Of a DNA stretch of 64,000 nucleotides, positions 1 to 64,000 are shown piece by piece. Positions within the stretch are counted from its first letter, which is position 1, and every line of letters begins with the position of its first letter. The DNA lies in sequence record MZ475891.1; one strand, given 5' to 3'. Below the pieces are notes generated by a model. That model was given only the letters and a program-made list of their open reading frames with translations. It was not told where the DNA came from and did not search any database. The translations under genes were made by a program, and so were the position numbers.

Positions 1-1446
1 CCGAATATCAAAGAAGCGTACAGGACGGCCATGATGGGCCGTCTTGGCGTTTCCCATTTCAGTTCGGAGATCACTCGCAAAGCATTCCGCCGCATCACCA
101 AGCTGGTGGAAGTTAAAAGCGAAATAATTGAATGGGACGACTTGCTGGAAGACCCGAACTTGGCAGAAGAGTTCAGGGATAGTCTGCGCGAAGCAGATGA
201 GAAGCCAGCAAAGAGCATGAAGGGATTCGACCGCGTCTACGACAATCTGGAGAAGTATCGTCAACGCCGTGACATTATGAATATCGGTAAGATGATTGCG
301 AAAGATTTCGGTGAAGCGGATGCCGAAGAGTTCAACGAGCAAGAGTATATGCAAGGTCTGGCTGATAAGCTGGGTCAAGCGCAACGCGGCACTCGTTCTA
401 CCGAGAAAGTGCATACGTTCGGTGGTAAGAAAAGCAACGCTATCAAACTGGCGAAGCAAGTTATCCTGAACCCGAAAGAGGTGATGTACAAGACAGGCTT
501 CAAGAACTACGACAAACGAAATGGCGGTTGGCCTACAACGGGTGTCGTACTCTTAGCAGGTTCTACCTCTGGCGGTAAGTCTGTAATCTCGATGAACATC
601 GCCGATGCAATGGCAAAGATTAATGGCATCCACTGTTTGAAGGTCACCCTTGAGATGACTGCCGAGCAGGAGATGAAGCGTATGCTGTCCATGATCAGCG
701 GCATCGAGTTCAACAAGATCAAGCAGGGCAAGTTATCGAAGCGTGAGCAGAAGCAGTTAATTGAAGCTGCGAAGCAATACGACAAGATCATGACCAAGTC
801 TAAGGGACGTAACTCATTCACGTCTCCAGAGCGCGGCATGTCTATCGATGACGTTCTGTATATGTCTATCCCGTACGGCGTTCACGTAACCTTCATCGAC
901 TACGTTGGTCTGTTAGAAGGTGTGGACAACGACAACCAGTGGCGTGAACTGTCCACGATTGTTCGTAAAGCGAAAGTACACGCGAACGCAACAGGTCAGC
1001 TTGTTGTTATCCTGTGTCAGCTTGATGACCAGTCTGGTCGTATTCGTTACTCTGGTGGTATGCGTGAGCACGCCGACGTTGTATGGTCATGGAACTACTC
1101 TGACCCTGAGATTCGTGAAGGTCACGTTATCCCGATGCAGGTAATGAAAGCGCGTGATGGTGAGTTGTTCGAAATGGCAATCGCCGAAGCGTTCCACTTG
1201 ATGCGTGTGTCTGACGCAGAAGAAGGTGCTGAGATTCCTCAACGTGCTACAACGTCAGATGATGTTGGTGGATCTCCTGCAAAAGGTAATTTCAAGAAGA
1301 AAGGTAAGGGTAAAGACAAGATCGAAATCAAGAAGTCTCGACGTGCAGCAGCAGCGTTCCTATCAAGCGGCAGCGACGATGATGACGACGATGAAGATCT
1401 GCCGAAGAAGAAAAAGAAACGCAAGCAATATGACGTTGCTGCGTAA
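1..1446 (+). CDS. dnaB: Replicative DNA helicase, DnaB-like (5' truncated by window edge)
   Basis: Frame is open from base 1; Walker A GSTSGGKS, TLEM motif, Walker B FIDYVG, LCQL and KARDG motifs. Confidence 0.88.
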   Translation, partial: PNIKEAYRTAMMGRLGVSHFSSEITRKAFRRITKLVEVKSEIIEWDDLLEDPNLAEEFRDSLREADEKPAKSMKGFDRVYDNLEKYRQRRDIMNIGKMIAKDFGEADAEEFNEQEYMQGLADKLGQAQRGTRSTEKVHTFGGKKSNAIKLAKQVILNPKEVMYKTGFKNYDKRNGGWPTTGVVLLAGSTSGGKSVISMNIADAMAKINGIHCLKVTLEMTAEQEMKRMLSMISGIEFNKIKQGKLSKREQKQLIEAAKQYDKIMTKSKGRNSFTSPERGMSIDDVLYMSIPYGVHVTFIDYVGLLEGVDNDNQWRELSTIVRKAKVHANATGQLVVILCQLDDQSGRIRYSGGMREHADVVWSWNYSDPEIREGHVIPMQVMKARDGELFEMAIAEAFHLMRVSDAEEGAEIPQRATTSDDVGGSPAKGNFKKKGKGKDKIEIKKSRRAAAAFLSSGSDDDDDDEDLPKKKKKRKQYDVAA

Positions 1447-1457
1447 AGGAACTGACC

Positions 1458-1706
1458 ATGAGTGATATTCAGCTACAGGAATTCACGCAAGAAATTCGTG
1501 ATGACCTGTCGAAAGACTTTGTGTATCACATCCGTACCAAGGACGGTACGGAGCACACTGGTATGTGGCCCAACTATGCAGGCTTTCATTGTCTCAACCC
1601 AAATGAGGGCAAGCGCATTAGTATGGATGATGTTACGCACATCAGTGAGCAAATGACCTTCGACGATCACTCGGACAAATACGTCTTCAATCGTGAAAAA
1701 GTTTGA
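1458..1706 (+). CDS. Hypothetical protein
   Basis: 82-aa ORF with AAGGA RBS, packed after the helicase. Confidence 0.7.
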   Translation: MSDIQLQEFTQEIRDDLSKDFVYHIRTKDGTEHTGMWPNYAGFHCLNPNEGKRISMDDVTHISEQMTFDDHSDKYVFNREKV

Positions 1707-2490
1707 GGGTCCATACGGGCTAGTTGAGTCCGATAACCTTGTCCCACGTTGGACGTACCCTATTGTGCATGGTAGAGTTCGTCAGGTAGAAGCGTGGGAA
1801 CTTGATACGCTACCAAACGTTTCCACAGAAGTTCGTATGGTAAACGATATTCATGCAATTCACAGCACCCCCGTAGAGGATTATGATGACACAATCGACC
1901 TCGAAGCAGAAGCCGAAACGTATTCAAAAACTGAATCCCGACTTCTTATCAAACCTAAGCTCAATGAAATCAGAGCCCGTAAAAACCAAAGTAACACTGG
2001 TCCAGAGAACGTCTTCTCTGTAGCTCCTGAAGTTCTTGACCGTACGCTGGACAGCATTGATCAGCACAGCGAATCCTTCCGTGATTACCTGTTGCATCAA
2101 GTGTTCAGTCCAATCTTAGGCTTTGATATAGCGGCGGGTGAAGTCGAAGCAATTGCGCGTGATTGTCTCAAGACCCCTCTTGAGATCGACAGTGAACTCG
2201 TTCCCTATCTCGAACGAATCGGACTTGCTAATATCATAGGAGTGATGTTGGGCAAATCTGAGTCTGTACCAGAAATCGTGCGTGCAGACGTACTCAAAGA
2301 CTGGCTGATTAAGTCATTCGATGATATTCGTTTAGACAATAAAACGAAAGCTAACGGTACGAAGCTGCGTGATCAAATACGCCGCCTGATGCACGGTAAC
2401 GACGAGCTAGTTGCTCAAGGTGCTGGCATTGGTTCTACCCGAGGCTATTCGGAAGCGAGGAAGCAACAGAAAGAAAATGGCAAAGCCTAA
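1693..2490 (+). CDS. Hypothetical protein (position compatible with a terminase small subunit)
   Basis: 265-aa ORF overlapping the terminase start; function suggested by position only. Confidence 0.55.
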   Translation: MKKFEGPYGLVESDNLVPRWTYPIVHGRVRQVEAWELDTLPNVSTEVRMVNDIHAIHSTPVEDYDDTIDLEAEAETYSKTESRLLIKPKLNEIRARKNQSNTGPENVFSVAPEVLDRTLDSIDQHSESFRDYLLHQVFSPILGFDIAAGEVEAIARDCLKTPLEIDSELVPYLERIGLANIIGVMLGKSESVPEIVRADVLKDWLIKSFDDIRLDNKTKANGTKLRDQIRRLMHGNDELVAQGAGIGSTRGYSEARKQQKENGKA

Positions 2491-5311
2491 GAAGGGTCCA
2501 GCCTTCCAACTTCGTCCCAAGCGCATAGCTGCATTCGATGCACTGCTTGGTGATGATTTTGAGGAGGCTTCATCTGAGGCGGAAGGGTTAGACTTCCTCT
2601 CAGAAAATAGCGCTAATGCCATAGACTTCCTTGAGAAAGGGGAAGTGAACGTAGTTGACTTGGTGGAGAGTGCGCTAGAGCAGCGTACCCTCGTACCACG
2701 CGACTTGAAGTTCGATGATAGCTCAATGCCGAAAGCAAAGAACTTCTTGGACTGGTGTACTAATCCAAAGTTCCTTAAAGCTGAGCCGTATCTTGAGCAG
2801 GCCATGATCGGTCTGCGTTTGTTTGGTGAGATCTGCGTAAGATGTTCGCCTAACCTACAATGGATGTATACAGAGAATCATGAGCCGCAGGAGGGTACTG
2901 CCGCTATCGGGAAGCATTTGCATCTTCTCCATAACGGTGTGTGTCCTCACTGCGGCGCTCGTCGTTCTGATATGATTCGTAACAAGGAGATTAACTTCTA
3001 CAACGAGCTGGCAGTGAATGCCGGTCAGCGTTGTGTGATTGCGTCTACGCCTGTAGCGACGAACAACGGCATCATGCCTATCGGTCACATGATGATCGGT
3101 CATGACACGCCTGGCTTCCACAAACCTCGTCGCAATTTCAGTGCGCACAACGGACGTGAGATCAAAAAGGTTAGTCAGGTCTATGTGTCAAGCGAGAGTC
3201 CTACCAAGGTCATTACACTCGCTAACGGCATCTGGATTGAAGCAACACACGATCACCCTATCCGTACAGAGACGGGCTTTAAGAAGACCGATAAACTCGT
3301 GCGTGGTGAACGTGTTGAAGTAGCTGTCGGCACGAACACGTGGGGCAAGATACAGCGTCCTACGACTATCTACGAAGCTGGATTGTCTACGCGTGAAGAT
3401 GCGTTGCGATACATTGCAGACAGATCGATTCCGTTCGGCGAAAGCAAGCTACAGTACGTCTCAGAGGACGTTGACGCGATTCAGATGGTATGGTCTATTC
3501 TGCTTAACGCGGGATTTGTGCCGAGCGTGCTGCATGGTGGCGAGGGTTATAGCGTTCTCTACTCTCTGACCGATGAGCCTCAGCGTTGTTCTAAGCACAT
3601 CGAGATCATGTTCGTTGAAGAGGGTACGCCGCAGATAACATACGACTTGCAGATGGAAGGTCTGCCTCAGTTCGTAGCGTCCGGCCTCGTACATCACAAC
3701 AGCGGTAAGTCAGTTGTTGTTGCAATGATCTCTACCTATCTGACGCACAGACTGCTTATGTCGCAGTCGCCTACGGGCATCTTGAGCATCGACAGCACAA
3801 CCGTATTGCACGGTACGTTCGTTGCTCTTACCCAGAAGCAAGCGGCAGATACATTGTGGACTCCCTACTTCAACTACATCATGGGCAGTCCCTGGTTCCA
3901 AGCATACCATGACCTGATTCGTAAACACGAACGGCGCTATGGTATCGAAGTAATGAAGATTCGTGACACGTTCATTCTGTACGGTCACCGTAGCTTTGTT
4001 ATTTATCCTGCAGGTCCTGATGGACGTATTCTTCGTGGTCGAACCCGTGTACTAGCGGTAATCGATGAAGTGGCGTATTTCGACAACGACGCCCAATCGA
4101 AGAAAATCAAAGTCAGTGCTAATGCCGTGTACGGCGCTCTCGACCGCTCGCTCGCCACTGTGCGTGCTAAGGAGAAGCGGCAAGTCGAAGCCGGATATGA
4201 TGAGGCGTTTACGGGTTACTTCTGCAACATTAGTAGCCCGGTACATGCACGCGATAAGATCAATGAACTGATGCGCATGGCAGTTGACTCGAAAACGTTG
4301 CTGGGCATTCATGCTCCTACGTGGAAGATGAACCCAGACATGCCGCGTGACTCAGAGTTCTTGCTCGAAGCGTTCCGTCGTGACCCTGTTGGTGCGGCGC
4401 GTGACTACGGTGCAGAAGCTCCGTTGTCTGCTAACCCGTTCATCACTCAGCCTATCTTTATCGAACAGGCGATACGTGATAAGGGTCGTTCGCTGTGCAG
4501 CTACACGCATCATATTCTACGTCACAAAGATGGCCAGAGACAGCGTTATGGTAGTCTCGTTAAAGCAGTTGAGACAAACAAGAACAGCATCCTCGCAATC
4601 GATGCAGGCTATTCAAACAACAGCTTCTCGCTGGTGACTGGTAGCCGTGACGAAGCAGGGATCATCTCGGTAGACTGCGTTGTGGAGATTATTCCTAAGC
4701 CAGGCATACCTCTCAACTACACGATGATATTCGATGAACTGCTTGTGCCTCTGTGTCGCCTGCGTAACGTTCGCGTAATGCTTGCCGACCAATGGCAGTC
4801 CCTCAAGCTGCTGCAGGATGCGAAGATCAAATGTCCTTCAATCGAAGCTGCCGACAAGTACAGTCTCAAGTATGAGGACATGTGGACAGTTAAGACGATG
4901 TTTGAATCTCAGCCGTCGCGTATCAGCCTGCCTCGTATGGGCTTTGCGAAGACCATTCAGGAAACGTTGCAGTATAACGGTGACGAGTACCCACACTGCT
5001 TTGAGAACAAGCCTACAGAGCACTTGATAATGCAGCTACAGACTGTGCAAGACACAGGCCGTGGCGTTATCAAGAACACAGGTGCAACAGATGACTTGTG
5101 GCGTGCTATGGCTCTCATGGTATATGGCTTTGAGTGTGGTGAATATGAGGAGTTCTTGTCCACTCCTGCGAAAATCAGCGTTAACCGTGACCCGAATCGT
5201 CTGGGTCGTGTTGCTGGTCGTCTTAACAAAGGTGTTGCAGGGTCTAGTGGTAAGACAGCTCCTACTCGCGTTCTTGGTAGCGCTGCGACTCGTATGATTG
5301 GTCGCAAATAA
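2477..5311 (+). CDS. terL: Terminase large subunit, intein-containing
   Basis: Walker A AGQR/SGKS split by an intein, Walker B LAVIDEVAYFD, nuclease motif LAIDAGYSNNSF; likely start ATG 2477. Confidence 0.88.
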   Translation: MAKPKKGPAFQLRPKRIAAFDALLGDDFEEASSEAEGLDFLSENSANAIDFLEKGEVNVVDLVESALEQRTLVPRDLKFDDSSMPKAKNFLDWCTNPKFLKAEPYLEQAMIGLRLFGEICVRCSPNLQWMYTENHEPQEGTAAIGKHLHLLHNGVCPHCGARRSDMIRNKEINFYNELAVNAGQRCVIASTPVATNNGIMPIGHMMIGHDTPGFHKPRRNFSAHNGREIKKVSQVYVSSESPTKVITLANGIWIEATHDHPIRTETGFKKTDKLVRGERVEVAVGTNTWGKIQRPTTIYEAGLSTREDALRYIADRSIPFGESKLQYVSEDVDAIQMVWSILLNAGFVPSVLHGGEGYSVLYSLTDEPQRCSKHIEIMFVEEGTPQITYDLQMEGLPQFVASGLVHHNSGKSVVVAMISTYLTHRLLMSQSPTGILSIDSTTVLHGTFVALTQKQAADTLWTPYFNYIMGSPWFQAYHDLIRKHERRYGIEVMKIRDTFILYGHRSFVIYPAGPDGRILRGRTRVLAVIDEVAYFDNDAQSKKIKVSANAVYGALDRSLATVRAKEKRQVEAGYDEAFTGYFCNISSPVHARDKINELMRMAVDSKTLLGIHAPTWKMNPDMPRDSEFLLEAFRRDPVGAARDYGAEAPLSANPFITQPIFIEQAIRDKGRSLCSYTHHILRHKDGQRQRYGSLVKAVETNKNSILAIDAGYSNNSFSLVTGSRDEAGIISVDCVVEIIPKPGIPLNYTMIFDELLVPLCRLRNVRVMLADQWQSLKLLQDAKIKCPSIEAADKYSLKYEDMWTVKTMFESQPSRISLPRMGFAKTIQETLQYNGDEYPHCFENKPTEHLIMQLQTVQDTGRGVIKNTGATDDLWRAMALMVYGFECGEYEEFLSTPAKISVNRDPNRLGRVAGRLNKGVAGSSGKTAPTRVLGSAATRMIGRK
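3032..3700 (+). mobile_element. Intein (223 aa) in the terminase Walker A motif
   Basis: Starts CVIASTPV, block B ATHDHPI, ends LVHHN, followed by Ser; removal restores AGQRSGKS. Confidence 0.9.
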
Positions 5312-5348
5312 GCTAATTTAACCAAGAAAGCCACTTGAGGAAAAGATC

Positions 5349-5567
5349 ATGGAAAACAAGTTTTACAACCCACTGACAGCCGCCGAGACTGTAAAGTCAC
5401 AGTCAAGCACGGATAAGGCAGAAAGTACGAGCGGTGCATTTCAAGTTGAAAACCCGAACGTCTGTCCTAAGTGCGCATCGTCTACTGTCCCCACTCAGTT
5501 ACTTGACGGGGAACAGGTGATGTTCTGCACATCCTGCCGTGTGAGTCTCGCCATTCCATTGAAGTGA
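5349..5567 (+). CDS. Small zinc-ribbon protein
   Basis: CPKC...CTSC; GAGG RBS. Confidence 0.65.
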   Translation: MENKFYNPLTAAETVKSQSSTDKAESTSGAFQVENPNVCPKCASSTVPTQLLDGEQVMFCTSCRVSLAIPLK

Positions 5568-5574
5568 GGTTATA

Positions 5575-7500
5575 ATGGGCATTCGTGTCGGACGCCAGTA
5601 CGCTGGCTCTCCACCGGAGGAGGCCAAGAAAAAGAAACAGTCTACTCTTGGCTCCGCATCCCTCCCCCGAGCAGTAGGCGAAGCTATCCGCAGTGAGAGT
5701 TCGAAGCGTCACACAGAGTTTCTTTCTCAGTCTGCTGGTGGCGCAGGAATGGCTGCTGGTAATATGCAGATTGGTACCGTACCGCTAGACATTGACTTAG
5801 AGCCAATGATGGAAGGTATGGACTATGATGCTGATGACCGACAGCTATTCAACGTCTACCGCGATATGTATCACTTCGACCCAATCTGCGGCTCTTACGT
5901 GGACTTGTTCTCAACGCTGCCGTTCTCTGATGTGAGTTTCAGTGGCGCGAAGGACAGTGTGCTTGAGCCGTATTACGAAGTGAACGAACGTCTGTCACTG
6001 ACGTCCAGTATGCCGAACATCTGTACCGATATTCAGGTTACTGGCGCGTTCATTGGCAGCATGATCTACAACAAAGACCGTAAGAAATTCATCGACCTGA
6101 TGACGCACCGTTACGACAACATCGACGTGACACCGCTTCCGTTTATCAGTCAGGACCCGATGTTTGACTTGCGTATTCCTCAGTACGTGAAGCAAGCCTT
6201 CAACAAAGAAGGTAAGCGAATCGATGCGCTCAAGAAAGAGCTGGGGCCTGGCTTTGTTGAAAAGCTGATGAACGATCAAACGATGGAGCTTGACCCTATT
6301 GGGACAATCTATATCCCTCGCAAGACGTTCACTTTCGGTGAAGGTATCTCTGTATTCCGTCGTGTGTTGCCTATCTGGCTAATTGAGAAGAACCTGTATC
6401 GCGGTACGTTGATTGAATCTGGTCGTCGTCAACGCGGTATTCTTCATGCTCAGTTGGGTGATGGCGATCAGTGGGAACCTTCGCAGGAAGAAATGGATTT
6501 CATGACAGACCTGTTGCTGTCTGCTGATAGTGACCCTATCGGTAGTATCATCACAACTCGTCTGGGCGTCAACATTAGTGAGTTCCGCCAAGGCGGTGAC
6601 TTCTGGAAGATTACCGATATCTGGGACCAGACTGCTACGTTTAAGATGCGTGCAATGGGTATCAGTGAGGCATTCCTGAGTGGTGAAGCCAACTATGATT
6701 CCGGTGCTGCTGGCCTGACTATCTTTGTCGAGGCGATGCGTGCTTTCCGTGATCATCTGACGCGTAAGGTCTACTATGAGAAAGTCTTCCCGCTTATCAG
6801 TATGATGAATGGCCTTGCTGTTCAGCGTAACGGTAAGATCGTTAAGAAGAACAATCTCATGGACGGCGGCCTGACCGAAGTTATGCACAGACTGAATGAC
6901 GGCTCTAAGCTGTTTATCCCGAACGTGCATTGGTCTAAGCAGCTTCGTCCTGATGTTGACCAAGCGATGATGGAAAACTTGCGTGCTATGACTGAACTGG
7001 GTGTTCCAGTTCCGTTACGTGCAATCGCATCTGCTGGTGGCTACAACTTCGACCAGATTCTGATGGACCAAGATGAAGACCTCGCTATGCGCCGTAAGCT
7101 GATGGCTTATAAGAAGCGTATGGCAGAAGTTGATTCTGAGTTCAAAGCACCAGAAGAAGGCGCGGAAGGTGGCGATAGCTTTAGTTCTGTTTCTAACGAT
7201 CTCAAGCGCCGTCGTCGTCACATTGCAGGTATCGGTTTGTCCTCAGCTGTGCTCGGCGGTGAACGTCGCAAAGGCCTGCTAGGTCGTGATTTCGGTGAGC
7301 AGTCAGAAGTCTTTGAGTTCACCAAAACCGGTAAGAAGAAACACATCATCGGTCAGGCGCGTGCTAACCATAAAGCGAACGATGCTATTTGGAAAGCAGC
7401 ACGCAACTATGAAGCCAACAAAACGATGCCTCTTGATAACGGTAAAGTGTCCTTTGAGCCTACCGCGCAAGAGCTTCGCGCTATGTCGAGACTTCGCTAA
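5575..7500 (+). CDS. Probable portal protein
   Basis: 641 aa, two genes downstream of terL; size and synteny plus weak portal-like segments. Confidence 0.6.
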   Translation: MGIRVGRQYAGSPPEEAKKKKQSTLGSASLPRAVGEAIRSESSKRHTEFLSQSAGGAGMAAGNMQIGTVPLDIDLEPMMEGMDYDADDRQLFNVYRDMYHFDPICGSYVDLFSTLPFSDVSFSGAKDSVLEPYYEVNERLSLTSSMPNICTDIQVTGAFIGSMIYNKDRKKFIDLMTHRYDNIDVTPLPFISQDPMFDLRIPQYVKQAFNKEGKRIDALKKELGPGFVEKLMNDQTMELDPIGTIYIPRKTFTFGEGISVFRRVLPIWLIEKNLYRGTLIESGRRQRGILHAQLGDGDQWEPSQEEMDFMTDLLLSADSDPIGSIITTRLGVNISEFRQGGDFWKITDIWDQTATFKMRAMGISEAFLSGEANYDSGAAGLTIFVEAMRAFRDHLTRKVYYEKVFPLISMMNGLAVQRNGKIVKKNNLMDGGLTEVMHRLNDGSKLFIPNVHWSKQLRPDVDQAMMENLRAMTELGVPVPLRAIASAGGYNFDQILMDQDEDLAMRRKLMAYKKRMAEVDSEFKAPEEGAEGGDSFSSVSNDLKRRRRHIAGIGLSSAVLGGERRKGLLGRDFGEQSEVFEFTKTGKKKHIIGQARANHKANDAIWKAARNYEANKTMPLDNGKVSFEPTAQELRAMSRLR

Positions 7501-7826
7501 TGTATCGCTTCCAGACTTGTCCCATTGAAGGTACGAAGGAGCTGGTGGTGTATCGCCACCCTTCGTTCTCCAACTACGGTCTGGCCTTAAAGGTAAATCG
7601 CACTGGTGAGCAAGACGCTGTTCAGTGCGATATTGTCTCAGGCAACATTGATGGCGTCTCTCGTCTGGACGCCATTACAGACCATACTGCTCCACTTGAT
7701 GTACAGCTATGGGCTTTTACCTGTATGCACATCTTGCGGGAATCTGTAAATATCGAGAGCATTAATCTTGATACGCTGTTTAGCAATAATGGCGGTATCG
7801 TATACTATGGTACTTCAGGAGAATAA
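7500..7826 (+). CDS. Hypothetical protein
   Basis: Start overlaps the upstream stop codon. Confidence 0.65.
   Translation: MYRFQTCPIEGTKELVVYRHPSFSNYGLALKVNRTGEQDAVQCDIVSGNIDGVSRLDAITDHTAPLDVQLWAFTCMHILRESVNIESINLDTLFSNNGGIVYYGTSGE
7744..7751 (+). promoter_or_regulatory. CTGTAAAT motif (putative phage promoter)
   Basis: Recurrent 8-mer, 77 nt upstream of the 7829 start. Confidence 0.5.
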
Positions 7827-7828
7827 TC

Positions 7829-8215
7829 GTGAGCGGAATGTTTCCTCATCATGTAATTGAACAAAAGAAAGGCTTCGTGTTTATCGTTACTCCGATTGAG
7901 GACGATCCAGACAGTCTCGAAGCTGCGGAAGAAGTGCGTGCCGTACTCGAAGAGTCGTGGCCTACTGCACCTTCTGAGTTGACCGTGGACGACGTTCGCG
8001 ATCCTGAAGAAGCTGAGTTAATCTTGGCTGACATTCTGGAGGTTCTGGGCGAAGCAGAATCTGAGTACGCGAACAAAGTCCTGATCAACAGCGTAATTGT
8101 TGTCGGCGCTCTGGCCATCGTTAACGTCCTGCTGCTGGACGAAGAAGTCAATTCCGAAGAAGAGGAAGAAGACGATGACGCTGATCAGTCTGCGGACGAA
8201 GAAGAGTTCGAATAA
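7829..8215 (+). CDS. Highly acidic hypothetical protein
   Basis: GTG start after GGAG; Glu/Asp-rich C-terminus. Confidence 0.7.
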   Translation: MSGMFPHHVIEQKKGFVFIVTPIEDDPDSLEAAEEVRAVLEESWPTAPSELTVDDVRDPEEAELILADILEVLGEAESEYANKVLINSVIVVGALAIVNVLLLDEEVNSEEEEEDDDADQSADEEEFE

Positions 8216-8224
8216 CGTAGACCG

Positions 8225-8244
8225 TGAGGACCTTCGGGTCCTCA
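8225..8244 (+). promoter_or_regulatory. cUUCGg hairpin covering the RBS of the next gene
   Basis: TGAGGACC-TTCG-GGTCCTCA; 8-bp stem ends on the A of ATG 8244. Confidence 0.55.
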
Positions 8245-8378
8245 TGAATCTAACAGACAAGCATCCCGTACTTGCCGCCAAGTATCTCACTAATCAGACC
8301 CCTGTGTATGCGCGTGCGTTACTTGATGAACTCAACAACGAGGAAGTATCTGACCTCTACTATCAAATGGTAGCATGA
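8244..8378 (+). CDS. Small hypothetical protein
   Basis: 44-aa ORF MNLTDKHP..., coupled to the next gene. Confidence 0.5.
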   Translation: MNLTDKHPVLAAKYLTNQTPVYARALLDELNNEEVSDLYYQMVA

Positions 8379-8857
8379 TGGACAAAACAGAGAGCGCAAG
8401 CTCCAATAGCGAAAGGCACCGAATCTATTTCAGGCAGCCGCAACGAGTACCTCCCTTCGATACAGCTTTTGTTCGTGCGTCAGACACCACGAGCCTCAAG
8501 CTGCTTCTCTCGGCTGCTCCTGAACATTGTCAGATCATATTGTTTACGGACGGCACCGGCACTGCTTATGCCATGAAACGCCTCTTTAAGCGCAAATTCC
8601 TTTTGAACTCTCAAGCTCTACAACTCGATCTGCCTACGATAACACTTACAGGTCAGGTCGTTTATCAGTTCGTTCGCGGCGGCTCTGTGCGCGACAAACT
8701 GAGTCGTTACTTCTGTGCTGGACCAAGCTATCTGCATGAGCTGGCACAAACGTCCGTTGAATCAGACGTTCTCGATATGTTCTGTTTGGGCTTAGACTTC
8801 CATGCGGTATTGCGTGCGAGGGAGCGTGGCCGTTCTATTGTCTTTACGGAGGAATAA
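8375..8857 (+). CDS. Hypothetical protein
   Basis: 160-aa ORF, overlapping start/stop on both sides. Confidence 0.65.
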   Translation: MMDKTESASSNSERHRIYFRQPQRVPPFDTAFVRASDTTSLKLLLSAAPEHCQIILFTDGTGTAYAMKRLFKRKFLLNSQALQLDLPTITLTGQVVYQFVRGGSVRDKLSRYFCAGPSYLHELAQTSVESDVLDMFCLGLDFHAVLRARERGRSIVFTEE

Positions 8858-9885
8858 TGGGAAGAACGTTTGCGTCAGTGACTCGCCACTCACCTGTCGC
8901 TCAAATACCTAAGATGGAAATCAAATACGGTAAGAAGCCTATGCTTCACGTAGTTGATGCATCTAACTGGATGTGTCGTGCTTACTTTGCCACACGCGAT
9001 AATCCTGTATATGCATCAGACGGTACACCCATCTACGGCCTGCGCCAGTTTCTGTACATGGTTCAGGACCTGATTGATATAGCAGCCAAAGACCCTAACG
9101 GTTGCTACATTGCTTTCTGCTTCGACCCAAGCTCAAACGAAACGTGGCGGTATCGTGCTCTGCAAAACTGGGCAGCAACCAAGAAGAAGAAATTCATCAG
9201 AGGCGTGTTCAAGAAAAGCAGCGACTATAAAGGCAACCGAGACCGCTCTCAAACAGCCGAGCTTGGTGTGCAGATGATTTTAGCGCGGCAGATTCTTGAA
9301 CTTGCAGGCTTCTATGTTGGCCTGAAAAAGCCATACGAGTGCGACGACCTTGTAGGAACTATCTGTCATAGATTCAAGCGCAAGTATCTGATCAAACTCT
9401 ACTCACGCGATAAGGACTATGTACAGCTTGTTGATCACAAGAACGTTGAACTCATTATGCAGGCGCAGTCTAACGCAAAAGAACGCCGCTTCGATTTCAA
9501 AACAGCGAAAGGCTTCTTCGGTGTTCCTGCCGACCGTGTTATCGATATGCTCGCGCTGTGCGGTGATGGTGTCGATAACGTTCCAGGCATTCCTGGTATT
9601 GGCGAGAAGACTGCTATTGAACATATTCATCGCCATGGTGGTGCTATTGAACTTCGTGACGCTCTGCTTAATGGCAAAGTGAAATCGAATGCAGGCTGGG
9701 CTAAAGCATTGCGCTCAGAGATTCCTTCGATGGACCTTGAACTCCAGATGGAGCTTGTCACTATCTGCCGCAACGTGCCGGGCATGCCTCGCACTATTGA
9801 TGCGTTTGCTAATCGCACGCCTGATGTTAAAGCGCTCAAAGCAGTTAAGAAGCGTCTGGGCCTGACTAAACTATTACACGTATAG
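8857..9885 (+). CDS. 5'-3' exonuclease / flap endonuclease (Pol I N-terminal or T4 RNase H type)
   Basis: VVDASNWMCRAYF, YKGNR, ECDDLVGT, SRDKDYVQL and H3TH motif GDGVDNVPGIPGIGEKTA. Confidence 0.93.
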   Translation: MGRTFASVTRHSPVAQIPKMEIKYGKKPMLHVVDASNWMCRAYFATRDNPVYASDGTPIYGLRQFLYMVQDLIDIAAKDPNGCYIAFCFDPSSNETWRYRALQNWAATKKKKFIRGVFKKSSDYKGNRDRSQTAELGVQMILARQILELAGFYVGLKKPYECDDLVGTICHRFKRKYLIKLYSRDKDYVQLVDHKNVELIMQAQSNAKERRFDFKTAKGFFGVPADRVIDMLALCGDGVDNVPGIPGIGEKTAIEHIHRHGGAIELRDALLNGKVKSNAGWAKALRSEIPSMDLELQMELVTICRNVPGMPRTIDAFANRTPDVKALKAVKKRLGLTKLLHV

Positions 9886-9892
9886 GAATGAT

Positions 9893-10438
9893 ATGAAACA
9901 TCCTCAGCGCGTTGCTCACTTAGAGCATTGGTTGGAGGCGGGTCGCGCCGCTTTCACCATGGGTGTGCGTACACCAAATAAAGATGGCGTGGAGCTGCTT
10001 GCTATTTTCCGTGCTGTGTCTCGTGGTACAAAAGACCAGTGCGCTGCATCAATCAAAAAGCAAACGGCAGAACTGATTGAAGACATTGAGCGCGATGTGC
10101 CTGCCTTCAAAGTCATTCGTCGTCGCTTCCGCAAAGAGTTTTATCCAGACTACAACATACCCGCAGAAGTCGAGCTGTATGTTGCGCTTCTGGCGGAGAC
10201 GTTTGGTGACATTGTGCAGACCATGACGTACCTGCATCTTCGTCGCTGCGTCGATACTAAAGACCTGATGCTTAACTGGCTGCCAAATGGTTATCCAGCT
10301 AAAGACGCTATGGGTCTCCTGTGGAACTTACAGAAAGTGCCTACCGAGAACGAGTTCATGTTCACAGGAAATGCAGTAGATTGCATACAATCTGTAAATG
10401 ACCTATACAACAAAATGTATAAGACAGGAGACAAGTAA
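9893..10438 (+). CDS. Hypothetical protein
   Basis: 181-aa ORF with AGGA RBS. Confidence 0.7.
   Translation: MKHPQRVAHLEHWLEAGRAAFTMGVRTPNKDGVELLAIFRAVSRGTKDQCAASIKKQTAELIEDIERDVPAFKVIRRRFRKEFYPDYNIPAEVELYVALLAETFGDIVQTMTYLHLRRCVDTKDLMLNWLPNGYPAKDAMGLLWNLQKVPTENEFMFTGNAVDCIQSVNDLYNKMYKTGDK
10392..10399 (+). promoter_or_regulatory. CTGTAAAT motif (putative phage promoter)
   Basis: 38 nt upstream of the 10438 start. Confidence 0.5.
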
Positions 10439-11025
10439 TGGATTTATCTTCTATCGGCTATGCAAACAAACCATTTCGCGTTATCCCTGTTACTTCTGGT
10501 AATATCGTAACTGATTTCATTGCCGGAAAGTTTCAGGTGATTGGCGTTGAGTGCAATGCTCGTGGTGCGTATGGCTCGCCGATTCAACAAAGCATTGCAC
10601 GCCGCTTCCCTGACGTGTTGCAGAAGATGAACGCGCTCGACTACGACCACCAGAACTTCATGGGCAGCACGTTGATGCATCCTGTGCAGACTCAGCACCG
10701 TCGTCGTTTGTTTGTCGCTAACATGTTCCTTGCACGCGGCTTTGGGTTAGGCCAGAATCGCACTCAAAGTGAAGGTCCGATTAATCGTTTCAGTGAGCGA
10801 CACTTGACGCAAGCCTTCGACAGTCTTGTTGATAGCTGTGCATCACTCAACATTAGTCTGGACCGCCAGATTGCTGTGCAGCGTTTCTACGGCGGTCTTG
10901 GTGGGGTATCTTGGGAAGAAGTATGTGAAGTGCTGGACGCTATTTGCGCCAAGCATAAATTCAACATGCTGGCTTATCTGCCTAAGAACTATAACTCTAA
11001 CTTTGTGCGGGGTTCTGCGCAATAA
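10438..11025 (+). CDS. Macro-domain-like protein (ADP-ribose processing)
   Basis: CNARGAYGSPIQQSIARRFP and RFYGGLGGVSWEEV resemble the two macrodomain signature loops. Confidence 0.62.
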   Translation: MDLSSIGYANKPFRVIPVTSGNIVTDFIAGKFQVIGVECNARGAYGSPIQQSIARRFPDVLQKMNALDYDHQNFMGSTLMHPVQTQHRRRLFVANMFLARGFGLGQNRTQSEGPINRFSERHLTQAFDSLVDSCASLNISLDRQIAVQRFYGGLGGVSWEEVCEVLDAICAKHKFNMLAYLPKNYNSNFVRGSAQ

Positions 11026-11040
11026 CTCTGGGGTGTATTG

Positions 11041-11373
11041 ATGAATACAATACGCGGTTTTGATTGGCTTTTTTATGAGGATGGCACCGACAGTGGCCAA
11101 CACTCTGTTTTAAATATCGTCTGTGAACCACAGACTAAATCAATGCAGGTAGAAGTTCGAAAGGGATGCGCCGCGCCTGTAATTCAAGCAATTCAGGAAA
11201 ATGAAATCCTGTATGCTCAGACCGATGAAGGACTTTATCGAGTTCGTTATCGTTGTTCGTTTAAGCATCTTGCAGCGAACGCATTTCCTCCAGAGATGAC
11301 AGTGATCAAGTTGAAGTTGCTTGCACTTGACTTTCTTCCGGGCGTTACTACGCACGATAAACCTTTGGACTAA
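11041..11373 (+). CDS. Hypothetical protein
   Basis: 110-aa ORF in a packed operon. Confidence 0.6.
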   Translation: MNTIRGFDWLFYEDGTDSGQHSVLNIVCEPQTKSMQVEVRKGCAAPVIQAIQENEILYAQTDEGLYRVRYRCSFKHLAANAFPPEMTVIKLKLLALDFLPGVTTHDKPLD

Positions 11374-11378
11374 CCGCC

Positions 11379-12101
11379 ATGATTACAGCGAAACACATTG
11401 AAAGCCGTTTAAGAACAATAGACTATACCAAGCCTAATCCTGATCGGGAAATGCTTGTGGCGCTTGTGTCTGATGGACGTTCTCGTATTTTGAAGACAGC
11501 ACAGATCGATGGTCTGTGTCCGCTGTCTGATAAGTATTTTGAGTTCTGCCTCAGCCAGGTCGGCTCTTTCTGCACGGCAGGTTACAACGCTGTGGAGATT
11601 GCAATGTCTATCGGTGTTCAGCCTATCTATGTCGCAGCGCACATCCATCTGCATGGCTGCGATTGGGCACACAGACTTTTAGGCTTGAAGCGATTTGCTG
11701 CGCTTGCCCGTGGTCCGCACACTGTGTGGTCATCAGGTGAAGCGTGGTTCGCTTTGGGTGAATGCCAGCGTCGCTCTAAGCTGCACTATGGCACTTCAAG
11801 CGGGCAGGAAGCACTGCGCAAAGCAATCCAAAAAGCAGAGATGCCTTATGTGCTTGCTGCCGCTGTCACACATCCCCATCGTCTCATGAGCATTCTCCGT
11901 CCGCGTGATGGTCTGTTGTATCGTGACCCTCGCATTGAGAAGACGCTGAAACAACGTGAGAAAGCCGCTGCTGATGCAAAGGCGGAAGGCCGTTCTGTGC
12001 TAACGACTGAGAAGCGTAGCGAGTACGGCGACATGGGCAAGTTGTTTAACGGTCATCTGTCGCGTGCTGACAAGACAGGTAACCCTCGCGTAACTGAATA
12101 A
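11379..12101 (+). CDS. Hypothetical protein
   Basis: 240-aa ORF. Confidence 0.7.
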   Translation: MITAKHIESRLRTIDYTKPNPDREMLVALVSDGRSRILKTAQIDGLCPLSDKYFEFCLSQVGSFCTAGYNAVEIAMSIGVQPIYVAAHIHLHGCDWAHRLLGLKRFAALARGPHTVWSSGEAWFALGECQRRSKLHYGTSSGQEALRKAIQKAEMPYVLAAAVTHPHRLMSILRPRDGLLYRDPRIEKTLKQREKAAADAKAEGRSVLTTEKRSEYGDMGKLFNGHLSRADKTGNPRVTE

Positions 12102-12111
12102 GGAACGTATC

Positions 12112-12504
12112 GTGGACAAGAATGAAATCACGTTGTTGATCAATAGTCTTAACGGTAACCCAAAGAAGCCTTCTGACTATAACGATCTTCTGGGTAAGAC
12201 CGCAGGCGCCTTAGCCAAGTCTGAACAGAACATTGCGTTTCTGGTGAACAGCGATTTTGTTCATGAGAACATGCTACGTCTCGGTCGTGAAGAGGTAGCC
12301 CTCGATTGGTGGGAACCGTCTGAAACTCTCGACCAGTTATCGAAAGGCCTGCTCGGTAAGATTCACGACGTGCCTGTGTACGGTAACTGGTTCTATGTTA
12401 AGCCTGGCGATATTCCTAAGAAAGGACAGCCGCCACGCTTTGGCCTGTATCGTATCGATACTAAAGAGATCTTCCCGTTAAGCCCTGATTTGTTCTGTGC
12501 TTAA
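12112..12504 (+). CDS. Hypothetical protein, paralog of 12539-12919
   Basis: N-terminus MDKNEITLLINSLNGN; GTG start with AGGA RBS. Confidence 0.75.
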   Translation: MDKNEITLLINSLNGNPKKPSDYNDLLGKTAGALAKSEQNIAFLVNSDFVHENMLRLGREEVALDWWEPSETLDQLSKGLLGKIHDVPVYGNWFYVKPGDIPKKGQPPRFGLYRIDTKEIFPLSPDLFCA

Positions 12505-12538
12505 TTCATCTTAATCTGACCATCTAAAGGAATGTATC

Positions 12539-12919
12539 GTGGACAAGAATGAAATCACGCTTCTGATTGACAGTCTGAACGGCAATCGCAATTTCCCAAT
12601 CGATCCAGAAGCTGCAATAGGCATGACCCTTGAACAGTTCATCAAAACCAATGGGAACTTTGTGTTTCTCATGAATGATGCGCTCGTCCGTGACATGGTA
12701 AGTAAGCAGCATGAGTACGATCCAAACTTCGTACCAGCTACTACTCTCGACGAAATCAACAACGGTCTTATGGGAACTTTCCACGGCGTCAATGTGTACA
12801 GCACTTGGGTGTATCGTGCTCCTGGGGATCTGCCTGCGGAAGCGAAGCCTCGTTTCGGTATGTATCGCGCCGACCTAAAACAAATCTTCCCGTTGACTAA
12901 ACATTTTATCGTAAAGTAA
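12539..12919 (+). CDS. Hypothetical protein, paralog of 12112-12504
   Basis: N-terminus MDKNEITLLIDSLNGN; shared PRFG.YR.D.K.IFPL C-terminus. Confidence 0.75.
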   Translation: MDKNEITLLIDSLNGNRNFPIDPEAAIGMTLEQFIKTNGNFVFLMNDALVRDMVSKQHEYDPNFVPATTLDEINNGLMGTFHGVNVYSTWVYRAPGDLPAEAKPRFGMYRADLKQIFPLTKHFIVK

Positions 12920-12970
12920 AACTGTTTACGGTAATTTCTGAAGGTCAATCAGAATAACGGAATCCTCATC

Positions 12971-13741
12971 ATGAGCAATATCGATACCACAATGCCTGAA
13001 GGCAAATGGGAGTTCAACGAGTCGGTTGCTTGCGTGTTTGATAACATGCTGCAAAACTCCATCCCATCTTATGCCCGTATGCGTGACCTGACGTATCGTC
13101 TGGGTCGTCGCTTCGTAACCCCGGGTTCAGCTATCGTTGATCTCGGTGCTTCACTCGGCCGAGCTATCGAGCCGTTTGCAAAAGAGTTCGGCAAGTATGA
13201 CTACCATCATGCTGCTGACGCTCCTGGCGAAGACTACGAAACAGGCAATCACTATAGCCTGTACGAAGTAGCGCCTGCGATGCGTGAACGTCTGGTGCAG
13301 AATGAAGTGCTCAACTCAGTGAATGCCAAACTGGAAAGTGAATCGCTGGTCGATGCAGACACGTTTATGTTTGATGGGCAAGTGCATTGCTCGCTGATTC
13401 TGAGTGTACTGACGCTCCAGTTCACGCCGATTGAACATCGTCAACACATTCTGGAAAACGTGTACAACTCACTGCAACCAGGCGGCGCATTCATCCTCGT
13501 TGAGAAGGTGTTAGGCGATAACAACTATCTCGACAAAATGCTGGTGGACACCTACTACCAGATGAAAGGCGGTAACGGTTACAGCGCCGAGTCGATTGCG
13601 ACTAAACGTAAGTCACTGGAAGGCGTACTCGTTCCTGTTAAAGCAGCGTGGAACGAAGAACTGTTGCGTAAAGCAGGCTTCGGTCAGGTAGAAAGTTTCT
13701 ATCGCGACCTGAACTTCGCAGGATGGATTGCTATTAAGTAA
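12971..13741 (+). CDS. cmoA: CmoA-like carboxy-S-adenosylmethionine synthase
   Basis: WEFNESVACVFDNM..SIPSY, DLGASLG, TLQF, LQPGGAFILVEK, KGGNGYS..I.TKRKSLE and AGF..V..F...NF all align with CmoA, including the KR Arg. Confidence 0.85.
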   Translation: MSNIDTTMPEGKWEFNESVACVFDNMLQNSIPSYARMRDLTYRLGRRFVTPGSAIVDLGASLGRAIEPFAKEFGKYDYHHAADAPGEDYETGNHYSLYEVAPAMRERLVQNEVLNSVNAKLESESLVDADTFMFDGQVHCSLILSVLTLQFTPIEHRQHILENVYNSLQPGGAFILVEKVLGDNNYLDKMLVDTYYQMKGGNGYSAESIATKRKSLEGVLVPVKAAWNEELLRKAGFGQVESFYRDLNFAGWIAIK

Positions 13742-13750
13742 GGAAATACT

Positions 13751-15013
13751 ATGAAAGTAAACGGGCGTATCTTAGCTATCGTCCCACACAAGACAATGCA
13801 AGACCGTACCAAGTCGGGTGTGGGTTCATACATTGATGGGCTAGAGGCCTACGGCTTCTGCGACTTTATCACAGACGGAGAGAATAGCTCCGTTACGAAA
13901 AGTCAGTGGTTCACTTATGGTGACACTACTCTCAGTGACGGTTATAAGATAGGGCATATCCAGAGCGAGTTGCTGATTGCACTTGAGCGTCTGCCTTACC
14001 GTGCGATTATTTGCAGCACGTATGAGGCGATTGAAGCCTGCGTGTCTCTAGGTCTGCCGAAGATTATGCCCGTTTACTATCGCACGCACAACAGCTTTTT
14101 GCTCACACAAGATCTCAAGGGTCTTGGTGCAGAGAAGATCCACCGTGCGTTGTTACAAGCGAAAGTCACAGGGCTGCGCATCCTTGCTAACTGTGATTCG
14201 ACTGCGATCAATCTTGCTGAGCGCTATAAGACGCCAGCGCACGTTGCCTACAACTCGTTCTCAGTGCCTGACTACAACCCACCAGCTAAACGTGTTCCAC
14301 AGTTGTTGATTATCTGTCGCTATGAGAAGGTCAAGCGCACGTTGTTTGCTGCGCGTATTGCTGCTGCATCAGGACTACCCGTTCGTGTTATGACAGGCAG
14401 TGATCGTCAAGCACGCAATTGGGAGAAAGAGCTGGCTGAGGCGGGCGTCAAAGAGTATACGGTCGTCAGTGGCCTTAGCGGCAAACAGAAACTCGAATTT
14501 ATAGGCGCTTGCACCGTAGCCCTTTCTACTGCGAGCGTTGAATCATTTGCTAATGGTGTGCGTGAGTCCATACCTTACTGCCCTACCTTTATCGTGCAGA
14601 CATCCAAGTACGATTGGGCTAAGGACTATACGCGCTTCTGTACCGCCGACAAGCATGTTCATATCAGAACTGTTGATCGCGTATCGGACCAAGCCGTAGC
14701 TGAAATCGGAAGTGAGATAGCGCAAACAGCTACCACTCGTTATCTGACAGGACCTCAGCGTAAGCAGCTACTGACTGCTTGGGCAAAGCAAGTTGATCGT
14801 GGTTGGTCCGACTTTGTTCAGAAGGCTGTTGTTGACGATGACGGCAAGCCGCTGCGCACCGAGCTGTATCAAGAACTGATCGACAAGTCAGAGATCGATT
14901 GGTCACAAACGCCCACGCTGATGCGTACTGTAAATGCGTTACATAAATGCCACGCTCGTTTGGGCCTGACATTTGATGGCACTAAAATCAAATATAAGAG
15001 GAAGCGCAAATGA
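13751..15013 (+). CDS. GT-B fold glycosyltransferase-like protein
   Basis: C-terminal domain CRYEKVKR...; EX7E motif ESFANGVRE. Confidence 0.65.
   Translation: MKVNGRILAIVPHKTMQDRTKSGVGSYIDGLEAYGFCDFITDGENSSVTKSQWFTYGDTTLSDGYKIGHIQSELLIALERLPYRAIICSTYEAIEACVSLGLPKIMPVYYRTHNSFLLTQDLKGLGAEKIHRALLQAKVTGLRILANCDSTAINLAERYKTPAHVAYNSFSVPDYNPPAKRVPQLLIICRYEKVKRTLFAARIAAASGLPVRVMTGSDRQARNWEKELAEAGVKEYTVVSGLSGKQKLEFIGACTVALSTASVESFANGVRESIPYCPTFIVQTSKYDWAKDYTRFCTADKHVHIRTVDRVSDQAVAEIGSEIAQTATTRYLTGPQRKQLLTAWAKQVDRGWSDFVQKAVVDDDGKPLRTELYQELIDKSEIDWSQTPTLMRTVNALHKCHARLGLTFDGTKIKYKRKRK
14928..14935 (+). promoter_or_regulatory. CTGTAAAT motif (putative phage promoter)
   Basis: 74 nt upstream of the 15010 start. 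Confidence 0.45.
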
Positions 15014-16086
15014 GTGTTATCGGTGATATTTATAACATCCCACAACCTTTCGCAATGTATGTCGGGAATTGTGAGACGCGTGCTCAAGCCAAAGTTGCTG
15101 CGGGCACAATCGAGTGGGCGCCAGAGAAAGTGTGCTGCACCGTAGATGATGGTAACAACCTGTTCCCTAACGTACCTTCAATCAACCCTGCTGACGTGCA
15201 TAAGACAGATGCAGAAACTTTAGTGATTGGCTGTGCACCTTTCGGCGGCCGCATTGACGAGCACATGGACAAAGCTATTCGTAGCGCTATCTATCGTGGA
15301 CGCAACATCGCTGCTGCTATGCATACGCGCCTGGCGGATAATCCTGAATACGTTGAGCTGGCTGATCGCTACAACGTCAAGCTGTATGACTTCCGCCATC
15401 GTCCTGATGCGTACCCACTCGGTACTGGTGAGAAGCGTAGCGGTCTGCGTCTGTTAACTGTCGGTACTGATAGCTCATGCGGTAAGAAGTTTACCACGCT
15501 GTCTCTGTATCGTGAACTCAAAGCTATTCATGAAGCCACTACGTTCTGCTCTACTGGCCAGACGGGTTTCTTGATTAGCGGTTGCGGTATCAACAACGAC
15601 ACGATTGTTGCCGACTTCCTTGCTGGTGCCGCTGAATCACTTTCGCCTGATGGTCCTGCTGATCATGTTTATCTGATTGAGGGTCAAGGCGCTATCACGC
15701 ACCCAGCATACACAGGCGGCAGTATGAGTCTGATTGCTGGCTCGCAGCCTGATCATCTCATCCTGTGTCACGCATGGAACCGTCAGAATCAGTTGGGCGT
15801 TAAGCGTAAGCCTGACCTTGATTTTGAGATGCGTGCTAACATTGAAGCGGCACGTATTCACGGTCTCAACCCGACTTACATCGGTATCAGCATTAACTTC
15901 TCTGAGTGCAACCTCACCGCCGATGAGCAAGATAAAATCCTGTACCAACTCGCATCCACGTATGAGATTCCCGTGTTCGACCCCTCACAGGACACTTCTG
16001 TGTTGCGTGACCTCGCTCGTATGTTAGCAACTAAAGCCAAAGCAAGGAGCCTCGATGGCCAAGCATCCCCTACGCAAGCTGTTTGA
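15010..16086 (+). CDS. DUF1611 family P-loop protein (DgcN-like N-acetyltransferase family)
   Basis: VGTDSSCGKKFT, STGQTG, DFLAGAAE, IEGQGAITHPAY, GSQPDHLILCH. Confidence 0.8.
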   Translation: MSVIGDIYNIPQPFAMYVGNCETRAQAKVAAGTIEWAPEKVCCTVDDGNNLFPNVPSINPADVHKTDAETLVIGCAPFGGRIDEHMDKAIRSAIYRGRNIAAAMHTRLADNPEYVELADRYNVKLYDFRHRPDAYPLGTGEKRSGLRLLTVGTDSSCGKKFTTLSLYRELKAIHEATTFCSTGQTGFLISGCGINNDTIVADFLAGAAESLSPDGPADHVYLIEGQGAITHPAYTGGSMSLIAGSQPDHLILCHAWNRQNQLGVKRKPDLDFEMRANIEAARIHGLNPTYIGISINFSECNLTADEQDKILYQLASTYEIPVFDPSQDTSVLRDLARMLATKAKARSLDGQASPTQAV

Positions 16087-16930
16087 ACAGCATGTGAAAA
16101 AAGAAGTGAAAGCAGACAAGGTAGCTGTACTGCTTTCATCTGGCCTCGATGGTTTGGTTGGCGCATTAGCTGCACACGACCTGGGCAAGAAGGTACATGC
16201 CTTCACATTCCAAATGGGTGACAACCCTAGCTTTGACAGTCGCCACGCACAGATTGTTGCGCAGAAGATGGGTTGGGAGTTCACGCTTGTTAAAGTTCCC
16301 ACCAGCGTGTCTGCTATCGCATTAGCATGGCGCGTGTTGCACTCCAAATATCGCTGCATCAAGAAGCGTGACTATGAGTGTGCGTACCCTATGGTCTATT
16401 GCTACAAGGCAATCAAAGACGCTGGGTATAAGTATGTGCTAAGCGGGCTGGTGGCTGATGGTTACTTCCTGTATAACCGCAACACGCACATTCAGAAAAT
16501 CAGCGGGCCACACTCTGACGCTCAGAAGTATCATGAGTTCCGTACTCAATACTTTAGTCCGTGGCTTAAACACGGTAAGAAGTCTCTGGGCGTTGACGGG
16601 TACAACCCGAGCGGTATGTTGCAGCATGAAATGTTGTGCGATAACTTCGGCCTGATTCACGTTAACCCGTGGATGCAGAACAAGGTGTTTGACTACTTCA
16701 TCAAATACACTTGGCAGGAGCTGAATCAGCCTAAGCAGAAGATGCCACTAACCGAAGCGTGGGCAGAACACATTGCTCTTGTTGGTCATCGCCCACACAG
16801 GGGCTATCAGACAGAAGCCAAAGTGCCTGAATACTTTGAGCATCTGATCGATAACCCTGAGATTAACTTTAACGGGCGCAAGCGCATCATGGACGTGGCA
16901 CGCGACTGGTCCAAACGAGAGCCTGAATAA
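16055..16930 (+). CDS. ATP-dependent amide ligase (asparagine-synthetase C-terminal domain only)
   Basis: PP-loop LLSSGLDG and VLSGLVADGYF (cf. VLSGEGADELF); no N-terminal glutaminase domain. Confidence 0.72.
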   Translation: MAKHPLRKLFEQHVKKEVKADKVAVLLSSGLDGLVGALAAHDLGKKVHAFTFQMGDNPSFDSRHAQIVAQKMGWEFTLVKVPTSVSAIALAWRVLHSKYRCIKKRDYECAYPMVYCYKAIKDAGYKYVLSGLVADGYFLYNRNTHIQKISGPHSDAQKYHEFRTQYFSPWLKHGKKSLGVDGYNPSGMLQHEMLCDNFGLIHVNPWMQNKVFDYFIKYTWQELNQPKQKMPLTEAWAEHIALVGHRPHRGYQTEAKVPEYFEHLIDNPEINFNGRKRIMDVARDWSKREPE

Positions 16931-17185
16931 ATGCATCCTGTTATCACAGACTTTCTTGGTCCTATCGTTAAGCGGCTGGGCTTATTCACTGCTATATTCG
17001 GTTTTGTCGGCGTGCTGCTGTCTGTGATCGCAGTGCTTGTGTGCCGCCCAGAAGTCCTTCAATACGAATACGATACTGTAAATAGACTTCGTACTGAGGG
17101 TATTGTATTCTTGGGTAAAGGCGTTCTTATTTACATCGTAGGCGAGATACTTGAAGGCACGTTCAAGTGGAGAAAAGATGATTAA
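16931..17185 (+). CDS. Small membrane protein
   Basis: Two hydrophobic segments. Confidence 0.6.
   Translation: MHPVITDFLGPIVKRLGLFTAIFGFVGVLLSVIAVLVCRPEVLQYEYDTVNRLRTEGIVFLGKGVLIYIVGEILEGTFKWRKDD
17076..17083 (+). promoter_or_regulatory. CTGTAAAT motif (putative phage promoter)
   Basis: 94 nt upstream of the 17178 start. Confidence 0.45.
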
Positions 17186-17441
17186 CAAATTCGTGATGAA
17201 GAAGACTCCGACCATTGAAGCCTGTCAGTGGAATGGAGAGAACAAGGAAGAGATTGAAGCCTTCCTTGGCGATAGCGGATTCGTTGTTGGACGTTACGTG
17301 CAGATTGGTGTTCTGGATAAATACCAGAAGCCAACTATTGCTAACGTAAGCGTAGGCAACTATGTGATCAAGCGCGACGATGGTAAGTTCTATGCCATTA
17401 CTGCGCAAGATCTGTTTGAGAATTATGTATTAGCAGATTGA
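17178..17441 (+). CDS. Conserved phage hypothetical protein (EA.QW...G.YVIK...FE..Y type)
   Basis: IEACQWNG, VGNYVIKRDDGKFY and LFENY pattern is common in phages; GGAG RBS. Confidence 0.7.
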   Translation: MINKFVMKKTPTIEACQWNGENKEEIEAFLGDSGFVVGRYVQIGVLDKYQKPTIANVSVGNYVIKRDDGKFYAITAQDLFENYVLAD

Positions 17442-17448
17442 GGCCATA

Positions 17449-17901
17449 ATGAATCTGTTTTCTATTTTAAAACAGCAAGTGAAGAAATCCCTGACGACCG
17501 AAGCAACGCTTGAGCCAGAAGTGCGCAAACACTTTGACTGGCGTTTCAGTGTTGACGTCAAGGGCATGATGTACATTGTAGGCAAGACAGGCGCTAACAC
17601 CTGCTTCTATCTTGAGCCAGGTCACGTTGAGCCTACTGCCTGCTATCCTGATGAACTGCTTGCGAAGATTGATAGCTGGGGCGCTGCGAAGTACGTGTCC
17701 TACGCTGTCTACTTCAAGAAGTTCAGTAGCCCTGTAGCTGAGAACATCAAGACGCTTGAGCAGGCCAAGACAGGCAAGCCTAAAGCGTTTAAGAAAGGCT
17801 ACTTTATCTGTGGCGTAACACCGAAAGGTAAGCGCGTCAAACTGTGTCGTCTGCACAACAGCCTAAGCGGTATGCAGTGGGTTGATGTAGACCAGAAGTA
17901 A
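17449..17901 (+). CDS. Hypothetical protein
   Basis: 150-aa ORF with GAGG RBS. Confidence 0.7.
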   Translation: MNLFSILKQQVKKSLTTEATLEPEVRKHFDWRFSVDVKGMMYIVGKTGANTCFYLEPGHVEPTACYPDELLAKIDSWGAAKYVSYAVYFKKFSSPVAENIKTLEQAKTGKPKAFKKGYFICGVTPKGKRVKLCRLHNSLSGMQWVDVDQK

Positions 17902-17915
17902 ACCAAGGAGCTTAT

Positions 17916-18236
17916 ATGATTAGCGACATTGACATTGGCCATTATTATTGTTCTGCGAGCGGTATACCGTTTCGCGTAAAAGAACGTGCAGCACACGGAC
18001 AAGATTGTTCTCTGTCGATGATCGTATTTGAGAACGTGGAGGCAACTAAGGATTACCCTGTTGGTCAAACTTGGGTGCTTCCAGAATCTCTGTTCGTGAA
18101 ACAGTATTCCGAATTTACGGAAGGAAAGTATCATGAACGAAACAACGCTCTTAGAGCATCTGAAAACAAGACACTGGCAACCAGAGAAGCATTTCGGGTG
18201 GCTTTCGCCGAAGACCCTGACAGTGCCACTGTATAG
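17916..18236 (+). CDS. Hypothetical protein, DUF1653-like
   Basis: G.Y...SG..FRV...A.H...MIVF...WVLP...F pattern; AAGGAG RBS. Confidence 0.55.
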   Translation: MISDIDIGHYYCSASGIPFRVKERAAHGQDCSLSMIVFENVEATKDYPVGQTWVLPESLFVKQYSEFTEGKYHERNNALRASENKTLATREAFRVAFAEDPDSATV

Positions 18237-18649
18237 CTTTGACCGACAGATGAGAGGCGTTCAAGTTTATACGCCTAGCGCACCGAAGAAAGACCCGAAC
18301 CCCAAAGCGTGTCGTTACTTCACTCGCGTGTTCGGTGGCAAACAGTTGGTGTGGGGAACGGAAATTAGACCTATACGGGCCGACCGTTTTCTTAACTGAG
18401 TCTGTGTTTAAAGCGTGTGCGCTGCATCGTCTCGGTCTCAATGCGTGGTCTGTTTTAGGCTCGAACGTGAGTGACTATTTATACCACCAGCTTAGTCTTC
18501 TTAATCTGCACTTTGTTTGTCTCGGTGATGCGGATAAAGCTGGTGAGGAGTTCAGCCAGACGTTTGGTCGTGGTGCTGTTAGCGCCGACTTGGACGAGAT
18601 GACTGATGAGCAGTTACTCGATTTAACTCTACCACTATTAAGGAAATAG
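18133..18649 (+). pseudogene. Small primase-like TOPRIM gene interrupted by a +1 frameshift near 18361-18365
   Basis: Frame 1 gives HLKTR...TVPLY...GVQVY.P...RYFT...VWGTE; frame +1 continues LDLYGPTVFLTESVF...LGDADKAG; deleting one A fuses them into 171 aa. Confidence 0.7.
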
Positions 18650-18650
18650 G

Positions 18651-19079
18651 ATGGAACATAAAGTTGTCGTGCGTATTCTCGGACCTGTTGGCAGCGGTAA
18701 GTCTTCTGTTTACGCCAAGCTCGTTAAAGGTCTGACTGATACCGGCGCTATCATCAAACACGCAGATGAGCAAGCGTGGAAGATGTTGAACAACAGCGGC
18801 GAAGTAACTTCGGCCGACACGGTTCTCGATGAGTTCCGCACCGAAGTTACCTTCGAAGAGGTTGTGATTCGTGACGACTACACCAAGTCTAAGAATCAGA
18901 TCATGCAGTTCTTCGCGTACTCACATCTGCCGCCTAACCTGCAGGCTGTAAGCAAACCGATTGCGTTGCTTGCGCAGGAGATGGACCAGAATCTGCCTGA
19001 CGGTGCTGAGAAAGCCGCTGGTCTACGCAAGCTGCTTGAAGCGAAAGACTGTCTGGTTCGTGCGCTGGTAGCCAAGTAA
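18651..19079 (+). CDS. P-loop-like N-terminus fused to a conserved phage helical-hairpin domain
   Basis: GPVGSGKS; C-terminal MQFFAYSHLPPNLQAVSKP...LRKLLEAKDCLVRA. Confidence 0.65.
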   Translation: MEHKVVVRILGPVGSGKSSVYAKLVKGLTDTGAIIKHADEQAWKMLNNSGEVTSADTVLDEFRTEVTFEEVVIRDDYTKSKNQIMQFFAYSHLPPNLQAVSKPIALLAQEMDQNLPDGAEKAAGLRKLLEAKDCLVRALVAK

Positions 19080-19093
19080 TTCGGAGAGCAAAC

Positions 19094-19483
19094 ATGCCTA
19101 CTTTTATTCGCCCTCCCTCATTACTCAAGTCAGTGCCTACGTCATCAACTGTGGAAGCAACTGACATTTTCGCATCACTCGCACCTATCAACAACGTAAT
19201 TAACCTAAGTGCCGTTCAAGCTCTGCGCCGTGAGCAAATCGGTGCTGGTCATGTTGAACAGTTCTCTGAGGCTATTGGTCTGCATCCAGAAGACCCTGCT
19301 CCTGAAAATGATCTTGTCAGCGTTCCAGCGATCACTTTCTCATTTGAAGGAGATGCGTGTGAGACCTGGTATTTCTGCGGGCCTGAACGTACCTTAGCTG
19401 AATGGGCTGTAGTGCGCGATGCCGTTGAACAATCTTTTGTTGATAATTCATACCATCATGATATGAACTTCGAAATCAACTAA
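19094..19483 (+). CDS. Hypothetical protein
   Basis: 129-aa ORF with GGAG RBS. Confidence 0.65.
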   Translation: MPTFIRPPSLLKSVPTSSTVEATDIFASLAPINNVINLSAVQALRREQIGAGHVEQFSEAIGLHPEDPAPENDLVSVPAITFSFEGDACETWYFCGPERTLAEWAVVRDAVEQSFVDNSYHHDMNFEIN

Positions 19484-19489
19484 CAACAC

Positions 19490-19515
19490 AAAGGGTGGCT
19501 TCGGCTGCCCTTTTT
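19490..19515 (+). terminator. Rho-independent terminator
   Basis: GGGTGGC-TTCG-GCTGCCC followed by T5. Confidence 0.85.
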
Positions 19516-19519
19516 CGAT

Positions 19520-19527
19520 CTGTAAAT
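19520..19527 (+). promoter_or_regulatory. CTGTAAAT motif (putative phage promoter)
   Basis: Intergenic, immediately after the terminator, 30 nt before the 19558 start. Confidence 0.6.
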
Positions 19528-19557
19528 AACTCGTATAACATCTAACGAGAAACTACC

Positions 19558-19959
19558 ATGAGACCTGAAAACATTTCACGCACCTATCGCGTCGGTCAGT
19601 CTGACCTGGAGAAAGCACACAATGTCTGCGGAGAGAACAATGTAACACTCTCAGATGTGGTGCGCAGATACATCGAAAGAATCGTACTGACTGAGGGTGA
19701 GTTCCTTATGAACGAGCGTAAGCACGTACCTGAGTCCCAACTGAATGTACGCCTGCCCTTTTATATTGCGCACTCCTTTGCATCTGTGTGTAAGTCTCGT
19801 GGTACGTTAGCCTCTAAAACCATTCTCAACTTTGTCAAGAATATTGCTCTTTCCGGGACTATCCCTGAGGAGTTAAAGTATGCTTCTGACGCAGAGTTGC
19901 GTGCCTATATTACCTCAGAGCGCTCTCGCCTCGATGCACTGGAAGCAAAACTCAAATGA
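19558..19959 (+). CDS. Tandem ribbon-helix-helix DNA-binding protein
   Basis: Two RHH-like units: SRTYRV...TLSDVVRRYIERI and LNVRLP...LASKTILNFVKNI. Confidence 0.6.
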   Translation: MRPENISRTYRVGQSDLEKAHNVCGENNVTLSDVVRRYIERIVLTEGEFLMNERKHVPESQLNVRLPFYIAHSFASVCKSRGTLASKTILNFVKNIALSGTIPEELKYASDAELRAYITSERSRLDALEAKLK

Positions 19960-20795
19960 TTCTAACTAGTCCCATTCGCTATCAGGGTAACAAGCGCACT
20001 CTGATGCCTCTTATTCTCGAACATGCGCCTGTGAAGGATTGCGTTCGCATGATAGACGCATTCGGTGGTAGTGGTACTGTTGCGCTTAACATGCCGCACA
20101 AGTTTCGCATCTACAATGAGCTGAGCACGCCTGTGTTTGAGATCGTCCAGTTGCTTGCGCATCAAGACCCGAAGAAAACATTGGGTCAGATTAAGCGTAT
20201 CGTCAAGCGTTTTTGTCTAACCAATAGCAGCCAAGACAACTACGACATGTTCCGTGCGTATGTGCAGAAGAAGCCTAGCCCTCTTCACCATTATATCGCA
20301 CACAGGCACGCACGCTCTAACATGCTGCGCTTCAACCAGAAAGGCATCTACAACGTGCCGTTCGGTGAGCGTGGTCTGATTGGTAAGTTCGATCAGCTTG
20401 AGCAGGAGCTGGTGCAGTTCCACGAGCGTATGCAGAACACGCACATCACCAACATGCGCTATAACCTGTTGCTCAAGTCCGTGTCAAAGCATATCGGACC
20501 GAACACGTTCATTTACTTTGATCCTCCGTATCTTGCTAGTGGTGCGATGCAGTACGGCAAGTGGACTGAGCACAACGAGCGCAACCTGCTGTCCGTGCTT
20601 GAGTATCTGAATCGTCAAGGCTGCCCGTGGATGTTGAGTAACGTTCTCCAGCATCGGCACCACACGAACGACTTGCTCAAGCGCTGGCTAAAGAAACACG
20701 CAACGACTGTCATCTATCCTGACAAGTCTTATTCAATGGCCAACTCTCATTCCGATAGTCACAGCACTATCGAGATTCTGGCAATGAACTACTGA
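19956..20795 (+). CDS. dam: DNA adenine methyltransferase (Dam family)
   Basis: SPIRYQGNK, DAFGGSGTV, YNVPFG, YFDPPY, WMLSN. Confidence 0.9.
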   Translation: MILTSPIRYQGNKRTLMPLILEHAPVKDCVRMIDAFGGSGTVALNMPHKFRIYNELSTPVFEIVQLLAHQDPKKTLGQIKRIVKRFCLTNSSQDNYDMFRAYVQKKPSPLHHYIAHRHARSNMLRFNQKGIYNVPFGERGLIGKFDQLEQELVQFHERMQNTHITNMRYNLLLKSVSKHIGPNTFIYFDPPYLASGAMQYGKWTEHNERNLLSVLEYLNRQGCPWMLSNVLQHRHHTNDLLKRWLKKHATTVIYPDKSYSMANSHSDSHSTIEILAMNY

Positions 20796-20802
20796 GGTAC
20801 AA

Positions 20803-21189
20803 ATGGTCAAACAGTATTGTGCCGATAAGTACGAGGGGGATCTTGAGGGTCACCCTGTTGTGCTGCTGCTATCGTTTAAGATAGGTGGCCCTACGCCTAT
20901 GCGAATCTCAGGACGTGACCTGTATCGCTATCTGGGCATAAGCAAGAACTACAGTAGCTGGGTAAACGACTCTATTGCAGACTGCGGTCTTGTCGAGAAC
21001 TCGGACTATGTGATTGAGTGGTTCAAGTCAGATGCAAATGGTCATTCGATAGAACACAAATTCACACAGCACGCCGCCATTGAGATAGCAATGCGTGGGC
21101 GTAGTACATTGGCCAAACGTATTCGTCGATCTGTGTGTCGTCGAGATGGCTTCATTCGATTTGTAGGAGAACATAATGAACAAGATTGA
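20803..21189 (+). CDS. AntA/AntB-type antirepressor domain protein
   Basis: ISGRDLYRYLG...YSSW......GLVENSDY...FT...AIEIAM. Confidence 0.72.
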   Translation: MVKQYCADKYEGDLEGHPVVLLLSFKIGGPTPMRISGRDLYRYLGISKNYSSWVNDSIADCGLVENSDYVIEWFKSDANGHSIEHKFTQHAAIEIAMRGRSTLAKRIRRSVCRRDGFIRFVGEHNEQD

Positions 21190-21640
21190 AGAACTGCGCA
21201 GCCGTCTTGCTGCTGCATTGGGCTTTCGTGTTAAGTCTTTAAACGGAGCCGACCACTACGTTGACGGCGATGATGTTCTCGGCCTAGTCGAACATTGGCT
21301 GCCAGATGAGCCTCAGCACATCCTTGCAGTTATTGAGCGTTATGGTCTGAAAGTCGAACGCATGGTCAAAGAAGGCACTCGCCCACGACCTGGTGAAGAG
21401 CCTGTGTTCGTTTTCTGCGTGAGATCAAAGACTCTGGTGTATCGCAGCCTGTCTGAGAGTAATCTCGCACGTAGTAGTCTGCCTTACGTATCAGGCAATA
21501 CTCTGACTGAGGCTGTTCTCCTATGGGCTGTGTTACGTGCGGAGCGCATTGTTGCATATAAGGCCGACCCACTAATGTCTAGCGCCTACAACTTCGACCG
21601 ACTGGAAGAGCTGGTATACATAACGCGGTTTGGAGAATAA
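21176..21640 (+). CDS. Hypothetical protein
   Basis: 154-aa ORF with AGGAG RBS. Confidence 0.7.
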   Translation: MNKIEELRSRLAAALGFRVKSLNGADHYVDGDDVLGLVEHWLPDEPQHILAVIERYGLKVERMVKEGTRPRPGEEPVFVFCVRSKTLVYRSLSESNLARSSLPYVSGNTLTEAVLLWAVLRAERIVAYKADPLMSSAYNFDRLEELVYITRFGE

Positions 21641-21641
21641 T

Positions 21642-21944
21642 ATGGATGCACCAGAAGGTACTAACTTAAAGCTATGGTCTATTGCGCAGCGTATGGACCG
21701 AGTGCTTGAATATGTGGCAAGAGAAGCATGGTTCGTGTCCGGCGATCCAAAAGACACCTGCGGCGCTGTAGCGTGGGCGGGCAACTTTGATGATGAATCT
21801 TTGATCGCGCATATTGAAATGCGTGCTGCCCAGATTGAAGAACGCCGTCGATACACAACACGTATCAGACAGGGCTCTACGGCCTATACGATAGCGTTAG
21901 AGAATCATGCAGACGCTATCTATGCTAAGTACGGTCGCTCCTGA
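21642..21944 (+). CDS. Hypothetical protein
   Basis: ATG 21642 after GGAG. Confidence 0.65.
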   Translation: MDAPEGTNLKLWSIAQRMDRVLEYVAREAWFVSGDPKDTCGAVAWAGNFDDESLIAHIEMRAAQIEERRRYTTRIRQGSTAYTIALENHADAIYAKYGRS

Positions 21945-21947
21945 GAT

Positions 21948-21955
21948 CTGTAAAG
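21948..21955 (+). promoter_or_regulatory. CTGTAAAG variant motif (putative promoter)
   Basis: Intergenic, 29 nt before the 21985 start. Confidence 0.5.
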
Positions 21956-21984
21956 AAACCTAAAGCCATCTAATTGAGGTCAGT

Positions 21985-22707
21985 ATGGAATACACCTTAG
22001 AAGAACAACTCAAAGCCTTGTCTCAGATTCGTATCGATCAGATTCAGGCCTTTGATCATATCGCTCGTCTGGTGCTGAGAAGCACGGACCCATTAGCCCA
22101 CACAGAACAATGGCAATCTCACGTATGTGAAGCTCTGGGTCTGGATTATTCACTGTGGCCGTACTACAATGAACTGTCCAACTTCATGGTGACTGGTATG
22201 CCTCCATGTTTGGTTGCATTACAGATCGCATGTACAACGTTTGTGGGTGCTGACGTGCGGGAGACAATAGCTCGCTTTTCCTCAGTTGATGCAGAGACTG
22301 CGCTCAATGCCATGGAGTTTGGCAACAAGTGGCGTGCAGACAATCAGCGAATCATCTACACAATGAAAGCCATTGATGATCTGCTTGTTTTGTATTCGTC
22401 GCTTGTGCCAGATGAAGATGCAGAAGCGGATGAAAGTCGTTGTATCGGATATCCGGGTATGCCTAACATGCATCCGTATCTGAACATGATCTTCCAGTTG
22501 ATTGCAGATCATAATATGGTAATTGATGGACGCTGGCGCACACCTGCTGAGTGGTTCAATCAGCCTAAGCGCGACTTCGCGCTGATGTACCCGCCGAATC
22601 TTTCTGAACAGCATAACGCTATCATCAAAACGGAAGTTGGTACTATCTATCTCACCAAAGCGCCAAAGCGCGGTGATACCAACTCTAACCATTTACGCTC
22701 CGTCTGA
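21985..22707 (+). CDS. Hypothetical protein
   Basis: 240-aa ORF with GAGG RBS. Confidence 0.7.
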   Translation: MEYTLEEQLKALSQIRIDQIQAFDHIARLVLRSTDPLAHTEQWQSHVCEALGLDYSLWPYYNELSNFMVTGMPPCLVALQIACTTFVGADVRETIARFSSVDAETALNAMEFGNKWRADNQRIIYTMKAIDDLLVLYSSLVPDEDAEADESRCIGYPGMPNMHPYLNMIFQLIADHNMVIDGRWRTPAEWFNQPKRDFALMYPPNLSEQHNAIIKTEVGTIYLTKAPKRGDTNSNHLRSV

Positions 22708-22714
22708 GGTCAGT

Positions 22715-23458
22715 ATGGAACACGAAGAAAACATTGCAGATCGTCCTGACGTTATCGTTAACGGTTTTCAGTTCAACGATGCCAACACGAAGCTGCTGGC
22801 GTATGCGCTTAATCTCCATCGTCTGGGCGCAAAGATTGGTCCTGAGTTTTGGGCACAACACATCATTAGCGATGTTGTAGAGCAGTCCGATGACGGCTTC
22901 GACAAACTTGCAGGCGTAGACGAACCTACTCGTCCTATCACGTCTTCTGATTTACTTATGTATCAACTGACTGTTGTGGGTCCTGTTATCACGCGCCGTG
23001 ACTTCTGCCTGTTTGACAGCCTTGAGAAGTGCCGGAATGATGCTGCTATTGTTCTTGAAGCTCTGGGCAGAGGTCTGCTGCATATGCATGGCTCAATGAT
23101 TGAGATCTGGGCAATCACCTCAGGCAGTCCTGTTAAAGTTTTGACTGAAAAGCAGATGACAAGCCTGGGTCGTGCTACGCTGCGTTATCTCACCAGTAGC
23201 GCTAAGCTGGACGAACAGGACGAGCGGGTGTCTGTAGCTACGGTACATGCTGACTCTGAGCCGGTGCTGATTCATGTGCCTACAACGCCAGTCGATCAGT
23301 ACGTGTTTAGCGGTAGCTGGACGCATGTGTCTCATCTCGGTCCTCGCGCAGACAAGCTGCGTCTGTGGTATTACAACCACCAGCTCACGCGCTTCCGTAT
23401 GCAGCAACTGCTGAACATCTTCCTCACTCTCGATTTCCCCGAAAAGTTTAAGGCTTGA
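22715..23458 (+). CDS. Hypothetical protein
   Basis: ATG 22715 after GAGG RBS. Confidence 0.7.
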   Translation: MEHEENIADRPDVIVNGFQFNDANTKLLAYALNLHRLGAKIGPEFWAQHIISDVVEQSDDGFDKLAGVDEPTRPITSSDLLMYQLTVVGPVITRRDFCLFDSLEKCRNDAAIVLEALGRGLLHMHGSMIEIWAITSGSPVKVLTEKQMTSLGRATLRYLTSSAKLDEQDERVSVATVHADSEPVLIHVPTTPVDQYVFSGSWTHVSHLGPRADKLRLWYYNHQLTRFRMQQLLNIFLTLDFPEKFKA

Positions 23459-23460
23459 TT

Positions 23461-23805
23461 ATGTCCATTGCGCTCGTTGTAGAAATGAATCATTTGGAAC
23501 AGATTGACACTGGTTACGAAAACAGTCCTATCTTTCGCATTCAGTACATCGCAGACAAATCGGTAGCTCCTGCTGATTATATCCGCGAAAAGCTCGTACC
23601 GAAAGCATTCCCGTTCGGTGTTGACAAAGCAGTAGTGCAAGGCCATGACTATATGGTGCTTACTGCTATCATCGACGGTACTGAGCACGATGTTTGTCCT
23701 GGCGATCTGCTTGTCTATCACGTTGGTGGTCGTGTGACGTATATCGCAGGCGCCACCAAAGACTGTCTCGTAATCAACGGAGACGGAACAATTGTCATCA
23801 GTTAA
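23461..23805 (+). CDS. Hypothetical protein
   Basis: Packed ORF containing a CPGDLLV segment. Confidence 0.6.
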   Translation: MSIALVVEMNHLEQIDTGYENSPIFRIQYIADKSVAPADYIREKLVPKAFPFGVDKAVVQGHDYMVLTAIIDGTEHDVCPGDLLVYHVGGRVTYIAGATKDCLVINGDGTIVIS

Positions 23806-24190
23806 TCAGTTACGTGATCAATTGACCGAAGCTGAATATGCAGAACTTGAGCGCACGACAGCACGGTCAATCATGGAACAAGTGTGGGCACTACGCGGCT
23901 GGACGGTTAAGCTCGACTGGTGCAACTATATGTGCGACGACGTTGATTGGTTATTCCATGGTAATGAACGTAAAGCACCGGTTGATCACGCTATGCCGAA
24001 TTCTGGTGTTGGCACTAGCATTGAGCAGCATCGCCTTAATGTCGTGTTTACTCCTACTGAGGTTAGCGTTACGAACTCACTGGTAGACAGCCCTGTCACG
24101 GGCACTGGTATGTCACTGCGCTGTGCTTACTGCGCGTGGCTTTTAGAAATCGAAAAACAAAAGGCTGCCAATGCGCTGCAATCTGACTGA
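23792..24190 (+). CDS. Hypothetical protein
   Basis: TTG start after GGAG; overlaps both neighbours. Confidence 0.6.
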   Translation: MSSVNQLRDQLTEAEYAELERTTARSIMEQVWALRGWTVKLDWCNYMCDDVDWLFHGNERKAPVDHAMPNSGVGTSIEQHRLNVVFTPTEVSVTNSLVDSPVTGTGMSLRCAYCAWLLEIEKQKAANALQSD

Positions 24191-24686
24191 ACTGCCTATC
24201 AAACTCGATCAGGCTGAAAACATTATGGGCAGCGTGTTCGCGCTTGCTGCTGGCTCCAAGTCCAAACGCCGTGCTACTGCGGCAATGCTCATTCACTTCC
24301 ATGAAGGCTACCCTACCATTATCAGTAGTGGCGTCAATGGTACTGTGCCTGGTGAGAGCAACGTGTGTGAGAACGAAGACCTCACTCTGACGTTTGCCCA
24401 CGTTACCCACGCAGAAGCTAACTGCCTCAATCGCATGGACGAATACAGTCTGTGGCCAGAAGAAGAGGACATCCTGTTTTGTACTGACAGCCCATGTCCT
24501 GATTGTTTGCAGCAACTCGAATCTGCTGGTGTGCAGACCATCGTTTATGCGCGTGAATACAGACTCACAGAGCACCTGGATAAGTCTGCTATTCGCATGT
24601 ATTGTCTCGATATTGAGAACGTGCGGGCGTCTTTGCTGAAATCTGTAAATCGTATAGACGAAGTGATTGCAACCACACCTACTTAA
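24171..24686 (+). CDS. dCMP deaminase (cytidine deaminase family)
   Basis: SSGVNG, HAEANCL, TDSPCPDC, IVYAREY. Confidence 0.9.
   Translation: MRCNLTELPIKLDQAENIMGSVFALAAGSKSKRRATAAMLIHFHEGYPTIISSGVNGTVPGESNVCENEDLTLTFAHVTHAEANCLNRMDEYSLWPEEEDILFCTDSPCPDCLQQLESAGVQTIVYAREYRLTEHLDKSAIRMYCLDIENVRASLLKSVNRIDEVIATTPT
24643..24650 (+). promoter_or_regulatory. CTGTAAAT motif (putative phage promoter)
   Basis: 53 nt upstream of the 24704 start. Confidence 0.5.
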
Positions 24687-24703
24687 ATACCATAAGGATT
24701 GTC

Positions 24704-25384
24704 ATGATGGACAAGAATCTGACTATTGAGTTTTTTGCTCCCCGTATTGAAGGAAAGACAGTGCATGTTGGACCTAAGCCTGTCGATGCACCTTCATGGG
24801 AAGAGCAAATAGCTACTGTTTCTGGTGAGCCTACTGCACAGATGCGCCAGCGTGCGTTTGATCGCTTGGATAAGGAATTCAAATTCACTATTCAAGACAT
24901 TGCAGATTCTTTGGACTGTCGTGACAACCCTTCAAGTCCTACTGGTCGTATTCAAGACCCGTATCGTCCGCGTTTGCACAACATCAATCTTCGCCCAGAA
25001 CAAGCCGCAGTGTTGCGTGAAGTAATGAGTCCGCCGCGTCATATGGGTGGCCTGCCTGTTGAGTTAATGCAGGGAACTGAGTCTTCTCTTAATGCACGCG
25101 CTCTCTTTGAGCATACCAAAGAGCATTTTCGTAAGGAAGGACCTATCGTCACGATTGATAGTATCCCTGTTGAGTTCACACAGAAAGGTGATGACAGTAT
25201 CGTCATTGCAGAAGATAAAATCGGTCAACAGGCGTTGGGGCGCACGCTTCGTATCGATTATGAATCACGTTCTGACTGGTCGATGAATCGAACCAACCGC
25301 GCTGCAACGCCTGCTAAGAGCCGCAGCAAACTTCGCGCAAAGAGCCGTGCTCAAAAGCAAGCACGCAAGCGCCAAAGAGGATAA
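24704..25384 (+). CDS. Hypothetical protein with basic C-terminus
   Basis: 226-aa ORF; ends KSRAQKQARKRQRG. Confidence 0.7.
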   Translation: MMDKNLTIEFFAPRIEGKTVHVGPKPVDAPSWEEQIATVSGEPTAQMRQRAFDRLDKEFKFTIQDIADSLDCRDNPSSPTGRIQDPYRPRLHNINLRPEQAAVLREVMSPPRHMGGLPVELMQGTESSLNARALFEHTKEHFRKEGPIVTIDSIPVEFTQKGDDSIVIAEDKIGQQALGRTLRIDYESRSDWSMNRTNRAATPAKSRSKLRAKSRAQKQARKRQRG

Positions 25385-25389
25385 TAACA

Positions 25390-25887
25390 ATGAGCGACAT
25401 TAATCAATTACGCCGCAACTGGTTACAGTCTATGGACATTCCCGAAGAGCTGGTGGACAAAGTATGCGGCACAGACATTGAACAGCAAGACCTGTTTGAA
25501 AGTCTAAGCGCACAGCAACAACGCAAAGTAACGATCGGCCTTGCGCTGCTCCATCTGCAAGTGCCTGATGAAATTCGTTTCGATTTGCTCACCAATCATC
25601 TGGACGAGACTGAACGTTTGGTCAAAGAGCAATTCGAAGAACTGGCAGCACGTCTCGTTAATCAAGTGACGCAGACGGGTTCACCGGAGAAGCAATCAAT
25701 GACAGGCGGTGTTCGTTTAGCAATGCTGATGAACATCCTTGGCTTTGATGATACCACGCTACACGGTATCATGTCGAACCCCAGCTTGATGCGTCAGGCG
25801 GGCCTTGTTGCTATGACTGGCCTTCAAGATATGGGACAGAAAATACAGCAACTTTACGACGGAAATAAAAGCAATGAGCCAAAATGA
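25390..25887 (+). CDS. Hypothetical protein
   Basis: 165-aa ORF with GAGG RBS. Confidence 0.7.
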   Translation: MSDINQLRRNWLQSMDIPEELVDKVCGTDIEQQDLFESLSAQQQRKVTIGLALLHLQVPDEIRFDLLTNHLDETERLVKEQFEELAARLVNQVTQTGSPEKQSMTGGVRLAMLMNILGFDDTTLHGIMSNPSLMRQAGLVAMTGLQDMGQKIQQLYDGNKSNEPK

Positions 25888-26011
25888 ATTAGACGATTTC
25901 GACATTCCTGATCTGGACGAAGCTGAGCAACGCGCAGAAGCTAAGCGTGATGGTGGCGGGGAAGTTGTCGAAGCATCTGATGAATGTGAAGGCGGCGCCT
26001 GCAAAATCTAA
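25874..26011 (+). CDS. 45-aa acidic peptide ending CEGGACKI (not in ORF track)
   Basis: MSQNELDDFDIPDLDEAEQRAEAKRDGGGEVVEASDECEGGACKI; fills the gap up to a terminator. Confidence 0.65.
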   Translation: MSQNELDDFDIPDLDEAEQRAEAKRDGGGEVVEASDECEGGACKI

Positions 26012-26014
26012 TTC

Positions 26015-26041
26015 ATGGGGCCTCGTGCCCCATTTCTGTTT
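26015..26041 (+). terminator. Rho-independent terminator
   Basis: ATGGGGC-CTCGT-GCCCCAT followed by TTCTGTTT. Confidence 0.65.
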
Positions 26042-26055
26042 CTCGGAGAGATGCT

Positions 26056-26511
26056 ATGTCTATTTTATATTCCAACCTTACGCCCAATGAGCGTGACAAT
26101 TTTCGTGCGCATATTCACCAGTGGTATCAGTTGAGCACACAGAAGTCTGCATATCTCGATCTGATGGATCGTGTTGATGAAATTCTCGGCAATATTGTCA
26201 TGGAGTTTGCCAACATGCAGGTTGCGGACACTACTCAGATTCGCATCGACCTTGCGCTGGAAGAGTGGGCTGCTAAATATCCTAAATGCATTGCGTTTCG
26301 TGACCGTTCTGCCTTCTGGGTGAAAGTCTCATTCAAAGAGTGGTTGAATAACACAACCCTATATGTGGAGCGTTCTCATTCGTTGCGTGATCTGAGTGCA
26401 GGTACTTGTTATGGCGTTGATGTGGTAGACACTCACGATTGGCCAGATAGTATCTTGGTCAAGACCTACCAAGATATAGAACAACATAAAATTCGACGAG
26501 GTGCTCGCTGA
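26056..26511 (+). CDS. Hypothetical protein
   Basis: 151-aa ORF with GGAG RBS. Confidence 0.7.
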   Translation: MSILYSNLTPNERDNFRAHIHQWYQLSTQKSAYLDLMDRVDEILGNIVMEFANMQVADTTQIRIDLALEEWAAKYPKCIAFRDRSAFWVKVSFKEWLNNTTLYVERSHSLRDLSAGTCYGVDVVDTHDWPDSILVKTYQDIEQHKIRRGAR

Positions 26512-27041
26512 TGGAGATCGGCTATCGCTGTGTCAACTGTCGCCACGTCTATCAAGACATTATCGGCAAGTGTGACTGCAACAACGACAAGTTCGTGTTC
26601 AAGCGTGTTGCAATCATCGACGTGCCTGATGAGGAAGAAAAGATTCCTCAACTGAATGAGCTGCACCATTCGCGCGGCCCTCGTTTCGTCAACTACCGCA
26701 ATGGCAGTTCTTGGAATGGCGTGTACGAGTATCAAGGTCTGCATGAGAACGGTCGTCCTCGCGTAGGTATTCTCGGTAATATGGGTAGCAGCTACGACCA
26801 CGTAGAAATGTCTAAACAGTTCGGTGATCGTAATATGCAGTCTAACTGTGTGTTGGCTGCTGCTAGTCCTGAGTTGCTGGAAGTTGCCTACATGTGCTAC
26901 AACTACTTCAATACGAAGCGCAAGGTACAGGGCAACAGTCCTAAAACTGAAATGCGTATCAAACTAATCGCGCAGGCTATCCATGCTGCGACTGACCTCT
27001 CCGTCTACAAGGAACCGCAAGATGCTCCAGTATCTAAGTGA
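26511..27041 (+). CDS. Hypothetical protein with N-terminal Cys motif
   Basis: CVNC...CDC; GAGG RBS. Confidence 0.65.
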   Translation: MEIGYRCVNCRHVYQDIIGKCDCNNDKFVFKRVAIIDVPDEEEKIPQLNELHHSRGPRFVNYRNGSSWNGVYEYQGLHENGRPRVGILGNMGSSYDHVEMSKQFGDRNMQSNCVLAAASPELLEVAYMCYNYFNTKRKVQGNSPKTEMRIKLIAQAIHAATDLSVYKEPQDAPVSK

Positions 27042-27663
27042 CCCGCAATTTATGACGCGCCTTCTGTGCGCAGTAATTCTGATTATCGTTGCTTATCTGA
27101 TTTGGCAGAAGTTGAAGATCAGACGCGCAGAGAGCATGAACAACTATCGTGCCTCGTTGGCTGTACGTGCAGGTGATTTCAATTTCGGGCGTTGCTGGCG
27201 TCATCGCAGTTCAGGCCGTGATTACGTTATACTGTGGATGACCAATCTGACTGCTAACAAGCAGGGCTGGGAAGTTATGGTAACGTACACGAACAACCAC
27301 CGCGATCTATACACGCGTCCTGTGTCGCAGTTCTATGCTAAGTTCCGTCGTATGCCTGACTCTGATAGCGTGAAGGACCTGTCGCTGTCTGAGTTGCTTA
27401 CTCTGGCTACAGCTAACTGTAAGATGCGCGTACCACTTGCGGGTGAGACGTGGGTTCGTGAAACCTCGTTGAATCTTAATGGCACTGAGGGTTCGTCAAT
27501 CACAGAAGCCACAATCACTGACGTGTTGGCGCTTGACACGTCTCGTCCTGTTGTCACGTATACTGTAAATGGTAAACACACAGCAATGCTGATGTATGTT
27601 TTCCTCGCTGATTTCAAACTAAAGGAAGTGCAACGTGAGCAACAACCAAAAGTTACCGCCTAA
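27022..27663 (+). CDS. Membrane-anchored protein with DUF1653-like domain(s)
   Basis: N-terminal TM; GRCWRHRSSGRDYVI...VTY...YTRPVSQF. Confidence 0.6.
   Translation: MLQYLSDPQFMTRLLCAVILIIVAYLIWQKLKIRRAESMNNYRASLAVRAGDFNFGRCWRHRSSGRDYVILWMTNLTANKQGWEVMVTYTNNHRDLYTRPVSQFYAKFRRMPDSDSVKDLSLSELLTLATANCKMRVPLAGETWVRETSLNLNGTEGSSITEATITDVLALDTSRPVVTYTVNGKHTAMLMYVFLADFKLKEVQREQQPKVTA
27563..27570 (+). promoter_or_regulatory. CTGTAAAT motif (putative phage promoter)
   Basis: 64 nt upstream of the 27635 start. Confidence 0.45.
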
Positions 27664-27991
27664 CGTTTTCAAATACGTGATGTTCTTGCTGGTCAAAGAC
27701 GAGCGCACGAACAAAGATCGCACGCATATACCTATAATCTTCCCACGTCATATCATGCACAGTGATATGGGCGATGAGATGCGCGGCTATGCGATACATA
27801 ACGGTTACGTGGAGAATCGTTACCACCAGACAATGGAACCTGTTAGCGCAGGCTTTGTTGATCTCAACACACTGTCGTGCTTTGGTGAGTCTGAGTCTAT
27901 GGAACTCAAGTCTCGTCCAGAAGAAGACAGCCTAATCCTTCGTGAGTATTTCAAAGATGATGGAAAACTTCCTGAAGTACCTGTGGAGTGA
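27635..27991 (+). CDS. Hypothetical protein
   Basis: KYVMF...PIIFP....H and PVSAGFV......CFGESESM.LKSRPE.D motifs typical of a phage family. Confidence 0.7.
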   Translation: MSNNQKLPPNVFKYVMFLLVKDERTNKDRTHIPIIFPRHIMHSDMGDEMRGYAIHNGYVENRYHQTMEPVSAGFVDLNTLSCFGESESMELKSRPEEDSLILREYFKDDGKLPEVPVE

Positions 27992-28295
27992 TGAGTTCTG
28001 GTCCTCTCCTGCTTCTGCGTTCGCACCCACTGTTGTAATCATCTCATGGTTTGTGTTCTGTGAGATTCGTGAACGCCGTGCGTTACGTGCAGCACAGCGC
28101 GTTGTAGCAAGTGGCTGGGAGCCTGTTGAACACGCCACGTATCAACACAAATGGCTGCCGTGGGTGAAGTGCTATGTCATGTTCTATACTGTCAGTCTGA
28201 ACGATAAGTTCATGCCTGCTGTGTACGTGCTAAGAGGCAAGCATAGCTCTGAAATCCCCATGCACAAATTCCATTCTCGTTGGAGTTTAGTATGA
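27957..28295 (+). CDS. Hypothetical membrane protein
   Basis: Hydrophobic segment near the N-terminus; start uncertain. Confidence 0.5.
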   Translation: MMENFLKYLWSDEFWSSPASAFAPTVVIISWFVFCEIRERRALRAAQRVVASGWEPVEHATYQHKWLPWVKCYVMFYTVSLNDKFMPAVYVLRGKHSSEIPMHKFHSRWSLV

Positions 28296-28609
28296 CACCC
28301 CTTATTATGTTTGACGCACGAACCATTCGCGTGCTCAAGCAAAGTTTCGGTCAGGACAAACCTTTTGTTGTTGCAGGGTTAAACCCAATCGTAGGCAACA
28401 AAGGTGACCGTGTTACTCTCGCTAATGCCTGTAGCGTAGTCGCCATCCCTCGTGTGATGGGACTTGAAGTAGGCCAAGTGCTTTACGTAGGCACAGATGA
28501 TGAAGTCTACGCATGGCCTTCTGATATGGTGATGGAATTTGCTTCTGTCTCTGATAACCAAACTCGGGCCATTGCATACGCATTGCGCCCAATACTTTCG
28601 GATGATTAA
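28292..28609 (+). CDS. Hypothetical protein
   Basis: ATG 28292 after GGAG. Confidence 0.6.
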   Translation: MTPLIMFDARTIRVLKQSFGQDKPFVVAGLNPIVGNKGDRVTLANACSVVAIPRVMGLEVGQVLYVGTDDEVYAWPSDMVMEFASVSDNQTRAIAYALRPILSDD

Positions 28610-28611
28610 AA

Positions 28612-29712
28612 ATGACGGGTCCTCTCGATCTCACTAACCCACAGCACTTCGAACTGTACTCGTTGCACAGCGTTGATGCGCAGTACATCAATCTGTGTGA
28701 CGCACTCCTCACGCAGGGTACGCACGAATCTGACCCAGATCGCACTGCCGATACGTGGCATACGCTGATCGGTATTGGCTTCCAGTTGTCTAACACCAAC
28801 ATCGCTTTCCCTGCGCTGCTGTCTAAGCGTGTCAACGTCCGTGCAGCTATCGATGAATCCTGCTGGTTCGCACGCGGTGAAACGAACATCGCAACTCTCG
28901 GTTCTAAAATCTGGAACGAGTGGGCAGATGAAGAAGGTGAGAACGGTCCTATCTACGGCTTCCAGTACCGTAACTGGCCTGACATTAAAGTGTTCAACAC
29001 TGTCGAAGGCATGATTGAGCAGCACATCCCACCAGCGATGATTGAGCGCATCTCGAAAGAGATCAACCGCATGAAGGCGCAGGGCTATATCGAAACTGCG
29101 TTGCCTGATGGTCGCGTGTTGTACGAAGGTTATATCGATCAGTACGCTGATGCACTGCGTCAAATCATGGCGCGTAGTCGTAGCCGTCGCATTCGTGTGC
29201 AAGCGTTCAATCCGGGTTACGTTGGTATGCAGAGCCTGCCTCCGTGCCATACCGAGTTTGAGTTCAACGTAACCAAAGCCACTGCGTATGAGATTGCGCA
29301 GATGGAAGCACGCTCAATGCGCCCTGACGCTGACTCACTGCATATCGTGGTGACGATGCGCAGCAATGATGCACTTCTCGGGCGTCCCTTCAATATCGTT
29401 GGCTACAGCGCCATGCACCAGTTGTTTGCGAAGTGGGCTGGTCTGAACGTTGGTTCGTTTACTCTGAACGTTACCAACATGCACATGTACGATCACCACC
29501 GAGAAGCGTATGCACAACAGCGCGAGCAGTGGCTGGAGCTACAGACGCAGATGCAGACGACAGGTAAACCTGTTGTTTACCCAACTCTCGAAATCACTGA
29601 CGACATTCTGGGCCTGACTCCAGAAGAGCTGCTGGATAACGTCAACGTCGATTGGTTCGAGCTGGTGGACTACTCTCCTAAACCTGCTGTTAAAGGACGC
29701 GTAACCAAATGA
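28612..29712 (+). CDS. thyA: Thymidylate synthase
   Basis: IWNEWAD, GPIYGFQYRNW, SRRI, LPPCH, RSNDALLGRPFN, NMHMY. Confidence 0.95.
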   Translation: MTGPLDLTNPQHFELYSLHSVDAQYINLCDALLTQGTHESDPDRTADTWHTLIGIGFQLSNTNIAFPALLSKRVNVRAAIDESCWFARGETNIATLGSKIWNEWADEEGENGPIYGFQYRNWPDIKVFNTVEGMIEQHIPPAMIERISKEINRMKAQGYIETALPDGRVLYEGYIDQYADALRQIMARSRSRRIRVQAFNPGYVGMQSLPPCHTEFEFNVTKATAYEIAQMEARSMRPDADSLHIVVTMRSNDALLGRPFNIVGYSAMHQLFAKWAGLNVGSFTLNVTNMHMYDHHREAYAQQREQWLELQTQMQTTGKPVVYPTLEITDDILGLTPEELLDNVNVDWFELVDYSPKPAVKGRVTK

Positions 29713-30371
29713 TGCTAATCAGCCGCATTGCTGCATTCCTGTATGTCGGGTATGCAGAGTCAGTGGAAGACATTCCACGTTTGCTCGTCGAAAAAGTTAA
29801 GGTGCGCATCGAAGATCCCGATTGGGACCCGTTTGATGACGTTACCGTTGAAGATGCACCGCCTATCCTCGAAATGACAGGCAAGGTCATCTATCATCTG
29901 CCACTCAACTGCTTCCTGATTGACGGTCGCATGGAGCAGGATGAATCGTCCGAAGATACGCTCAAGATGCAGAAGCATTGCGCGGATAACTTCTTCAAGC
30001 ACAAGCAGACGCGCAACGGTCGTGTAGGCATTGCCGTGGACAGCATGATCAGAGAACTGTCCTACGCAGAGGCACAGCACCCTAACTGGCCTACTGAGCC
30101 GCTGCACGCTGGTGCTATCCTCGCAGAAGAAGCTGGTGAGTGTCTGCGTGATTGCGTGTCCTACGATGAAACAGGTCGTGATGCTCTGCTAACCTCTATG
30201 GCCGAAGAAGCTGTGCAGACAGGCGCGATGGCGATTCGTTTTCTGATCAATGCACATCGTTCTAAAGAGCGCACGCTGCCTCGCTCTACAGTCCGTGACC
30301 TGCTGTCAGACACGTCCATTCCTCTGGCGGAGCGTGTTGCTAAACTTCTTGATGTGGTGGACGCTAAATGA
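29709..30371 (+). CDS. Protein with C-terminal MazG-like NTP pyrophosphatase domain
   Basis: AILAEEAGECL...EEAVQTGAMAIRFL acidic helical motif. Confidence 0.55.
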   Translation: MMLISRIAAFLYVGYAESVEDIPRLLVEKVKVRIEDPDWDPFDDVTVEDAPPILEMTGKVIYHLPLNCFLIDGRMEQDESSEDTLKMQKHCADNFFKHKQTRNGRVGIAVDSMIRELSYAEAQHPNWPTEPLHAGAILAEEAGECLRDCVSYDETGRDALLTSMAEEAVQTGAMAIRFLINAHRSKERTLPRSTVRDLLSDTSIPLAERVAKLLDVVDAK

Positions 30372-31279
30372 AACTACTCGCACTTATCCCGTCTGCTACC
30401 ACCAATGTGTTTCGCACGCTGCATTGTGTAGGCACGGCAGAAGAGTTTCCTGTGGGCGAACATCCTAAGTGGGATGGCTTTGGTCTGAATCTGACTAACG
30501 TCAAAATCATTCCTGACCTGGCTAAAGACGCCGTGCCTGATTCGTTCTATGTTACTATCGATAGCCACCTCGACTGGTCTGTTGATCTTGACCGTATCGA
30601 TACGTTCAGCGCGGATTATCTCATCTGGTGCGGTAAGCATACGCCTTCAATTGAAGCTGTGCTCGAAGCCCACATGATTAAAGGCCAGTTGCCGAATCTG
30701 GTGCAGGACTTTGATGCGTTCGTCGCTGATCTGCAAGAGCGTCTGGACAACATGACCAGCCTCGCTAAAGATCGTATGACCATCTCAGGCAGCACGCTGA
30801 TCGATAGCGACACCACAGCCAAGTACAACTTGTGGGCTATCTATCGTCACTGTCTGATGTTAGACAACAAGATGGTCCTGCTGTACGGTAAGGACAATCA
30901 CATCCATGTGTCCGACACGCACGTATCTGAAAAGGGTATCGGCTGGTGGTTGACCGAGCACAACAAACACATGATGAGCATTGCACAGCAAAACGATCTG
31001 CTGGCCGCTTACATTACGTTTGAACGCGATAGCTCTGGCTATACGTTTGTTGGTGCTGACGGTACTCAGGTTAAACGTCCTGTCGAAAGCAGCGAGTTCA
31101 TGCACATGGCGCATCACGGCCTGTTCCCTAAAGTTGTAGTGCGTGAAGACGCAGACGGCCGTAACTTCGAACTGTCGTTTGATTACGCCGAATACTTCCC
31201 ACAGGCGTATCACGATTTTGTCAATCATGCGTGGGCCGGCCGTTCTGATCGTTCACGCGATTTGGTTCGCTTCATCTGA
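30368..31279 (+). CDS. Hypothetical protein
   Basis: 303-aa ORF. Confidence 0.72.
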   Translation: MKLLALIPSATTNVFRTLHCVGTAEEFPVGEHPKWDGFGLNLTNVKIIPDLAKDAVPDSFYVTIDSHLDWSVDLDRIDTFSADYLIWCGKHTPSIEAVLEAHMIKGQLPNLVQDFDAFVADLQERLDNMTSLAKDRMTISGSTLIDSDTTAKYNLWAIYRHCLMLDNKMVLLYGKDNHIHVSDTHVSEKGIGWWLTEHNKHMMSIAQQNDLLAAYITFERDSSGYTFVGADGTQVKRPVESSEFMHMAHHGLFPKVVVREDADGRNFELSFDYAEYFPQAYHDFVNHAWAGRSDRSRDLVRFI

Positions 31280-31284
31280 TCGTC

Positions 31285-31330
31285 GCGCTGTCTGCTGTCA
31301 GTAATTTGAAGCTACTATAGGAGACAGCGC
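31285..31330 (+). promoter_or_regulatory. RBS-occluding inverted repeat with a TAATTT motif in its loop
   Basis: GCGCTGTCT (31285-31293) is a perfect complement of AGACAGCGC (31322-31330), which abuts ATG 31331. Confidence 0.55.
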
Positions 31331-31669
31331 ATGAAATATGATAAGACCAAAGACTACCAACCGTTCAAGTATCTTGAGCCAGACCCAAAGGCTCCAAGAG
31401 TAGGCTTCTACGGTTCGACTGGCCACACTGTCACAAAGGACGTTCTGATAGGGCAGGACGTATGCGAGTTTGAGTTCAAGCCCGAAGAGTTGAACAATAT
31501 GAATCGCGGTACGTTGCTCTTCCGTGCTAAAGATAGTGGCGGAACTATTGTCGTAAAGAAATGCTCTGTGCTTGGATTGAAAATGGTAATTACGCTAGAG
31601 AGAAGGGTGATTCAGTTCGGCAAGGTTCAAGCTGAATGGATGACCACATCCCGACTGTATAACTACTAA
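31331..31669 (+). CDS. Hypothetical protein
   Basis: 112-aa ORF with AGGAG RBS. Confidence 0.7.
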   Translation: MKYDKTKDYQPFKYLEPDPKAPRVGFYGSTGHTVTKDVLIGQDVCEFEFKPEELNNMNRGTLLFRAKDSGGTIVVKKCSVLGLKMVITLERRVIQFGKVQAEWMTTSRLYNY

Positions 31670-31677
31670 CTGTAAAT
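31670..31677 (+). promoter_or_regulatory. CTGTAAAT motif (putative phage promoter)
   Basis: Intergenic, 34 nt before the ParB-like gene. Confidence 0.6.
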
Positions 31678-31711
31678 ACATTGTACAGAAGCAACTACAA
31701 GAGAAAAGAGA

Positions 31712-32410
31712 ATGGCAAAAATTGCTAAAGCAAAGGAAGGGAAAAAGAAAAGCAACCCTATGTTGATTGACCTGAAAAAGTTCAAGTCAGTTAAACAGCT
31801 TAAGGGTGCGAAGTACAACCCTCGTTTCATTACAGACAGCCGACTGAGAGCGCTCGAAGGTTCTTTGGGCAGCTTCGGTGATTTGTCTGGCGTGGTGTTC
31901 AACAACAGCGTGGACAGTGGCGTGCTGATCTCAGGCCACCAGCGCCTCAAGTCGATTGAGAAGTGGGACTCGCGCATTGAGATTCAGCAAACGTCTGACA
32001 AGTACGGCACGGTAGCGCTGGGTTATATCCATGCCACCAGCGCCAAAGGTAAAACGATCAGCATCCCACTGCGTATCGTTAACTGGTCAGATAAGAAAGT
32101 GGAGTTTGCTGCTAACATTGCCGCGAACGCCCACGGCGGTGAGTTCGATAACAAAAAGCTCGCGTCACTTGTCGAGAAGCTGGACCTGACTACAATCAAG
32201 CCAGCTCTTATCGGGCTTGACCCGTTAGAGATTCGCGGCCTGCAACAGACGCTGAGCAAACAAGCTATCGTCGAGCAGGAAAAGCGTGTTGGTAAAACAA
32301 CAGGCAAAATGAACGGCAGCACCGGCGAGTTCAAAGAGTACACGACTGATGAAGTTGGTACTGCGCTGACCTGCACCTGCCCACGTTGTGGCTTTAAGTT
32401 CGAGGGATAA
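31712..32410 (+). CDS. ParB/Srx-like N-terminal domain protein with C-terminal zinc ribbon
   Basis: KYNPR, LISGHQRLK, ANIAAN; CTCPRCGFKF. Confidence 0.78.
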   Translation: MAKIAKAKEGKKKSNPMLIDLKKFKSVKQLKGAKYNPRFITDSRLRALEGSLGSFGDLSGVVFNNSVDSGVLISGHQRLKSIEKWDSRIEIQQTSDKYGTVALGYIHATSAKGKTISIPLRIVNWSDKKVEFAANIAANAHGGEFDNKKLASLVEKLDLTTIKPALIGLDPLEIRGLQQTLSKQAIVEQEKRVGKTTGKMNGSTGEFKEYTTDEVGTALTCTCPRCGFKFEG

Positions 32411-32411
32411 C

Positions 32412-34547
32412 ATGATCATCAAGCCGCCTACAATGAAAGAGATTAATAAGCTGCCCAAGCCCTGGTCAGGTATGAGTTTCTTTGCAGGTTGCGGTGGTTC
32501 ATCTACCGGTCACAAGATGGCCGGCATTAACATCCTACTGAGCAACGAGTTCGTGGACGCGGCTCGTGAATCGTATGAAGCGAACCATCCAACAACCAAA
32601 GTGTTGCCCCACGATATTCGTCGTCTTGACCCGAAAAAGCTGCTTAGCTATTGCGGCCTGAGCCAAGGCGAACTGGACTTGCTTGACGGCAGTCCTCCGT
32701 GCTTCACCGAAGACACGTTCATTCATACTGACACTGGTATGAAGTTCATCACTGATATGCGCATCGGTGACTTCGCTATGACCTCTGTTGGTAAGTATCA
32801 TCCTGTGTATGACACGATGGTGCGTCCGTATGACGGTCAGATGCACAGAATTGAAACGCTGCTCGGTCAGAACAATGCAACACCTGAACACCCATTCTTT
32901 GTTCGTCGTCAGAGCGAAGAAGGTGGCGGGTACAGTGCGCCGTTCTGGTGTGACGCTAAAGATGTGCAGGAAGGTGACCTGTTAGGTACGCCTCGTGTTA
33001 CGCCTGACATGGGTGAAGCACACACGCACGAGATTATCTCGTCGTTGACCGCGCAGCTTGTGCGTTGGATTGCATTGCCTGAGTTCTGGTGGCTGATTGG
33101 ACACTGGTGCAATCGCGGTGCAATCGATAAGATTCGTGGTGTCGATGTTATTCAATTCACCTCGATGACAGCGATGGAAAACTCGCTGGTGGAACAAGCG
33201 TTCGACGTGCTCAAGTTAAGCAGCATCAACAGCGCTTCGTCCGACATGGGCGTTCATCGTAAGACCGTTCGTGTTGTTATGGACACAGACCTGTTGCTGT
33301 TCTTGCGTATGTTCATCGCACAGGGCAAGAAGTCTATGTCACGCCGTCTGCCTGGCATGATCTTCCATCTGGCTAAAGAGCTGAAACAGCAATTCATTCT
33401 CGGCTATCTGGGTCGTGATTACGTCACAGCAATGGGCGTTGGTCATGCGTTAGAGGCTGACTCAAAGCGCTTCCTCGTTGAGATGAATTACCTGTGCTGC
33501 TCTGCGTTCAACCGACCGCTGTTCGATGCAATGTTGTTCACTGACTTGCACTACGGCAGTCCGATGTTACCGCCGAGTCGCTTCATTACCAAAGAGCACA
33601 TCGGCTTCCTGTTCTTGCAAGAAGAGGTTAATTTCTTCTTCGAGTTCGAGCCGGAAGACCCGCATCTGTGGGTTGAAGTGATTGAGAACTTTACGCACCA
33701 TGAAACGTGCAACGTCTATAACTTCTCAGTCAGTGTTGATGAGACGTATGTTGCTAACGGCATGGTCGTGCATAACTGCAAAGGGTTCTCGACTGCTGGC
33801 GTGAAAGAAGACGGCTGGGGTAAAGAGGTTAAGTACAGCGGCAACAAGTATCAGCAAGTCGATGACCTGTTCGATCAGTATTGCCGTATGCTCAAGCACA
33901 TGCAGCCTAAAACGTTCACTGCGGAAAACGTTAGTGGCCTCGTTAAAGGTGCGTCGAAGGGTTACTTCATTGAAATCATGAAGACCTTTGATCAGCTGGG
34001 TTACTATGTGCGAGCACCGTTGCTTAATGCTGCGTGGCTTGGTGTGCCTCAGTCTCGTGAACGTATCATCTTTATGGGTGTGCGCAAAGACGTGGCGAAA
34101 GCACTCGGTTATAAAACTGCGTTGACTGCTGTGCCTGATGTAACACCTCAATCAAGCATGGCATTCCTTGCAGATGCATTGCCGAACATTCGTCGCTATA
34201 AAGGTACGGAGCGTGACATTATCAAGTATCTGCCTGCTGTTAACGGGCCGATGCCTACGATTACCGCCGCTGACGCTATCGCATACGAAACAGCACGCTT
34301 CTCCTCTGCTGGCTTCATTGAAGACGACAAAGGGCACAGACGCAAGCTGACGATTGATGAACTCAAAGTTGTATCAGGCATGCCTAGTGATTACGTGCTC
34401 ACAGGTAAGTTTGAAGAACAATGGGAACGTCTCGGTCGTGTGTGCGTACCTGCAATGACGTGTGCTGCGGCAAGCGCGTTGATACGCCATGTGCTTGAGC
34501 CTTACGCGAAGCTGCGTAAAAAGAAACCTGGGGATCGTTTTCGTTAA
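32412..34547 (+). CDS. DNA cytosine-C5 methyltransferase homolog, intein-containing (candidate carboxymethyltransferase)
   Basis: Motif I FFAGCGG, IV SPP/CKGFS (split), VI ENVSG, VIII QSRERI, IX RKLTIDE, X LGRVCVP; ATG 32412. Confidence 0.88.
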   Translation: MIIKPPTMKEINKLPKPWSGMSFFAGCGGSSTGHKMAGINILLSNEFVDAARESYEANHPTTKVLPHDIRRLDPKKLLSYCGLSQGELDLLDGSPPCFTEDTFIHTDTGMKFITDMRIGDFAMTSVGKYHPVYDTMVRPYDGQMHRIETLLGQNNATPEHPFFVRRQSEEGGGYSAPFWCDAKDVQEGDLLGTPRVTPDMGEAHTHEIISSLTAQLVRWIALPEFWWLIGHWCNRGAIDKIRGVDVIQFTSMTAMENSLVEQAFDVLKLSSINSASSDMGVHRKTVRVVMDTDLLLFLRMFIAQGKKSMSRRLPGMIFHLAKELKQQFILGYLGRDYVTAMGVGHALEADSKRFLVEMNYLCCSAFNRPLFDAMLFTDLHYGSPMLPPSRFITKEHIGFLFLQEEVNFFFEFEPEDPHLWVEVIENFTHHETCNVYNFSVSVDETYVANGMVVHNCKGFSTAGVKEDGWGKEVKYSGNKYQQVDDLFDQYCRMLKHMQPKTFTAENVSGLVKGASKGYFIEIMKTFDQLGYYVRAPLLNAAWLGVPQSRERIIFMGVRKDVAKALGYKTALTAVPDVTPQSSMAFLADALPNIRRYKGTERDIIKYLPAVNGPMPTITAADAIAYETARFSSAGFIEDDKGHRRKLTIDELKVVSGMPSDYVLTGKFEEQWERLGRVCVPAMTCAAASALIRHVLEPYAKLRKKKPGDRFR
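32700..33776 (+). mobile_element. Intein (359 aa) with degenerate LAGLIDADG-like region
   Basis: Starts CFTEDT, block B ATPEHPFFV, ends NFSV...VANGMVVHN, followed by Cys. Confidence 0.92.
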
Positions 34548-34556
34548 GGAGCAGTT

Positions 34557-34640
34557 ATGTTGTGGGTCGGGTTCATTTTAGGTTTTATGCTCGGCACACT
34601 GCTAACGTTGCTGCTGCCTATCCCTTACTTGTCATGGTGA
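34557..34640 (+). CDS. 27-aa hydrophobic peptide (not in ORF track)
   Basis: MLWVGFILGFMLGTLLTLLLPIPYLSW with AGGAG RBS. Confidence 0.5.
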   Translation: MLWVGFILGFMLGTLLTLLLPIPYLSW

Positions 34641-34648
34641 CAATCTGT

Positions 34649-34709
34649 GTATTATCTCCGAAGCATGTCACATTTGAAGGTGGGCATATCGTCCACTAGG
34701 AGATAGTAT
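34649..34709 (+). promoter_or_regulatory. Structured leader pairing over an RBS
   Basis: GTATTATCTCC pairs with GGAGATAGTAT (11 bp, 2 GU); inner GTGGGC/GTCCAC hairpin. Confidence 0.45.
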
Positions 34710-34710
34710 T

Positions 34711-34881
34711 ATGACAAACGTAAACACAAACGAAATCGAAACCCCTTGGTACGAAGCAGACGATGAGCAGCTAACCGCAGAGCACATTGCAATCATTCAG
34801 CAAAAGGCTAATGCTGATGCGATAGCCCGCGGCAAGCCATTGCCCGATGCGGATGACCCGAGCTGGATTCGTCTGTTCTAA
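34711..34881 (+). CDS. 56-aa hypothetical protein (not in ORF track)
   Basis: MTNVNTNEIETPWY...SWIRLF with AGGAG RBS. Confidence 0.6.
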   Translation: MTNVNTNEIETPWYEADDEQLTAEHIAIIQQKANADAIARGKPLPDADDPSWIRLF

Positions 34882-34918
34882 AATAAACTTGGGACAAGGA
34901 TGTCCTTTGGAGAATGCC

Positions 34919-35053
34919 ATGAACGATCCCGTTGTTCTTTGGTCTATTATCGGTGTGCTGTTGTTTCTGCTTGCGTGCGGTGGTGCGTTCATTTATTTCT
35001 TGCTGCGCACTGTATCGGAGACAATCTTCCGGAGTCTCTGGGGTGGACACTAG
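34919..35053 (+). CDS. Small membrane protein
   Basis: ATG after GGAG; one TM segment. Confidence 0.5.
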   Translation: MNDPVVLWSIIGVLLFLLACGGAFIYFLLRTVSETIFRSLWGGH

Positions 35054-35222
35054 ACTGCGTGTGGGTCTAGCCTTCATCATTACAGGGGCACTCACATTCA
35101 TGTCCTGTAGATCACTGGATATGTTATTTGATGACGCCCTACCAATATCTTTAGTGTTCGGCACTCTTGTCGCACTGCATGAGTTTCATTATCTCATGTC
35201 AATGAGGGATTTTGAAAATTGA
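35043..35222 (+). CDS. Small membrane protein
   Basis: GTG after GGAG; two hydrophobic stretches; start uncertain. Confidence 0.4.
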   Translation: MDTRLRVGLAFIITGALTFMSCRSLDMLFDDALPISLVFGTLVALHEFHYLMSMRDFEN

Positions 35223-35455
35223 AAATACCTAAAAAGTGGCGAACGGCTTCGAACTCGTTGGCGCACACTGTTGAGATTATTAACGATAATGCGCAACTCG
35301 TTGTCGTGTATAAAGTGTGGTACGCTAGGCGCAAACGCTGGGAGTATTGTGCTGAGCCTATCGAAGTCGTCTTGTATATCATTAAGGACCTGCATTTTGG
35401 CGGGTCTCTTGCCGAACTCCGAGCAATTAAAGCCAGTCGAAAAAACAGCAACTGA
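35219..35455 (+). CDS. Hypothetical protein
   Basis: 78-aa ORF, TTG start. Confidence 0.55.
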   Translation: MKIPKKWRTASNSLAHTVEIINDNAQLVVVYKVWYARRKRWEYCAEPIEVVLYIIKDLHFGGSLAELRAIKASRKNSN

Positions 35456-35460
35456 AATAC

Positions 35461-35574
35461 TACACAGGCAAACCGAATGTGTCTTGGCCCGACCAAGACG
35501 AAACCGCCGAGTAATCGGCACTCATGGTGTGAGACACACAAGTGAACTCACCCTCTACCTAAAAGGTATGTAAT
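35461..35574 (+). ncRNA. Candidate structured RNA or 5' leader (family unknown)
   Basis: Intergenic; hairpins at 35481-35499, 35506-35519 (GTAA GNRA loop), 35527-35539 and 35556-35568. Confidence 0.35.
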
Positions 35575-36441
35575 ATGACTAAGCAACACACTAACTACAG
35601 CTCCGCATTCGCTATCAATGAAATGGCCGTGCTGTCTTTTGATAGCTTCGGTTCGGATAAGCTGTACGGCGTTGTATCAGGCGTTATGTTCTACGGCCCA
35701 CAACGTATGTATCGCGTCAGTATATTCGCCAACGACGGTCCTGAGTCGGCGCCTACTGCGTTCCTGCATGAAGGTCGTCCTATCGATGGATTCATTGCAG
35801 ATGACCTGCTGCCTGTAACTGACCAGTACGTCCCTCATATCGGTCATGTTGGTCGCTACGAATCAACTGACCACAAGACGTTTGGTGACTCACCATTCAC
35901 TAGTGGTCAATTGGTTGAAATCAAGATCAAAGATATTGCCGACAGCTTTAACGTGCCTGTTCTCATCACAGGCGTCACTTACGTTGAAGGTAAGATCATG
36001 TACGATGTGAGCATCGAGCGCGCCTACTACAGTGATGGTCGTGTTAACGGTGGTCGTCTGGTGCGTGATACTCTTACCGGCATTGATGGTATCTTCATCA
36101 AACCTGTTGGTGGCTGGCCAGAAGAAGGCGATGACATTAGTGAGTATGCGCTGGAGATTGGCGTTGAAGACAGCGCTGTGCCTATCTCTAATGAGATTTT
36201 TGATACGGCGTATGATGCGCATCTCTTAGGTGTTCAGTGCGGTGAACTCAACAAGAACGCTGCACGTAATTTCTTAGGCGCTTACATCAACGCTGAGAAT
36301 GCGCGTGTGGAAAAGTATCTCGGTGCTCGTACAGGTCGCTGGGACACAAACAAACTGAATGAGAGCTCCAAACCTCGTTCAGTATCAGACATTGATACGT
36401 CGAAGATCTCCCAAGTTCAGCCTTGGCCAAAAGATGAATAA
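35575..36441 (+). CDS. Hypothetical protein with internal duplicated domain
   Basis: Two similar units F...V.....G..YRVSI / F...VLITGVTY..G..MYDVSI. Confidence 0.7.
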   Translation: MTKQHTNYSSAFAINEMAVLSFDSFGSDKLYGVVSGVMFYGPQRMYRVSIFANDGPESAPTAFLHEGRPIDGFIADDLLPVTDQYVPHIGHVGRYESTDHKTFGDSPFTSGQLVEIKIKDIADSFNVPVLITGVTYVEGKIMYDVSIERAYYSDGRVNGGRLVRDTLTGIDGIFIKPVGGWPEEGDDISEYALEIGVEDSAVPISNEIFDTAYDAHLLGVQCGELNKNAARNFLGAYINAENARVEKYLGARTGRWDTNKLNESSKPRSVSDIDTSKISQVQPWPKDE

Positions 36442-36447
36442 ATAACT

Positions 36448-36473
36448 AAAGGGTGGCTTCGGCTGCCCTTTTT
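36448..36473 (+). terminator. Rho-independent terminator identical to 19490-19515
   Basis: AAAGGGTGGCTTCGGCTGCCCTTTTT. Confidence 0.85.
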
Positions 36474-36477
36474 AGAT

Positions 36478-36485
36478 CTGTAAAC
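36478..36485 (+). promoter_or_regulatory. CTGTAAAC variant motif (putative promoter)
   Basis: Same terminator-adjacent position as 19520. Confidence 0.55.
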
Positions 36486-36508
36486 AACTTATACAAGAGG
36501 AGCATACA

Positions 36509-36862
36509 ATGAAAGACTATGTTATGAAGCGCCTTGCGGAAGACAATATCGATCCTGAAAACAAGGATATGATTATGAGCCGCATCCGCGATATTATGGG
36601 AGGTGTGTTGCGTGCGCAGCCTACATTGCCTCATATGTTCGGTGCACTGGAGCACTCACGCGTACCGTCACTGTTTGATGCAATGGTTGTCTGCGACCAC
36701 ACGAACAACTCTGAGGAGGATATTGCAAACAACATCCTTAACGTTTCTATTCTCCCTCGCACTCCAGTACAACAAATTTATTTCAACATCGATTCTGGGA
36801 GCAAAGAAGATGCGTCTTTTATTTCAAAGACTGTTAAAGTTTCTAAGTCTGAGCAGCAATAA
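36509..36862 (+). CDS. Stand-alone tail-sheath C-terminal-domain-like protein
   Basis: VVCDHTNNSEEDIANNILNVSILPRTPVQQIYFNI resembles the sheath C-terminal motif VxCDxxNNT..I..N......P. Confidence 0.55.
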   Translation: MKDYVMKRLAEDNIDPENKDMIMSRIRDIMGGVLRAQPTLPHMFGALEHSRVPSLFDAMVVCDHTNNSEEDIANNILNVSILPRTPVQQIYFNIDSGSKEDASFISKTVKVSKSEQQ

Positions 36863-37259
36863 GCCTAAGCAGGTTCATGATCGTGAGCTGCGCAAGTATC
36901 TGGCGCCTAAGCGCGAGCCATTCAACCCAGCTAAAGGCCCTCGTATCCCGCCGGTAGTCGACCGTGATTTGGAGTATCGTCGTCGCGTGCTCGCTACTGG
37001 CGGTCATCCGCCTAAGGCCGACCCTTCTTTGCGATCCAGCCCTCAGCGCCGTAGAGACGATGTACTTCCGTCACAAGTTGTGATGATGGATGTTAGTACA
37101 GGCTTAGGTCCTACTAAGAAGATCCCATCGCATAGCCAGCGTGATTCTGATTCTTACTGTTCACCACATCATACGCACCACACGCCGAGTCACACACCGT
37201 CTGATAACTATGATGGTGGCTCGAACGATGGTGGCGGTGGAGGAGGTTCTTGTGATTAA
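36810..37259 (+). CDS. Hypothetical protein with low-complexity His/Ser/Gly C-terminus
   Basis: Likely start ATG 36810; ends GGSNDGGGGGGSCD. Confidence 0.6.
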   Translation: MRLLFQRLLKFLSLSSNKPKQVHDRELRKYLAPKREPFNPAKGPRIPPVVDRDLEYRRRVLATGGHPPKADPSLRSSPQRRRDDVLPSQVVMMDVSTGLGPTKKIPSHSQRDSDSYCSPHHTHHTPSHTPSDNYDGGSNDGGGGGGSCD

Positions 37260-37590
37260 AGTGTTATTGAACGCGATCGGTCTTCGCCTGATTACTAAAG
37301 CGAATCGCCGTAAGATCGAACAACACCACTACATGATGCAGGCCTGTACGGATGTGTATGACTGGTGTGGTGCCGAGTTCCCTCAAGCTGCTGAGGCTGT
37401 TGAGCATGTTCGCACACGCGCACTCGGCTATGAAGGACGCTCTGGCCACAATAGCAAAATCATGACCCCGTACGAAGCACATACGGGCATCAGCAACTGG
37501 CGTGAACTTATGCGCAATAAGTATAAGGACTGGCCGCCCGTTGATTTCCCTCTTGAGTATAAGAAAGACAATGAGCAAGAACGGCGATAA
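37252..37590 (+). CDS. Hypothetical protein
   Basis: GTG 37252 after GGAGG. Confidence 0.65.
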   Translation: MIKVLLNAIGLRLITKANRRKIEQHHYMMQACTDVYDWCGAEFPQAAEAVEHVRTRALGYEGRSGHNSKIMTPYEAHTGISNWRELMRNKYKDWPPVDFPLEYKKDNEQERR

Positions 37591-37678
37591 AGAAAAGCTG
37601 CAAGAGTTCCGAGACGAACTTGAGCGCGACTGTGACGGCGAAGAGGAAGAGGACTTCGATTTCACCGATCATCAATAA
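37571..37678 (+). CDS. 35-aa acidic peptide (not in ORF track)
   Basis: MSKNGDKEKLQEFRDELERDCDGEEEEDFDFTDHQ. Confidence 0.4.
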   Translation: MSKNGDKEKLQEFRDELERDCDGEEEEDFDFTDHQ

Positions 37679-37706
37679 CCTGCTTCATCTATACCGAGAA
37701 TAAAAT

Positions 37707-37928
37707 ATGACACACGAAACTCAAGGCATTATCTTACTGACCTGGCTGCTGGTCGGCATCTTTGTTTCACTTGCGAAGACCTTTCGTCTGCTTGGTGAAT
37801 CAGACCGCAGCTACAAGAATGCACCCTTCTGGCTGTTCATCTTCAACATGTTCTTCTGTCTGATTGTATGGCCGTTCCCTGTTGTGTTTTGTTCAGCACA
37901 CCAGCGACTCCTCAATCGCTTCTGGTAA
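37707..37928 (+). CDS. Small membrane protein
   Basis: Two TM segments. Confidence 0.6.
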   Translation: MTHETQGIILLTWLLVGIFVSLAKTFRLLGESDRSYKNAPFWLFIFNMFFCLIVWPFPVVFCSAHQRLLNRFW

Positions 37929-37937
37929 GGGACTACT

Positions 37938-38477
37938 GTGGAAAAGAATTTAGACAAGAAAATCATCGTGCTGGACATAGACCGTTTCGCACAACTGTTA
38001 GCGCTTGCATCAGTCGGCGATCAGGAGCTTTGCGGCCAAACGAATCTGGAAGAGATTATACGCCATGTGCGTAAGTTCAATCCAGTGTTAAAAGCAGCGC
38101 AGGACGAAGAACAGAAGGAAGAACGCGAACGCCGTAAAGCTGCACATCGTGAGCGTGCAAAGGCCAATCGCATTCTGACTAACAGAACGGTGCACAGTTG
38201 GCCTTATGAGTCTCGGGGCTGTGGTACGTTTGAGCAAGTACACAAGGAAGAGCCTCGTGTTTTCTATTACCTGTATGATCATGAAAAGCTGGCGTTCCCT
38301 GTTCATGTTCTCGGTCCGTCAAGCAATGCCATTGGCCTCCTCTGCGTCTCGTTCCTCACTAAAGATCATATTCATCTCGCAGGCCAATACTTTATCCAGA
38401 TTAATTGCCCTGCTCGAAGCATAGCAGAGAGACTAAAAGATATTCCTGAAGGCTACACGCTCATGGAGGTCGAATGA
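37938..38477 (+). CDS. Hypothetical protein
   Basis: 179-aa ORF. Confidence 0.65.
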   Translation: MEKNLDKKIIVLDIDRFAQLLALASVGDQELCGQTNLEEIIRHVRKFNPVLKAAQDEEQKEERERRKAAHRERAKANRILTNRTVHSWPYESRGCGTFEQVHKEEPRVFYYLYDHEKLAFPVHVLGPSSNAIGLLCVSFLTKDHIHLAGQYFIQINCPARSIAERLKDIPEGYTLMEVE

Positions 38478-38719
38478 TCGGCAACATGATCGTCCTAATT
38501 TTGCTAGGCTCTTTCTTGTTTGCATTCTGTGCTTATATAGCCTACAAGTTGGAGAGTAGCCACAAAGAGAAAGCAGATCAAGGTATCTATGCCTACCGCA
38601 TAGCCTTCAATATGAAACGCTATCTGTTAGCGCGGCTGCTGTGGCGAATCTCTAGCGCAGTCTATTGCGTGCTCTTTGCGTTCGCGCTTTGCTATCTATA
38701 TTTCACAGGACAACTATGA
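38474..38719 (+). CDS. Small membrane protein
   Basis: Two TM segments; GGAGG RBS. Confidence 0.65.
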   Translation: MIGNMIVLILLGSFLFAFCAYIAYKLESSHKEKADQGIYAYRIAFNMKRYLLARLLWRISSAVYCVLFAFALCYLYFTGQL

Positions 38720-39114
38720 AAGCACTATCTATCAGGCAGCCTTGGGCATGGCTCATCGTTCAAGGCCACAAGAAAGTTGAGAACCGTACGTGGGATACAA
38801 AGAAGCGCGGACGTTTCCTCATTCACGCGAGTTCTAAGCGTCCGTCCGATGATGACATGGCTGCGGCTCAAGCTATCTGTGACAAGCTGAACGTAACGCT
38901 GCCACAAAAGTCTGAGTTCGTGCTCGGTTCCATTGTAGGCTATGCGACACTTATCGGCACAGTGACTGAATCGCGTGACCCGTTCTTCTTTGGTCCTGTG
39001 GGTCACTTGCTCAAAGACTGCCGCGCTGTCGAACCTGTGCAGTTTAAAGGAGCACTCAGTTTCTTTAATACACCGTTCTGTATTGTAGGCGGTAAGCTAG
39101 TTCGCTCACGATGA
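38716..39114 (+). CDS. ASCH domain protein
   Basis: MKALSIRQPWAWLIVQGHKKVENRTW, IHAS, G.IVGY. Confidence 0.88.
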   Translation: MKALSIRQPWAWLIVQGHKKVENRTWDTKKRGRFLIHASSKRPSDDDMAAAQAICDKLNVTLPQKSEFVLGSIVGYATLIGTVTESRDPFFFGPVGHLLKDCRAVEPVQFKGALSFFNTPFCIVGGKLVRSR

Positions 39115-39338
39115 GTAGACCTATCTTGCTACATGGTTCTGGTCACTGTGCGTTTGCTCGGCAGTCAGGCATTGACGGTAAACTCGTATACTTTGTCCGT
39201 GACATAAACATCAAAGGGCACTCAGCTTTGATGGTAGGGTCCACAACGGTAGATAACGTTATCTTCCTCTACCAGTACGTTCCTAACGCAGATGACGCAG
39301 AAGTAATCATAGCTTATAAAAACAAGGGTGGCCATTAG
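39111..39338 (+). CDS. Hypothetical protein
   Basis: 75-aa coupled ORF. Confidence 0.55.
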   Translation: MSRPILLHGSGHCAFARQSGIDGKLVYFVRDINIKGHSALMVGSTTVDNVIFLYQYVPNADDAEVIIAYKNKGGH

Positions 39339-39349
39339 GCTGCCCTTTT
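39324..39349 (+). terminator. Rho-independent terminator
   Basis: GGGTGGC-CATTAG-GCTGCCC-TTTT, same stem as 19490 and 36448. Confidence 0.75.
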
Positions 39350-39421
39350 CTGTTTAATTTGCCAGTGATGAGGGTCCTACACAAGTAGGAAATTTAACTA
39401 GCAACAGCTTAAGGAACTATC

Positions 39422-40426
39422 ATGCAACTAGCATTCCCCAGAAAGAGCGACGACCATGTAAGTCTAATGCGCCGTTCGTTGAATCGTCTATATTTTTTCG
39501 ATGATGCCGCACCTAAAGAGAGCATGAAAGCAGGCCACCTTAATTGGTTACAGAACCTGCCTATGTGCAAAGCTATGGGTGTCGGCAGAACTGATAATGT
39601 TGTGAGCACAGGTCAGCTACAGGGTCAAGGTGATAATAACCGCTGGTATGTTGCTACTGGTGGCTATGTAGGTGCGGCTGATGCCTACAACTTTATCAAT
39701 ATGACGTATGCTTCCTTTGGTCAAACGGACGTTGTGTCTGATACAACAACGCCTGTAAGTAACCCTACCACACAAGCAGAAGTCATAGGCTCTACGCTGC
39801 TTCCTTCAAACAGACTGATGACAGCCTGCCAATATTCAGGCACGATCTATGTAGGCAACAATAGTGGCAGCACTGTCGGTCTAACTGTGTCTGAGATAAC
39901 GCGCTGGCCTAGTGGTGGCGTACACTATAATGACACGTACACGCAAAAGCTGCGTTCGTACCGATTCTGGGTGACAAACAACACATTGACCTCAGTGGCT
40001 GGTGTTGATGGTACAGCCAGTTCAGTAGCTGCTAACGGTACGTATCAGGTATCTTCGTCCACCAGCGCTCCGTTCTTTGCGTTTGTGTCAGCGTACTACA
40101 CTCTAGTGAGATTGTCGTATAACGCGAGTGGCGAAGCAAGCGGAGGAGGAGGCACGTTTGATTACAATGGTGTGTACTCGTCGTTCTCTCGCAACAGAAC
40201 TGCGCAGCCTATATATCTGCCACGAACTGCTGCTAAAGCTGCGGTGAATATTACGTGGGCTGGAATATTTGTAAAGTACCAACAAGCTGAATCTTATTTG
40301 CTTCTGGACTCTGCTGATATACTCAACGTAAGTACCACAGAGCCAGGGCAATACGCCCAGATACAGATCGCAGACATTGAACCGCTCTTAGCTCAATGGT
40401 CACCTGCTCGCCAAATCATGTTATAA
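39422..40426 (+). CDS. Putative virion fibre-like protein, paralog of the 57892-62161 family
   Basis: LYFFDD..PKES....LQNLPMCKAM...G...NRWY N-terminus and ITWA C-terminus match the MLFAS family. Confidence 0.6.
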   Translation: MQLAFPRKSDDHVSLMRRSLNRLYFFDDAAPKESMKAGHLNWLQNLPMCKAMGVGRTDNVVSTGQLQGQGDNNRWYVATGGYVGAADAYNFINMTYASFGQTDVVSDTTTPVSNPTTQAEVIGSTLLPSNRLMTACQYSGTIYVGNNSGSTVGLTVSEITRWPSGGVHYNDTYTQKLRSYRFWVTNNTLTSVAGVDGTASSVAANGTYQVSSSTSAPFFAFVSAYYTLVRLSYNASGEASGGGGTFDYNGVYSSFSRNRTAQPIYLPRTAAKAAVNITWAGIFVKYQQAESYLLLDSADILNVSTTEPGQYAQIQIADIEPLLAQWSPARQIML

Positions 40427-40435
40427 GGAGTCGTC

Positions 40436-40855
40436 ATGTTACCTTTTGCCCCTCGGACGTTAGTGGTTAGTATGCGCAATGGCAACAAAGAGTTTGATGT
40501 ACGCATCGACCGCGAATCTATGTGGGGCAATAAGTTCTACATGAAGAACGAAAGCAAGGAAGAACGTGCGCGAGTTATCTATGAGTATGGCGTGTGGTTG
40601 TGGACTAAAATCTACAACGGAGACATTACACTAAGTCAGCTAGACGCATTATACGGTAAGCGTCTAGGCTGCTGGTGCTCACCTAAGCCTTGTCATGGTG
40701 ATGAATTGAGAAAAGCCGTAGAATGGGCACACGCTACAATCTGTAAATGGGAACGTATATCACGCACATACGCAAGGAGAAAGAAACATGGGCACAGGCA
40801 GACCAAGAAAAGAAAAAGCGATGACAGCAGCCGAGCGTTCAAAAAAGCTGCGTAA
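40436..40855 (+). CDS. DUF4326 domain protein
   Basis: VRIDR.S.WGN.F and LYGKRLGCWCSPKPCHGD. Confidence 0.85.
   Translation: MLPFAPRTLVVSMRNGNKEFDVRIDRESMWGNKFYMKNESKEERARVIYEYGVWLWTKIYNGDITLSQLDALYGKRLGCWCSPKPCHGDELRKAVEWAHATICKWERISRTYARRKKHGHRQTKKRKSDDSSRAFKKAA
40741..40748 (+). promoter_or_regulatory. CTGTAAAT motif (putative phage promoter)
   Basis: 39 nt upstream of the 40788 start. Confidence 0.5.
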
Positions 40856-41069
40856 TCGTATGGCCCCTTTGGGCAAGCGAGTTGATATTTATATGGACGA
40901 GGAGACTCTTAAGGCGATTGACCGTGAAGTAGCTCAACGTCCTGCGCTTGTGGGCATTACGCCCGCTGTTGCACGTAGCCAGTTGCTGCGTGAGATTCTT
41001 ACAGGTCGTGAGTTCCTTGCTGACCTGACTGCATTCGAATACCACAGAGGTCAGACACGCGATGCGTAA
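40788..41069 (+). CDS. Small putative DNA-binding protein
   Basis: GRPRK...AMTAAER; RHH-like RVDIYM...ARSQLLREIL. Confidence 0.6.
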   Translation: MGTGRPRKEKAMTAAERSKKLRNRMAPLGKRVDIYMDEETLKAIDREVAQRPALVGITPAVARSQLLREILTGREFLADLTAFEYHRGQTRDA

Positions 41070-41613
41070 CAAAGAAAAAGTAAGACGCCGTTTCCTTTCT
41101 GCGGGTCGTTCGTTGGACGCTATCAGTTCTCAGGTGTTCACAAGCCCGTACTCGGGATTAGCCTACGGCAGCTTTAGCTTAGCTGTGGGTTCGAGTTTTG
41201 TGCATATTCACGCGCTGGATGAGAGCACTGTCCCAGAGTCTGACGTTCTGTATCTGATGAAAGTCGATGCTGTTATTCGTCACCTCAAGGACTACATCGC
41301 GTTGTTGACTGATTGGGCTGATGGTCATGCTCGTATGTGGCTGAACCCTGAAGGCTCTGCTGCTACAGGCTGTGTCGCGTACCACCACGATGTATCGCAC
41401 CCAGAGAAGCTCGCCTTCTTTGAGCTATCGTCCTGTAGTCAAACGTTCCGTTTGCAGATGATGACCTTCACGCATAAGGAATACAAGAAGCACATTAACC
41501 TGCTGTCCAAAATTAAGGACCATCTTATTCGCCATCGCTTTGATATGGATGACTGGATGAAGGCTATTACTGCTGAGTCTGCACGGCTCATGGATTCTGT
41601 AAATGAACAATAA
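41062..41613 (+). CDS. Hypothetical protein
   Basis: 183-aa ORF. Confidence 0.7.
   Translation: MRNKEKVRRRFLSAGRSLDAISSQVFTSPYSGLAYGSFSLAVGSSFVHIHALDESTVPESDVLYLMKVDAVIRHLKDYIALLTDWADGHARMWLNPEGSAATGCVAYHHDVSHPEKLAFFELSSCSQTFRLQMMTFTHKEYKKHINLLSKIKDHLIRHRFDMDDWMKAITAESARLMDSVNEQ
41597..41604 (+). promoter_or_regulatory. CTGTAAAT motif (putative phage promoter)
   Basis: At a gene boundary, upstream of the HD gene. Confidence 0.4.
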
Positions 41614-41722
41614 CAACGATTGCTGCTGGTGTGCTTTCGGTATGGGTATAGTTCTCGGACTATTTATCGGCCTGTCGATTGCTGCCTTCGCTGTTAAATA
41701 CGGCGTCTTCATAAAACTATAG
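41603..41722 (+). CDS. 39-aa membrane peptide (not in ORF track)
   Basis: MNNNNDCCWCAFGMGIVLGLFIGLSIAAFAVKYGVFIKL fills the gap. Confidence 0.4.
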   Translation: MNNNNDCCWCAFGMGIVLGLFIGLSIAAFAVKYGVFIKL

Positions 41723-41736
41723 GACAAAAGTACCTC

Positions 41737-42405
41737 ATGCTTACTAACATTGCTCGACTTGCTGCGACTAACGCACACGCAAAACAAACTCGTCGCTTCA
41801 CCGGCGAACCGTACATCAACCATCCGCAAGCTGTCGTTCAATTCCTTGAGCGCTTCAACGTGGGTGAACAGATTCTCGCTGCTGCCTGGTGCCACGATGT
41901 GTTGGAAGATTGTGGCATCTGCTACGAAGCTCTGGAACTTTGCATCGGTACGATTGCGACCGACATCGTGTTCGAAGTAACGAACAAAGAGTTCCCAGAA
42001 GGCACGCCACGCATTGAGAAATATTGGCATAACATCGAACGTCTGGTAAGGGCTTCGCATCAGGCGCAGACGCTCAAGTGCGGTGACATTTACGATAACT
42101 GCAAAGATGTATATGAGCGTGACCAACACTACGGTGCTAAGTACATCGCAGAGAAGTATTTCCTGATTCGCATGTTTGCGCGTGCTCAATCTGATGTACG
42201 TCAGACCGTTATGCAGATGCTGCATGATCGCTATCTGTCCATGACGCCAGATGATCGCATGTACTGCTTAGAGTATATGGCGCGTCTCGATAAAGAATGT
42301 CCAGCTGACCTGCGTTCTTTGTTTGACCAGGCCCGCAAAGAAGCTGGTATTGAAAGCCTCTGCTGTGGAGAACATGATGGAGCTACCTGCATTCAAAACG
42401 CGTAA
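41737..42405 (+). CDS. HD-domain hydrolase, SpoT/Mesh1-like
   Basis: AHAKQTR..TGEPYINHP, AAWCHDVLED, LKCGDIYDN. Confidence 0.85.
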   Translation: MLTNIARLAATNAHAKQTRRFTGEPYINHPQAVVQFLERFNVGEQILAAAWCHDVLEDCGICYEALELCIGTIATDIVFEVTNKEFPEGTPRIEKYWHNIERLVRASHQAQTLKCGDIYDNCKDVYERDQHYGAKYIAEKYFLIRMFARAQSDVRQTVMQMLHDRYLSMTPDDRMYCLEYMARLDKECPADLRSLFDQARKEAGIESLCCGEHDGATCIQNA

Positions 42406-42751
42406 CGCTCTGGTTGAAAGCCTCACCATTCGTGATAAGCAAGCGTCTGCATTAGTGCGCGTGTACGAAACGAGCTGGTGGGGTTTCTGCAAACGTGACC
42501 TGTGCGTTGCTATCAACTGTCGTAAGATAACGCGCAAGGAACTCAAGTGGTCTAGCTATGTGCGGTGGTCTGAGGGTTATCAGATTCTGCCTGTATGCGA
42601 AGACAGCGAAGTCCTTCAGGTAGCAAACAGTGCGCTGAAAGATATGCGTCATCTTGGTTACACCAAGTATGAACAGCTTCTGGCGTATCGTCTCCAAATT
42701 CACATGAGAAAGCACAATGCCAAAGAAAATTCTCACGCTCATTCACACTGA
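42374..42751 (+). CDS. Hypothetical protein
   Basis: ATG 42374 after GGAG. Confidence 0.65.
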   Translation: MMELPAFKTRNALVESLTIRDKQASALVRVYETSWWGFCKRDLCVAINCRKITRKELKWSSYVRWSEGYQILPVCEDSEVLQVANSALKDMRHLGYTKYEQLLAYRLQIHMRKHNAKENSHAHSH

Positions 42752-43106
42752 TGTGGAAGACCAGAAGGCTTATCTGGAAGACCGCTTTCATCGCAGCATT
42801 ATGTTCATGCACACGACGACGAACCGCGACCCGTACAAACGTGAATCCAATCCGTGTACGTTCTGCATCTATAAAGTAGAAGGCGCGAATGTGTTTATCA
42901 ATCTTCATGGCGACAATAAGATGCCAGAAGAGTTGGCGAGCACTCTCGGTCTGGTCAAAGTAAAAGAGTGGACGTTGATCCGCCGTCAGTCGAACGTCTT
43001 CTTTGTAGGCCGTAGTTCCGAAGCTATCATCGCAGAGAACGTTGTACCAATGGAAATTCGTGTTGAAGGAGCGCGTGATGCTGAACGATGCTGGTCCGGA
43101 CATTGA
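42717..43106 (+). CDS. Hypothetical protein
   Basis: 129-aa ORF. Confidence 0.6.
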   Translation: MPKKILTLIHTDVEDQKAYLEDRFHRSIMFMHTTTNRDPYKRESNPCTFCIYKVEGANVFINLHGDNKMPEELASTLGLVKVKEWTLIRRQSNVFFVGRSSEAIIAENVVPMEIRVEGARDAERCWSGH

Positions 43107-43692
43107 GTTCGAAGCAATTGATATTGAGAAGTATTGGCAGGGTCGTGTCTATCTCGAAGCGGGTCGTCTGCAAGACGTAGAGTCCAAGCTGGAGAACGTG
43201 GCGTACACCACAGATACGATTAAGCCCTACATAGAAGCCGCGACTAAGATCGTTGCGTCGAAGCGTGAGCTGCACGAGGAAGGCACTGACCTGCCTCAAG
43301 TGGAGCTGGGTGAAGGGCACACGATGAGTCCGTACTTTGTCATTGTGTTCTGTCTGATGTTCGAAGCGGAAGGCGTTATCAATGCGCAGACACGCAATGC
43401 CCTTAAGGGTTTGTCTCAGGCCGAGCGTGATAAAAAGATACGCATTGAGATTGCTGGGCATAGCAGCAAAATCGGTGTGAGTCTTCTCAAAGAGCTGGAA
43501 GCATCTATCTCTGATCGCTTTCATGACCGTCGCCCCGACTTCGCGTTTGCAGAGCTGTCCGAGCCTCGTGAGAAGAAGCCTACGTTTCGTGCTAATGCCC
43601 ATCTCAAGCAAGGTCGTGTTGGCAGACACAGCGGCAATCAGCGATTCAATGCTAAGCCGCAGCGTCAGAACTTTAAAGGTCGTGGTAGATGA
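43078..43692 (+). CDS. Hypothetical protein
   Basis: ATG 43078 after AAGGAG; basic C-terminus. Confidence 0.65.
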   Translation: MLNDAGPDIEFEAIDIEKYWQGRVYLEAGRLQDVESKLENVAYTTDTIKPYIEAATKIVASKRELHEEGTDLPQVELGEGHTMSPYFVIVFCLMFEAEGVINAQTRNALKGLSQAERDKKIRIEIAGHSSKIGVSLLKELEASISDRFHDRRPDFAFAELSEPREKKPTFRANAHLKQGRVGRHSGNQRFNAKPQRQNFKGRGR

Positions 43693-44057
43693 GCAAAATC
43701 TTCTATGCTACGGAGTATATTGATAATAAGCCTGTGGCAGTTCATCGCTTTCCTGCTGTTGAGCAAGGTCGAGCACTATCTGATTACCGTTCCTTGATCT
43801 CATTGGGTGCGTTCGATAAGCGTCAGACCGAGCAGTGTCTCAAAGACTGCATGGTGCGTCGATTCTACGTGAAGAACAAACGCGACTATGAGGCAGACAA
43901 GGAGATCTTGCAGAAGTCCTCTGCGCGTCTCAATCTACCTGAGGTAGGGCTAAGCACTGTCGAACACAAAGACGTGTGGGCATTCTATAAAGCTGTCGGT
44001 TATGACTACCGTACTAAAACTCTGGGAGTGAAAGCAGATGACAAGCAACCTGTCTGA
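43689..44057 (+). CDS. Hypothetical protein
   Basis: 122-aa coupled ORF. Confidence 0.65.
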   Translation: MSKIFYATEYIDNKPVAVHRFPAVEQGRALSDYRSLISLGAFDKRQTEQCLKDCMVRRFYVKNKRDYEADKEILQKSSARLNLPEVGLSTVEHKDVWAFYKAVGYDYRTKTLGVKADDKQPV

Positions 44058-44775
44058 CATTAAATTCGGTAGTCCATTGCCTGATATGGCGCAGAAGTTA
44101 GGCGAAGAAATCATCAAAGGCCGTATCGCAATCCCCAACACTCTGTGGGATTTGCATATTCAGTCTAATGTGCAGCTTCGTCCTATGACTGAGTTGGATA
44201 TGGCTCTGACAAATACGCTGAACGGCTCATGGACTTACGTGCCCAAATACTTGGGTCCAGCGCGAGCAATGCGTCAGGCATACAGCTTAGGCCGAACTGT
44301 GACAAGCGATGAGCCTCGTGCAGGCTATGAATTGCTGTTGAACCAAATGACCCGTCAGGCGGAGCAGCAATTCTTCTACAAGCCGCTGGGTGTGTTGCGC
44401 GATCATCTGCTCATTGACGGTAAAATCCGTATGCCTAAACGCTGGCATGTTGAGATTGGTCCGAAGTTTGCACTGACTGTTGCCTCTTCCTCGTTTGAGT
44501 TGTTCCTCAATCAGGTAGATCACCAGGAAATGCTGCGTACCGTGTATGATATGCTATCGAGTGCGCTGGATAATAACGATCCCGCGAATGCACCACACGT
44601 GGTGTGCTCTGATAGCTCCCGTGGTCCTACGGAGGTGCATGTGCTATCAGAGCAAGCAACTCCACCAGCAGGGTCTGTCAATATGACCAATATTTTCAGA
44701 TTCCTGTTGCACCCAATCGGTCATGATCTGACGCAAGACAGACTTCAGGACTATTTGGAATCTGTAAATAACTGA
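44038..44775 (+). CDS. Hypothetical protein
   Basis: 245-aa ORF. Confidence 0.7.
   Translation: MTSNLSDIKFGSPLPDMAQKLGEEIIKGRIAIPNTLWDLHIQSNVQLRPMTELDMALTNTLNGSWTYVPKYLGPARAMRQAYSLGRTVTSDEPRAGYELLLNQMTRQAEQQFFYKPLGVLRDHLLIDGKIRMPKRWHVEIGPKFALTVASSSFELFLNQVDHQEMLRTVYDMLSSALDNNDPANAPHVVCSDSSRGPTEVHVLSEQATPPAGSVNMTNIFRFLLHPIGHDLTQDRLQDYLESVNN
44762..44769 (+). promoter_or_regulatory. CTGTAAAT motif (putative phage promoter)
   Basis: 51 nt upstream of the 44821 start. Confidence 0.5.
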
Positions 44776-44820
44776 TGTAAGCAAGCGCCACTCTTTTAAT
44801 CTAATGTTAAGGAATAAGTA

Positions 44821-45486
44821 ATGTCTGAGAAAACTAGCGGTATCGCTAAAGCACCTAAATCTCGCAACGGTGCAATGATCTCCCAAACGTATGCAGGCGC
44901 AGAAGTTGGTTCTGCCCGTGCTCCAGGTATCAGCACTGCTGGCTCTATCGTCAATCGCATCAACAATCTGTCCAATGAAGCGTATTCTTTACGCGACACT
45001 CTGCGTCAGATTGGTGTTATCGTAGAAGTGCCCGCTAAAGGTTCTGCGGGTGAAGCTAAAGCTGCCGCGCCTTCTATGCTGCTGGACGTTATCAAAACCG
45101 AACTGGGCGACGTTGTGCGTTTCACACAGAATGTGGTGAACGAAGCCGTCCATGGTGCTGATTGCGGTCACGAAGACAAAGACTGCGGTGAGGAAGAAGA
45201 TAAAGAGAACGAAGGCTCTATCCTCTCTACCGAATATGGCCGCACTATCTTCTACGCCGTTGGTCGCACTACTGATCGTCTGAGCGATATTCGTCGTCAG
45301 GTGGAAACAATCGACCGCACGTTCTTTGGCGATAAGCCGAATGACAACGTTAGCCGTGTGCAGAACAGCTCCGAATCTGTTGTTGCTTCGGTTAGCGTCC
45401 TGATCGACAACCTCGATGACACCATCGTCGCTATCCAGCGTCTGAACGGTGATCTGCGTGCTAACATTCTGGGTGAGAACGTTTAA
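44821..45486 (+). CDS. Hypothetical helical protein
   Basis: 221-aa ORF with AAGGA RBS. Confidence 0.7.
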   Translation: MSEKTSGIAKAPKSRNGAMISQTYAGAEVGSARAPGISTAGSIVNRINNLSNEAYSLRDTLRQIGVIVEVPAKGSAGEAKAAAPSMLLDVIKTELGDVVRFTQNVVNEAVHGADCGHEDKDCGEEEDKENEGSILSTEYGRTIFYAVGRTTDRLSDIRRQVETIDRTFFGDKPNDNVSRVQNSSESVVASVSVLIDNLDDTIVAIQRLNGDLRANILGENV

Positions 45487-45488
45487 TT

Positions 45489-46406
45489 ATGATTGATTGG
45501 TCACAAGTAAACGTGAAGTGGGAAGAGGGCACTAACGGTGTTCACGTTCCCTATGTACTTGAGCGCGGCCCGAAAGGTCGTTTCGTAAAACGCTACCTGA
45601 CTGACGCTGAGCAGAACGAATACAAACGTTCGCATCATAGTGCAAGCGTATCAGCCTCATCTGATCCAGTTAATCTGAGCGCAGGTGAGGCTGGTCCTGT
45701 GGGTCCTGGTCCTTGTCCGCAGGGTCCTGCTAATGCATACGACCCAGCCCCTGAGCCTCTGTACGAAAGCGATGTTGATCTGGGTGCTGCTACACGTCTG
45801 GCACGGCGTAGCACAACGCTGTTGCTGTCTGTGCAACGTCTATCTGCTGCGCTGTATGACTTCGGTCTGATCTACGATAACTCGTTTGCAGAGATTATCA
45901 ACCGCGCTAAATCGCTTAACCAAAATCAGGAAGCGGACTCAAGTTCGCCTACTCAGGCTGATTACAACGACACTGATTCTAACTTCCTGCGTCTGGCTGG
46001 CTTGTTAAATCACTCGTGGTATATGGATCGCGGCGCTTCTCCTGCGCGTGTTATCGGTAACTATGCTGCACCAACTCTGGTGACGTTGCAGTATCTGCTG
46101 GGTCTGGCGCTGCCTGATTCTGATTGCTGCATCCGTGCTTCTCACGACGAGCTGATGTTCCGCACCGATGCACAGCAAGTGCCTGCGCTGGCTAACGATC
46201 TGCTGAACGAATACAACCACATTCAGTCATGCATCACTGCGCTGTGTCAGAACCTGGCGGGCCATGATATTCCACAGTCTGGCGGCGACATGCAGTACCC
46301 ACAGAATGCGTCTATCATCGAATACGTCAGCGGCGTTGATGATCTGATTAGCTATCTGGTTGAACGTGTTGATGCCCTGTCTGAGATTATCGAAGGCACG
46401 ATGTAA
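45489..46406 (+). CDS. Hypothetical protein
   Basis: 305-aa ORF, last plus-strand gene. Confidence 0.7.
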   Translation: MIDWSQVNVKWEEGTNGVHVPYVLERGPKGRFVKRYLTDAEQNEYKRSHHSASVSASSDPVNLSAGEAGPVGPGPCPQGPANAYDPAPEPLYESDVDLGAATRLARRSTTLLLSVQRLSAALYDFGLIYDNSFAEIINRAKSLNQNQEADSSSPTQADYNDTDSNFLRLAGLLNHSWYMDRGASPARVIGNYAAPTLVTLQYLLGLALPDSDCCIRASHDELMFRTDAQQVPALANDLLNEYNHIQSCITALCQNLAGHDIPQSGGDMQYPQNASIIEYVSGVDDLISYLVERVDALSEIIEGTM

Positions 46407-46423
46407 CAACAGTTTGGACAAAT

Positions 46424-46461
46424 AAAAAGGGCGACTCTCAATCACGAGGGCCGCCCTTTTT
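46424..46461. terminator. Bidirectional terminator between convergent gene blocks
   Basis: AAAAAGGGCG...CGCCCTTTTT. Confidence 0.8.
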
Positions 46462-46464
46462 CGA

Positions 46465-46932
46465 TCACAACGCCAATCCAATCCCTATCGCTGCAACAAT
46501 ACGCGTAAACCAAATCTGCATGTTGGCCGACTTCTGGTCTTCTATACGCGCCTTCCTTTCTGCTGCTAAGTCTTCGGAATAACCGTTAGCACGCACCTCT
46601 TCGGCTTGTGCAAGTCTCAGCAACTTGTTGCGCTCATCAATCGTCAGGTTAAGAGTCTCAAGCAGCTTGTTACGCTCCTCAGTTCTGTCCTTACCTGCCT
46701 TGTACAGATTTATTAGATCAACCATCCCTTTCTTGTCCAGAGTTGCCAGCTTCTGATCGTCAACTTGCTTGAGCACAATCTGAGGCTTGGCAGGAACCTT
46801 TTCTGATTCCCACTGGACTTTGTTGATCTGCTGAACATCCTGCATGGTAGTCTTTTTCTGAGCATCAATATTACTCAGATTGGACGAACATCCGCACAGA
46901 ATAAGGCACAACAGCACAATGATAGTTTTCAT
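46465..46932 (-). CDS. Spanin-like lipoprotein (lipobox plus C-terminal TM)
   Basis: Signal MKTIIVLLCLILCG-C-SS; coiled-coil body; C-terminal IWFTRIVAAIGIGLAL. Confidence 0.6.
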   Translation of the reverse strand: MKTIIVLLCLILCGCSSNLSNIDAQKKTTMQDVQQINKVQWESEKVPAKPQIVLKQVDDQKLATLDKKGMVDLINLYKAGKDRTEERNKLLETLNLTIDERNKLLRLAQAEEVRANGYSEDLAAERKARIEDQKSANMQIWFTRIVAAIGIGLAL

Positions 46933-47234
46933 AGCTTGTTGTATTTCTCCGCCAGATCATCCATAGAATCGTTTTCAGATGCGGGCTTAGGGTCAGTCTC
47001 AGGCTTCCGTTCGTTCAAGCCCGCCACAGCATCGTTGACAGTCTTGCTGTCTTGGACCTGATTGGCGATAGCTTGTTCTCGCGTATTCTCTGCGGCTTTC
47101 TCTTCACCTGACGTGATTGATTCACTCGCTTTCGGACGACGAAAGAAAAGTGCAGCAACAATCAACACGACTACTGAGGCGAAAATCTTCCAGTACTTCT
47201 TAAAAATTTCAATAGCCTTCGACATACCAATCAC
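46929..47234 (-). CDS. i-spanin-like single-TM protein
   Basis: N-terminal TM followed by a charged periplasmic tail; overlaps the lipoprotein start. Confidence 0.55.
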   Translation of the reverse strand: MIGMSKAIEIFKKYWKIFASVVVLIVAALFFRRPKASESITSGEEKAAENTREQAIANQVQDSKTVNDAVAGLNERKPETDPKPASENDSMDDLAEKYNKL

Positions 47235-47555
47235 CTATTGGTTGTTATCGTTCTGATCAGTGTTCTGACCGTCAGCATCTTCTTTCTTTGACTTGGAGAT
47301 TTGAGTGTTAATCAAGTTCTCTACCGTAAAAGCAAGAGAGAAATAGGTAAGATGATCTGTTTGGCCACTGCGAATCAAACTAATCATCATGCCTGTAGAG
47401 ACGCATAGTGCCGCGATACTTGCGACAGGATTGAGCGTCCAGTACTCTTTCCATCCCAAGTGTTCACGTCGCGTCTTAACGATATAGTTCATCAACACTC
47501 CGCCGATGTATGTGCAGGTGAAGGCGAAAATATCGGTATACGACAAATGCTCCAT
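47235..47555 (-). CDS. Putative holin
   Basis: 106 aa with 2-3 hydrophobic segments and a charged C-terminus, upstream of spanin-like genes. Confidence 0.5.
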   Translation of the reverse strand: MEHLSYTDIFAFTCTYIGGVLMNYIVKTRREHLGWKEYWTLNPVASIAALCVSTGMMISLIRSGQTDHLTYFSLAFTVENLINTQISKSKKEDADGQNTDQNDNNQ

Positions 47556-47576
47556 TGATCAATACTCCGTATCGAC

Positions 47577-47604
47577 AAAAGAAAAGGGAAGCCGAAGCCT
47601 CCCT
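47577..47604 (-). terminator. Rho-independent terminator
   Basis: Minus strand GGGAGGC-TTCG-GCTTCCC-TTTT. Confidence 0.75.
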
Positions 47605-47610
47605 CATGTA

Positions 47611-47850
47611 TCACAGCTGATCAGCGGTAATCTGACCTGCTTGATATAGTTCACGTTTGCGTTCTTTCCATGTAGATGATACTTCTGAGAAGAACTCTTT
47701 CAGACGGTCGTCATCTAGCTCGAACGGCTGATCAACACCATACTTGGTACATAAGGCATTGAACGTGGATTGGTATTCAGATTGCAGCAAGGACTTACCA
47801 GCACTAACTGACGTATATTCCTTAGCTGCCAAAGCAACTCGAATTTGCAT
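47611..47850 (-). CDS. Hypothetical protein
   Basis: 79 aa with GAGGAG RBS. Confidence 0.7.
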   Translation of the reverse strand: MQIRVALAAKEYTSVSAGKSLLQSEYQSTFNALCTKYGVDQPFELDDDRLKEFFSEVSSTWKERKRELYQAGQITADQL

Positions 47851-47885
47851 AACAGGCTCCTCGTATTAGACTCTAGTAAATTAGC

Positions 47886-48491
47886 TTACTTGAAAGTAAT
47901 AACGAGGTCGTTGATTACTGTGGCTTTCGACTGATCATTGCCTGTTGTAGCGTTGGCATAGACCTTACCACCAGCAATGCGAAGCTCTGCGCTGCTGTTC
48001 TCGTTACCCACTGAACCCACTGCAATGAAGTCGCAGTAGTATGAAGCGGTAGGCAAGCCTGTTGTCAGATTCAGCGCTAACGAACCACCAGCAACAAGCG
48101 CGAACCACGTAGGCGTTGCATCCTTAGTGATATAGCTGTTACGGGTGTCTGTGTTAGCAGCAACCAGTTTGGTGTTCATGGCGGCACCGAGAGTAATCGG
48201 TACGTTGCTTGCCATGAGAGTCATGTTAGGCTTTAAGCCACCAATACCACCAACGTAGTCTGCGTTGCGTGCGGTCAGGAACGAAGTCAGGTTCTGATAA
48301 GCTGCGTTCGAGCCTGCGTGCTGCGTAGCGCCGTTCAGGAAAGCATTCATCTCAGCTTTAGTTGGCTGAGTACCTGTGAACAGCAACACTGCCACGTTCA
48401 TTGAAGCATACGCGGTAGGCACAGAGCCAGACACATATGTTGAGATAGCGTTGCGCTGCATTGCGTTTGCTGTAGCTGGTAACATTCTCAT
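47886..48491 (-). CDS. Putative virion structural protein (short paralog class)
   Basis: LLFTGTQPT, ATPTWF, GSVGNENS.AELRI.GG. Confidence 0.65.
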   Translation of the reverse strand: MRMLPATANAMQRNAISTYVSGSVPTAYASMNVAVLLFTGTQPTKAEMNAFLNGATQHAGSNAAYQNLTSFLTARNADYVGGIGGLKPNMTLMASNVPITLGAAMNTKLVAANTDTRNSYITKDATPTWFALVAGGSLALNLTTGLPTASYYCDFIAVGSVGNENSSAELRIAGGKVYANATTGNDQSKATVINDLVITFK

Positions 48492-49393
48492 TACACACTC
48501 TCCAGGAAGTTATCAGCGATGCGGAACGACAGGTCAGGCACAGCTTGCTGTGTGAACTTACCTATGTTAGGCACACCCAGCGTCATATCTGTAGGCACGT
48601 CAAGCACCAGACCGTAATAGTCGTCTGCAACGTTACCCAGATAGTTGTTCGCGCCAGAAGGCATAGCAAGCAGCAACGGAACCAACACAACGTGCGTGAG
48701 AGCAGCGCTAACGTATTCACTGGACCGTTCTGCATACAGCGTGAAGGACTGATAGGCTGTGGTTGCTGTCTTGCATGTGATGCGAATACGACGAGTAGTA
48801 ATGTCCAAACCATCGTTCATGCCTTGAGCAAGCCCTGTGATTGACGTCCACACGTTGTTGCTGTCCAGATAGCTAATGTCAAACCAACCACTGCTTGGAA
48901 GCTGTGCAGAGTTAATCATCATACCACGTATATGCAACGAGCGACCGTAATCGTACTCAACCACATCGCCTAACGCCCATGAAGGAGAAACAGGGCTGGT
49001 GAAGTCGAATGCGGCAGAGAGCTGTGCGCACACTTGCTGGGGCGTGTTGTTCGTACCAATAGCAGGCGTGAGGCGCGAATACTCAGGGTAAGTAGCAAAC
49101 GTATCAACAGACGCACCAGCAATGAACTGAGTGCGTTTCTGGCCATAGCCGCCAATAGGAAGCATTGAACGACCACGACTGAACTGACGAGTCAACAGGC
49201 CATTTGCTTCTGTGCCTTGAGACTGGAACTTATATTCCACAGCACAACGTGAGCTTGCAATCAAGTCCATGAGTGTGCGTGGAATGGATGCGCTACTACC
49301 GTTACGGAAGAAAGCAGCAAACCCGCTAGAGTTAGCAGCCGTGCCTACTGTCTGTAGGAACTGGTATAGCGCAACTTTTTCAGAGACTAACAT
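48491..49393 (-). CDS. Putative virion structural protein (long paralog class, discoidin-like insert)
   Basis: VVEYDYG..., FDISY.D....W, RRIRI. Confidence 0.6.
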   Translation of the reverse strand: MLVSEKVALYQFLQTVGTAANSSGFAAFFRNGSSASIPRTLMDLIASSRCAVEYKFQSQGTEANGLLTRQFSRGRSMLPIGGYGQKRTQFIAGASVDTFATYPEYSRLTPAIGTNNTPQQVCAQLSAAFDFTSPVSPSWALGDVVEYDYGRSLHIRGMMINSAQLPSSGWFDISYLDSNNVWTSITGLAQGMNDGLDITTRRIRITCKTATTAYQSFTLYAERSSEYVSAALTHVVLVPLLLAMPSGANNYLGNVADDYYGLVLDVPTDMTLGVPNIGKFTQQAVPDLSFRIADNFLESV

Positions 49394-49402
49394 CGTGCCT
49401 CC

Positions 49403-49933
49403 TTAGAGCTTGATGCGAATGTCAGATGGACGCAAGGCAACGTTAGCAGTTACGGTACCGCCAACGATTTTAAGATCCGCTGTGGAGTTCTCATCGCCGA
49501 CAGTTCCCCAGACCAACGCACTGCACGTAGTAGATGCAGACCAGTTTGCAAAAGCAGATCCCGCTGAGGCCGCTGCACACAGACGCATCATGAACCAAGT
49601 AGGCGTACCTGACGTGGCAATCACAAAGTTGTTAGCCTGAGAACTGAGAGGTATAACAAGCGACAGCGCATCTGGGTCGATAGTCGGTACGATAGACAGG
49701 CACGCTAGGTCACCGAGAAAGTTTGACGCTGTAGCGAAAGGTGCAACCGCAGCAGCCGTCCACGTAGGCAGCTGGCTGGAGCCCAACAGAGCAAGGATCT
49801 GATCGTCTGTAGGCATAGTTCCGTTGAACAGACCTACATGCAGCACGTTGTCCAACATAGTTGAGTTAGGAACAAAACGCAGCAGCAGGTTGACCAAACT
49901 CTGGTTACTATTAAAAGAAGCAGATACACGCAT
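49403..49933 (-). CDS. Putative virion structural protein (short paralog class)
   Basis: LHVGLFNGTMPT, GTPTWF, GTVGDENSTADLKIVGG; start ATG 49933. Confidence 0.65.
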   Translation of the reverse strand: MRVSASFNSNQSLVNLLLRFVPNSTMLDNVLHVGLFNGTMPTDDQILALLGSSQLPTWTAAAVAPFATASNFLGDLACLSIVPTIDPDALSLVIPLSSQANNFVIATSGTPTWFMMRLCAAASAGSAFANWSASTTCSALVWGTVGDENSTADLKIVGGTVTANVALRPSDIRIKL

Positions 49934-50997
49934 TAGTAGTTCTCCAGAGTTACAGGACGCAGGTTGATAACAAGACTCGGGCACAGTTGCTCCTGTGCAG
50001 GAATCACAGTCGCGTCAGGCATAAGAATGTCGTTTGATGCAGAGACTTTCAGATCGTCTGTCACGCTAAGGCCAAAGTGGTTGAAGACACGCCCGTAGTT
50101 ATACCCAGACTGGTTCGACACCGCAGGGATAGCAGTGAATGACGTGGCAAAAGCAAACAAGCATCCCACCATGTGACCGATTTTACTCAGGGTACGCGGT
50201 GAAGCGCCTGAAACGTAATCGCCATAGAAGTGCAACGCGAACTGACCAAAGCCCGTAGACCACTGAGTCGCTACGTTAGCAGCTTTAGTGACTAAACGGA
50301 AGCGACGGCCAGTAACAGTTGAAGGCAACTGGAAGTATTTCTCCGAGGCTGCGCTGGCGTTGAACAGGTTAGCTGTTACGCTAGTAACGTCAGTCCAGCT
50401 ACTGCCATTCTGCACCTGCAGGAAGACCATATACGGAGCAGATGAGACCAAGACGTTGTTGCTGCCTGTAGCGAACGTCAATGACGCCAGAGAGTTGATA
50501 GCAACATCAGCACCAAAATCGTACTCAGCAATCGTCCACGAACCATCTGTGTTCTGCACACGAGGTTGAGGTAGAGAAGCTGTAGCATTCGCTGGGAATG
50601 GCAGAAGGTTAGCGACGGTAGTTGATGCACAGCGGTGTGCCAGAATCGTGAAGAAGATTTGGTCTAACTGTAAGGCAACGTTGGTCAATGAGTTTTGCGA
50701 CAGCACGTTCGCATAGTCTGTGCTATACGTAGGCAGATTCACTTTAGGCAACACGCGTTTGCCACGATAACCTTGAACAGTAGTCCACGCTGGTGCAGGA
50801 GATACCTGATATGCTGTCACTGTGTTCGGCGTAGCTGTGAACTGACCGCCACTTGGAGCCGCTGTAAAAGAACGCGCAGACAGCATGTTGTTCAGCACTG
50901 TTTGTAGATCATAGTTCAAGGGGTCAGGCATAGCCCCCTCAAGGAATGCGCCGTAGATTTGCTGCGTGGTACTCGAATTAAATGGAGCGAGTTTCAT
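49933..50997 (-). CDS. Putative virion structural protein (long paralog class)
   Basis: IAEYDFGADV, LQVQNG.SW, RRFRLV; start ATG 50997. Confidence 0.65.
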   Translation of the reverse strand: MKLAPFNSSTTQQIYGAFLEGAMPDPLNYDLQTVLNNMLSARSFTAAPSGGQFTATPNTVTAYQVSPAPAWTTVQGYRGKRVLPKVNLPTYSTDYANVLSQNSLTNVALQLDQIFFTILAHRCASTTVANLLPFPANATASLPQPRVQNTDGSWTIAEYDFGADVAINSLASLTFATGSNNVLVSSAPYMVFLQVQNGSSWTDVTSVTANLFNASAASEKYFQLPSTVTGRRFRLVTKAANVATQWSTGFGQFALHFYGDYVSGASPRTLSKIGHMVGCLFAFATSFTAIPAVSNQSGYNYGRVFNHFGLSVTDDLKVSASNDILMPDATVIPAQEQLCPSLVINLRPVTLENY

Positions 50998-51024
50998 ATT
51001 ATGCCCTTGTGTTGAAGACACATC

Positions 51025-51060
51025 AAATTAATGTGTGCGGCACATATGGCACCGCACACA
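51025..51060 (-). terminator. Possible terminator hairpin
   Basis: TGTGTGCGG/CCGCACACA 9-bp stem followed by TTAATTT on the minus strand. Confidence 0.45.
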
Positions 51061-51063
51061 ATC

Positions 51064-51594
51064 TTATACCTGGAACGACAGATCGAGGAAGCGATATGCC
51101 TGACTGGTCTTAATCGTGCCGCCGATGAACTGTAGTTCAGCATCAGAGCCTTCTGCACCAACAGTGCCGATAATCACAGGCCCTGCAAGCAGCGTACCAG
51201 GAGAAGACGTTAGCATGAAGTTAGCCCACGAAGCCACAGCAGCCGCACCAGCAGCGGCAACGATACGAGCTACGAAGTAGGTAGGTGTACCATCAGCCAC
51301 GCCAACAAGTGTACGACTACTACCCGCAAGAGGCAGAGAGATTGTACGAGATGAAGGGTTGACAGAAGGTGTAAGGTTATCAATGGCGATAGAGCCAAGG
51401 AAGTTAGCCTGCGTCAAACCTAAACCTGTACCACCCAGCACGTTCCAACCCGAAGTCAGAGACATAGCCATGAGATTTTTCATCTGAGGCTTAGTGCCTT
51501 TAAACAGACCGATATGCAACGTATTTGCAGCAATTGCGGTAGCGGGAAACACTGAGTTCAGTTGAGCCAAAGAAAGGCCACGGTTACTAATCAT
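51064..51594 (-). CDS. Putative virion structural protein (short paralog class)
   Basis: LHIGLFKGTKP, GTPTYF, GTVGAEGSDAELQFIGG. Confidence 0.65.
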   Translation of the reverse strand: MISNRGLSLAQLNSVFPATAIAANTLHIGLFKGTKPQMKNLMAMSLTSGWNVLGGTGLGLTQANFLGSIAIDNLTPSVNPSSRTISLPLAGSSRTLVGVADGTPTYFVARIVAAAGAAAVASWANFMLTSSPGTLLAGPVIIGTVGAEGSDAELQFIGGTIKTSQAYRFLDLSFQV

Positions 51595-52667
51595 ACGCCT
51601 CTCCCTACGATTGCGTCAGCACGAACTTTGAAAGCAGGTACAGGCACGTCCGTAAACTTATCCAGCGTGTAAGTTGCGTCACGCATGTAAATATCCGAAG
51701 TCGCGGCTTTCGTCAGGTCATCTGTGATAGTCACGTGGAACATCGCGCAGTAACGGCCAAGCACTGTAGTAATAGCAGCAGGATAGTTGAAAGCCCACTC
51801 AGTGGTAGTAGTATAGCCCGCGGCAGGGATTACATGCAGCATAGTCATGTGCTTGTACTTGCCCAATGTACGTGGCTTGGTAGTGGTATAGTTGCCAAAG
51901 AAATGCAAACCAAACGGATAGTGACCAACAGTAGACCACGGGAAGGTCGGGTTCTTATTCACTACGCGGAACTTCTGCGCTTTAACAGAAGCAGGAAGAA
52001 CGTAATGATTCGAACCGTAGTTAGTGGACACACGGGTAGCTGCGTATACGTCCACTGCATCTATCCACTGCCCGTCAACTTGAGCCTGCAAAATAGTTTG
52101 CTGGGTATTCGTTATCATGTACGTGCTGTTGGTAGAACCACATGTTGTGCCGAGGATGCTCTTGAGTTCAATCTCTGCACCGAAGTCGTACTCAGCACAC
52201 AGCCACCAGCCTTCCGCAGTTGTGTTATAGATATTACTTAACACGCGGTTGCCTGATGTAGAGAAGGCAACAATCGTATCAAAGTGATGCGCAATCATCG
52301 CAGCAGCTACAGCCTCGTTGTAATACTGAGCCTGAATAGAGAAACGCTGATCGATAGGTGCGAAACGAATTTTAGGCACGATACGCTTAGCACCAGCAGG
52401 CACGGCAATAGCTGAGTTACGTGCAACGGTTTCGATCCAAGAAGGAACAAAGTTGTTACCGCTAAACGTTGTATTGCTAATGCTTGGCGTAAACTGAGAA
52501 GCGATTGGCGATCCAATACGCGCCATGTTAAACAGACGTATAGCAACAGCTTCATTGAATGCGCTGTGAATCCCTTTCTCACCATCGGCAGGAGCATCAG
52601 TATCATAGAGCAGACCAAAATACTGAGCGTTGCCTGACAGCAGAGGGTTGTACGGTAGAATCTCCAT
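51591..52667 (-). CDS. Putative virion structural protein (long paralog class)
   Basis: CAEYDFGAEI, LQAQVDGQW, QKFRVV. Confidence 0.65.
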   Translation of the reverse strand: MEILPYNPLLSGNAQYFGLLYDTDAPADGEKGIHSAFNEAVAIRLFNMARIGSPIASQFTPSISNTTFSGNNFVPSWIETVARNSAIAVPAGAKRIVPKIRFAPIDQRFSIQAQYYNEAVAAAMIAHHFDTIVAFSTSGNRVLSNIYNTTAEGWWLCAEYDFGAEIELKSILGTTCGSTNSTYMITNTQQTILQAQVDGQWIDAVDVYAATRVSTNYGSNHYVLPASVKAQKFRVVNKNPTFPWSTVGHYPFGLHFFGNYTTTKPRTLGKYKHMTMLHVIPAAGYTTTTEWAFNYPAAITTVLGRYCAMFHVTITDDLTKAATSDIYMRDATYTLDKFTDVPVPAFKVRADAIVGRGV

Positions 52668-52674
52668 AATGTCC

Positions 52675-53256
52675 TCAGCTAAAAGTTATGTTATTGAGAA
52701 CGATAGGACCGCTCAGTGTATAGGTACCATCACCGTTGTCAGTCAGAGTCGCACCCATCTGAGTCAGGTCAGCAGGCGTAAGCTCAACAACTGAGGGTAT
52801 CGCAGTTGTTGTACCGATGGCGGCAACACCACTAAGGAACAAATACATGCGATTGAACGGTTGCGTGTATGTGATGCGACCCAAGTTCTGAATCAGAATA
52901 TCCAACATGCGAGTACCATCACCCTGATTGATGATACGCGCAGCGTTAGAACTGGAATTCACGACTGCGCTCATCGTACAGTTAACGCCAGCAGCATTCA
53001 GCGCTGTGCTCAGAGCATTGATCGTGATGTTCGACGCATACAGCGTATTCCAAATAGAGTCTGGAATGGTATCGCCTGTAGAGAAAAGAATAGCTGCTCC
53101 TACTTCTGTACTGTAAGGAGCGCCGCCACCTTGCACAGCAACAGCATTATAGGGAGTCACTAGTGCTGGCACCCAAGGCGCATCCACTGGAGAACTTGAG
53201 TTGTTAGAACTCAGAGCATCACCACGCATGTTCATCATGGCTTTAGAAATATACAT
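52675..53256 (-). CDS. Putative virion structural protein (short class, divergent)
   Basis: 193 aa, same position within the repeating long-short unit. Confidence 0.55.
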   Translation of the reverse strand: MYISKAMMNMRGDALSSNNSSSPVDAPWVPALVTPYNAVAVQGGGAPYSTEVGAAILFSTGDTIPDSIWNTLYASNITINALSTALNAAGVNCTMSAVVNSSSNAARIINQGDGTRMLDILIQNLGRITYTQPFNRMYLFLSGVAAIGTTTAIPSVVELTPADLTQMGATLTDNGDGTYTLSGPIVLNNITFS

Positions 53257-54158
53257 CAGCTACTCCTTGTGGTGAAGCGCAGCTTAGGACAATACATGAT
53301 TGTCTTCTGGTTAGGAATAACGTCGCCCACGATCTTGAATGGACCTGACGTACCGCACGCACCAGCCGCAAACATAATGTCATCAGAGTAGTCAATGCTA
53401 CCATGAGTGAACGTATTGCAGTGAGTGAAAGCAGCCCACGTAGGAGCAGTTGCAGCAGCGCTTGGTGCAGCATCTACGGAACTCAACAGGATGCGAGGCA
53501 TGGACGCAGTGGTGCCTGAGTATTTGAAGCGATAGCGCTTAGCCGCACGTGGCGTAGACAGAGCGAGACAAGTAGCCTCACCAGCAACAGCCGTAGCACT
53601 ACCTAACGCATATTCAGTCGCACCATCGTCAGACAACGCCACCAGCGTAAAACCATCAGAAACAGTGCCGAGGAATTTGATGTGCGTTACAGTAACCGCA
53701 GTATCAAACTCAATGTCCGTATTGCTCGAAGCGGAACGTGAATACACGGACGCTACGGACCCAACGCCAAGAGGCAGCGTGATGTTTCTGTCAGTGAATC
53801 CGCTACGCGTAATGCGATTAGGCAGAAGCTGATTAACAGCGAGCGCAGCAGTACCCACAGTGCCGTAATACGAAACGCCTTTAGGTATGTACTGCGACTG
53901 TAGAGCAAGCGCAATAACGTTACCGTTTTCTGTTCCTGTCACAGGATTACGCACGATACCAATCGCTTGGTTGTACATGTCCGCAAGTGACTTCTGGTTG
54001 AAAGCCGCAGCGAAGCCCGCATCAGATGTAGGCAGCTTACCGCTAAATGCAAAGATATTCCAGCCGGCGCCTACGTTCGGGTCATTCAGGACACCAGCTA
54101 CGTTTGAGGCCGACCCAACAACTGCTTGAGCCATTTGGCGAGTATTGATGATTTTCAT
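53256..54158 (-). CDS. Putative virion structural protein (long paralog class)
   Basis: IFAFSGKLPT, IEFDTAVTVT, KRYRF, APTWAAF. Confidence 0.6.
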   Translation of the reverse strand: MKIINTRQMAQAVVGSASNVAGVLNDPNVGAGWNIFAFSGKLPTSDAGFAAAFNQKSLADMYNQAIGIVRNPVTGTENGNVIALALQSQYIPKGVSYYGTVGTAALAVNQLLPNRITRSGFTDRNITLPLGVGSVASVYSRSASSNTDIEFDTAVTVTHIKFLGTVSDGFTLVALSDDGATEYALGSATAVAGEATCLALSTPRAAKRYRFKYSGTTASMPRILLSSVDAAPSAAATAPTWAAFTHCNTFTHGSIDYSDDIMFAAGACGTSGPFKIVGDVIPNQKTIMYCPKLRFTTRSS

Positions 54159-54616
54159 TATCCCACCACCGGTGCAACAGGTTTGTTGGTAACTTTCGTA
54201 TCGGACAGATCGAGATTACCTGTCTGCACACGAAACACGATGTTATCAAACAGCACGTCCAGTGTTGCTGTTGTGACGAACTGGCCACACACCACAGGCG
54301 CGTACTGCACAGGCGCTGGTGGGTTTGAGTTGAACGACTCAGGCATAAACTTAGACTGAGACTGCGTAGCCAGCACAGGTTTAAGCGTCAGAGTATCAAC
54401 AGCCGCAGTACGCTTGCGCTGAATGAGCGACCACACATTCGCACCCAGCGTTAACGAAATGGCGGTAGCGCTAGTACGCGTCAGACTAATAGCAGACTGG
54501 TTTTCGTTGTCGTACTTACGGTTAGGCTGAGAGGAGCTGCTAATCTCTTGCTGTGAAAGCACGAACGTAAAGTCCGCAAACATATCTGGGTCATATGTGA
54601 CGACAGGAATAAACAT
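54158..54616 (-). CDS. Putative structural protein, paralog of 56681-57328
   Basis: N-terminus MFIPVVTYD vs MHIPVVSYE. Confidence 0.6.
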   Translation of the reverse strand: MFIPVVTYDPDMFADFTFVLSQQEISSSSQPNRKYDNENQSAISLTRTSATAISLTLGANVWSLIQRKRTAAVDTLTLKPVLATQSQSKFMPESFNSNPPAPVQYAPVVCGQFVTTATLDVLFDNIVFRVQTGNLDLSDTKVTNKPVAPVVG

Positions 54617-54618
54617 CG

Positions 54619-55713
54619 TTACACTCCTTGGCGAATGCTGTATTTGTCAATGATAGGCGTGTAGGCCGCATTCGCACTTGAACCATAACCGCCTGTAACG
54701 ATACTTCCAGTAACATTCGGCTTAACAATCGCATACGTGAAGCTATCCACAACAGTACCGTTGATGGAAATAGTATGGATGTTTGACAGTGCGTTATACA
54801 CATACTTGATGTGGACGTTGCTGGTGGTTTTCATCGCGGCATACGCAGCAATAGGACGAACCACTTTAGCAGCAGCCGCACCGCCACCTGAGTTGTTCCA
54901 CAACAGGAAGCCTTTCTCGTTCGAACGGTCAAACGATAGCGTCAGTCTGTCAGTTAACGTGGTGCCCATCTTGAGCAGCGTGAACTCAGAGTAGTCCGTA
55001 GTGCTTGACTGACGATAATCAAACTCAATGGTGAATGACTGACTCAGATCGATATTGGACGTGAGAGACATAACGCCTGTCGTGCCTAAATCGATACCAG
55101 CAGCACCGTCAGCAGGAGCTTTAGCGTTACCACTTACAGTCGCAGTGGCTCCAAGATAGTCAGCAAAGCTGGTGGCGCCAGGCGTCCACAGCGAACTGTC
55201 CAGAGCTACAACCTCTGAACCGCCAAGCCATGTCGCTGTTGTGTTCTCTACCCACATGTTGGTCAGTGGAATAGTGAAGCTGTTGATCGTAATCTGCGTC
55301 TTATATCCCGCTGCATCGTACTTGATGTTCAGGTCAGGATAAAGCAGAGTAACGTCCGTGCCTACAGTCAGACACACAGGCAAGATGCCACCCAGAATAA
55401 GATGAGTAGGCACGCCTTCTGCAACTGCGGTCAACAGGCAATCAGATACGGAAATCTTCTGACGGTCGATAGTGCGAACGCAGTTGGTGCCTTTAGCCAG
55501 CACAGTACAGATACCGCTAGACGCTGCTAGTGCTGCATCAAACGAGTAACCTGCACCAGTCTGTGTCTGATAGTTAAGGCACTTATTAATGTCTGTCTCA
55601 GTGAATCCGTTGTTGAGACGAACGAGATAACAGGACTTATCGTCGGCGGTAGCCTGAGCAAACAGACGAGTAAGCTGAGGTACGGCAGATGCTGCAAATA
55701 AACTGTATTTCAT
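54619..55713 (-). CDS. Putative fibre protein with C-terminal LamG/concanavalin-like domain
   Basis: FTIEFDY..., HIKYVY......ISINGT, IIDKYSI; start ATG 55713. Confidence 0.6.
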   Translation of the reverse strand: MKYSLFAASAVPQLTRLFAQATADDKSCYLVRLNNGFTETDINKCLNYQTQTGAGYSFDAALAASSGICTVLAKGTNCVRTIDRQKISVSDCLLTAVAEGVPTHLILGGILPVCLTVGTDVTLLYPDLNIKYDAAGYKTQITINSFTIPLTNMWVENTTATWLGGSEVVALDSSLWTPGATSFADYLGATATVSGNAKAPADGAAGIDLGTTGVMSLTSNIDLSQSFTIEFDYRQSSTTDYSEFTLLKMGTTLTDRLTLSFDRSNEKGFLLWNNSGGGAAAAKVVRPIAAYAAMKTTSNVHIKYVYNALSNIHTISINGTVVDSFTYAIVKPNVTGSIVTGGYGSSANAAYTPIIDKYSIRQGV

Positions 55714-55714
55714 G

Positions 55715-56671
55715 TTATACCTCAGTAGACAGGCGCATCTGAGCGATAGTAGCGAACTCACCCGGGCCCAATGCGGTAGCCTGTACTTCGATTGGCTTAC
55801 CACTACCGATAGCTCCGACTTCGCAAGCGAAATAAGTTGGGATGTAGTTGCCATTTGCCAAAGCACCATAGTTGGTATCTTGAATCACGACGATAGCGCT
55901 TTGCACAGTCTTGTAACTTGCATTCATACCAACATCAGATGCAGTCACAGGAATGGCGCGGCGGTTAGCTACAGAGTGGACGAGTCTAAAGCGATTGCTT
56001 GCAGCAGGCACGGTGGCCAGCATGTTACCTTCCTGGTTAGCTGCAATAGACCACGCAACAGCAGTTCCAAGAGAACCATCGCTGTTGATAGGAGCAATCG
56101 TGCCACTCGTAATCAGCGACTGATCGTTAACGTCAGACAGCATGGCATTAATCGTTACCACGTTGTCATACGTCAGGTCAGTAGTCGATAAGTGAATCCC
56201 AGGCTGCGCTGCATCGTGAGGGATACCCGCATAGTCCCAAGGACGATAGCCCGCTTGACCAATACCCCACAGTGCTTTGTTGCCTGCATCGATCGAGGTA
56301 GTGTACGCAGTTTGAATCGCAACGTTTACAGCAGCCGAGTAGCCTACAGGAAATGCCTTAGAAGGATAGTGAATCGTTGCCCCGTTCTTTGGTTCGTACA
56401 CAGAACCCGAACGCGCTTTCCATCCCTCAGACAAATCAAGCAGTGGCAGCAGGCCTTCTGTTGTTGGACGCAATACTACCTTCGTTGCAGCAACTGCGTT
56501 GTTGAACAGGTTGCGCATGTCAGTCAAATGCTGGCGGAAGTTGCCTTGATCTGCAATGGTGTTCTCAAAGAAGAACACGTTGGCGATAATACCATTGGAC
56601 GCTGTATTCGCCCAGCCGGAGCCTTGCTGTAGCACAGACAGCGGCAGAATGTTATGTCCTAAGATACGCAT
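55715..56671 (-). CDS. Putative virion structural protein (long paralog class)
   Basis: VFFFE, NRFRLV, PTYFACEVG..GSG. Confidence 0.6.
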   Translation of the reverse strand: MRILGHNILPLSVLQQGSGWANTASNGIIANVFFFENTIADQGNFRQHLTDMRNLFNNAVAATKVVLRPTTEGLLPLLDLSEGWKARSGSVYEPKNGATIHYPSKAFPVGYSAAVNVAIQTAYTTSIDAGNKALWGIGQAGYRPWDYAGIPHDAAQPGIHLSTTDLTYDNVVTINAMLSDVNDQSLITSGTIAPINSDGSLGTAVAWSIAANQEGNMLATVPAASNRFRLVHSVANRRAIPVTASDVGMNASYKTVQSAIVVIQDTNYGALANGNYIPTYFACEVGAIGSGKPIEVQATALGPGEFATIAQMRLSTEV

Positions 56672-56680
56672 CAGAACCTC

Positions 56681-57328
56681 TTAATCATATAAAAATACAC
56701 CAGCACGCAGACGCACTCTATCAATAACTCCAAACGGTCCAGCGACATTTCCATATCTGCCTATAGCCCAAGGCGTATCGCTTACTTTCGGCATAGCCTG
56801 TACGACTTGAGCAACTTGTTGGCCATTGACAAAGATCGTGTGGGTCTTAGCTGTTGCGTCATAGACATACTTGAAAGGGACCATGCTCAAAGTCAACAGG
56901 CCGCCAAGAACACCAGACTGAGCAATTTGCTTTTCTGCCCATGAGCCGCCCGTGCTATACCAAACGCCTATGCGAATGTTAGAGCCATTCCATTGGTTCT
57001 GCATCAACAGCTCCACCTTGTCTGGGTTAGACTTTAGGTAGGACATGAATATGAACTGTGCTAACACATTCGTATCAGTCTGTGCATAGAGCAAATCAAG
57101 CGTATATGAGGCAGTCGTATCAAACAGCAGATTACCTGCGGTCTTCACGTTACCACCACAGACAATACCTACATCAGACAGAGACAATGAAGAAGCAGCA
57201 AACTGATTGCCTACATAATCAGTGAACCCGTCTGCGGAGAAGTTGTCACGGTCAAAGGCCACCAGCTCATCGCCTGTGAACCAAGGAGGCACGTCCGCTA
57301 TTTCGTATGAAACGACAGGAATATGCAT
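56681..57328 (-). CDS. Putative structural protein with LamG-like domain
   Basis: YVYDA....HTIFVNG, IGRYG, IDRVRL. Confidence 0.6.
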   Translation of the reverse strand: MHIPVVSYEIADVPPWFTGDELVAFDRDNFSADGFTDYVGNQFAASSLSLSDVGIVCGGNVKTAGNLLFDTTASYTLDLLYAQTDTNVLAQFIFMSYLKSNPDKVELLMQNQWNGSNIRIGVWYSTGGSWAEKQIAQSGVLGGLLTLSMVPFKYVYDATAKTHTIFVNGQQVAQVVQAMPKVSDTPWAIGRYGNVAGPFGVIDRVRLRAGVFLYD

Positions 57329-57329
57329 G

Positions 57330-57827
57330 TTAGAACTCCTTAGAGTCTCTGCATACAGTCGCTAAGAACTTACCGTTACGCAAGTTGTCTGAACTAAGAA
57401 TCAGGTCAGCACCCGAACCCGCAGCACCGATAGTCAAGATCAAGAAGCCACCGTAAGGCGTGCTTGCAATGCTCTTGTTGAACACAATCACGTTGTACTG
57501 AGCAAGCAACTCGGTGATTGTTCCAGCAAACGTTCCCTGAAGTGTGGCAGCAAGTTTGAATTTATATTTATTGCCTGAACCGTGAATCCAGCGAACAGGA
57601 TTGTTAGTCACAGACGTTAGGTCAAGCACAGCAGTTGCGCCAATCGCAGCCTGAACGGTAGTACCATCAGCAACTACGATGTTCGCAGGGTCAGGCACTT
57701 TCGCAAAGCAGATTGTTTTCTGCATGTTTGAAAGGCCATACTTCAACGGCGGATCAGCAGCAGGACGTTTGCCTGCGTCTGGGATAACGATGCCGTTAGC
57801 GACCAGCGGGAAAGAAATGATTTCCAT
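57330..57827 (-). CDS. Putative virion structural protein (short class)
   Basis: LTIGAAGSGADLIL C-terminal motif. Confidence 0.6.
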   Translation of the reverse strand: MEIISFPLVANGIVIPDAGKRPAADPPLKYGLSNMQKTICFAKVPDPANIVVADGTTVQAAIGATAVLDLTSVTNNPVRWIHGSGNKYKFKLAATLQGTFAGTITELLAQYNVIVFNKSIASTPYGGFLILTIGAAGSGADLILSSDNLRNGKFLATVCRDSKEF

Positions 57828-57891
57828 TATAGTTCTCCAGTTGTTTCGCGTTTAAATTACTGACTGCATGTGGTAAGTGCGGAACACTATG

Positions 57892-58947
57892 CTACAGCGA
57901 AACGGTTTTTGTTAGCGCAACGTCTGTGATAGTTGCTACGGATATCTGAGGGATATCGCCAGGCAGCGTAGATGTAGCGTGAGTGAAGTCCGTACCTTCG
58001 CGCAGCACTTGCACCATACACGGATGCTGTGGGTCAAACGCTATTGGAAGCATAGCCCACGTCAGTTTGGTTGCTGGCGTATCAGCACGCGTAACAAGAG
58101 GCACAGAATACAGACGATCTGTTTCAACAAAGTTCGTGGTGTTATTCAGCGCACCCTTTGAGTATGATGTGCTGTACGACCAACCACCTCCTGAGAAATA
58201 GCGCGTACCGTACACGTTAGTTCTCCACGAATACAGAACACGCAGGCTTCTAGCAGGCGCAGAACTCAACGTAGTCTGAGCATTGGCTATGAGCGCACTC
58301 TGACCTACAACACCAGACCGCACCGTTACGTTCGTTGCGTCAGAGTAGGTATAGGTATCCATATAGACGTTAGTGATAGAGCTGGAATCACTAGAAGACC
58401 AGTTACCTATTGTGCCTATGTTACCACTGTTAGAGTCAGACATGGGTACAGTCACACCTGTCTGCACTGCACACTTAGGGCTTAGGTTAGCTTCTGTGAT
58501 TGTACTGTCAAATACAGGCAACAACATAGAAGCAGATGAAGGAATGCGCTTACCATCAATGTTCGTATTGTCCAGTAAGCTGCCTTGCATTGTAACAACA
58601 GAACCTTCTGCAAACAAAGTACCGACGCTGTAGTAACGTCTGAATACTTCTTGAGGAGTCCAGACAACGGATTCGGCAGCTGTAGGCAACGTTGACCCGT
58701 ACGTAGGGTTATCTATCATTGTGTGATAGTATCGCATACTACGATAGCCTGCCATGCGCGTACATTGAAAGGTATCGTTTGCTACATACTGAGAGAACGA
58801 ACGCGCCAAGTTAATCGTGTTCATTGCAGAGGCTGCGGTAGACTGTGCTGTTGGAGGAACTGTGTCATCCGTGAACAGAAATACCCTTCTTCTAGCTAGT
58901 GCTAGTTTCTTCTCCAACAGCTTAGCCCCACTTGAGGCAAATAACAT
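57892..58947 (-). CDS. Putative fibre-like protein, MLFAS family copy 4
   Basis: MLFASSG...RVFLF; Ser/Thr/Gly/Asn-rich variable core. Confidence 0.6.
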   Translation of the reverse strand: MLFASSGAKLLEKKLALARRRVFLFTDDTVPPTAQSTAASAMNTINLARSFSQYVANDTFQCTRMAGYRSMRYYHTMIDNPTYGSTLPTAAESVVWTPQEVFRRYYSVGTLFAEGSVVTMQGSLLDNTNIDGKRIPSSASMLLPVFDSTITEANLSPKCAVQTGVTVPMSDSNSGNIGTIGNWSSSDSSSITNVYMDTYTYSDATNVTVRSGVVGQSALIANAQTTLSSAPARSLRVLYSWRTNVYGTRYFSGGGWSYSTSYSKGALNNTTNFVETDRLYSVPLVTRADTPATKLTWAMLPIAFDPQHPCMVQVLREGTDFTHATSTLPGDIPQISVATITDVALTKTVSL

Positions 58948-58956
58948 AAACTCTCC

Positions 58957-59991
58957 TTAGACAGAGATAACCGATGCAACCCCGGGGACAGCGAGCGTTT
59001 GGAGAAATGATACATCGGGCTCAACGTTTGTCTGTTGCTGTACGTTGTTTTTGAAGTCAGTACCTTTGCGGAAGATCTCACAGCTAATCTTCTCGCCGTT
59101 CCATATAGGACAGCCCAGCCATTCAATGTCGAATGCAGGAGTGTCAGCAGGCGCAGTTGACGCAAAGCCGATCTTAACAACAGGCTTATGTTGAAGCGGA
59201 ACGTCTACGTTACCTGGTCTGGAGTACGTCCAGGTATTCACGTTATTGCCTACAAGCGTGTTATAGATATAGTTCTGCACACCGTACACAGAGGCCATAC
59301 CCGCAACAGGAGCGGAACCAAACAGTCGTATGATATTACCTATCGAGGAAGAACCAAAGCTGATGTTGCCTTGAGCATATGAGTTATCCTCAGTTCCGTA
59401 CGAGGCTCTTGATGCAAAGTACGTGTAGCTCCAACTGTTGTTACTACCACTGCCAGACGAGTTGTATGTGCCAGTCCTATCAGGGAAGTGACCACCTACT
59501 CCGTAAAGAGACGCGTACTTCTTAGGAATCAGCACGGTCTTTATCGTGCCAACAACAGGCAGATGGCTAGGGTTATACGTGTCATAAGCAGAAGGTGCAG
59601 ACAACGACACAGGACCTGCCAGTGGGTTAGCAAACGAATTGTCTGCATTTAGATAGCTCATCACACCGTGCTTGAGAGCGCGTTGTTGGGCAGTAAGCGT
59701 ATCTGACATGCTGAATATCGGTGAGTTGTTCACAGTGCGCTCATAGGCATCATGATTCACCTCAGCAGGAAAGAAATACTGACTCGCAATGCCACTGCAT
59801 GAACACCCGAGTAGTTTGTTGTCTGCTACACTATACCCGATAGAGCGAGCTTCTACCATATTCTTTACCCATGCCACAGGGTCAGTGAGTGCAGCTTCTG
59901 GTGTTATTGAACTGTCAAACATGAAGGCACGCTTACGCGCAACAGCCATAAGCGTCTTCTGGATGTTTCCACCTGACGATGCAAAAATCAT
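58957..59991 (-). CDS. Putative fibre-like protein, MLFAS family copy 3
   Basis: MIFASSG...RAFMFD. Confidence 0.6.
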   Translation of the reverse strand: MIFASSGGNIQKTLMAVARKRAFMFDSSITPEAALTDPVAWVKNMVEARSIGYSVADNKLLGCSCSGIASQYFFPAEVNHDAYERTVNNSPIFSMSDTLTAQQRALKHGVMSYLNADNSFANPLAGPVSLSAPSAYDTYNPSHLPVVGTIKTVLIPKKYASLYGVGGHFPDRTGTYNSSGSGSNNSWSYTYFASRASYGTEDNSYAQGNISFGSSSIGNIIRLFGSAPVAGMASVYGVQNYIYNTLVGNNVNTWTYSRPGNVDVPLQHKPVVKIGFASTAPADTPAFDIEWLGCPIWNGEKISCEIFRKGTDFKNNVQQQTNVEPDVSFLQTLAVPGVASVISV

Positions 59992-60000
59992 ATTATTGCC

Positions 60001-61098
60001 TCATAGCGTAATAGAGGACGGGGCATTGCACCAGTCTTTAACTGCTTGAGCAACTACCAAGTCAGCTTGTTGGGCTACTGTCGTCCCTGTCTGCTTAATA
60101 TCGGCGGAATCGTCCTGTGCAATATCGAACATAGCGAGCCTGTACCCACCAACAGTCTCGTAAGCAATGGCACCAACAGTCAGCACACACGCACCATCAT
60201 CAGCCATGCCTGTTACAATGACAGAAGGAACATCGGGAATAGTCATTGCATTCTGATCTGCGTTCGGCGTTAGTCCTTCATTGAATGAGTTGTTAGTGGT
60301 GCCTCCACCTATAGGGTACGTGGTGAAGCGCCGCTCCTGCATAGTGATTACCATAGCGCCCGACACCGTGTTGAATGCCTGGGGATCGAATACATCTGCC
60401 CAATTGCCATTCCCGCCATAAGTCGTATCGTTCGGCAGCATAATATCAATATAGTTTTGCGCCTGATAAGTATTAGGTATAGGGTAGAACACAGCAGACG
60501 AATAGAACTGGTCATAGTAATAGTTAACACCAGATTGACCTGAACTACGAAACGATATTGTCGCGTTATTGAGAAACTTAGGCTGGTACTGCGTCTTATT
60601 CTTCGTACTACGCATACTGGTGACGATGCGCTGCGGATAAAGATACAAGCGAGAGGCCAGCTTTGCTTTATCGTACTGCCCAACAAGAGTAGAGCCAAGA
60701 ATGTTGCTCGTCTTGTCTCCGATAGTACCCCTGGGTGCGAGATACTTCACGGTGCAATAGCGGTCAGCTTGTTGGTCTGGCGTGTTGCCGTCTGAGGAAA
60801 CGTTATACATGCCATTCCATGAAGCACTATTCGACGCGTTGTTCTGGTTGAATAGCTGAATGTTTGCGCTGTGTGCAGGGTAATAGCGATTGGACTTTAC
60901 ACCACTAAGCGCTGTTGATTTAAGAGCGTCTACGGTACCGCAAGTCATCGCACGACATTCAGGCACGGACTGTAATAGATACTGGCGTGCTTGTCTGATA
61001 GTGTCTTTACTGATTGTGCTGTCAAACAGATATAAGGAGGACATTGCACGAGTTCGCACAGCTTTATCTCGTACTCCTCCGACGGAAGCGAATAGCAT
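60001..61098 (-). CDS. Putative fibre-like protein, MLFAS family copy 2
   Basis: MLFASVG...LYLFD...GVKSNRYY. Confidence 0.6.
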   Translation of the reverse strand: MLFASVGGVRDKAVRTRAMSSLYLFDSTISKDTIRQARQYLLQSVPECRAMTCGTVDALKSTALSGVKSNRYYPAHSANIQLFNQNNASNSASWNGMYNVSSDGNTPDQQADRYCTVKYLAPRGTIGDKTSNILGSTLVGQYDKAKLASRLYLYPQRIVTSMRSTKNKTQYQPKFLNNATISFRSSGQSGVNYYYDQFYSSAVFYPIPNTYQAQNYIDIMLPNDTTYGGNGNWADVFDPQAFNTVSGAMVITMQERRFTTYPIGGGTTNNSFNEGLTPNADQNAMTIPDVPSVIVTGMADDGACVLTVGAIAYETVGGYRLAMFDIAQDDSADIKQTGTTVAQQADLVVAQAVKDWCNAPSSITL

Positions 61099-61105
61099 AG
61101 CTACC

Positions 61106-62161
61106 TCATAGTGTGTAGGACTTCGTTGTTACTAAGGCAGCCAACACCGCACTCGAACAAGTAAAAGCAGGCTGAGTGCCTACCGAAGTGCCTGTCGTCA
61201 GTGTTAGGTCCGAACCAATGTCCATCACCATAAGCTCGCTGGATTGTTCCGTGGCTACAGCGATAGCGCCAAAGCTCAATGCTGCATCTGGGTCATCGGC
61301 CTGAGTAACATCAATGTAAGGCAATTCGACGCACACCTCATTGGGTGTACCGTTTCGCCAGTTCTGACCACTGCCGTAGCTCGTATACCACGTGGCGTTA
61401 GCGAACCATGTGCGCGTGTAGTTATACTGTGGGTTTATCATGTACAGACCACCATACTCTGTACGCAGCGCACCTAACGCAGTAGGCGTACTGTTTTCAT
61501 AGTAACCAGCACCAACAGGGAAAGATACACCAGGCATCGTCCAGAATCGAGAAACACCAGAACCCAGAGAGATGAATCCAGGAGTTATGCTCTGCGTATA
61601 ATCAAAGTAGTCCGTGCTTGTGCCAGTACGTCCTCCCATTGTGCTCTTTGGTCGGAGTTTAACGGACTTGCCACCAAACAAAGAAAGACGTGAAGTAGGC
61701 AGCAGATACGTACGGCTCATGCTATCGAAGGAAGTAACACCACCATAACCAGATTGTGTACCAAGCATGTTGCCTGTAGCGTTATCGAAAGCAGCTTTAG
61801 TCGAAGGCGAGGCCACCGTAACAAAACGCGCAGCATAGTTCTCAACAGTCTGACCATCGCTTATGCCATTTGTCAGACGGAAGAACCAACCGTTGTTACT
61901 GGACACAGGACTGAACTGACTGATACGTCCTGTATGAGCCAAATAAAACTTATTATTCTTTACGCCGCCTATAGCAGTAGCGTCCAGAGTATTCCCTGTC
62001 ATTGTGTGCGTGCAGCTACGCGCTTCATGGCACACGTTCAGCAAACCTACAGGGGTGCGAACATTCTGTTTGTCTACGGACGTGTCAAACAAAAATAAGT
62101 GCTGCATAGCAGACTTGCGAATGTTTTCCTGTATAACAGCTCCAGCAGAAACGAATAGCAT
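61106..62161 (-). CDS. Putative fibre-like protein, MLFAS family copy 1
   Basis: MLFVSAG...LFLFD...GVKNNKFY; start ATG 62161. Confidence 0.6.
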   Translation of the reverse strand: MLFVSAGAVIQENIRKSAMQHLFLFDTSVDKQNVRTPVGLLNVCHEARSCTHTMTGNTLDATAIGGVKNNKFYLAHTGRISQFSPVSSNNGWFFRLTNGISDGQTVENYAARFVTVASPSTKAAFDNATGNMLGTQSGYGGVTSFDSMSRTYLLPTSRLSLFGGKSVKLRPKSTMGGRTGTSTDYFDYTQSITPGFISLGSGVSRFWTMPGVSFPVGAGYYENSTPTALGALRTEYGGLYMINPQYNYTRTWFANATWYTSYGSGQNWRNGTPNEVCVELPYIDVTQADDPDAALSFGAIAVATEQSSELMVMDIGSDLTLTTGTSVGTQPAFTCSSAVLAALVTTKSYTL

Positions 62162-62171
62162 ACAAGCTCCT

Positions 62172-62211
62172 AAAACGAAAGAGGGCAGACACCTTTCGAT
62201 GCCCACCCTTT
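62172..62211 (-). terminator. Rho-independent terminator
   Basis: Minus strand GGGTGGGCATC-GAAA-GGTGTCTGCCC followed by TCTTTCGTTTT. Confidence 0.6.
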
Positions 62212-62214
62212 AGA

Positions 62215-62796
62215 TCACACGAGCAGGCGTCCTGCGATAGTGATCGCCACACCGTTAAGCGTAGTATCAGCAGTATCAGGCGCAACGATGCGAAGCTGAT
62301 CACCAGATACGAGAATGATTTCCTGATCTTGGTAAGCAGCAAGCGGAGCAAATACGCCAGATTTTGAACCAGCACCGAATGAGACGGTACCAAGCTGGAT
62401 AACAGCCGCAGTTGCAGAGTCATACGCGCTGATCTTAAAAGCAGAAGCAGCGGTAGCAGCAACGTCAGCAGTAGCCAGAGAGCCTGCAAAGTTTTTAGTG
62501 ATAGCTGTTGTGCGCACAGAGAGGAAACGAGAAATCTCTTGGCCACCAGCGTAACGCTTGAGCACGTTCATGCCCAAGTCATATGGGTTGTATGATTGTA
62601 GTTGGCTAACCCACTTTGCTCGCACTTGACTATACACGTATAAGCCAGGCTGGTTAGCACCCGACACAGCAGTCAGGTTCCATACGCGACCGTTAGTCGG
62701 GCTAGCAGGGAAAGTTGGGCCAGAAGAATTTGGATCACCTGGGGCGCGAACAATCTGAGAGTTCACACCTGCAAGTTGTAGACCGTAAGAAAACAT
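62215..62796 (-). CDS. Putative tail/fibre-associated structural protein
   Basis: G..FPASPT.G motif; C-terminal VSGDQLRI..P...D.TL.G pattern. Confidence 0.55.
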   Translation of the reverse strand: MFSYGLQLAGVNSQIVRAPGDPNSSGPTFPASPTNGRVWNLTAVSGANQPGLYVYSQVRAKWVSQLQSYNPYDLGMNVLKRYAGGQEISRFLSVRTTAITKNFAGSLATADVAATAASAFKISAYDSATAAVIQLGTVSFGAGSKSGVFAPLAAYQDQEIILVSGDQLRIVAPDTADTTLNGVAITIAGRLLV

Positions 62797-62807
62797 CAGT
62801 ATTCTCC

Positions 62808-63029
62808 TTAGGCGATTCGCACTTCACCTGTCACCGCGTACGGGAAGGTAATCTTAACAGTGTCCGAGTCAACGATGATTACATCTAGCGGCAGCACTTG
62901 ATGTAACTTACCATCAGGTTGCATAGTGCATGTAGTCACGGCGACAGGACGCCCGAAGTTGTGCAGAATCGTCCATTCAGAAGCAGGCGTGTCTTGCTTG
63001 AAGCTACGCCCCATCGAATAGTTGAGCAT
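62808..63029 (-). CDS. Small structural protein (W.I.HN.G domain)
   Basis: EWTILHNFGRP...VLP..V...D.DTV.ITF. Confidence 0.6.
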   Translation of the reverse strand: MLNYSMGRSFKQDTPASEWTILHNFGRPVAVTTCTMQPDGKLHQVLPLDVIIVDSDTVKITFPYAVTGEVRIA

Positions 63030-63050
63030 AAGAGCCTCGCGATTGTGGCG

Positions 63051-63647
63051 TTAGTACAGGATTACAGTGCCAGACTCAGGATTGTCGAAGGTAATCGTCA
63101 ACTGGCTGGTGCTGTCATGCACGATAGACTTAGGCTGTACTTCATTCGCACCTTGATAGATACGCACCGCAGGGTTATAACCGAGATTATGCACAACAAC
63201 CCACGTAGCCAGATTCTCATAAGATGCAGTGAATGCAACGGTAGGAGTAGGCAGACCTGACTCAACGCCAGACAACAGTACAGCAGTACCAGCCACGGCA
63301 GAAGGGAAGAGGACAACGATGTTGTTAGCATCATCGGCGTGAATTGAAGACGGCTGTACCACGTCACCATTCTCATCGTAGCACTGTACGATAGGCGTAG
63401 CGGTATTCATCTTGTGGTTAATCTCCCAACGAGACGAAGCAGTAGGTTGCGAGTAGCGAACCATAGTCATCTGTTGAGTTAATGGAACCCAGACAGGAAC
63501 ATCTTCGATAGACACGCAGAACATCAGACGCTTGTCCATGAAGATAGCCATACCAGGCTTAGGGTTAAGAGGCCAGTCAGTCGCTACGTCAAACGCGAAG
63601 TTAGCAAGTGAGCCAAACTCTAAATCAAGAGTCCCTAGGACTTTCAT
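63051..63647 (-). CDS. Structural protein with two W.I.HN.G domains
   Basis: RWEINHKMN... and TWVVVHNLGYNP... Confidence 0.65.
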   Translation of the reverse strand: MKVLGTLDLEFGSLANFAFDVATDWPLNPKPGMAIFMDKRLMFCVSIEDVPVWVPLTQQMTMVRYSQPTASSRWEINHKMNTATPIVQCYDENGDVVQPSSIHADDANNIVVLFPSAVAGTAVLLSGVESGLPTPTVAFTASYENLATWVVVHNLGYNPAVRIYQGANEVQPKSIVHDSTSQLTITFDNPESGTVILY

Positions 63648-63667
63648 AAATCTTTCTCCTGAGAGGT

Positions 63668-63697
63668 AAAAGGGGCAGGCAGAAGCCCACCCCTTTT
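63668..63697 (-). terminator. Rho-independent terminator
   Basis: Minus strand GGGGTGGGC-TTCT-GCCTGCCCC-TTTT. Confidence 0.7.
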
Positions 63698-63710
63698 GTT
63701 TGTGTCGTTA

Positions 63711-64000
63711 TTACTCAGCCGGAGTGTAAGCGTTCGCACCAGTAACGAATGCGATTGCCACTTTCTTCTCGGTGGTCAGTTCAACACGCAGCGTGTTAGC
63801 GTCAACAAACACGACCTCATCAGGGATGATCTGATAGCCGGTATCGTCAACGACGGTAACGGTACCGTATTTGACGCCTGCATTGTGTGCGAAGGTGTGA
63901 GTGGTGTTGGCCACGTCACCGCTTGCAGTTTTGTCGTACTGGTACAGCTTAGCAGCAGAACCGCTTGAGCCAGCAGCAATCGCATCGTCAACATATTTCT
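63711..64000 (-). CDS. C-terminal end of a fibre/structural protein (5' end beyond window)
   Basis: Frame is open to the window edge: KYVDDAIAAG...HTFAHNAG...IIPDEV.F.DAN. Confidence 0.65.
   Translation of the reverse strand, partial: KYVDDAIAAGSSGSAAKLYQYDKTASGDVANTTHTFAHNAGVKYGTVTVVDDTGYQIIPDEVVFVDANTLRVELTTEKKVAIAFVTGANAYTPAE

Follow-up and report, generated by a model that had tools for sequence, protein, structure and literature searches.

In the present study, a 291-aa protein encoded by the Erwinia jumbo phage pEa_SNUABM_13 (record MZ475891.1; genome 264.7 kb) is described as what is very likely, judging from its relatives and its gene neighbourhood, a CmoY-type amide ligase acting on the phage's own 5cxmC DNA after replication. 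What was observed directly for this ligase is its homology and fold, the conservation of its motifs, its gene context and the purifying selection on it; its substrate would be 5cxmC in DNA, and its partners would take the roles proposed below. The principle of amide ligation to 5cxmC has already been published (PMC12783734), and neither the separate clade to which the present ligase belongs, nor its pairing with a DUF1611 gene, nor the racemase-like and glycosyltransferase companions of that pair are mentioned there. In the window, that is, the whole stretch of 64,000 nucleotides that was analysed, the following features are considered:

12971..13741, plus strand: CmoA homologue (predicted carboxy-SAM synthase), P0003, 256 aa; TIGR00740 E 7e-40; first gene of the operon
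13751..15013, plus strand: GT4-like (GT-B) glycosyltransferase-like protein, P0002, 420 aa; optional operon member in relatives
15010..16086, plus strand: DgcN-like DUF1611 protein, P0004, 358 aa; invariant upstream partner, with a 32-nt overlap with the ligase start
16044..16049, plus strand: perfect Shine-Dalgarno sequence AAGGAG, 5 nt before the ligase ATG and within the end of the DUF1611 gene
16055..16930, plus strand: predicted CmoY-family ATP-dependent (AMP-forming) amide ligase, P0001, 291 aa; AsnB-type synthetase domain only
16130..16153, plus strand: PP-loop region LLSSGLDG of the ligase, residues 26-33; variant SSGLDG of the canonical SGGxDS
16436..16468, plus strand: VLSGLVADGYF of the ligase, residues 128-138; corresponds to the nucleotide-binding segment SGEGSDE of AsnB
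32388..34547, plus strand: CmoX homologue (predicted DNA cytosine C5-carboxymethyltransferase), P0006; SPPC motif and Arg684
32700-33776, plus strand: intein in CmoX, residues 105-463, interrupting SPPC at its catalytic Cys

The ligase reading frame starts with ATG, and its product (QYW02980.1 in MZ475891.1) is annotated as a hypothetical protein. The last 32 nt of the preceding DUF1611 gene overlap the ligase start, and because the Shine-Dalgarno sequence is also located inside that gene end, translational coupling is possible. The spacing of the operon from CmoA to the ligase is tight (-32 to +9 nt), and a scan of positions 12400-17600 for promoters and terminators returned a number of sites not above chance. 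Comparison with the orthologue of Dickeya phage AD1 gave a dN/dS of approximately 0.04, at saturated dS; the ligase gene is real, conserved and under strong purifying selection, and it is the only gene with an Asn_synthase domain in the whole phage genome.

The preliminary description had considered this protein a stand-alone asparagine-synthetase-type ligase without a glutaminase domain, and this view was confirmed by the domain and fold analyses, in which the model aligned to C-terminal synthetase domains only. The Pfam Asn_synthase domain was matched at residues 6-138 (E 6e-13, 49.6 bits, cut-off 21). A single-sequence search of the PDB gave no meaningful match, and a profile search of the PDB returned ASNS and AsnB. 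The AlphaFold model (pLDDT 94.7, pTM 0.91) aligned over residues 1-291 with residues 228-526 only of the human ASNS chain (Z 22.3), and the C-terminal synthetase domain was likewise the only part aligned in beta-lactam synthetase (residues 220-486, Z 22.2), in E. coli AsnB (207-506, Z 19.9) and in carbapenam synthetase, where it alone corresponded to the full ligase model. Foldseek E values against AsnB-fold structures were approximately 1e-9 to 3e-10, and the next fold group after the AsnB type followed at a Z of about 12. As modelled, the ligase is a synthetase (PP-loop) domain alone and leaves no space for a glutaminase domain; a GATase_7 domain is absent from the entire 264.7-kb phage genome.

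Both motifs quoted in the preliminary description, LLSSGLDG and VLSGLVADGYF, were found at the residues listed above. Two residues of the PP-loop deviate from SGGxDS (G to S and S to G); in the ligase family Ser28, Gly30 and Asp32 are invariant and motif positions 2 and 6 vary, and Gly131, Ala134 and Asp135 of the second motif are invariant as well. The variant PP-loop is kept in the 19 clade members examined (17 from the alignment plus the AD1 and pEa_SNUABM_1 orthologues), down to 46% identity, and the ligase of phage PaBG carries SSGVDS. The conservation of this variant in the clade, together with SSGVDS in PaBG, suggests a tolerated variant rather than lost function, and by this sequence evidence the variant PP-loop is probably functional.

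Known enzymes of this fold differ from the window ligase in several respects. AsnB and human ASNS (PDB 1ct9, 6gq3, 8sue) share with it the C-terminal synthetase fold (Z 20-22, 19% identity), the PP-loop and, presumably, acyl-adenylate chemistry; however, the phage enzyme lacks the N-terminal Cys1 Ntn glutaminase domain of AsnB, reaches 55.2 bits against a TIGR01536 cut-off of 267.1, and would use a modified base in DNA, instead of aspartate, as its acyl substrate. Beta-lactam and carbapenam synthetases (PDB 1mbz, 1q19) match the synthetase fold at equal Z (21-22) and are likewise AsnB scaffolds that employ a non-ammonia nitrogen nucleophile, but they keep a vestigial N-terminal domain and close an intramolecular amide (lactam) on small molecules.

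The closest characterized homologue by far is SpCmoY (A0A514ABJ0) of Synechococcus phage S-B43, for which ATP-dependent ligation of glycine to 5cxmC in DNA was reported in December 2025 by Yang et al. in Nat Commun, with genomic and PCR DNA as substrates and likewise without a glutamine-hydrolysing domain (PMC12783734). The window ligase is 33% identical to SpCmoY across 275 of its 291 residues (E 3e-50), and a tblastn search of the S-B43 genome gave an E value of 5e-32; that the S-B43 gene is SpCmoY was checked by coordinates in the source data of PMC12783734. Each of the two consists of an AsnB-type synthetase domain standing alone, has a length of about 270-290 aa and lacks a glutaminase domain; both are encoded in phage genomes that also carry CmoA and CmoX, and 37 residues, including S28, G30, D32, G131, A134 and D135, are invariant in both ligase clades. 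In the phylogenetic tree, the window ligase and SpCmoY fall together, separated from the PaBG-type ligases, and the clade of the window ligase stands apart from SpCmoY with UFBoot/SH-aLRT support of 95/89. The PP-loop is SSGLDG (clade pattern S-S-G-L/M-D-G/S/A) as opposed to SGGVDS in SpCmoY, insertions of 4 aa and 13 aa are present, and the pI is 9.3 versus 5.8, with values uniformly basic across the clade (9.2-9.7). In addition, 19 clade-invariant residues, including the GHRPHRGYQTEAKVP segment, differ from the SGGVDS type, and these clade-specific substitutions hint at an amine pocket different from that of SpCmoY. Finally, ligases of the window type invariably have a DUF1611/DgcN-like gene as a partner, whereas S-B43 has none.

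The pathway partners expected for such an enzyme are encoded by the same phage. A genome-wide PF00145 search located the CmoX homologue 15.5 kb downstream of the ligase. With the intein removed, GSPP is joined to C, and Arg684 corresponds to R350 of SpCmoX, the carboxy-SAM-binding Arg; this CmoX must undergo intein splicing to work. The preliminary description had also proposed that the ligase needs an external amine and that a carboxymethylated base supplies the carboxylate, and the homology to SpCmoY and the presence of both CmoA and CmoX argue for this proposal. The gene between CmoA and the DUF1611 gene was assigned as GT4-like from its homologues and from language-model features; when the PDB was searched with its profile, nothing beyond a weak match to a GT-B glucosyltransferase (E 0.013) was returned. 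Its candidacy as the carboxymethyltransferase was rejected, as it has no similarity to SpCmoX and no Pfam match.

The DUF1611 protein matches PDB 7xrj (E 3e-53), its closest PDB relative, named by its depositors a putative NAD-dependent epimerase/dehydratase, and the NCBIfam DgcN model (E 2e-86) over its full length, and it retains the GTDxSxGK P-loop. Unlike DgcN, a D-glutamate N-acetyltransferase, it is phage-encoded and tied by context to a DNA-modification operon, and, with a score of 290 bits against an equivalog cut-off of 480, it is a paralogue. The pairing is strict: the ligase clade lies directly behind the DgcN-like gene in 34 of 34 phage records and in all five metagenome contexts, and none of 18 records with other ligase types contained DUF1611 as well. 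Contiguous operons of CmoX, CmoA, DUF1611 and a ligase closely related to that of the window were observed in three independent metagenomic phage contigs (L010, L012 and L013). The pair is often accompanied by a gene for a PLP racemase-like protein and by one for a GT4-like glycosyltransferase; the former, with an Ala_racemase_N domain, is inserted between DUF1611 and ligase in L006, L010, L013, L015 and L026, and the pEa_SNUABM_13 phage itself has no racemase-like gene. An IMG/VR scan yielded 12 loci, for the most part from the same isolates. Remote phage homologues adjoin CmoA in all contexts fetched (S-B43, pEa_SNUABM_5, Yersinia fHe-Yen9-02 and PaBG), and the small genes located behind other types of ligase, in pEa_SNUABM_5, fHe-Yen9-02, PaBG and AD1, had no Pfam match. 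Among close relatives, CmoA is 77-83% identical, whereas the ligases are merely 22-25% identical and the partner genes are different. The literature on AD1, PaBG and the pEa_SNUABM phages contained no results on modification of their DNA or on its resistance to restriction.

Herein, we propose a pathway to describe how these proteins may act together. The phage CmoA would produce carboxy-SAM, and the spliced CmoX would place a carboxymethyl group on cytosine C5 to give 5cxmC. The ligase would then proceed by two-step adenylation, by analogy with SpCmoY and AsnB: the PP-loop (S28-S29-G30-L31-D32-G33) would bind ATP, the carboxylate of 5cxmC would be adenylated with release of PPi, and an external amine would attack the acyl-adenylate to yield 5-(N-substituted carbamoylmethyl)cytosine and AMP. 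Since there is no ammonia-generating glutaminase domain, the nucleophile would be a free amine; the likeliest candidate is an amino acid, reacting through its alpha-amino group. The clade-invariant residues and insertions that set the ligase apart from the glycine-specific SpCmoY, the DgcN-like neighbour and the frequent racemase-like gene suggest that this amine is probably not glycine. N-acylation of D-glutamate and similar D-amino acids is the activity of the DgcN family, and the amine may, going by the family names of the neighbours, be a D-amino acid. The DgcN-like protein, together with the GT4-like transferase where present, might join in or extend the modification. We tentatively extend this to a possible, though rather unlikely, two-enzyme module, in which the ligase clade and its DgcN-like partner would couple 5cxmC in DNA to a D-amino acid such as D-glutamate or D-alanine; this amino acid would be taken from the peptidoglycan pools of the host or be supplied, in relatives, by the co-encoded PLP racemase-like protein, and the product would be glycosylated further where the GT4-like gene is present.

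Other explanations have been considered for the same data. The ligase might be a small-molecule amide ligase that does not act directly on DNA and, with the DgcN-like enzyme and the glycosyltransferase, makes or amidates a soluble metabolite of the N-acyl-D-amino-acid or sugar-amino-acid kind. Small molecules are used by all of the AsnB-fold relatives AsnB, beta-lactam synthetase, carbapenam synthetase and TsnB9, the substrate of DgcN is free D-glutamate, and in contigs L006, L008 and L030 the DUF1611 and ligase genes have no CmoA or CmoX within 7-8 kb. However, these contigs are 87-224 kb long and CmoX lies 15.5 kb from the ligase in the window, and thus the absence of CmoA or CmoX within 8 kb means little; moreover, SpCmoY acts on DNA, CmoX and CmoA share an operon with the ligase in L010, L012 and L013, and the clade is uniformly basic, so that we regard this explanation as improbable. 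Amidation at the nucleotide level, on 5cxm-dCMP or 5cxm-dCTP before incorporation rather than in polymerised DNA, appears very improbable. Several phage hypermodification routes do begin with nucleotides, and dCMP or dCTP deaminase genes lie close to some homologues, but CmoX is a homologue of DNA C5-methyltransferases modifying duplex DNA, SpCmoY accepts genomic and PCR DNA, and no nucleotide-level carboxymethylase was found.

The native service of CmoA in tRNA cmo5U synthesis, and the label 'tRNA methyltransferase' given by PHROG and RefSeq to the neighbouring gene, might instead suggest that the target is tRNA of the host or the phage, with cmo5U34 amidated at its oxyacetic-acid group. With CmoB absent from the phage, a CmoX with the carboxy-SAM-binding Arg present and DNA as the substrate of the characterized homologue SpCmoY, there is hardly any likelihood of this. 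We give just as little credence to a role in 7-deazaguanine or cofactor metabolism, as a PP-loop enzyme resembling QueC or NAD synthetase, or to an inactive relic with a decayed PP-loop, despite the non-canonical motif and weak matches to QueC and NadE (E 4e-4 to 1e-3). The QueC model TIGR00364 scored 22.2 bits against a cut-off of 150.3 and was confined to residues 25-83, so that only about 60 residues at the start of the protein match, and no TGT or DpdA is encoded in the phage genome. The AsnB-type fold is matched at Z 22, compared with about 10-12 for PP-loop enzymes outside the AsnB type among the matches listed, NadE and LarE included, and a relic is at odds with a dN/dS of 0.04 and a variant motif conserved down to 46% identity.

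The CmoY-type reading extends the CmoA/CmoX/CmoY pathway of 2025 from cyanophages to jumbo phages of the plant pathogens Erwinia and Dickeya, some of which serve in fire-blight biocontrol. Because the principle has already been published, the value of the present findings lies in the variant chemistry and not in the concept. The amide ligase step is modular, in that CmoA is kept and the ligase and partner genes are swapped among close relatives, a pattern that is expected where phages compete in an arms race against restriction by their hosts. The strict DgcN-like pairing, and the frequency with which racemase-like and glycosyltransferase genes occur beside it, predict a more elaborate, still undescribed cytosine adduct and supply a defined four-gene set; if true, the D-amino-acid module would represent a D-aminoacyl, possibly glycosylated, cytosine hypermodification that has not been described so far.

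The ligase gene belongs to the 264.7 kb genome of the jumbo phage pEa_SNUABM_13 (MZ475891.1; host, Erwinia amylovora), in which it is annotated only as a hypothetical protein. Window bases 11000-18000 match this genome with 100% identity at unchanged positions, so that the window represents its first 64 kb. It and two pathway partners are located as follows.

16055-16930, plus strand: ligase, 291 aa
12971-13741: CmoA homologue, first gene of the operon (TIGR00740, E 7e-40; 28% identity to SpCmoA of Synechococcus phage S-B43)
32388-34547: open frame of a CmoX homologue, aligning with SpCmoX of S-B43 on either side of a 359-residue insertion

A perfect AAGGAG stands 5 nt before the ligase ATG, and the start overlaps the 3' end of the preceding gene by 32 nt. 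The motifs quoted in the preliminary description, LLSSGLDG (residues 26-33) and VLSGLVADGYF (residues 128-138), are present. Pfam Asn_synthase matched residues 6-138 over threshold, QueC and NAD synthase matches were weak and below threshold, and NCBIfam agreed with Pfam, with scores far under equivalog cut-offs. A confident AlphaFold2 model (pLDDT 94.7, pTM 0.91; 18 homologues as input) matched, over its full length, the C-terminal synthetase domain of each of the four enzymes tabulated below (Foldseek E 3e-10 to 1e-9), followed by a next fold group of LarE, NAD synthetase and argininosuccinate synthetase at Z 10-12 only.

Table. Structural matches to the ligase model
Human asparagine synthetase, chain residues 228-526: Z 22.3
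Beta-lactam synthetase: Z 22.2
Carbapenam synthetase: Z 21.4
E. coli AsnB, 207-506: Z 19.9

Neither a glutaminase (GATase_7) domain nor a second Asn_synthase gene was found in the phage genome, and the Pfam match, the superposition and the genome without GATase_7 bear out the early proposal of a stand-alone synthetase domain lacking a glutaminase. Against the Dickeya phage AD1 orthologue, dN was 0.093 with dS saturated, giving a dN/dS of about 0.04 that is approximate because of this saturation; DUF1611 and CmoA, the other two genes of the operon included in the comparison, gave higher ratios. The gene is confirmed as real, expressed-looking and strongly constrained, and as encoding a stand-alone synthetase domain.

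The closest functional precedent is found in phage S-B43, in which CmoA makes carboxy-SAM, the C5-methyltransferase homologue CmoX, with an SPPC motif and Arg350 replacing the usual motif-X Asn, yields 5-carboxymethylcytosine (5cxmC) in DNA, and CmoY, an asparagine-synthetase homologue without an amidase domain, ligates glycine to 5cxmC in an ATP-dependent manner (Yang et al., Nat Commun 2025, PMC12783734). A tblastn search of the S-B43 genome with the window ligase gave a match at 147774-148589, exactly the cmoY gene in the source data of that paper, with a pairwise identity of 33% over 275 residues (E 3e-50). The window gene resembles CmoY in homology, domain architecture, CmoA context and CmoX context, and its PP-loop departs from the CmoY consensus. 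Assessed as AsnB proper or as QueC, the protein qualified as neither.

The CmoX partner was recovered by a genome-wide search as a split PF00145 match (32472-32702 and 33777-34457) in one open frame, and its Arg684 aligns with SpCmoX R350. The 420-aa gene adjoining CmoA was ruled out as the methyltransferase, having no similarity to SpCmoX. The CmoX insertion carries Hint and intein splicing domains (Pfam); since it begins with a Cys directly behind GSPP and its last residues are HN, followed by Cys, it is an intein at the catalytic cysteine, its 359 residues (32700-33776) lying exactly at the Cys of SPPC. Because the intein-bearing protein cannot work until spliced, splicing may set the timing of DNA carboxymethylation or act as a gate on it. 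A ligase might instead serve a tRNA-cmo5U route or a 7-deazaguanine route; however, neither CmoB nor TGT/DpdA was found in the phage genome, which argues against the former and the latter, respectively.

The ligase concept itself was published in December 2025, and the window gene would be a variant of CmoY. That paper already noted additional clusters of ligases, distinct in their active-site residues, and makes no mention of DUF1611, inteins or Erwinia; no later literature on CmoY was found. A word-index search revealed 20 relatives at 99% to 35% identity, and the alignment with SpCmoY contained 37 invariant positions, including S28, G30 and D32 of the PP-loop, G131, A134 and D135. All 19 members examined of the clade around the window protein (17 in the alignment plus the AD1 and pEa_SNUABM_1 orthologues), to as low as 46% identity, carry S-S-G-[L/M]-D-[G/S/A], whereas the motif in SpCmoY and its closer relatives is SGG[V/I]DS. 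Two insertions, of 4 and 13 residues, also set the clade apart, as do 19 positions, most densely placed in the GHRPHRGYQTEAKVP segment, at which its invariant residue is different in the SGGVDS type. In the maximum-likelihood tree, the clade (support 95/89) is sister to SpCmoY plus a further homologue (P0026), and a third, more distant group comprises PaBG, pEa_SNUABM_5 and Yersinia fHe-Yen9-02, the deep branching order being uncertain because of long branches. As the variant PP-loop is kept under strong purifying selection and the PaBG ligase is independently SSGVDS, we regard it as probably a tolerated variant and not a sign of decay. The clade is uniformly basic (pI 9.2-9.7), in contrast to SpCmoY (5.8). 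The GT4-like protein (13751-15013; pI 9.2) is likewise basic, and CmoA and DUF1611 are acidic; basic GT4-like and ligase proteins would be compatible with both acting directly on DNA.

The window operon runs CmoA, GT4-like, DUF1611 and ligase, with neighbouring genes overlapping by up to 32 nt or lying up to 9 nt apart.

Table. Gene order in related loci (L010, L012 and L013, metagenomic contigs)
Dickeya phage AD1: CmoA, DUF1611, ligase
Window: CmoA, GT, DUF1611, ligase
pEa_SNUABM_1 and L026: CmoA, GT, DUF1611, racemase-like, ligase
L010: CmoX, CmoA, GT, DUF1611, racemase-like, ligase
L012: CmoX, DUF1611, ligase, CmoA
L013: CmoX, GT, DUF1611, racemase-like, ligase, CmoA

A DUF1611 gene is present in exactly the 34 phage records with this ligase type at at least 80% identity and in none of 18 with other ligase types, counts inflated by closely related genomes and duplicate RefSeq/GenBank records. 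More independent evidence for the pairing comes from five metagenomic contexts (ligases 46-70% identical), in all of which DUF1611 lies immediately upstream; a gene with an Ala_racemase_N domain intervenes in three (L006, L010 and L013), and no racemase-like gene was found in the window phage. In two IMG/VR contigs, a ligase with the canonical PP-loop follows a tandem pair of DUF1611 genes; the partnership is therefore older than the clade. On these uncultured viral contigs (L030:4695-7918; also L029), the tandem paralogues and SGGIDS ligase adjoin a sigma factor, a dCTP deaminase and a thymidylate synthase gene, the last followed by a GIY-YIG/NUMOD3 homing endonuclease, with no CmoA or CmoX within 7 kb of the cluster.

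Of the 34 records, only 21 contain the GT-like gene. Its putative GT4-like assignment rests on near-threshold Glycos_transf_1 matches in homologues 37-47% identical, an E-x7-E-like VESF...E segment, a weak match in a PDB profile search, and language-model neighbours. In relatives with a CmoA 77-83% identical to that of the window, the ligases are only 22-25% identical and DUF1611 is missing. The ligase module was swapped while CmoA stayed conserved; such loci are L017:3030-4723 (pEa_SNUABM_5) and L018:2525-4199 (Yersinia phage fHe-Yen9-02), compared with window 12971-16930. Just upstream of CmoA, a 126-aa ORF (12539-12919) without a family match seems absent from the closest relatives, e.g. 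pEa_SNUABM_7 (alignment in two pieces, 95% covered), suggesting a recent indel. A Dam-like D12-class N6-adenine DNA methyltransferase with a DPPY motif lies 3 kb downstream of the ligase (19956-20795), so the phage DNA probably carries methylated adenine in addition to hypermodified cytosine.

Herein, we propose, reasoning from SpCmoY and other AsnB-superfamily homologues, that the PP-loop would bind ATP, that the ligase would adenylate the 5cxmC carboxylate, and that an amine would attack the acyl-adenylate, with loss of AMP. ATP-dependent amide ligation is, in our analysis, quite probably the reaction class, and 5cxmC in duplex phage DNA the substrate. A glutaminase domain is lacking both from the enzyme and from all other genes of the phage, so that the nucleophile is more likely a free amine than ammonia released from glutamine. 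The window DUF1611 protein (P0004) is homologous over its entire length to PDB 7xrj (E 3e-53) and matches NCBIfam DgcN at E 2e-86, under the equivalog cut-off; that family is named an N-acetyltransferase, and dgcN is described in literature on the conversion of D-glutamate, an acidic D-amino acid, as the key gene of the pathway. DgcN reportedly N-acetylates D-glutamate with acetyl-CoA. A D-amino acid is an attractive candidate for the amine in view of the residues and insertions specific to the clade, its invariable DgcN-like partner and the PLP racemase-like gene that often accompanies the pair, although we consider it unlikely, as the idea comes from the family names of neighbours and no racemase-like gene is encoded by the window phage. 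An N-(cytosin-5-yl-acetyl)-D-amino acid is a chemical analogue of the N-acetyl-D-glutamate product of DgcN, and the DgcN-like protein may supply the amine, pass on the activated acyl group, or add another acyl unit to the attached group.

Follow-up and report, generated by a model that had tools for sequence, protein, structure and literature searches.

The Erwinia phage pEa_SNUABM_13 encodes a 45-residue peptide that, at the level of sequence, is a stand-alone copy of the flexible redox tail of the class Ia ribonucleotide reductase (RNR) subunit NrdA, placed behind an acidic segment specific to its own family. The ORF that specifies it is a genuine protein-coding small gene. The peptide may act in trans as a mimic of the host NrdA tail within the electron relay that serves the enzyme, with a supportive role favoured, and we assign this reading a probability of roughly 0.4.

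The window analysed here is a 64,000-nucleotide stretch comprising bases 1-64000 of pEa_SNUABM_13 (MZ475891.1), a 264,714-bp jumbo phage whose host is Erwinia amylovora; positions 25300-26600 match that record with 100% identity at unchanged coordinates. The initial annotation described an acidic 45-residue ORF ending in DECEGGACKI, followed by a terminator and lying close to dCMP deaminase and thymidylate synthase genes, and each element of this description is borne out (Table 1). The ORF opens with ATG, its acidic product terminates in SDECEGGACKI, the hairpin 3' of the gene folds with an energy of -11.7 kcal/mol (z = -2.7), and both of the named genes are present nearby. The same source called the ORF unannotated, which is incorrect, as GenBank lists it as a CDS for a hypothetical protein (QYW03000.1). 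No Pfam or NCBIfam model matches the 45-aa product. Overlap of its start with the preceding ORF makes translational coupling of the upstream 165-aa gene and the peptide possible. The thymidylate synthase homologue in this region is itself 366 aa long, and its Pfam match covers residues 24-364 against a model of 266 positions, implying about 75 inserted residues.

Table 1. Coordinates of the peptide gene, its surroundings in the window, and related loci in other phages.
Feature	Position	Strand	Remarks
pEaSNUABM13_00041	25874..26011	+	45 codons plus stop; free-standing NrdA-tail family (PHROG 10239 and relatives)
Residues 1-24 (N-terminal half)	25874..25945	+	Acidic; not in NrdA; conserved in the peptide family
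Residues 25-45	25946..26008	+	Homologous to the class Ia NrdA C-terminal tail, from RDG to the last Ile
Cys38 codon	25985..25987	+	Aligned to NrdA tail cysteine 1 (C754, alignment numbering)
Cys43 codon	26000..26002	+	Aligned to NrdA tail cysteine 2 (C759, alignment numbering)
Intrinsic-terminator-like hairpin (26015-26033), then T-rich run	26015..26043	+	Follows the peptide gene
Upstream 165-aa ORF	25390..25887	+	14-nt overlap with the peptide start; without family assignment
dCMP deaminase	24171-24686		
Thymidylate synthase	28612-29712		
Fused proteins, type A			P0127, P0130, P0134
Fused proteins, type B			P0131, P0132, P0140, P0142
Further fused-module locus	L025:4053-4832		
PCH45 nrdB	MN334766.1 124783-125889 (L037:26783-27889)		DUF1653 gene next after nrdB

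Peptide and NrdA resemble each other right up to the last residue. E. coli K-12 NrdA (NC_000913.3) ends in DGCESGACKI, and in a BLASTP comparison with this 761-aa protein the ten terminal residues of the peptide align end to end with eight identities (E = 0.001). The features held in common are the Cys-x4-Cys pair, a second cysteine third from the end, the terminal Lys-Ile and an acidic run-up. One Alexandra-type member of the family reproduces all ten terminal residues of E. coli NrdA and matches the nrdA gene at 26 of 30 nucleotides, the AGC serine codon among them, and the last eight residues of NrdA from Pectobacterium and Brenneria are exactly those of the pEa_SNUABM_13 peptide. No direct DNA match of the gene to E. 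coli genomes was found. When a profile built from eleven phage members was compared with all PDB sequences, the best natural single-stretch match was residues 750-761 of E. coli R1 (E = 0.12-0.2), and the profile also matched 1qfn_B, the R1 tail peptide from the structure of its complex with Grx1. A tblastn search of 50,697 phage genomes with the peptide itself recovered the annotated NrdA ends of Colwellia phage 9A and Pseudoalteromonas phage J2-1 over peptide residues 25-45, and alignment with these two proteins places the homology from the RDG that closes the catalytic barrel through to the last residue, their tails being almost equal in length to this peptide segment. A short-tailed NrdA like that of these two marine phages is at present the leading candidate for the donor lineage. 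The redox-tail mimicry that had been noticed in the cysteine-containing terminus is supported and proves longer than the CX4C pair. Across whole databases the E-values for the NrdA likeness are marginal (0.12-2); we nonetheless accept it on account of the exact end-to-end anchoring and the repeated, independent matches to named NrdA proteins.

The peptide also differs from a host NrdA tail in several respects. It is attached to no RNR catalytic domain and is encoded by a phage that lacks the enzyme; the 45-aa product lacks the ten-stranded catalytic barrel (PF02867) with active-site cysteines that defines NrdA. Its tail portion is six residues shorter than that of Enterobacterales NrdA, and its 24-residue N-terminal segment is absent from NrdA altogether. 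NrdA tails are nearly invariant across 120 Enterobacterales clusters, and the variation seen among the phage tails (Gly/Ser and Lys/Ile/Glu/Ser) does not track host NrdA, which weighs against a mimic of the host tail. A role of the N-terminal half as a mimic of the alpha-binding tail of NrdB was rejected, as hhalign detected no similarity between the two. A weak tblastn match of the NrdA C-terminus at L007:42697-42837, considered as a second copy of the tail, lies inside an unrelated ORF and is attributed to chance.

The tblastn search found the peptide in 89 phage records, so the ORF is conserved, and about 80 of these matches are free-standing small ORFs in jumbo phages. The free-standing copies occur in jumbo phages that infect Enterobacterales, namely Erwinia, Klebsiella, Dickeya, Serratia, Yersinia, Salmonella and Raoultella, distributed over several unrelated lineages: Alexandra-like, Miami, PCH45, phiR1-37, FBKp24/Siatvirus, Wellington/Kwan and the JA phages. 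Alexandra, AD1 and Y3, relatives of pEa_SNUABM_13, have been grouped with the Pseudomonas phages PaBG and Lu11 (PMC7412058); there are no Pseudomonas phages among the jumbo phages with the free-standing gene. The hallmark of the family, a small phage protein or C-terminal module that ends in Cys-x4-Cys-x-Ile after a Gly-Gly-Gly-Glu segment, is present in the peptide, which matches PHROGs 10239, 14561, 38753 and 24014 at their C-terminal ends with E-values from 5e-5, the value that supports its family membership, to 0.013. Neither a function nor a relation to NrdA is recorded for these PHROGs, and full-text literature searches returned no description of the peptide family.

A HMMER search against 1.84 billion representative sequences yielded 30 true members, in all of which both cysteines are kept and the second stands third from the C-terminus. 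The spacing is Cys-x4-Cys in 27 and Cys-x3-Cys in the remaining three. Numbered from the C-terminal end, the 27 sequences with Cys-x4-Cys carry without exception Cys at -8, Gly at -5 and Cys at -3; Glu occupies -7 in 23 of them, Lys -2 in 18 and Ile -1 in 26, while position -6 is Gly (17) or Ser (9) and position -4 is Ala (17) or Gly (10). Across nine close genomes, whose surrounding DNA is 95-99% identical, the peptide shows no amino-acid change, and for the final 16 codons the median dN/dS is 0.11. Of eleven family members inspected, ten have a hairpin directly 3' of the gene and eight share a Met-Ser/Thr-Gln start. Positions 25946-26011 of the window are 92% identical over 66 bp to positions 200976-201041 of Klebsiella phage Miami, a member of a different lineage that is otherwise unalignable with pEa_SNUABM_13, which suggests either that the small gene has been exchanged between lineages or that it is very strongly constrained. 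Constraint at the RNA level was rejected as the cause: synonymous changes do occur, and the more distant members have diverged without restraint, so that protein constraint together with codon bias is enough to account for the identity.

The genomic surroundings of the gene offer little that is constant. Neighbours on both sides are not homologous between lineages, which rules out a conserved partner gene, and the upstream 165-aa gene is conserved in Alexandra-like phages only. The link to dCMP deaminase and thymidylate synthase suggested by the initial annotation likewise holds within the Alexandra-like lineage, and fails elsewhere because the neighbours differ. In several phages the peptide gene overlaps or abuts the gene upstream of it; the copies in phiR1-37 and FBKp24 stand alone, and some copies have a ribosome-binding site of their own. 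A +1 frameshift fusion with the upstream ORF was set aside on the strength of the shared start and of the stand-alone copies with their own ribosome-binding sites. Neighbouring genes also lack any enzyme family, so the adjacent maturation enzymes expected beside the precursor of a ribosomally synthesised and modified peptide are not found. In Yersinia phage fHe-Yen9-02, gene 166 (L022:2328-2471) is a 47-aa ORF with a hydrophobic N-terminus located 2 nt upstream of the tail-peptide gene, and by BLAST it is not a paralogue of the peptide.

Ten of the 30 representatives are longer proteins in which the complete 45-residue module forms the very C-terminus. It is preceded by N-terminal domains of at least two unrelated types, A and B, neither with a conserved cysteine, and one of the fusions lies in a PCH45-like contig at the place taken by the free peptide in PCH45. 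The N-terminal domains belong to no Pfam or PHROG family. The type B domain is modelled confidently (pLDDT about 90) and finds no fold match in the PDB; the type A model is too poor for fold comparison. Inferring a function from the fused domains was therefore ruled out, there being neither family nor fold to draw upon. In the type B fusion model the module is disordered except for one short, low-confidence helix in its N-terminal half. Neither domain type was found in pEa_SNUABM_13.

Searches by tblastn with E. coli NrdA, NrdB and YfaE and with two phage NrdA proteins gave only chance matches in bases 1-264,000 of the 264,714-bp pEa_SNUABM_13 genome, and a Pfam scan of all 46 of its ORFs of at least 400 aa identified replication proteins and no RNR family of any class. 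The scanned CxxC-bearing ORFs of 55-220 aa in this phage include no match to a thioredoxin or glutaredoxin family. Any RNR-related partner of the peptide must therefore come from the host. The idea of a phage NrdA that is split or has lost its tail is rejected, and with it the tail-less phage RNR that the initial annotation had offered as a partner. Other Pfam matches among the long ORFs include a T6SS VgrG3-like C-terminal domain (E = 3e-64), a C5 cytosine methylase, an intein splicing domain, collagen repeats and two proteins with a KMPT-N domain.

RNR content was checked in three lineages, represented by pEa_SNUABM_13, KpZh_1 and PCH45. NrdA and NrdB were not found in KpZh_1 of the Siatvirus lineage, and NrdA was found nowhere in the 212.8-kb genome of Serratia phage PCH45. 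PCH45 does possess a class Ia NrdB that is 80% identical to E. coli NrdB over its full length and has a conserved alpha-binding C-terminus. Host-like NrdB is widespread among phages. Many phiEcoM-GJ1-like phages of about 52 kb infecting E. coli, Yersinia and Shigella have an nrdB of the host-like kind that shares about 74% identity with that of PCH45 and adjoins the endolysin gene at the genome end.

Host thioredoxin 1 and glutaredoxin 1 recognise the NrdA tail. Each turnover leaves a disulfide in the active site, which the cysteines of the alpha tail reduce again; the tail is reduced in its turn by thioredoxin or glutaredoxin (PMC11903788; PMC4078304). Extrapolating from sequence likeness to this relay, the peptide would enter the path from thioredoxin or glutaredoxin through the tail to the active site, either replacing the host NrdA tail or working beside it. 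Host thioredoxin 1 or glutaredoxin 1 would pass electrons to Cys38 and Cys43, and the reduced peptide could then undergo exchange with the disulfide that turnover leaves in the active site of host NrdA. In a supportive role the peptide would keep host dNTP synthesis going as an additional, diffusible tail. Two points lead us to judge such a role more likely than an inhibitory one: having a 264-kb genome and no RNR, the phage depends on host NrdAB, and PCH45, a related carrier, brings a host-like NrdB and no NrdA. The tethered host tail is already at high local concentration, which makes the gain from a free one doubtful. A pure shuttle explains neither the conservation of the N-terminal half nor the fusions to unrelated domains that lack conserved cysteines, and both count against this reading. 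So does the near-absent expression of the phiR1-37 homologue g117, for which mean reads of 3.9, 1.5 and 1.2 (early, middle and late) have been recorded against 34,486 for the adjacent g118; a sigma-70-type promoter is predicted for g117 (PMC4848604 Table S2). With g116, g117 (L021:2456-2611) forms a nearly untranscribed island flanked by a tRNA-Asn gene and by the very strong promoter of g118.

A rival reading is an inhibitory decoy, in which the free tail competes with the host NrdA tail for the active site or for Trx1 and Grx1 and so slows host RNR or drains host reducing power. The mimicry of NrdA fits either role, the additional acidic segment at the N-terminus could serve for docking, and the gene is found among small genes typical of host-takeover regions. 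Such a decoy would resemble yeast Sml1, which reportedly interferes with tail-mediated regeneration of R1. Blocking host RNR nonetheless looks self-defeating for a phage that has a 264-kb genome to replicate and no RNR of its own, and the host-like NrdB of PCH45 points to support of host NrdA; we consider a decoy unlikely. Still less probable is a portable docking tag for thioredoxin or glutaredoxin that is unrelated to RNR and recruits these host proteins to the upstream protein or to fused N-terminal domains. The modular C-terminal position in a third of the representatives, behind at least two unrelated domains, and the overlap or abutment with an upstream gene in several phages are what such a tag would produce. 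However, the upstream genes are non-homologous between lineages, the phiR1-37 and FBKp24 copies stand alone, type A and type B domains are absent from pEa_SNUABM_13, and the fused domains offer no conserved cysteine, known family or recognisable fold.

A role outside RNR altogether, for example metal binding by the cysteine pair and the acidic residues, would make the NrdA likeness convergent. The marginal database-wide E-values leave some room for this, and FeoC-type Fe-S proteins score similarly weakly in the profile comparison with the PDB (E about 0.4). Convergence is an improbable source for a likeness that spans 21 residues including the RDG start, is fixed at the exact C-terminus, extends to codons in common with nrdA and was recovered as NrdA ends independently from two databases. 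Least credible is the view that a phage RNR was lost and that the gene is what survives of its nrdA 3' end, decaying or unexpressed. The near-zero transcript of phiR1-37 g117 and the weak Shine-Dalgarno match before the ATG in pEa_SNUABM_13 are in keeping with decay, but purifying selection, the unchanged peptide in nine close genomes and the invariant cysteines speak against it. The start and the N-terminal half, which is foreign to NrdA, are conserved as well, and the gene recurs in several unrelated jumbo-phage lineages in different contexts, usually with its own terminator. A trans-acting, supportive mimic of the host NrdA tail is the reading we prefer.

A broader proposal, which is possible if somewhat doubtful, is that RNR-less jumbo phages complement the host enzyme piecemeal with a diffusible tail copy that would act in trans, PCH45 contributing NrdB as well. 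If true, this would be the first case of a virus encoding an RNR tail as a separate peptide, and it would reveal a new means of retuning the supply of dNTPs in the host. Re-reduction is the less understood half of turnover in class I RNR, and a conserved natural tail encoded in trans would provide a probe of the mutual recognition between tail, thioredoxin or glutaredoxin and active site. Such a tail would further reveal by what means large phages that lack RNR secure or control the synthesis of dNTPs in the host, and a small-gene family that is labelled hypothetical in about 80 phage genomes acquires a function that can be tested.

The peptide does not belong to the thioredoxin/glutaredoxin superfamily, having no Pfam match, a CX4C in place of a CxxC pair and, in a fused relative, a tail predicted to be disordered rather than a thioredoxin fold. 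Sml1, Spd1, Hug1 and Dif1 are small, probably disordered eukaryotic regulators of RNR that act on the large subunit. The phage peptide resembles them in being small and probably disordered and in its proposed action on the large subunit; these regulators, unlike the peptide, are not copies of the tail and have no redox cysteine pair, and the peptide matches no Pfam family at E up to 1 that would place it with the Sml1 or Spd1 type. A further parallel is found in the T4 NrdC thioredoxin, the glutaredoxin-like NrdH proteins and the solitary phage NrdB, in each of which one component of the RNR system is supplied by the phage, and PCH45 carries both a host-like NrdB and the tail peptide. Whereas NrdC, NrdH and phage NrdB are complete, folded proteins, the peptide corresponds to the mobile tail of the alpha subunit only.

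Follow-up and report, generated by a model that had tools for sequence, protein, structure and literature searches.

The Erwinia jumbo phage pEa_SNUABM_13 very probably encodes, judging from the sequence of the gene, the precursor of a CmoX-family DNA cytosine C5-carboxymethyltransferase (positions 32412–34547, Table 1). A preliminary description of this DNA had proposed that an Arg replacing the Asn of motif X, together with CmoA, marks an enzyme dependent on Cx-SAM (carboxy-S-adenosylmethionine). The proposal gains support from homology to SpCmoX, from the match of this Arg to SpCmoX R350, and from the presence of predicted CmoA and CmoY-like ligase genes, the CmoA that it had placed in the genome being found as an open reading frame. 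What the analysis shows is homology, the correspondence of residues, and the content and linkage of genes. The principle of carboxymethylation was already published in December 2025 (PMC12783734) and the idea is not novel; the gene thus adds one more member to an established family, with some unreported extras. The window, by which we mean the whole stretch of 64,000 nucleotides analysed (record MZ475891.1), comprises bases 1–64000 of the 265-kb phage genome; over 32388–34547 it matches MZ475891.1 with 100% identity.

Table 1. Features of the carboxymethylation system in the window (window positions).
Feature	Position	Strand	Evidence
CmoA homologue, predicted Cx-SAM synthase	12971..13741	+	TIGR00740, E 6.6e-40; CmoA PDB structures
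420-aa GT-B (GT4-like) glycosyltransferase-fold protein (predicted), in CmoA-CmoY operon	13751..15013	+	AF2 and Foldseek
DUF1611/DgcN-like protein, overlapping both adjacent genes	15010..16086	+	PF07755, 2.1e-46; PF17396, 5.5e-18
CmoY-like ATP-dependent amide ligase, asparagine-synthase domain, without glutaminase domain	16055..16930	+	PF00733, 6.2e-13
ParB-like protein, directly upstream of CmoX	31712..32410	+	PHROGs phrog_620 ParB-like, E 2.3e-31
CmoX precursor gene, DNA cytosine C5-carboxymethyltransferase homologue with intein	32412..34547	+	PF00145; PDB 8YF3; Foldseek
359-aa intein (CFTEDT...NGMVVHN), separating SPP from the catalytic motif IV Cys	32700..33776	+	Pfam Intein_splicing, Hint_2; TIGR01443
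Cys +1 of C-extein, catalytic Cys of SPPC after predicted splicing	33777..33779	+	aligns with SpCmoX C98
Motif X of CmoX, WERLGRVCVP	34422..34451	+	translation; gap-free on SpCmoX 345-354, TERVGRMVPP
Arg codon CGT, predicted Cx-SAM carboxylate binder	34437..34439	+	alignment with SpCmoX R350

The reference point for the family is SpCmoX of Synechococcus phage S-B43 (PDB 8YF3), described by Yang et al. (2025, Nat Commun; PMC12783734) as a natural Cx-SAM-dependent DNA C5-carboxymethyltransferase. Its R350, which replaces N304 of M.HhaI, binds the carboxylate of Cx-SAM; the enzyme takes Cx-SAM as its sole cofactor and shows no activity with SAM, the R350N variant takes neither, and formation of 5cxmC in E. 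coli depends on the presence of cmoA (PMC12783734). The same study listed 5,615 candidates, noted that ParBc neighbours of CmoX are frequent, and found in S-B43 virion DNA only the glycine amide of 5cxmC (PMC12783734). The preliminary description had also expected that changing the Arg to Asn would return the enzyme to methylation; the R350N precedent is contrary to this and suggests, by analogy, a variant that would use neither cofactor.

The mechanically called open reading frame starts at a GTG (32388) and codes for 719 aa. Translation probably begins at the ATG at 32412, with its GAGG Shine-Dalgarno sequence, and the RefSeq annotation of the pEa_SNUABM_7 orthologue likewise begins at ATG; the motif X Arg is accordingly R684 in the longer frame and residue 676 counted from the ATG. 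A Pfam search of the open reading frame gave the C-5 cytosine DNA methylase family (PF00145, E 6.3e-38) plus intein/Hint matches, and both PF00145 and TIGR00675 exceeded their cut-offs. The canonical C5-methyltransferase motifs I, IV, VI, VIII and X are all found in the protein. Motif X, however, lacks the Asn (GN-A/S-V-P) that characterizes 5mC-forming methyltransferases, and reads G-R-V-C-V-P; our translation agrees with the preliminary description on the position of the motif and of its Arg codon.

By alignment, this Arg sits where SpCmoX has R350. The HMMER alignment placed EQWERLGRVCVP of the window protein on QQTERVGRMVPP of PDB 8YF3 without gaps, MAFFT likewise aligned R684 with R350 gap-free, and in the weaker M.HaeIII alignment from the same HMMER search the Arg fell on the Asn of GNAVP. 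Among the 120 closest database homologues the motif X column holds Arg in 114, Asn in four and Met in two, and all Erwinia jumbo-phage orthologues examined keep the Arg (as GRVCVP or GRICVP), which argues that it is no chance substitution. The residues after the Arg count against the assignment to CmoX, being VCVP in the window protein and A/S-V-P-P in most of the family. The cofactor-contact residues are kept too: SpCmoX F25, E47, F48, D69 and C98 correspond in the HMMER alignment to F32, E54, F55, D76 and the +1 Cys, with their columns conserved in 118–120 of the 120 homologues, and S, P, P and C of SPPC are invariant (120/120). Clade members with Asn, four in number, would offer a natural control if they lacked CmoA neighbours; the contig of one, P0051, spans only 5.9 kb and was uninformative on this point.

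Both by sequence and by fold, the protein is closer to SpCmoX than to SAM-dependent C5-methyltransferases. A search of PDB sequences returned 8YF3 as the best match (E 1.8e-54), followed by M.HaeIII (1e-16), M.HhaI (~1e-7) and 4DKJ (1.5e-4). Foldseek with the AF2 model of the precursor gave the same top structure (E 5.1e-15, target-normalized TM 0.77; M.HhaI ~0.5), the extein regions being modelled at pLDDT ~90 and superposing on 8YF3. The unaltered precursor was used for the structure job, whereas the homologue search was run with the exteins fused computationally across the predicted junction. The Arg is placed by sequence alignment, the structural comparison being one of whole folds. M.HhaI and M.HaeIII share motifs I, IV, VI, VIII and X and the overall fold with the window protein, but have Asn in motif X, use SAM and match with far lower scores. 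The engineered CpG carboxymethyltransferase M.MpeI N374K (ref. 21 in PMC12783734) likewise has a basic residue, next to the transferable group, where motif X normally has Asn, and can therefore use Cx-SAM; it differs in being engineered, in having Lys rather than Arg, in its CpG specificity and in its only distant relation to the window protein (the 4DKJ match above). Window CmoX and SpCmoX are 37% identical and their target-recognition regions fail to align, so that specificity, and even cofactor preference, is extrapolated. The GC specificity of SpCmoX is thus not transferable, and we rejected it for the phage enzyme.

In contrast to SpCmoX, the window protein is interrupted by an intein. 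All features of a class 1 intein are found, namely Cys1 (CFTED...), a block B TxxH (TPEH), a C-terminal ...VVHN and a following +1 Cys, with matches to TIGR01443 (intein C-terminal region) and PF14890; Cys1, TPEH, the terminal HN and the +1 Cys are kept in every allele compared. The catalytic SPPC would be completed only by splicing (SPP, intein, C), and its +1 Cys column is invariant in the 120 closest homologues. Homologues lacking the intein read SPPCKGFSTAG across the junction, one of them, P0001 (69% identical), having exactly the predicted junction, DGSPPCKGFSTAG. The same insertion site holds inteins in P0004, P0017 and L007, and the exteins of L007 are almost identical to intein-less L009. 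Extein identity was 80% against phage Y3 and 76% against Yoloswag, versus 66% and 42% for the intein; judged by these values, the exteins are under stronger selective constraint than the intein. The CmoX intein is a further case of inteins targeting active sites, and its position at the catalytic Cys must be reckoned with when expressing the enzyme.

CmoX lies ~16 kb from the predicted CmoA and CmoY genes, which in S-B43 are adjacent to it. The CmoA homologue has CmoA structures as its best PDB matches (4GEK, 1IM8 and 4IWN, E 2.8e-28 to 1.4e-25), is 28% identical to SpCmoA (E 1e-25), and scores 137 bits against TIGR00740, under the curated NCBIfam cut-off of 193 bits. This sub-threshold score and the separation of CmoX from the CmoA operon are points against the main explanation. 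It forms one tight, partly overlapping operon with genes for a GT-B-like, a DUF1611/DgcN-like and a CmoY-like protein. The GT-B-like protein itself matched no sequence family and nothing in the PDB sequence search; its AF2 model (pLDDT 79.8) found GlgM, BshA and the phage HY126 glycosyltransferase by Foldseek (E ~1e-9, TM 0.5–0.6), and three of seven homologues gave weak PF00534 matches. The DUF1611 protein matched DgcN (NF041892, 2.2e-86, under the cut-off) and PDB 7XRJ (3.3e-53). The ligase had no match in the PDB sequence search and is 33% identical to SpCmoY over its full length (E 3e-50, residues 14–286 of 291). The ParB-like protein next to CmoX, which matched nothing in Pfam or NCBIfam, is 44% identical to the ParB-like nuclease adjoining CmoX in Pseudomonas jumbo phage PaBG. 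The system thus resembles that of S-B43 in its C5-methyltransferase fold, SPPC, motif X Arg and cofactor contacts, in having CmoA and an asparagine-synthase-type ligase in the genome, and in the ParB-domain neighbour seen in many family members; the two extra genes of the CmoA operon and the host, an enterobacterial plant pathogen infected by a jumbo phage, set it apart.

These gene families are physically linked in other phages. In PaBG (KF147891.1, genes 176–180) ParB-CmoX-CmoA-x-AsnS are contiguous, the same four families as in the window; its CmoX is 50% identical to that of the window, has the Arg and lacks an intein, but there is no GT or DUF1611 gene and its ligase is only 24% identical to the window ligase. 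The PaBG genome paper filed the asparagine synthase under metabolic genes and did not treat the cluster as a DNA-modification system. Physical linkage of CmoX with CmoA and with a CmoY-like ligase occurs also on metagenomic contig L008 and in L016; L008 carries CmoX-GT-DUF1611-AsnS-CmoA contiguously and has L007 and L009 as neighbours. Distant contexts of the GT-like protein came from exact-protein look-ups; an IMG/VR scan with this protein returned only five contigs, all of jumbo-phage size and 78–99% identical to the query. Both CmoA and CmoX are carried by 48 Erwinia records and Dickeya phage AD1. A methyltransferase (the CmoA homologue), an asparagine synthase, a 'transcriptional repressor' and a DNA-cytosine methyltransferase are listed for AD1 and Y3 and are absent from the related JA11; the 'transcriptional repressor' gene, matched by position alone, occupies the place of the ParB-like gene of the window. 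Three cassette types occur among the Erwinia/Dickeya phages: GT-B-like, DUF1611/DgcN-like and SpCmoY-like ligase genes in the window phage, DUF1611 and ligase in AD1 and Alexandra, and, in Y3 and Yoloswag, a ligase of another kind close to an oxygenase gene. The 'oxygenase' has no homologue within the 64-kb window. The window ligase is 57–69% identical to those of the metagenomic GT-DUF1611 modules and only 24–29% identical, over part of its length, to that of Y3/Yoloswag, yet the CmoA proteins of the window phage and Y3 are 84% identical.

From these data we infer splicing of the intein, use of Cx-SAM, the target sequence, the amine substrate and the end product, in a pathway that may run as follows. 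Excision of the intein would join ...DGSPP to CKGFSTAG..., forming the SPPC catalytic motif. The mature enzyme of ~352 aa would bind Cx-SAM made by the phage CmoA from SAM and prephenate, and possibly by the host CmoA too. The motif X Arg, where methyltransferases have Asn, would pair with the cofactor carboxylate; the catalytic Cys would attack C6 of the flipped-out cytosine, and transfer of the carboxymethyl group to C5 would give 5cxmC in phage DNA. The CmoY-like ligase would then amidate the carboxylate of 5cxmC using ATP, and the GT-B and DUF1611/DgcN-like proteins probably elaborate the amidated base further. The packaged base would be a hypermodified cytosine, shielding the DNA from host nucleases.

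The gene could instead encode an ordinary SAM-dependent 5mC methyltransferase that tolerates the motif X Arg with no effect on cofactor choice. All canonical motifs are indeed present, both family models score over their cut-offs, and the Asn- and Met-bearing homologues suggest that the position can change within the clade. Nevertheless, we consider this reading very unlikely, since the nearest characterized relative, SpCmoX, has the same Arg and works with Cx-SAM only (PMC12783734), the Arg prevails among the closest homologues, and CmoA and a CmoY-like ligase are encoded in the same phage, with physical linkage of all three in PaBG, L008 and L016. Hardly more probable is that the gene is inactive or conditional, the intein splicing only sometimes or not at all and leaving little or no modification. 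Motif IV is broken exactly at the catalytic Cys, the LAGLIDADG-like blocks look degenerate (FWWLIGHWCNRGA versus FWWIVGRFLGDGW of the homologous L007 intein), and AF2 failed on the central domain (pLDDT ~25). Splicing, however, is not impaired by a degenerate homing endonuclease. The reading frame is intact, the splicing residues are kept in all alleles, and the exteins are more constrained than the intein across phages at 76–80% extein identity.

Within the carboxymethyltransferase reading, the final base is probably a derivative of 5cxmC. Free 5cxmC is an unlikely end product, because S-B43 virion DNA holds only the glycine amide and the window phage has a ligase and two further tailoring genes. 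There is a nearly even prospect that the relevant base is a more complex hypermodification, set by the cassette on the CmoA side, with neither 5cxmC nor 5-glycyl-cxmC being final. This alternative refines the main explanation and is compatible with it. The tight operon speaks for it, as do the unrelated metagenomic phages in which the GT-DUF1611-ligase trio is likewise linked with CmoA and CmoX, the three cassette types, and a ligase that resembles those of the metagenomic modules far more than that of Y3/Yoloswag despite the close match in CmoA. On the other hand, the GT-like and DUF1611 proteins could act on non-DNA targets, and the ligase is still one-third identical to the glycine-ligating SpCmoY. 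Somewhat more tentatively, we propose an extended Cmo system in which conserved CmoA and intein-containing CmoX install 5cxmC and an exchangeable cassette converts it to undescribed, phage-specific cytosine hypermodifications. For the window phage, a glycosylated or an N-acylated 5cxmC amide is one conceivable product.

The text and supplements of PMC12783734 contain no mention of Erwinia, Dickeya, SNUABM or inteins, and its main text none of 'jumbo' or 'DUF1611'; a comparative review of jumbo phages gave no match to the terms sought. Absent from PMC12783734, the only CmoX paper found, are the CmoX intein, the GT-B-like and DUF1611/DgcN-like genes within the CmoA-CmoY operon (linked also in unrelated metagenomic phages), and the exchange of tailoring cassettes among related Erwinia/Dickeya phages. 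Our analysis suggests that the CmoA/CmoX/CmoY system, so far demonstrated in one cyanophage, extends to a large set of jumbo phages that infect enterobacteria, and that DNA carboxymethylation has a signature, the motif X Arg, which is recognizable in the raw sequence. New cytosine chemistry is indicated by the GT-B and DUF1611 genes and by the exchange of cassettes. The pEa_SNUABM phages are under development for biocontrol of fire blight, and a hypermodified genome would alter the restriction sensitivity, host range and sequencing behaviour of such phages.

Bases 1-64000 of Erwinia amylovora jumbo phage pEa_SNUABM_13 (MZ475891.1, 264,714 bp) make up the window; across the 2,160 bases of the CmoX ORF the identity is 100%. 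The CmoX frame gives two separate matches to Pfam PF00145 (C-5 cytosine DNA methylase; E 6.3e-38), one on either side of an intein/Hint region. Its top PDB match by sequence is 8YF3 (E 1.8e-54), followed by M.HaeIII (1e-16) and M.HhaI (~1e-7). The structure 8YF3 belongs to SpCmoX, an enzyme of Synechococcus phage S-B43 that Yang et al. (Nat Commun 2025, PMC12783734) described as a naturally occurring DNA cytosine C5-carboxymethyltransferase dependent on Cx-SAM. The preliminary description had read G-R in place of G-N in motif X as a carboxymethyltransferase signature; translation confirmed both the peptide and its Arg codon. In a gap-free C-terminal alignment of CmoX (EQWERLGRVCVP) with SpCmoX (QQTERVGRMVPP), this Arg (R684, numbered from GTG 32388) falls on R350, and a weak alignment with M.HaeIII also sets it on the Asn of GN-AVP, in agreement with the proposed position. 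R350 substitutes for N304 of M.HhaI and directly touches the carboxymethyl group of Cx-SAM; wild-type SpCmoX uses Cx-SAM only, and the R350N mutant takes neither cofactor (PMC12783734). The homology to SpCmoX and the R684-R350 match thus support the carboxymethyltransferase reading as correct and specific. The expectation that an R-to-N mutant would revert to methylation is, however, contradicted by R350N, and the proposed LC-MS analysis after expression in cmoA+ versus cmoA- E. coli has already been done, in the same design, for SpCmoX (PMC12783734).

The cofactor contacts F25, E47, F48, D69 and C98 of SpCmoX align with F32, E54, F55, D76 and the +1 Cys of CmoX, in columns conserved in 118-120 of the 120 best homologues. 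The motif X column holds Arg in 114 of these homologues, Asn in four (P0051, P0059, P0060, P0117) and Met in two (P0103, P0110); such Asn/Met members of the clade may have gone back to SAM or changed their cofactor. An AF2 model of the unaltered CmoX precursor gave pLDDT of about 90 for the exteins and moderate values for the Hint parts, the central intein domain not being modelled. A Foldseek search of the PDB with this model again ranked 8YF3 first (E 5.1e-15, TM 0.77 relative to target; about 0.5 for M.HhaI). The three-dimensional placement of R684 is inferred from the sequence alignment.

Features of the CmoX gene and its partners (window positions)
Feature	Coordinates	Strand	Evidence
CmoA homologue	12971-13741	+	TIGR00740 E 6.6e-40; CmoA structures best in PDB
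CmoY-like ligase	16055-16930	+	asparagine-synthase domain PF00733
ParB-like protein, directly upstream of CmoX	31712-32410	+	phrog_620, 2.3e-31
CmoX ORF, 719 aa	32388-34547	+	mechanical ORF, GTG start
Intein, 359 aa, CmoX residues 105-463	32700-33776	+	Cys1, TxxH, terminal HN, +1 Cys; TIGR01443 + PF14890
Motif X peptide WERLGRVCVP	34422-34451	+	translation; near C-terminus of CmoX ORF
Motif X Arg codon CGT (R684)	34437-34439	+	translation

The true start of CmoX is probably ATG 32412, not the GTG; GAGG precedes it, and RefSeq gives the same start for the pEa_SNUABM_7 orthologue. Residue numbers would then shift by 8. With the GTG start, the frame overlaps the last bases of the ParB-like gene, which stops at 32410.

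The intein begins with Cys (CFTEDT...), carries TPEH as its TxxH block, ends in ...VVHN followed by Cys, and matches the TIGR01443 and PF14890 profiles. It separates SPP from the catalytic Cys in motif IV, so that splicing would yield DGSPP-CKGFSTAG, the exact junction seen in P0001, an intein-less homologue that is 69% identical. The same site is occupied by inteins in homologues P0004 (259 aa) and P0017 (171 aa) and in metagenomic contig L007, of which L009 is an intein-less counterpart with nearly identical exteins. Every Erwinia orthologue examined (pEa_SNUABM_7, Y3, Yoloswag) has the intein, and megablast alignments with Dickeya AD1 and Erwinia Alexandra run across it as well. The LAGLIDADG-like blocks of L007 (7783-10014) are canonical (…GRFLGDGW… and …GYVSADGRE…), and those of the Erwinia phage alleles look degenerate (…GHWCNRGA… and …GYL---GRDY…), which suggests that the Erwinia intein may be a decayed homing endonuclease that has kept splicing. 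Identity to Y3 is 80% in the exteins and 66% in the intein, and to Yoloswag 76% and 42%, respectively; this better conservation of the exteins argues for a functional CmoX enzyme.

The presence of CmoA in the genome, which the preliminary description had invoked, is borne out. The CmoA homologue scores 137 bits against TIGR00740, under the curated 193; its three best PDB matches are CmoA structures (E 2.8e-28 to 1.4e-25), and its identity to SpCmoA, which has been verified by experiment, is 28%. The CmoY-like ligase is 33% identical across its full length (E 3e-50) to SpCmoY, the ligase that couples glycine to 5cxmC (PMC12783734). ParBc-domain neighbours have been noted for many CmoX genes (Yang et al., PMC12783734). 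The early region of the window also holds a dCMP/cytidine deaminase homologue (PF00383; 24171-24686) and a D12-class N6-adenine DNA methyltransferase (19956-20795; PF02086 8.6e-26), and m6A is probably also carried by pEa_SNUABM_13. A thymidylate-synthase homologue (28612-29712, 366 aa; PF00303 2e-56) is about 100 aa over the 266-position Pfam profile; a similarly enlarged ThyA (353 aa) lies near CmoX in locus L015, and a 321-aa ThyA ~6 kb from CmoX in metagenomic contig L016.

Linkage and co-occurrence elsewhere support joint action of the Cmo genes. Pseudomonas jumbo phage PaBG (L003 5897-9860) encodes a ParB-like protein, CmoX, CmoA, a 150-aa hypothetical protein and an asparagine synthase in one contiguous block; its CmoX lacks the intein, retains the Arg and is 50% identical to that of the window. 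PaBG is thus likewise a predicted 5cxmC-modifying phage; its genome paper did not treat the block as a DNA-modification system. Cmo genes are also adjacent in metagenomic contigs L016 and L007-L009, and 48 Erwinia records plus Dickeya AD1 in the phage collection carry both CmoA and CmoX. Furthermore, a methyltransferase (the CmoA homologue), an asparagine synthase, a 'transcriptional repressor' and a DNA-cytosine methyltransferase are present in AD1 and Y3 and absent from related JA11 (Day et al. 2018), a pattern of joint presence and absence; the 'repressor' gene lies where the ParB-like gene lies here and may correspond to it.

These observations bear on two other explanations. That CmoX is an ordinary 5mC methylase is highly improbable: SAM is not accepted by the nearest enzyme that has been characterised, and the Arg and CmoA are conserved together. 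It is also quite unlikely that the gene fails to splice and is inactive, given the conserved splicing motifs and the constraint on the exteins. The carboxymethyltransferase reading is the likely one. The principle is already published (Yang et al., December 2025, PMC12783734), the only report on a natural phage Cmo system found by literature searches on CmoX, carboxymethylcytosine and CmoA with phage; searches on Erwinia phages, inteins and DUF1611 in the Cmo context returned nothing. The unreported aspects are the intein, two extra operon genes and cassette exchange.

Building on the observed homology, residue correspondence and linkage of the Cmo genes, we propose the following route, in which splicing, cofactor use, target motif and product are predictions for the window CmoX. 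The intein would splice out, completing SPPC; CmoX would bind Cx-SAM made by phage CmoA and hold its carboxylate through R684; the Cys would attack cytosine C6 and the carboxymethyl group move to C5; and the ligase would adenylate the new carboxylate and then amidate it. SpCmoX is GC-specific, but the target-recognition regions of the two enzymes do not align, so this specificity should not be assumed here.

Two further genes lie between CmoA and the ligase (13751-16086), in reading frames that overlap or nearly abut, and their products may tailor the base further. The first product (420 aa), for which no sequence-family match was found, is modelled (pLDDT 79.8) as a GT-B, GT4-like glycosyltransferase (GT) fold, resembling GlgM, BshA and a phage glycosyltransferase (E about 1e-9 to 1e-8, TM 0.5-0.6); three of seven homologues match PF00534 weakly. 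The second is DUF1611/DgcN-like (358 aa; PF07755 2.1e-46, PDB 7XRJ 3.3e-53). In unrelated phages known from metagenomic contigs (L004, L007-L009), the GT-DUF1611-ligase trio again occurs in linkage with CmoA, and one lineage has it linked directly to CmoX. In L004 a 287-aa gene of the DAHP_synth_1 family (DAHP or KDO8P synthase; 14162-15025) comes after the Cmo module; it could supply prephenate for CmoA or be a source of sugar donor.

GT, DUF1611 and the window-type ligase occur in 21 Erwinia/Dickeya jumbo phage records. AD1, Alexandra and others apparently have DUF1611 and ligase without the GT, as read off gene coordinates and the AD1 annotation; in Y3 (L011 1142-3733), Yoloswag (L010 1159-3746) and others the cassette consists of a different ligase only, and an 'oxygenase' gene lies a little downstream. 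The window ligase shares 57-69% identity with its counterparts in the metagenomic GT-DUF1611 modules, and 24-29%, over part of its length only, with the ligase beside CmoA in Y3 and Yoloswag. CmoX and CmoA of Y3 and Yoloswag are orthologous to those of the window (73% and 84% identity, respectively, in Y3), yet the ligases are divergent and the gene sets differ, which indicates that a tailoring cassette has probably been exchanged among Erwinia/Dickeya jumbo phages. A final base that is a novel hypermodification is a plausible refinement of the carboxymethylation reading, if not quite the likelier outcome. Together, the cassettes suggest that the end product differs among these phages and may exceed the glycine amide.
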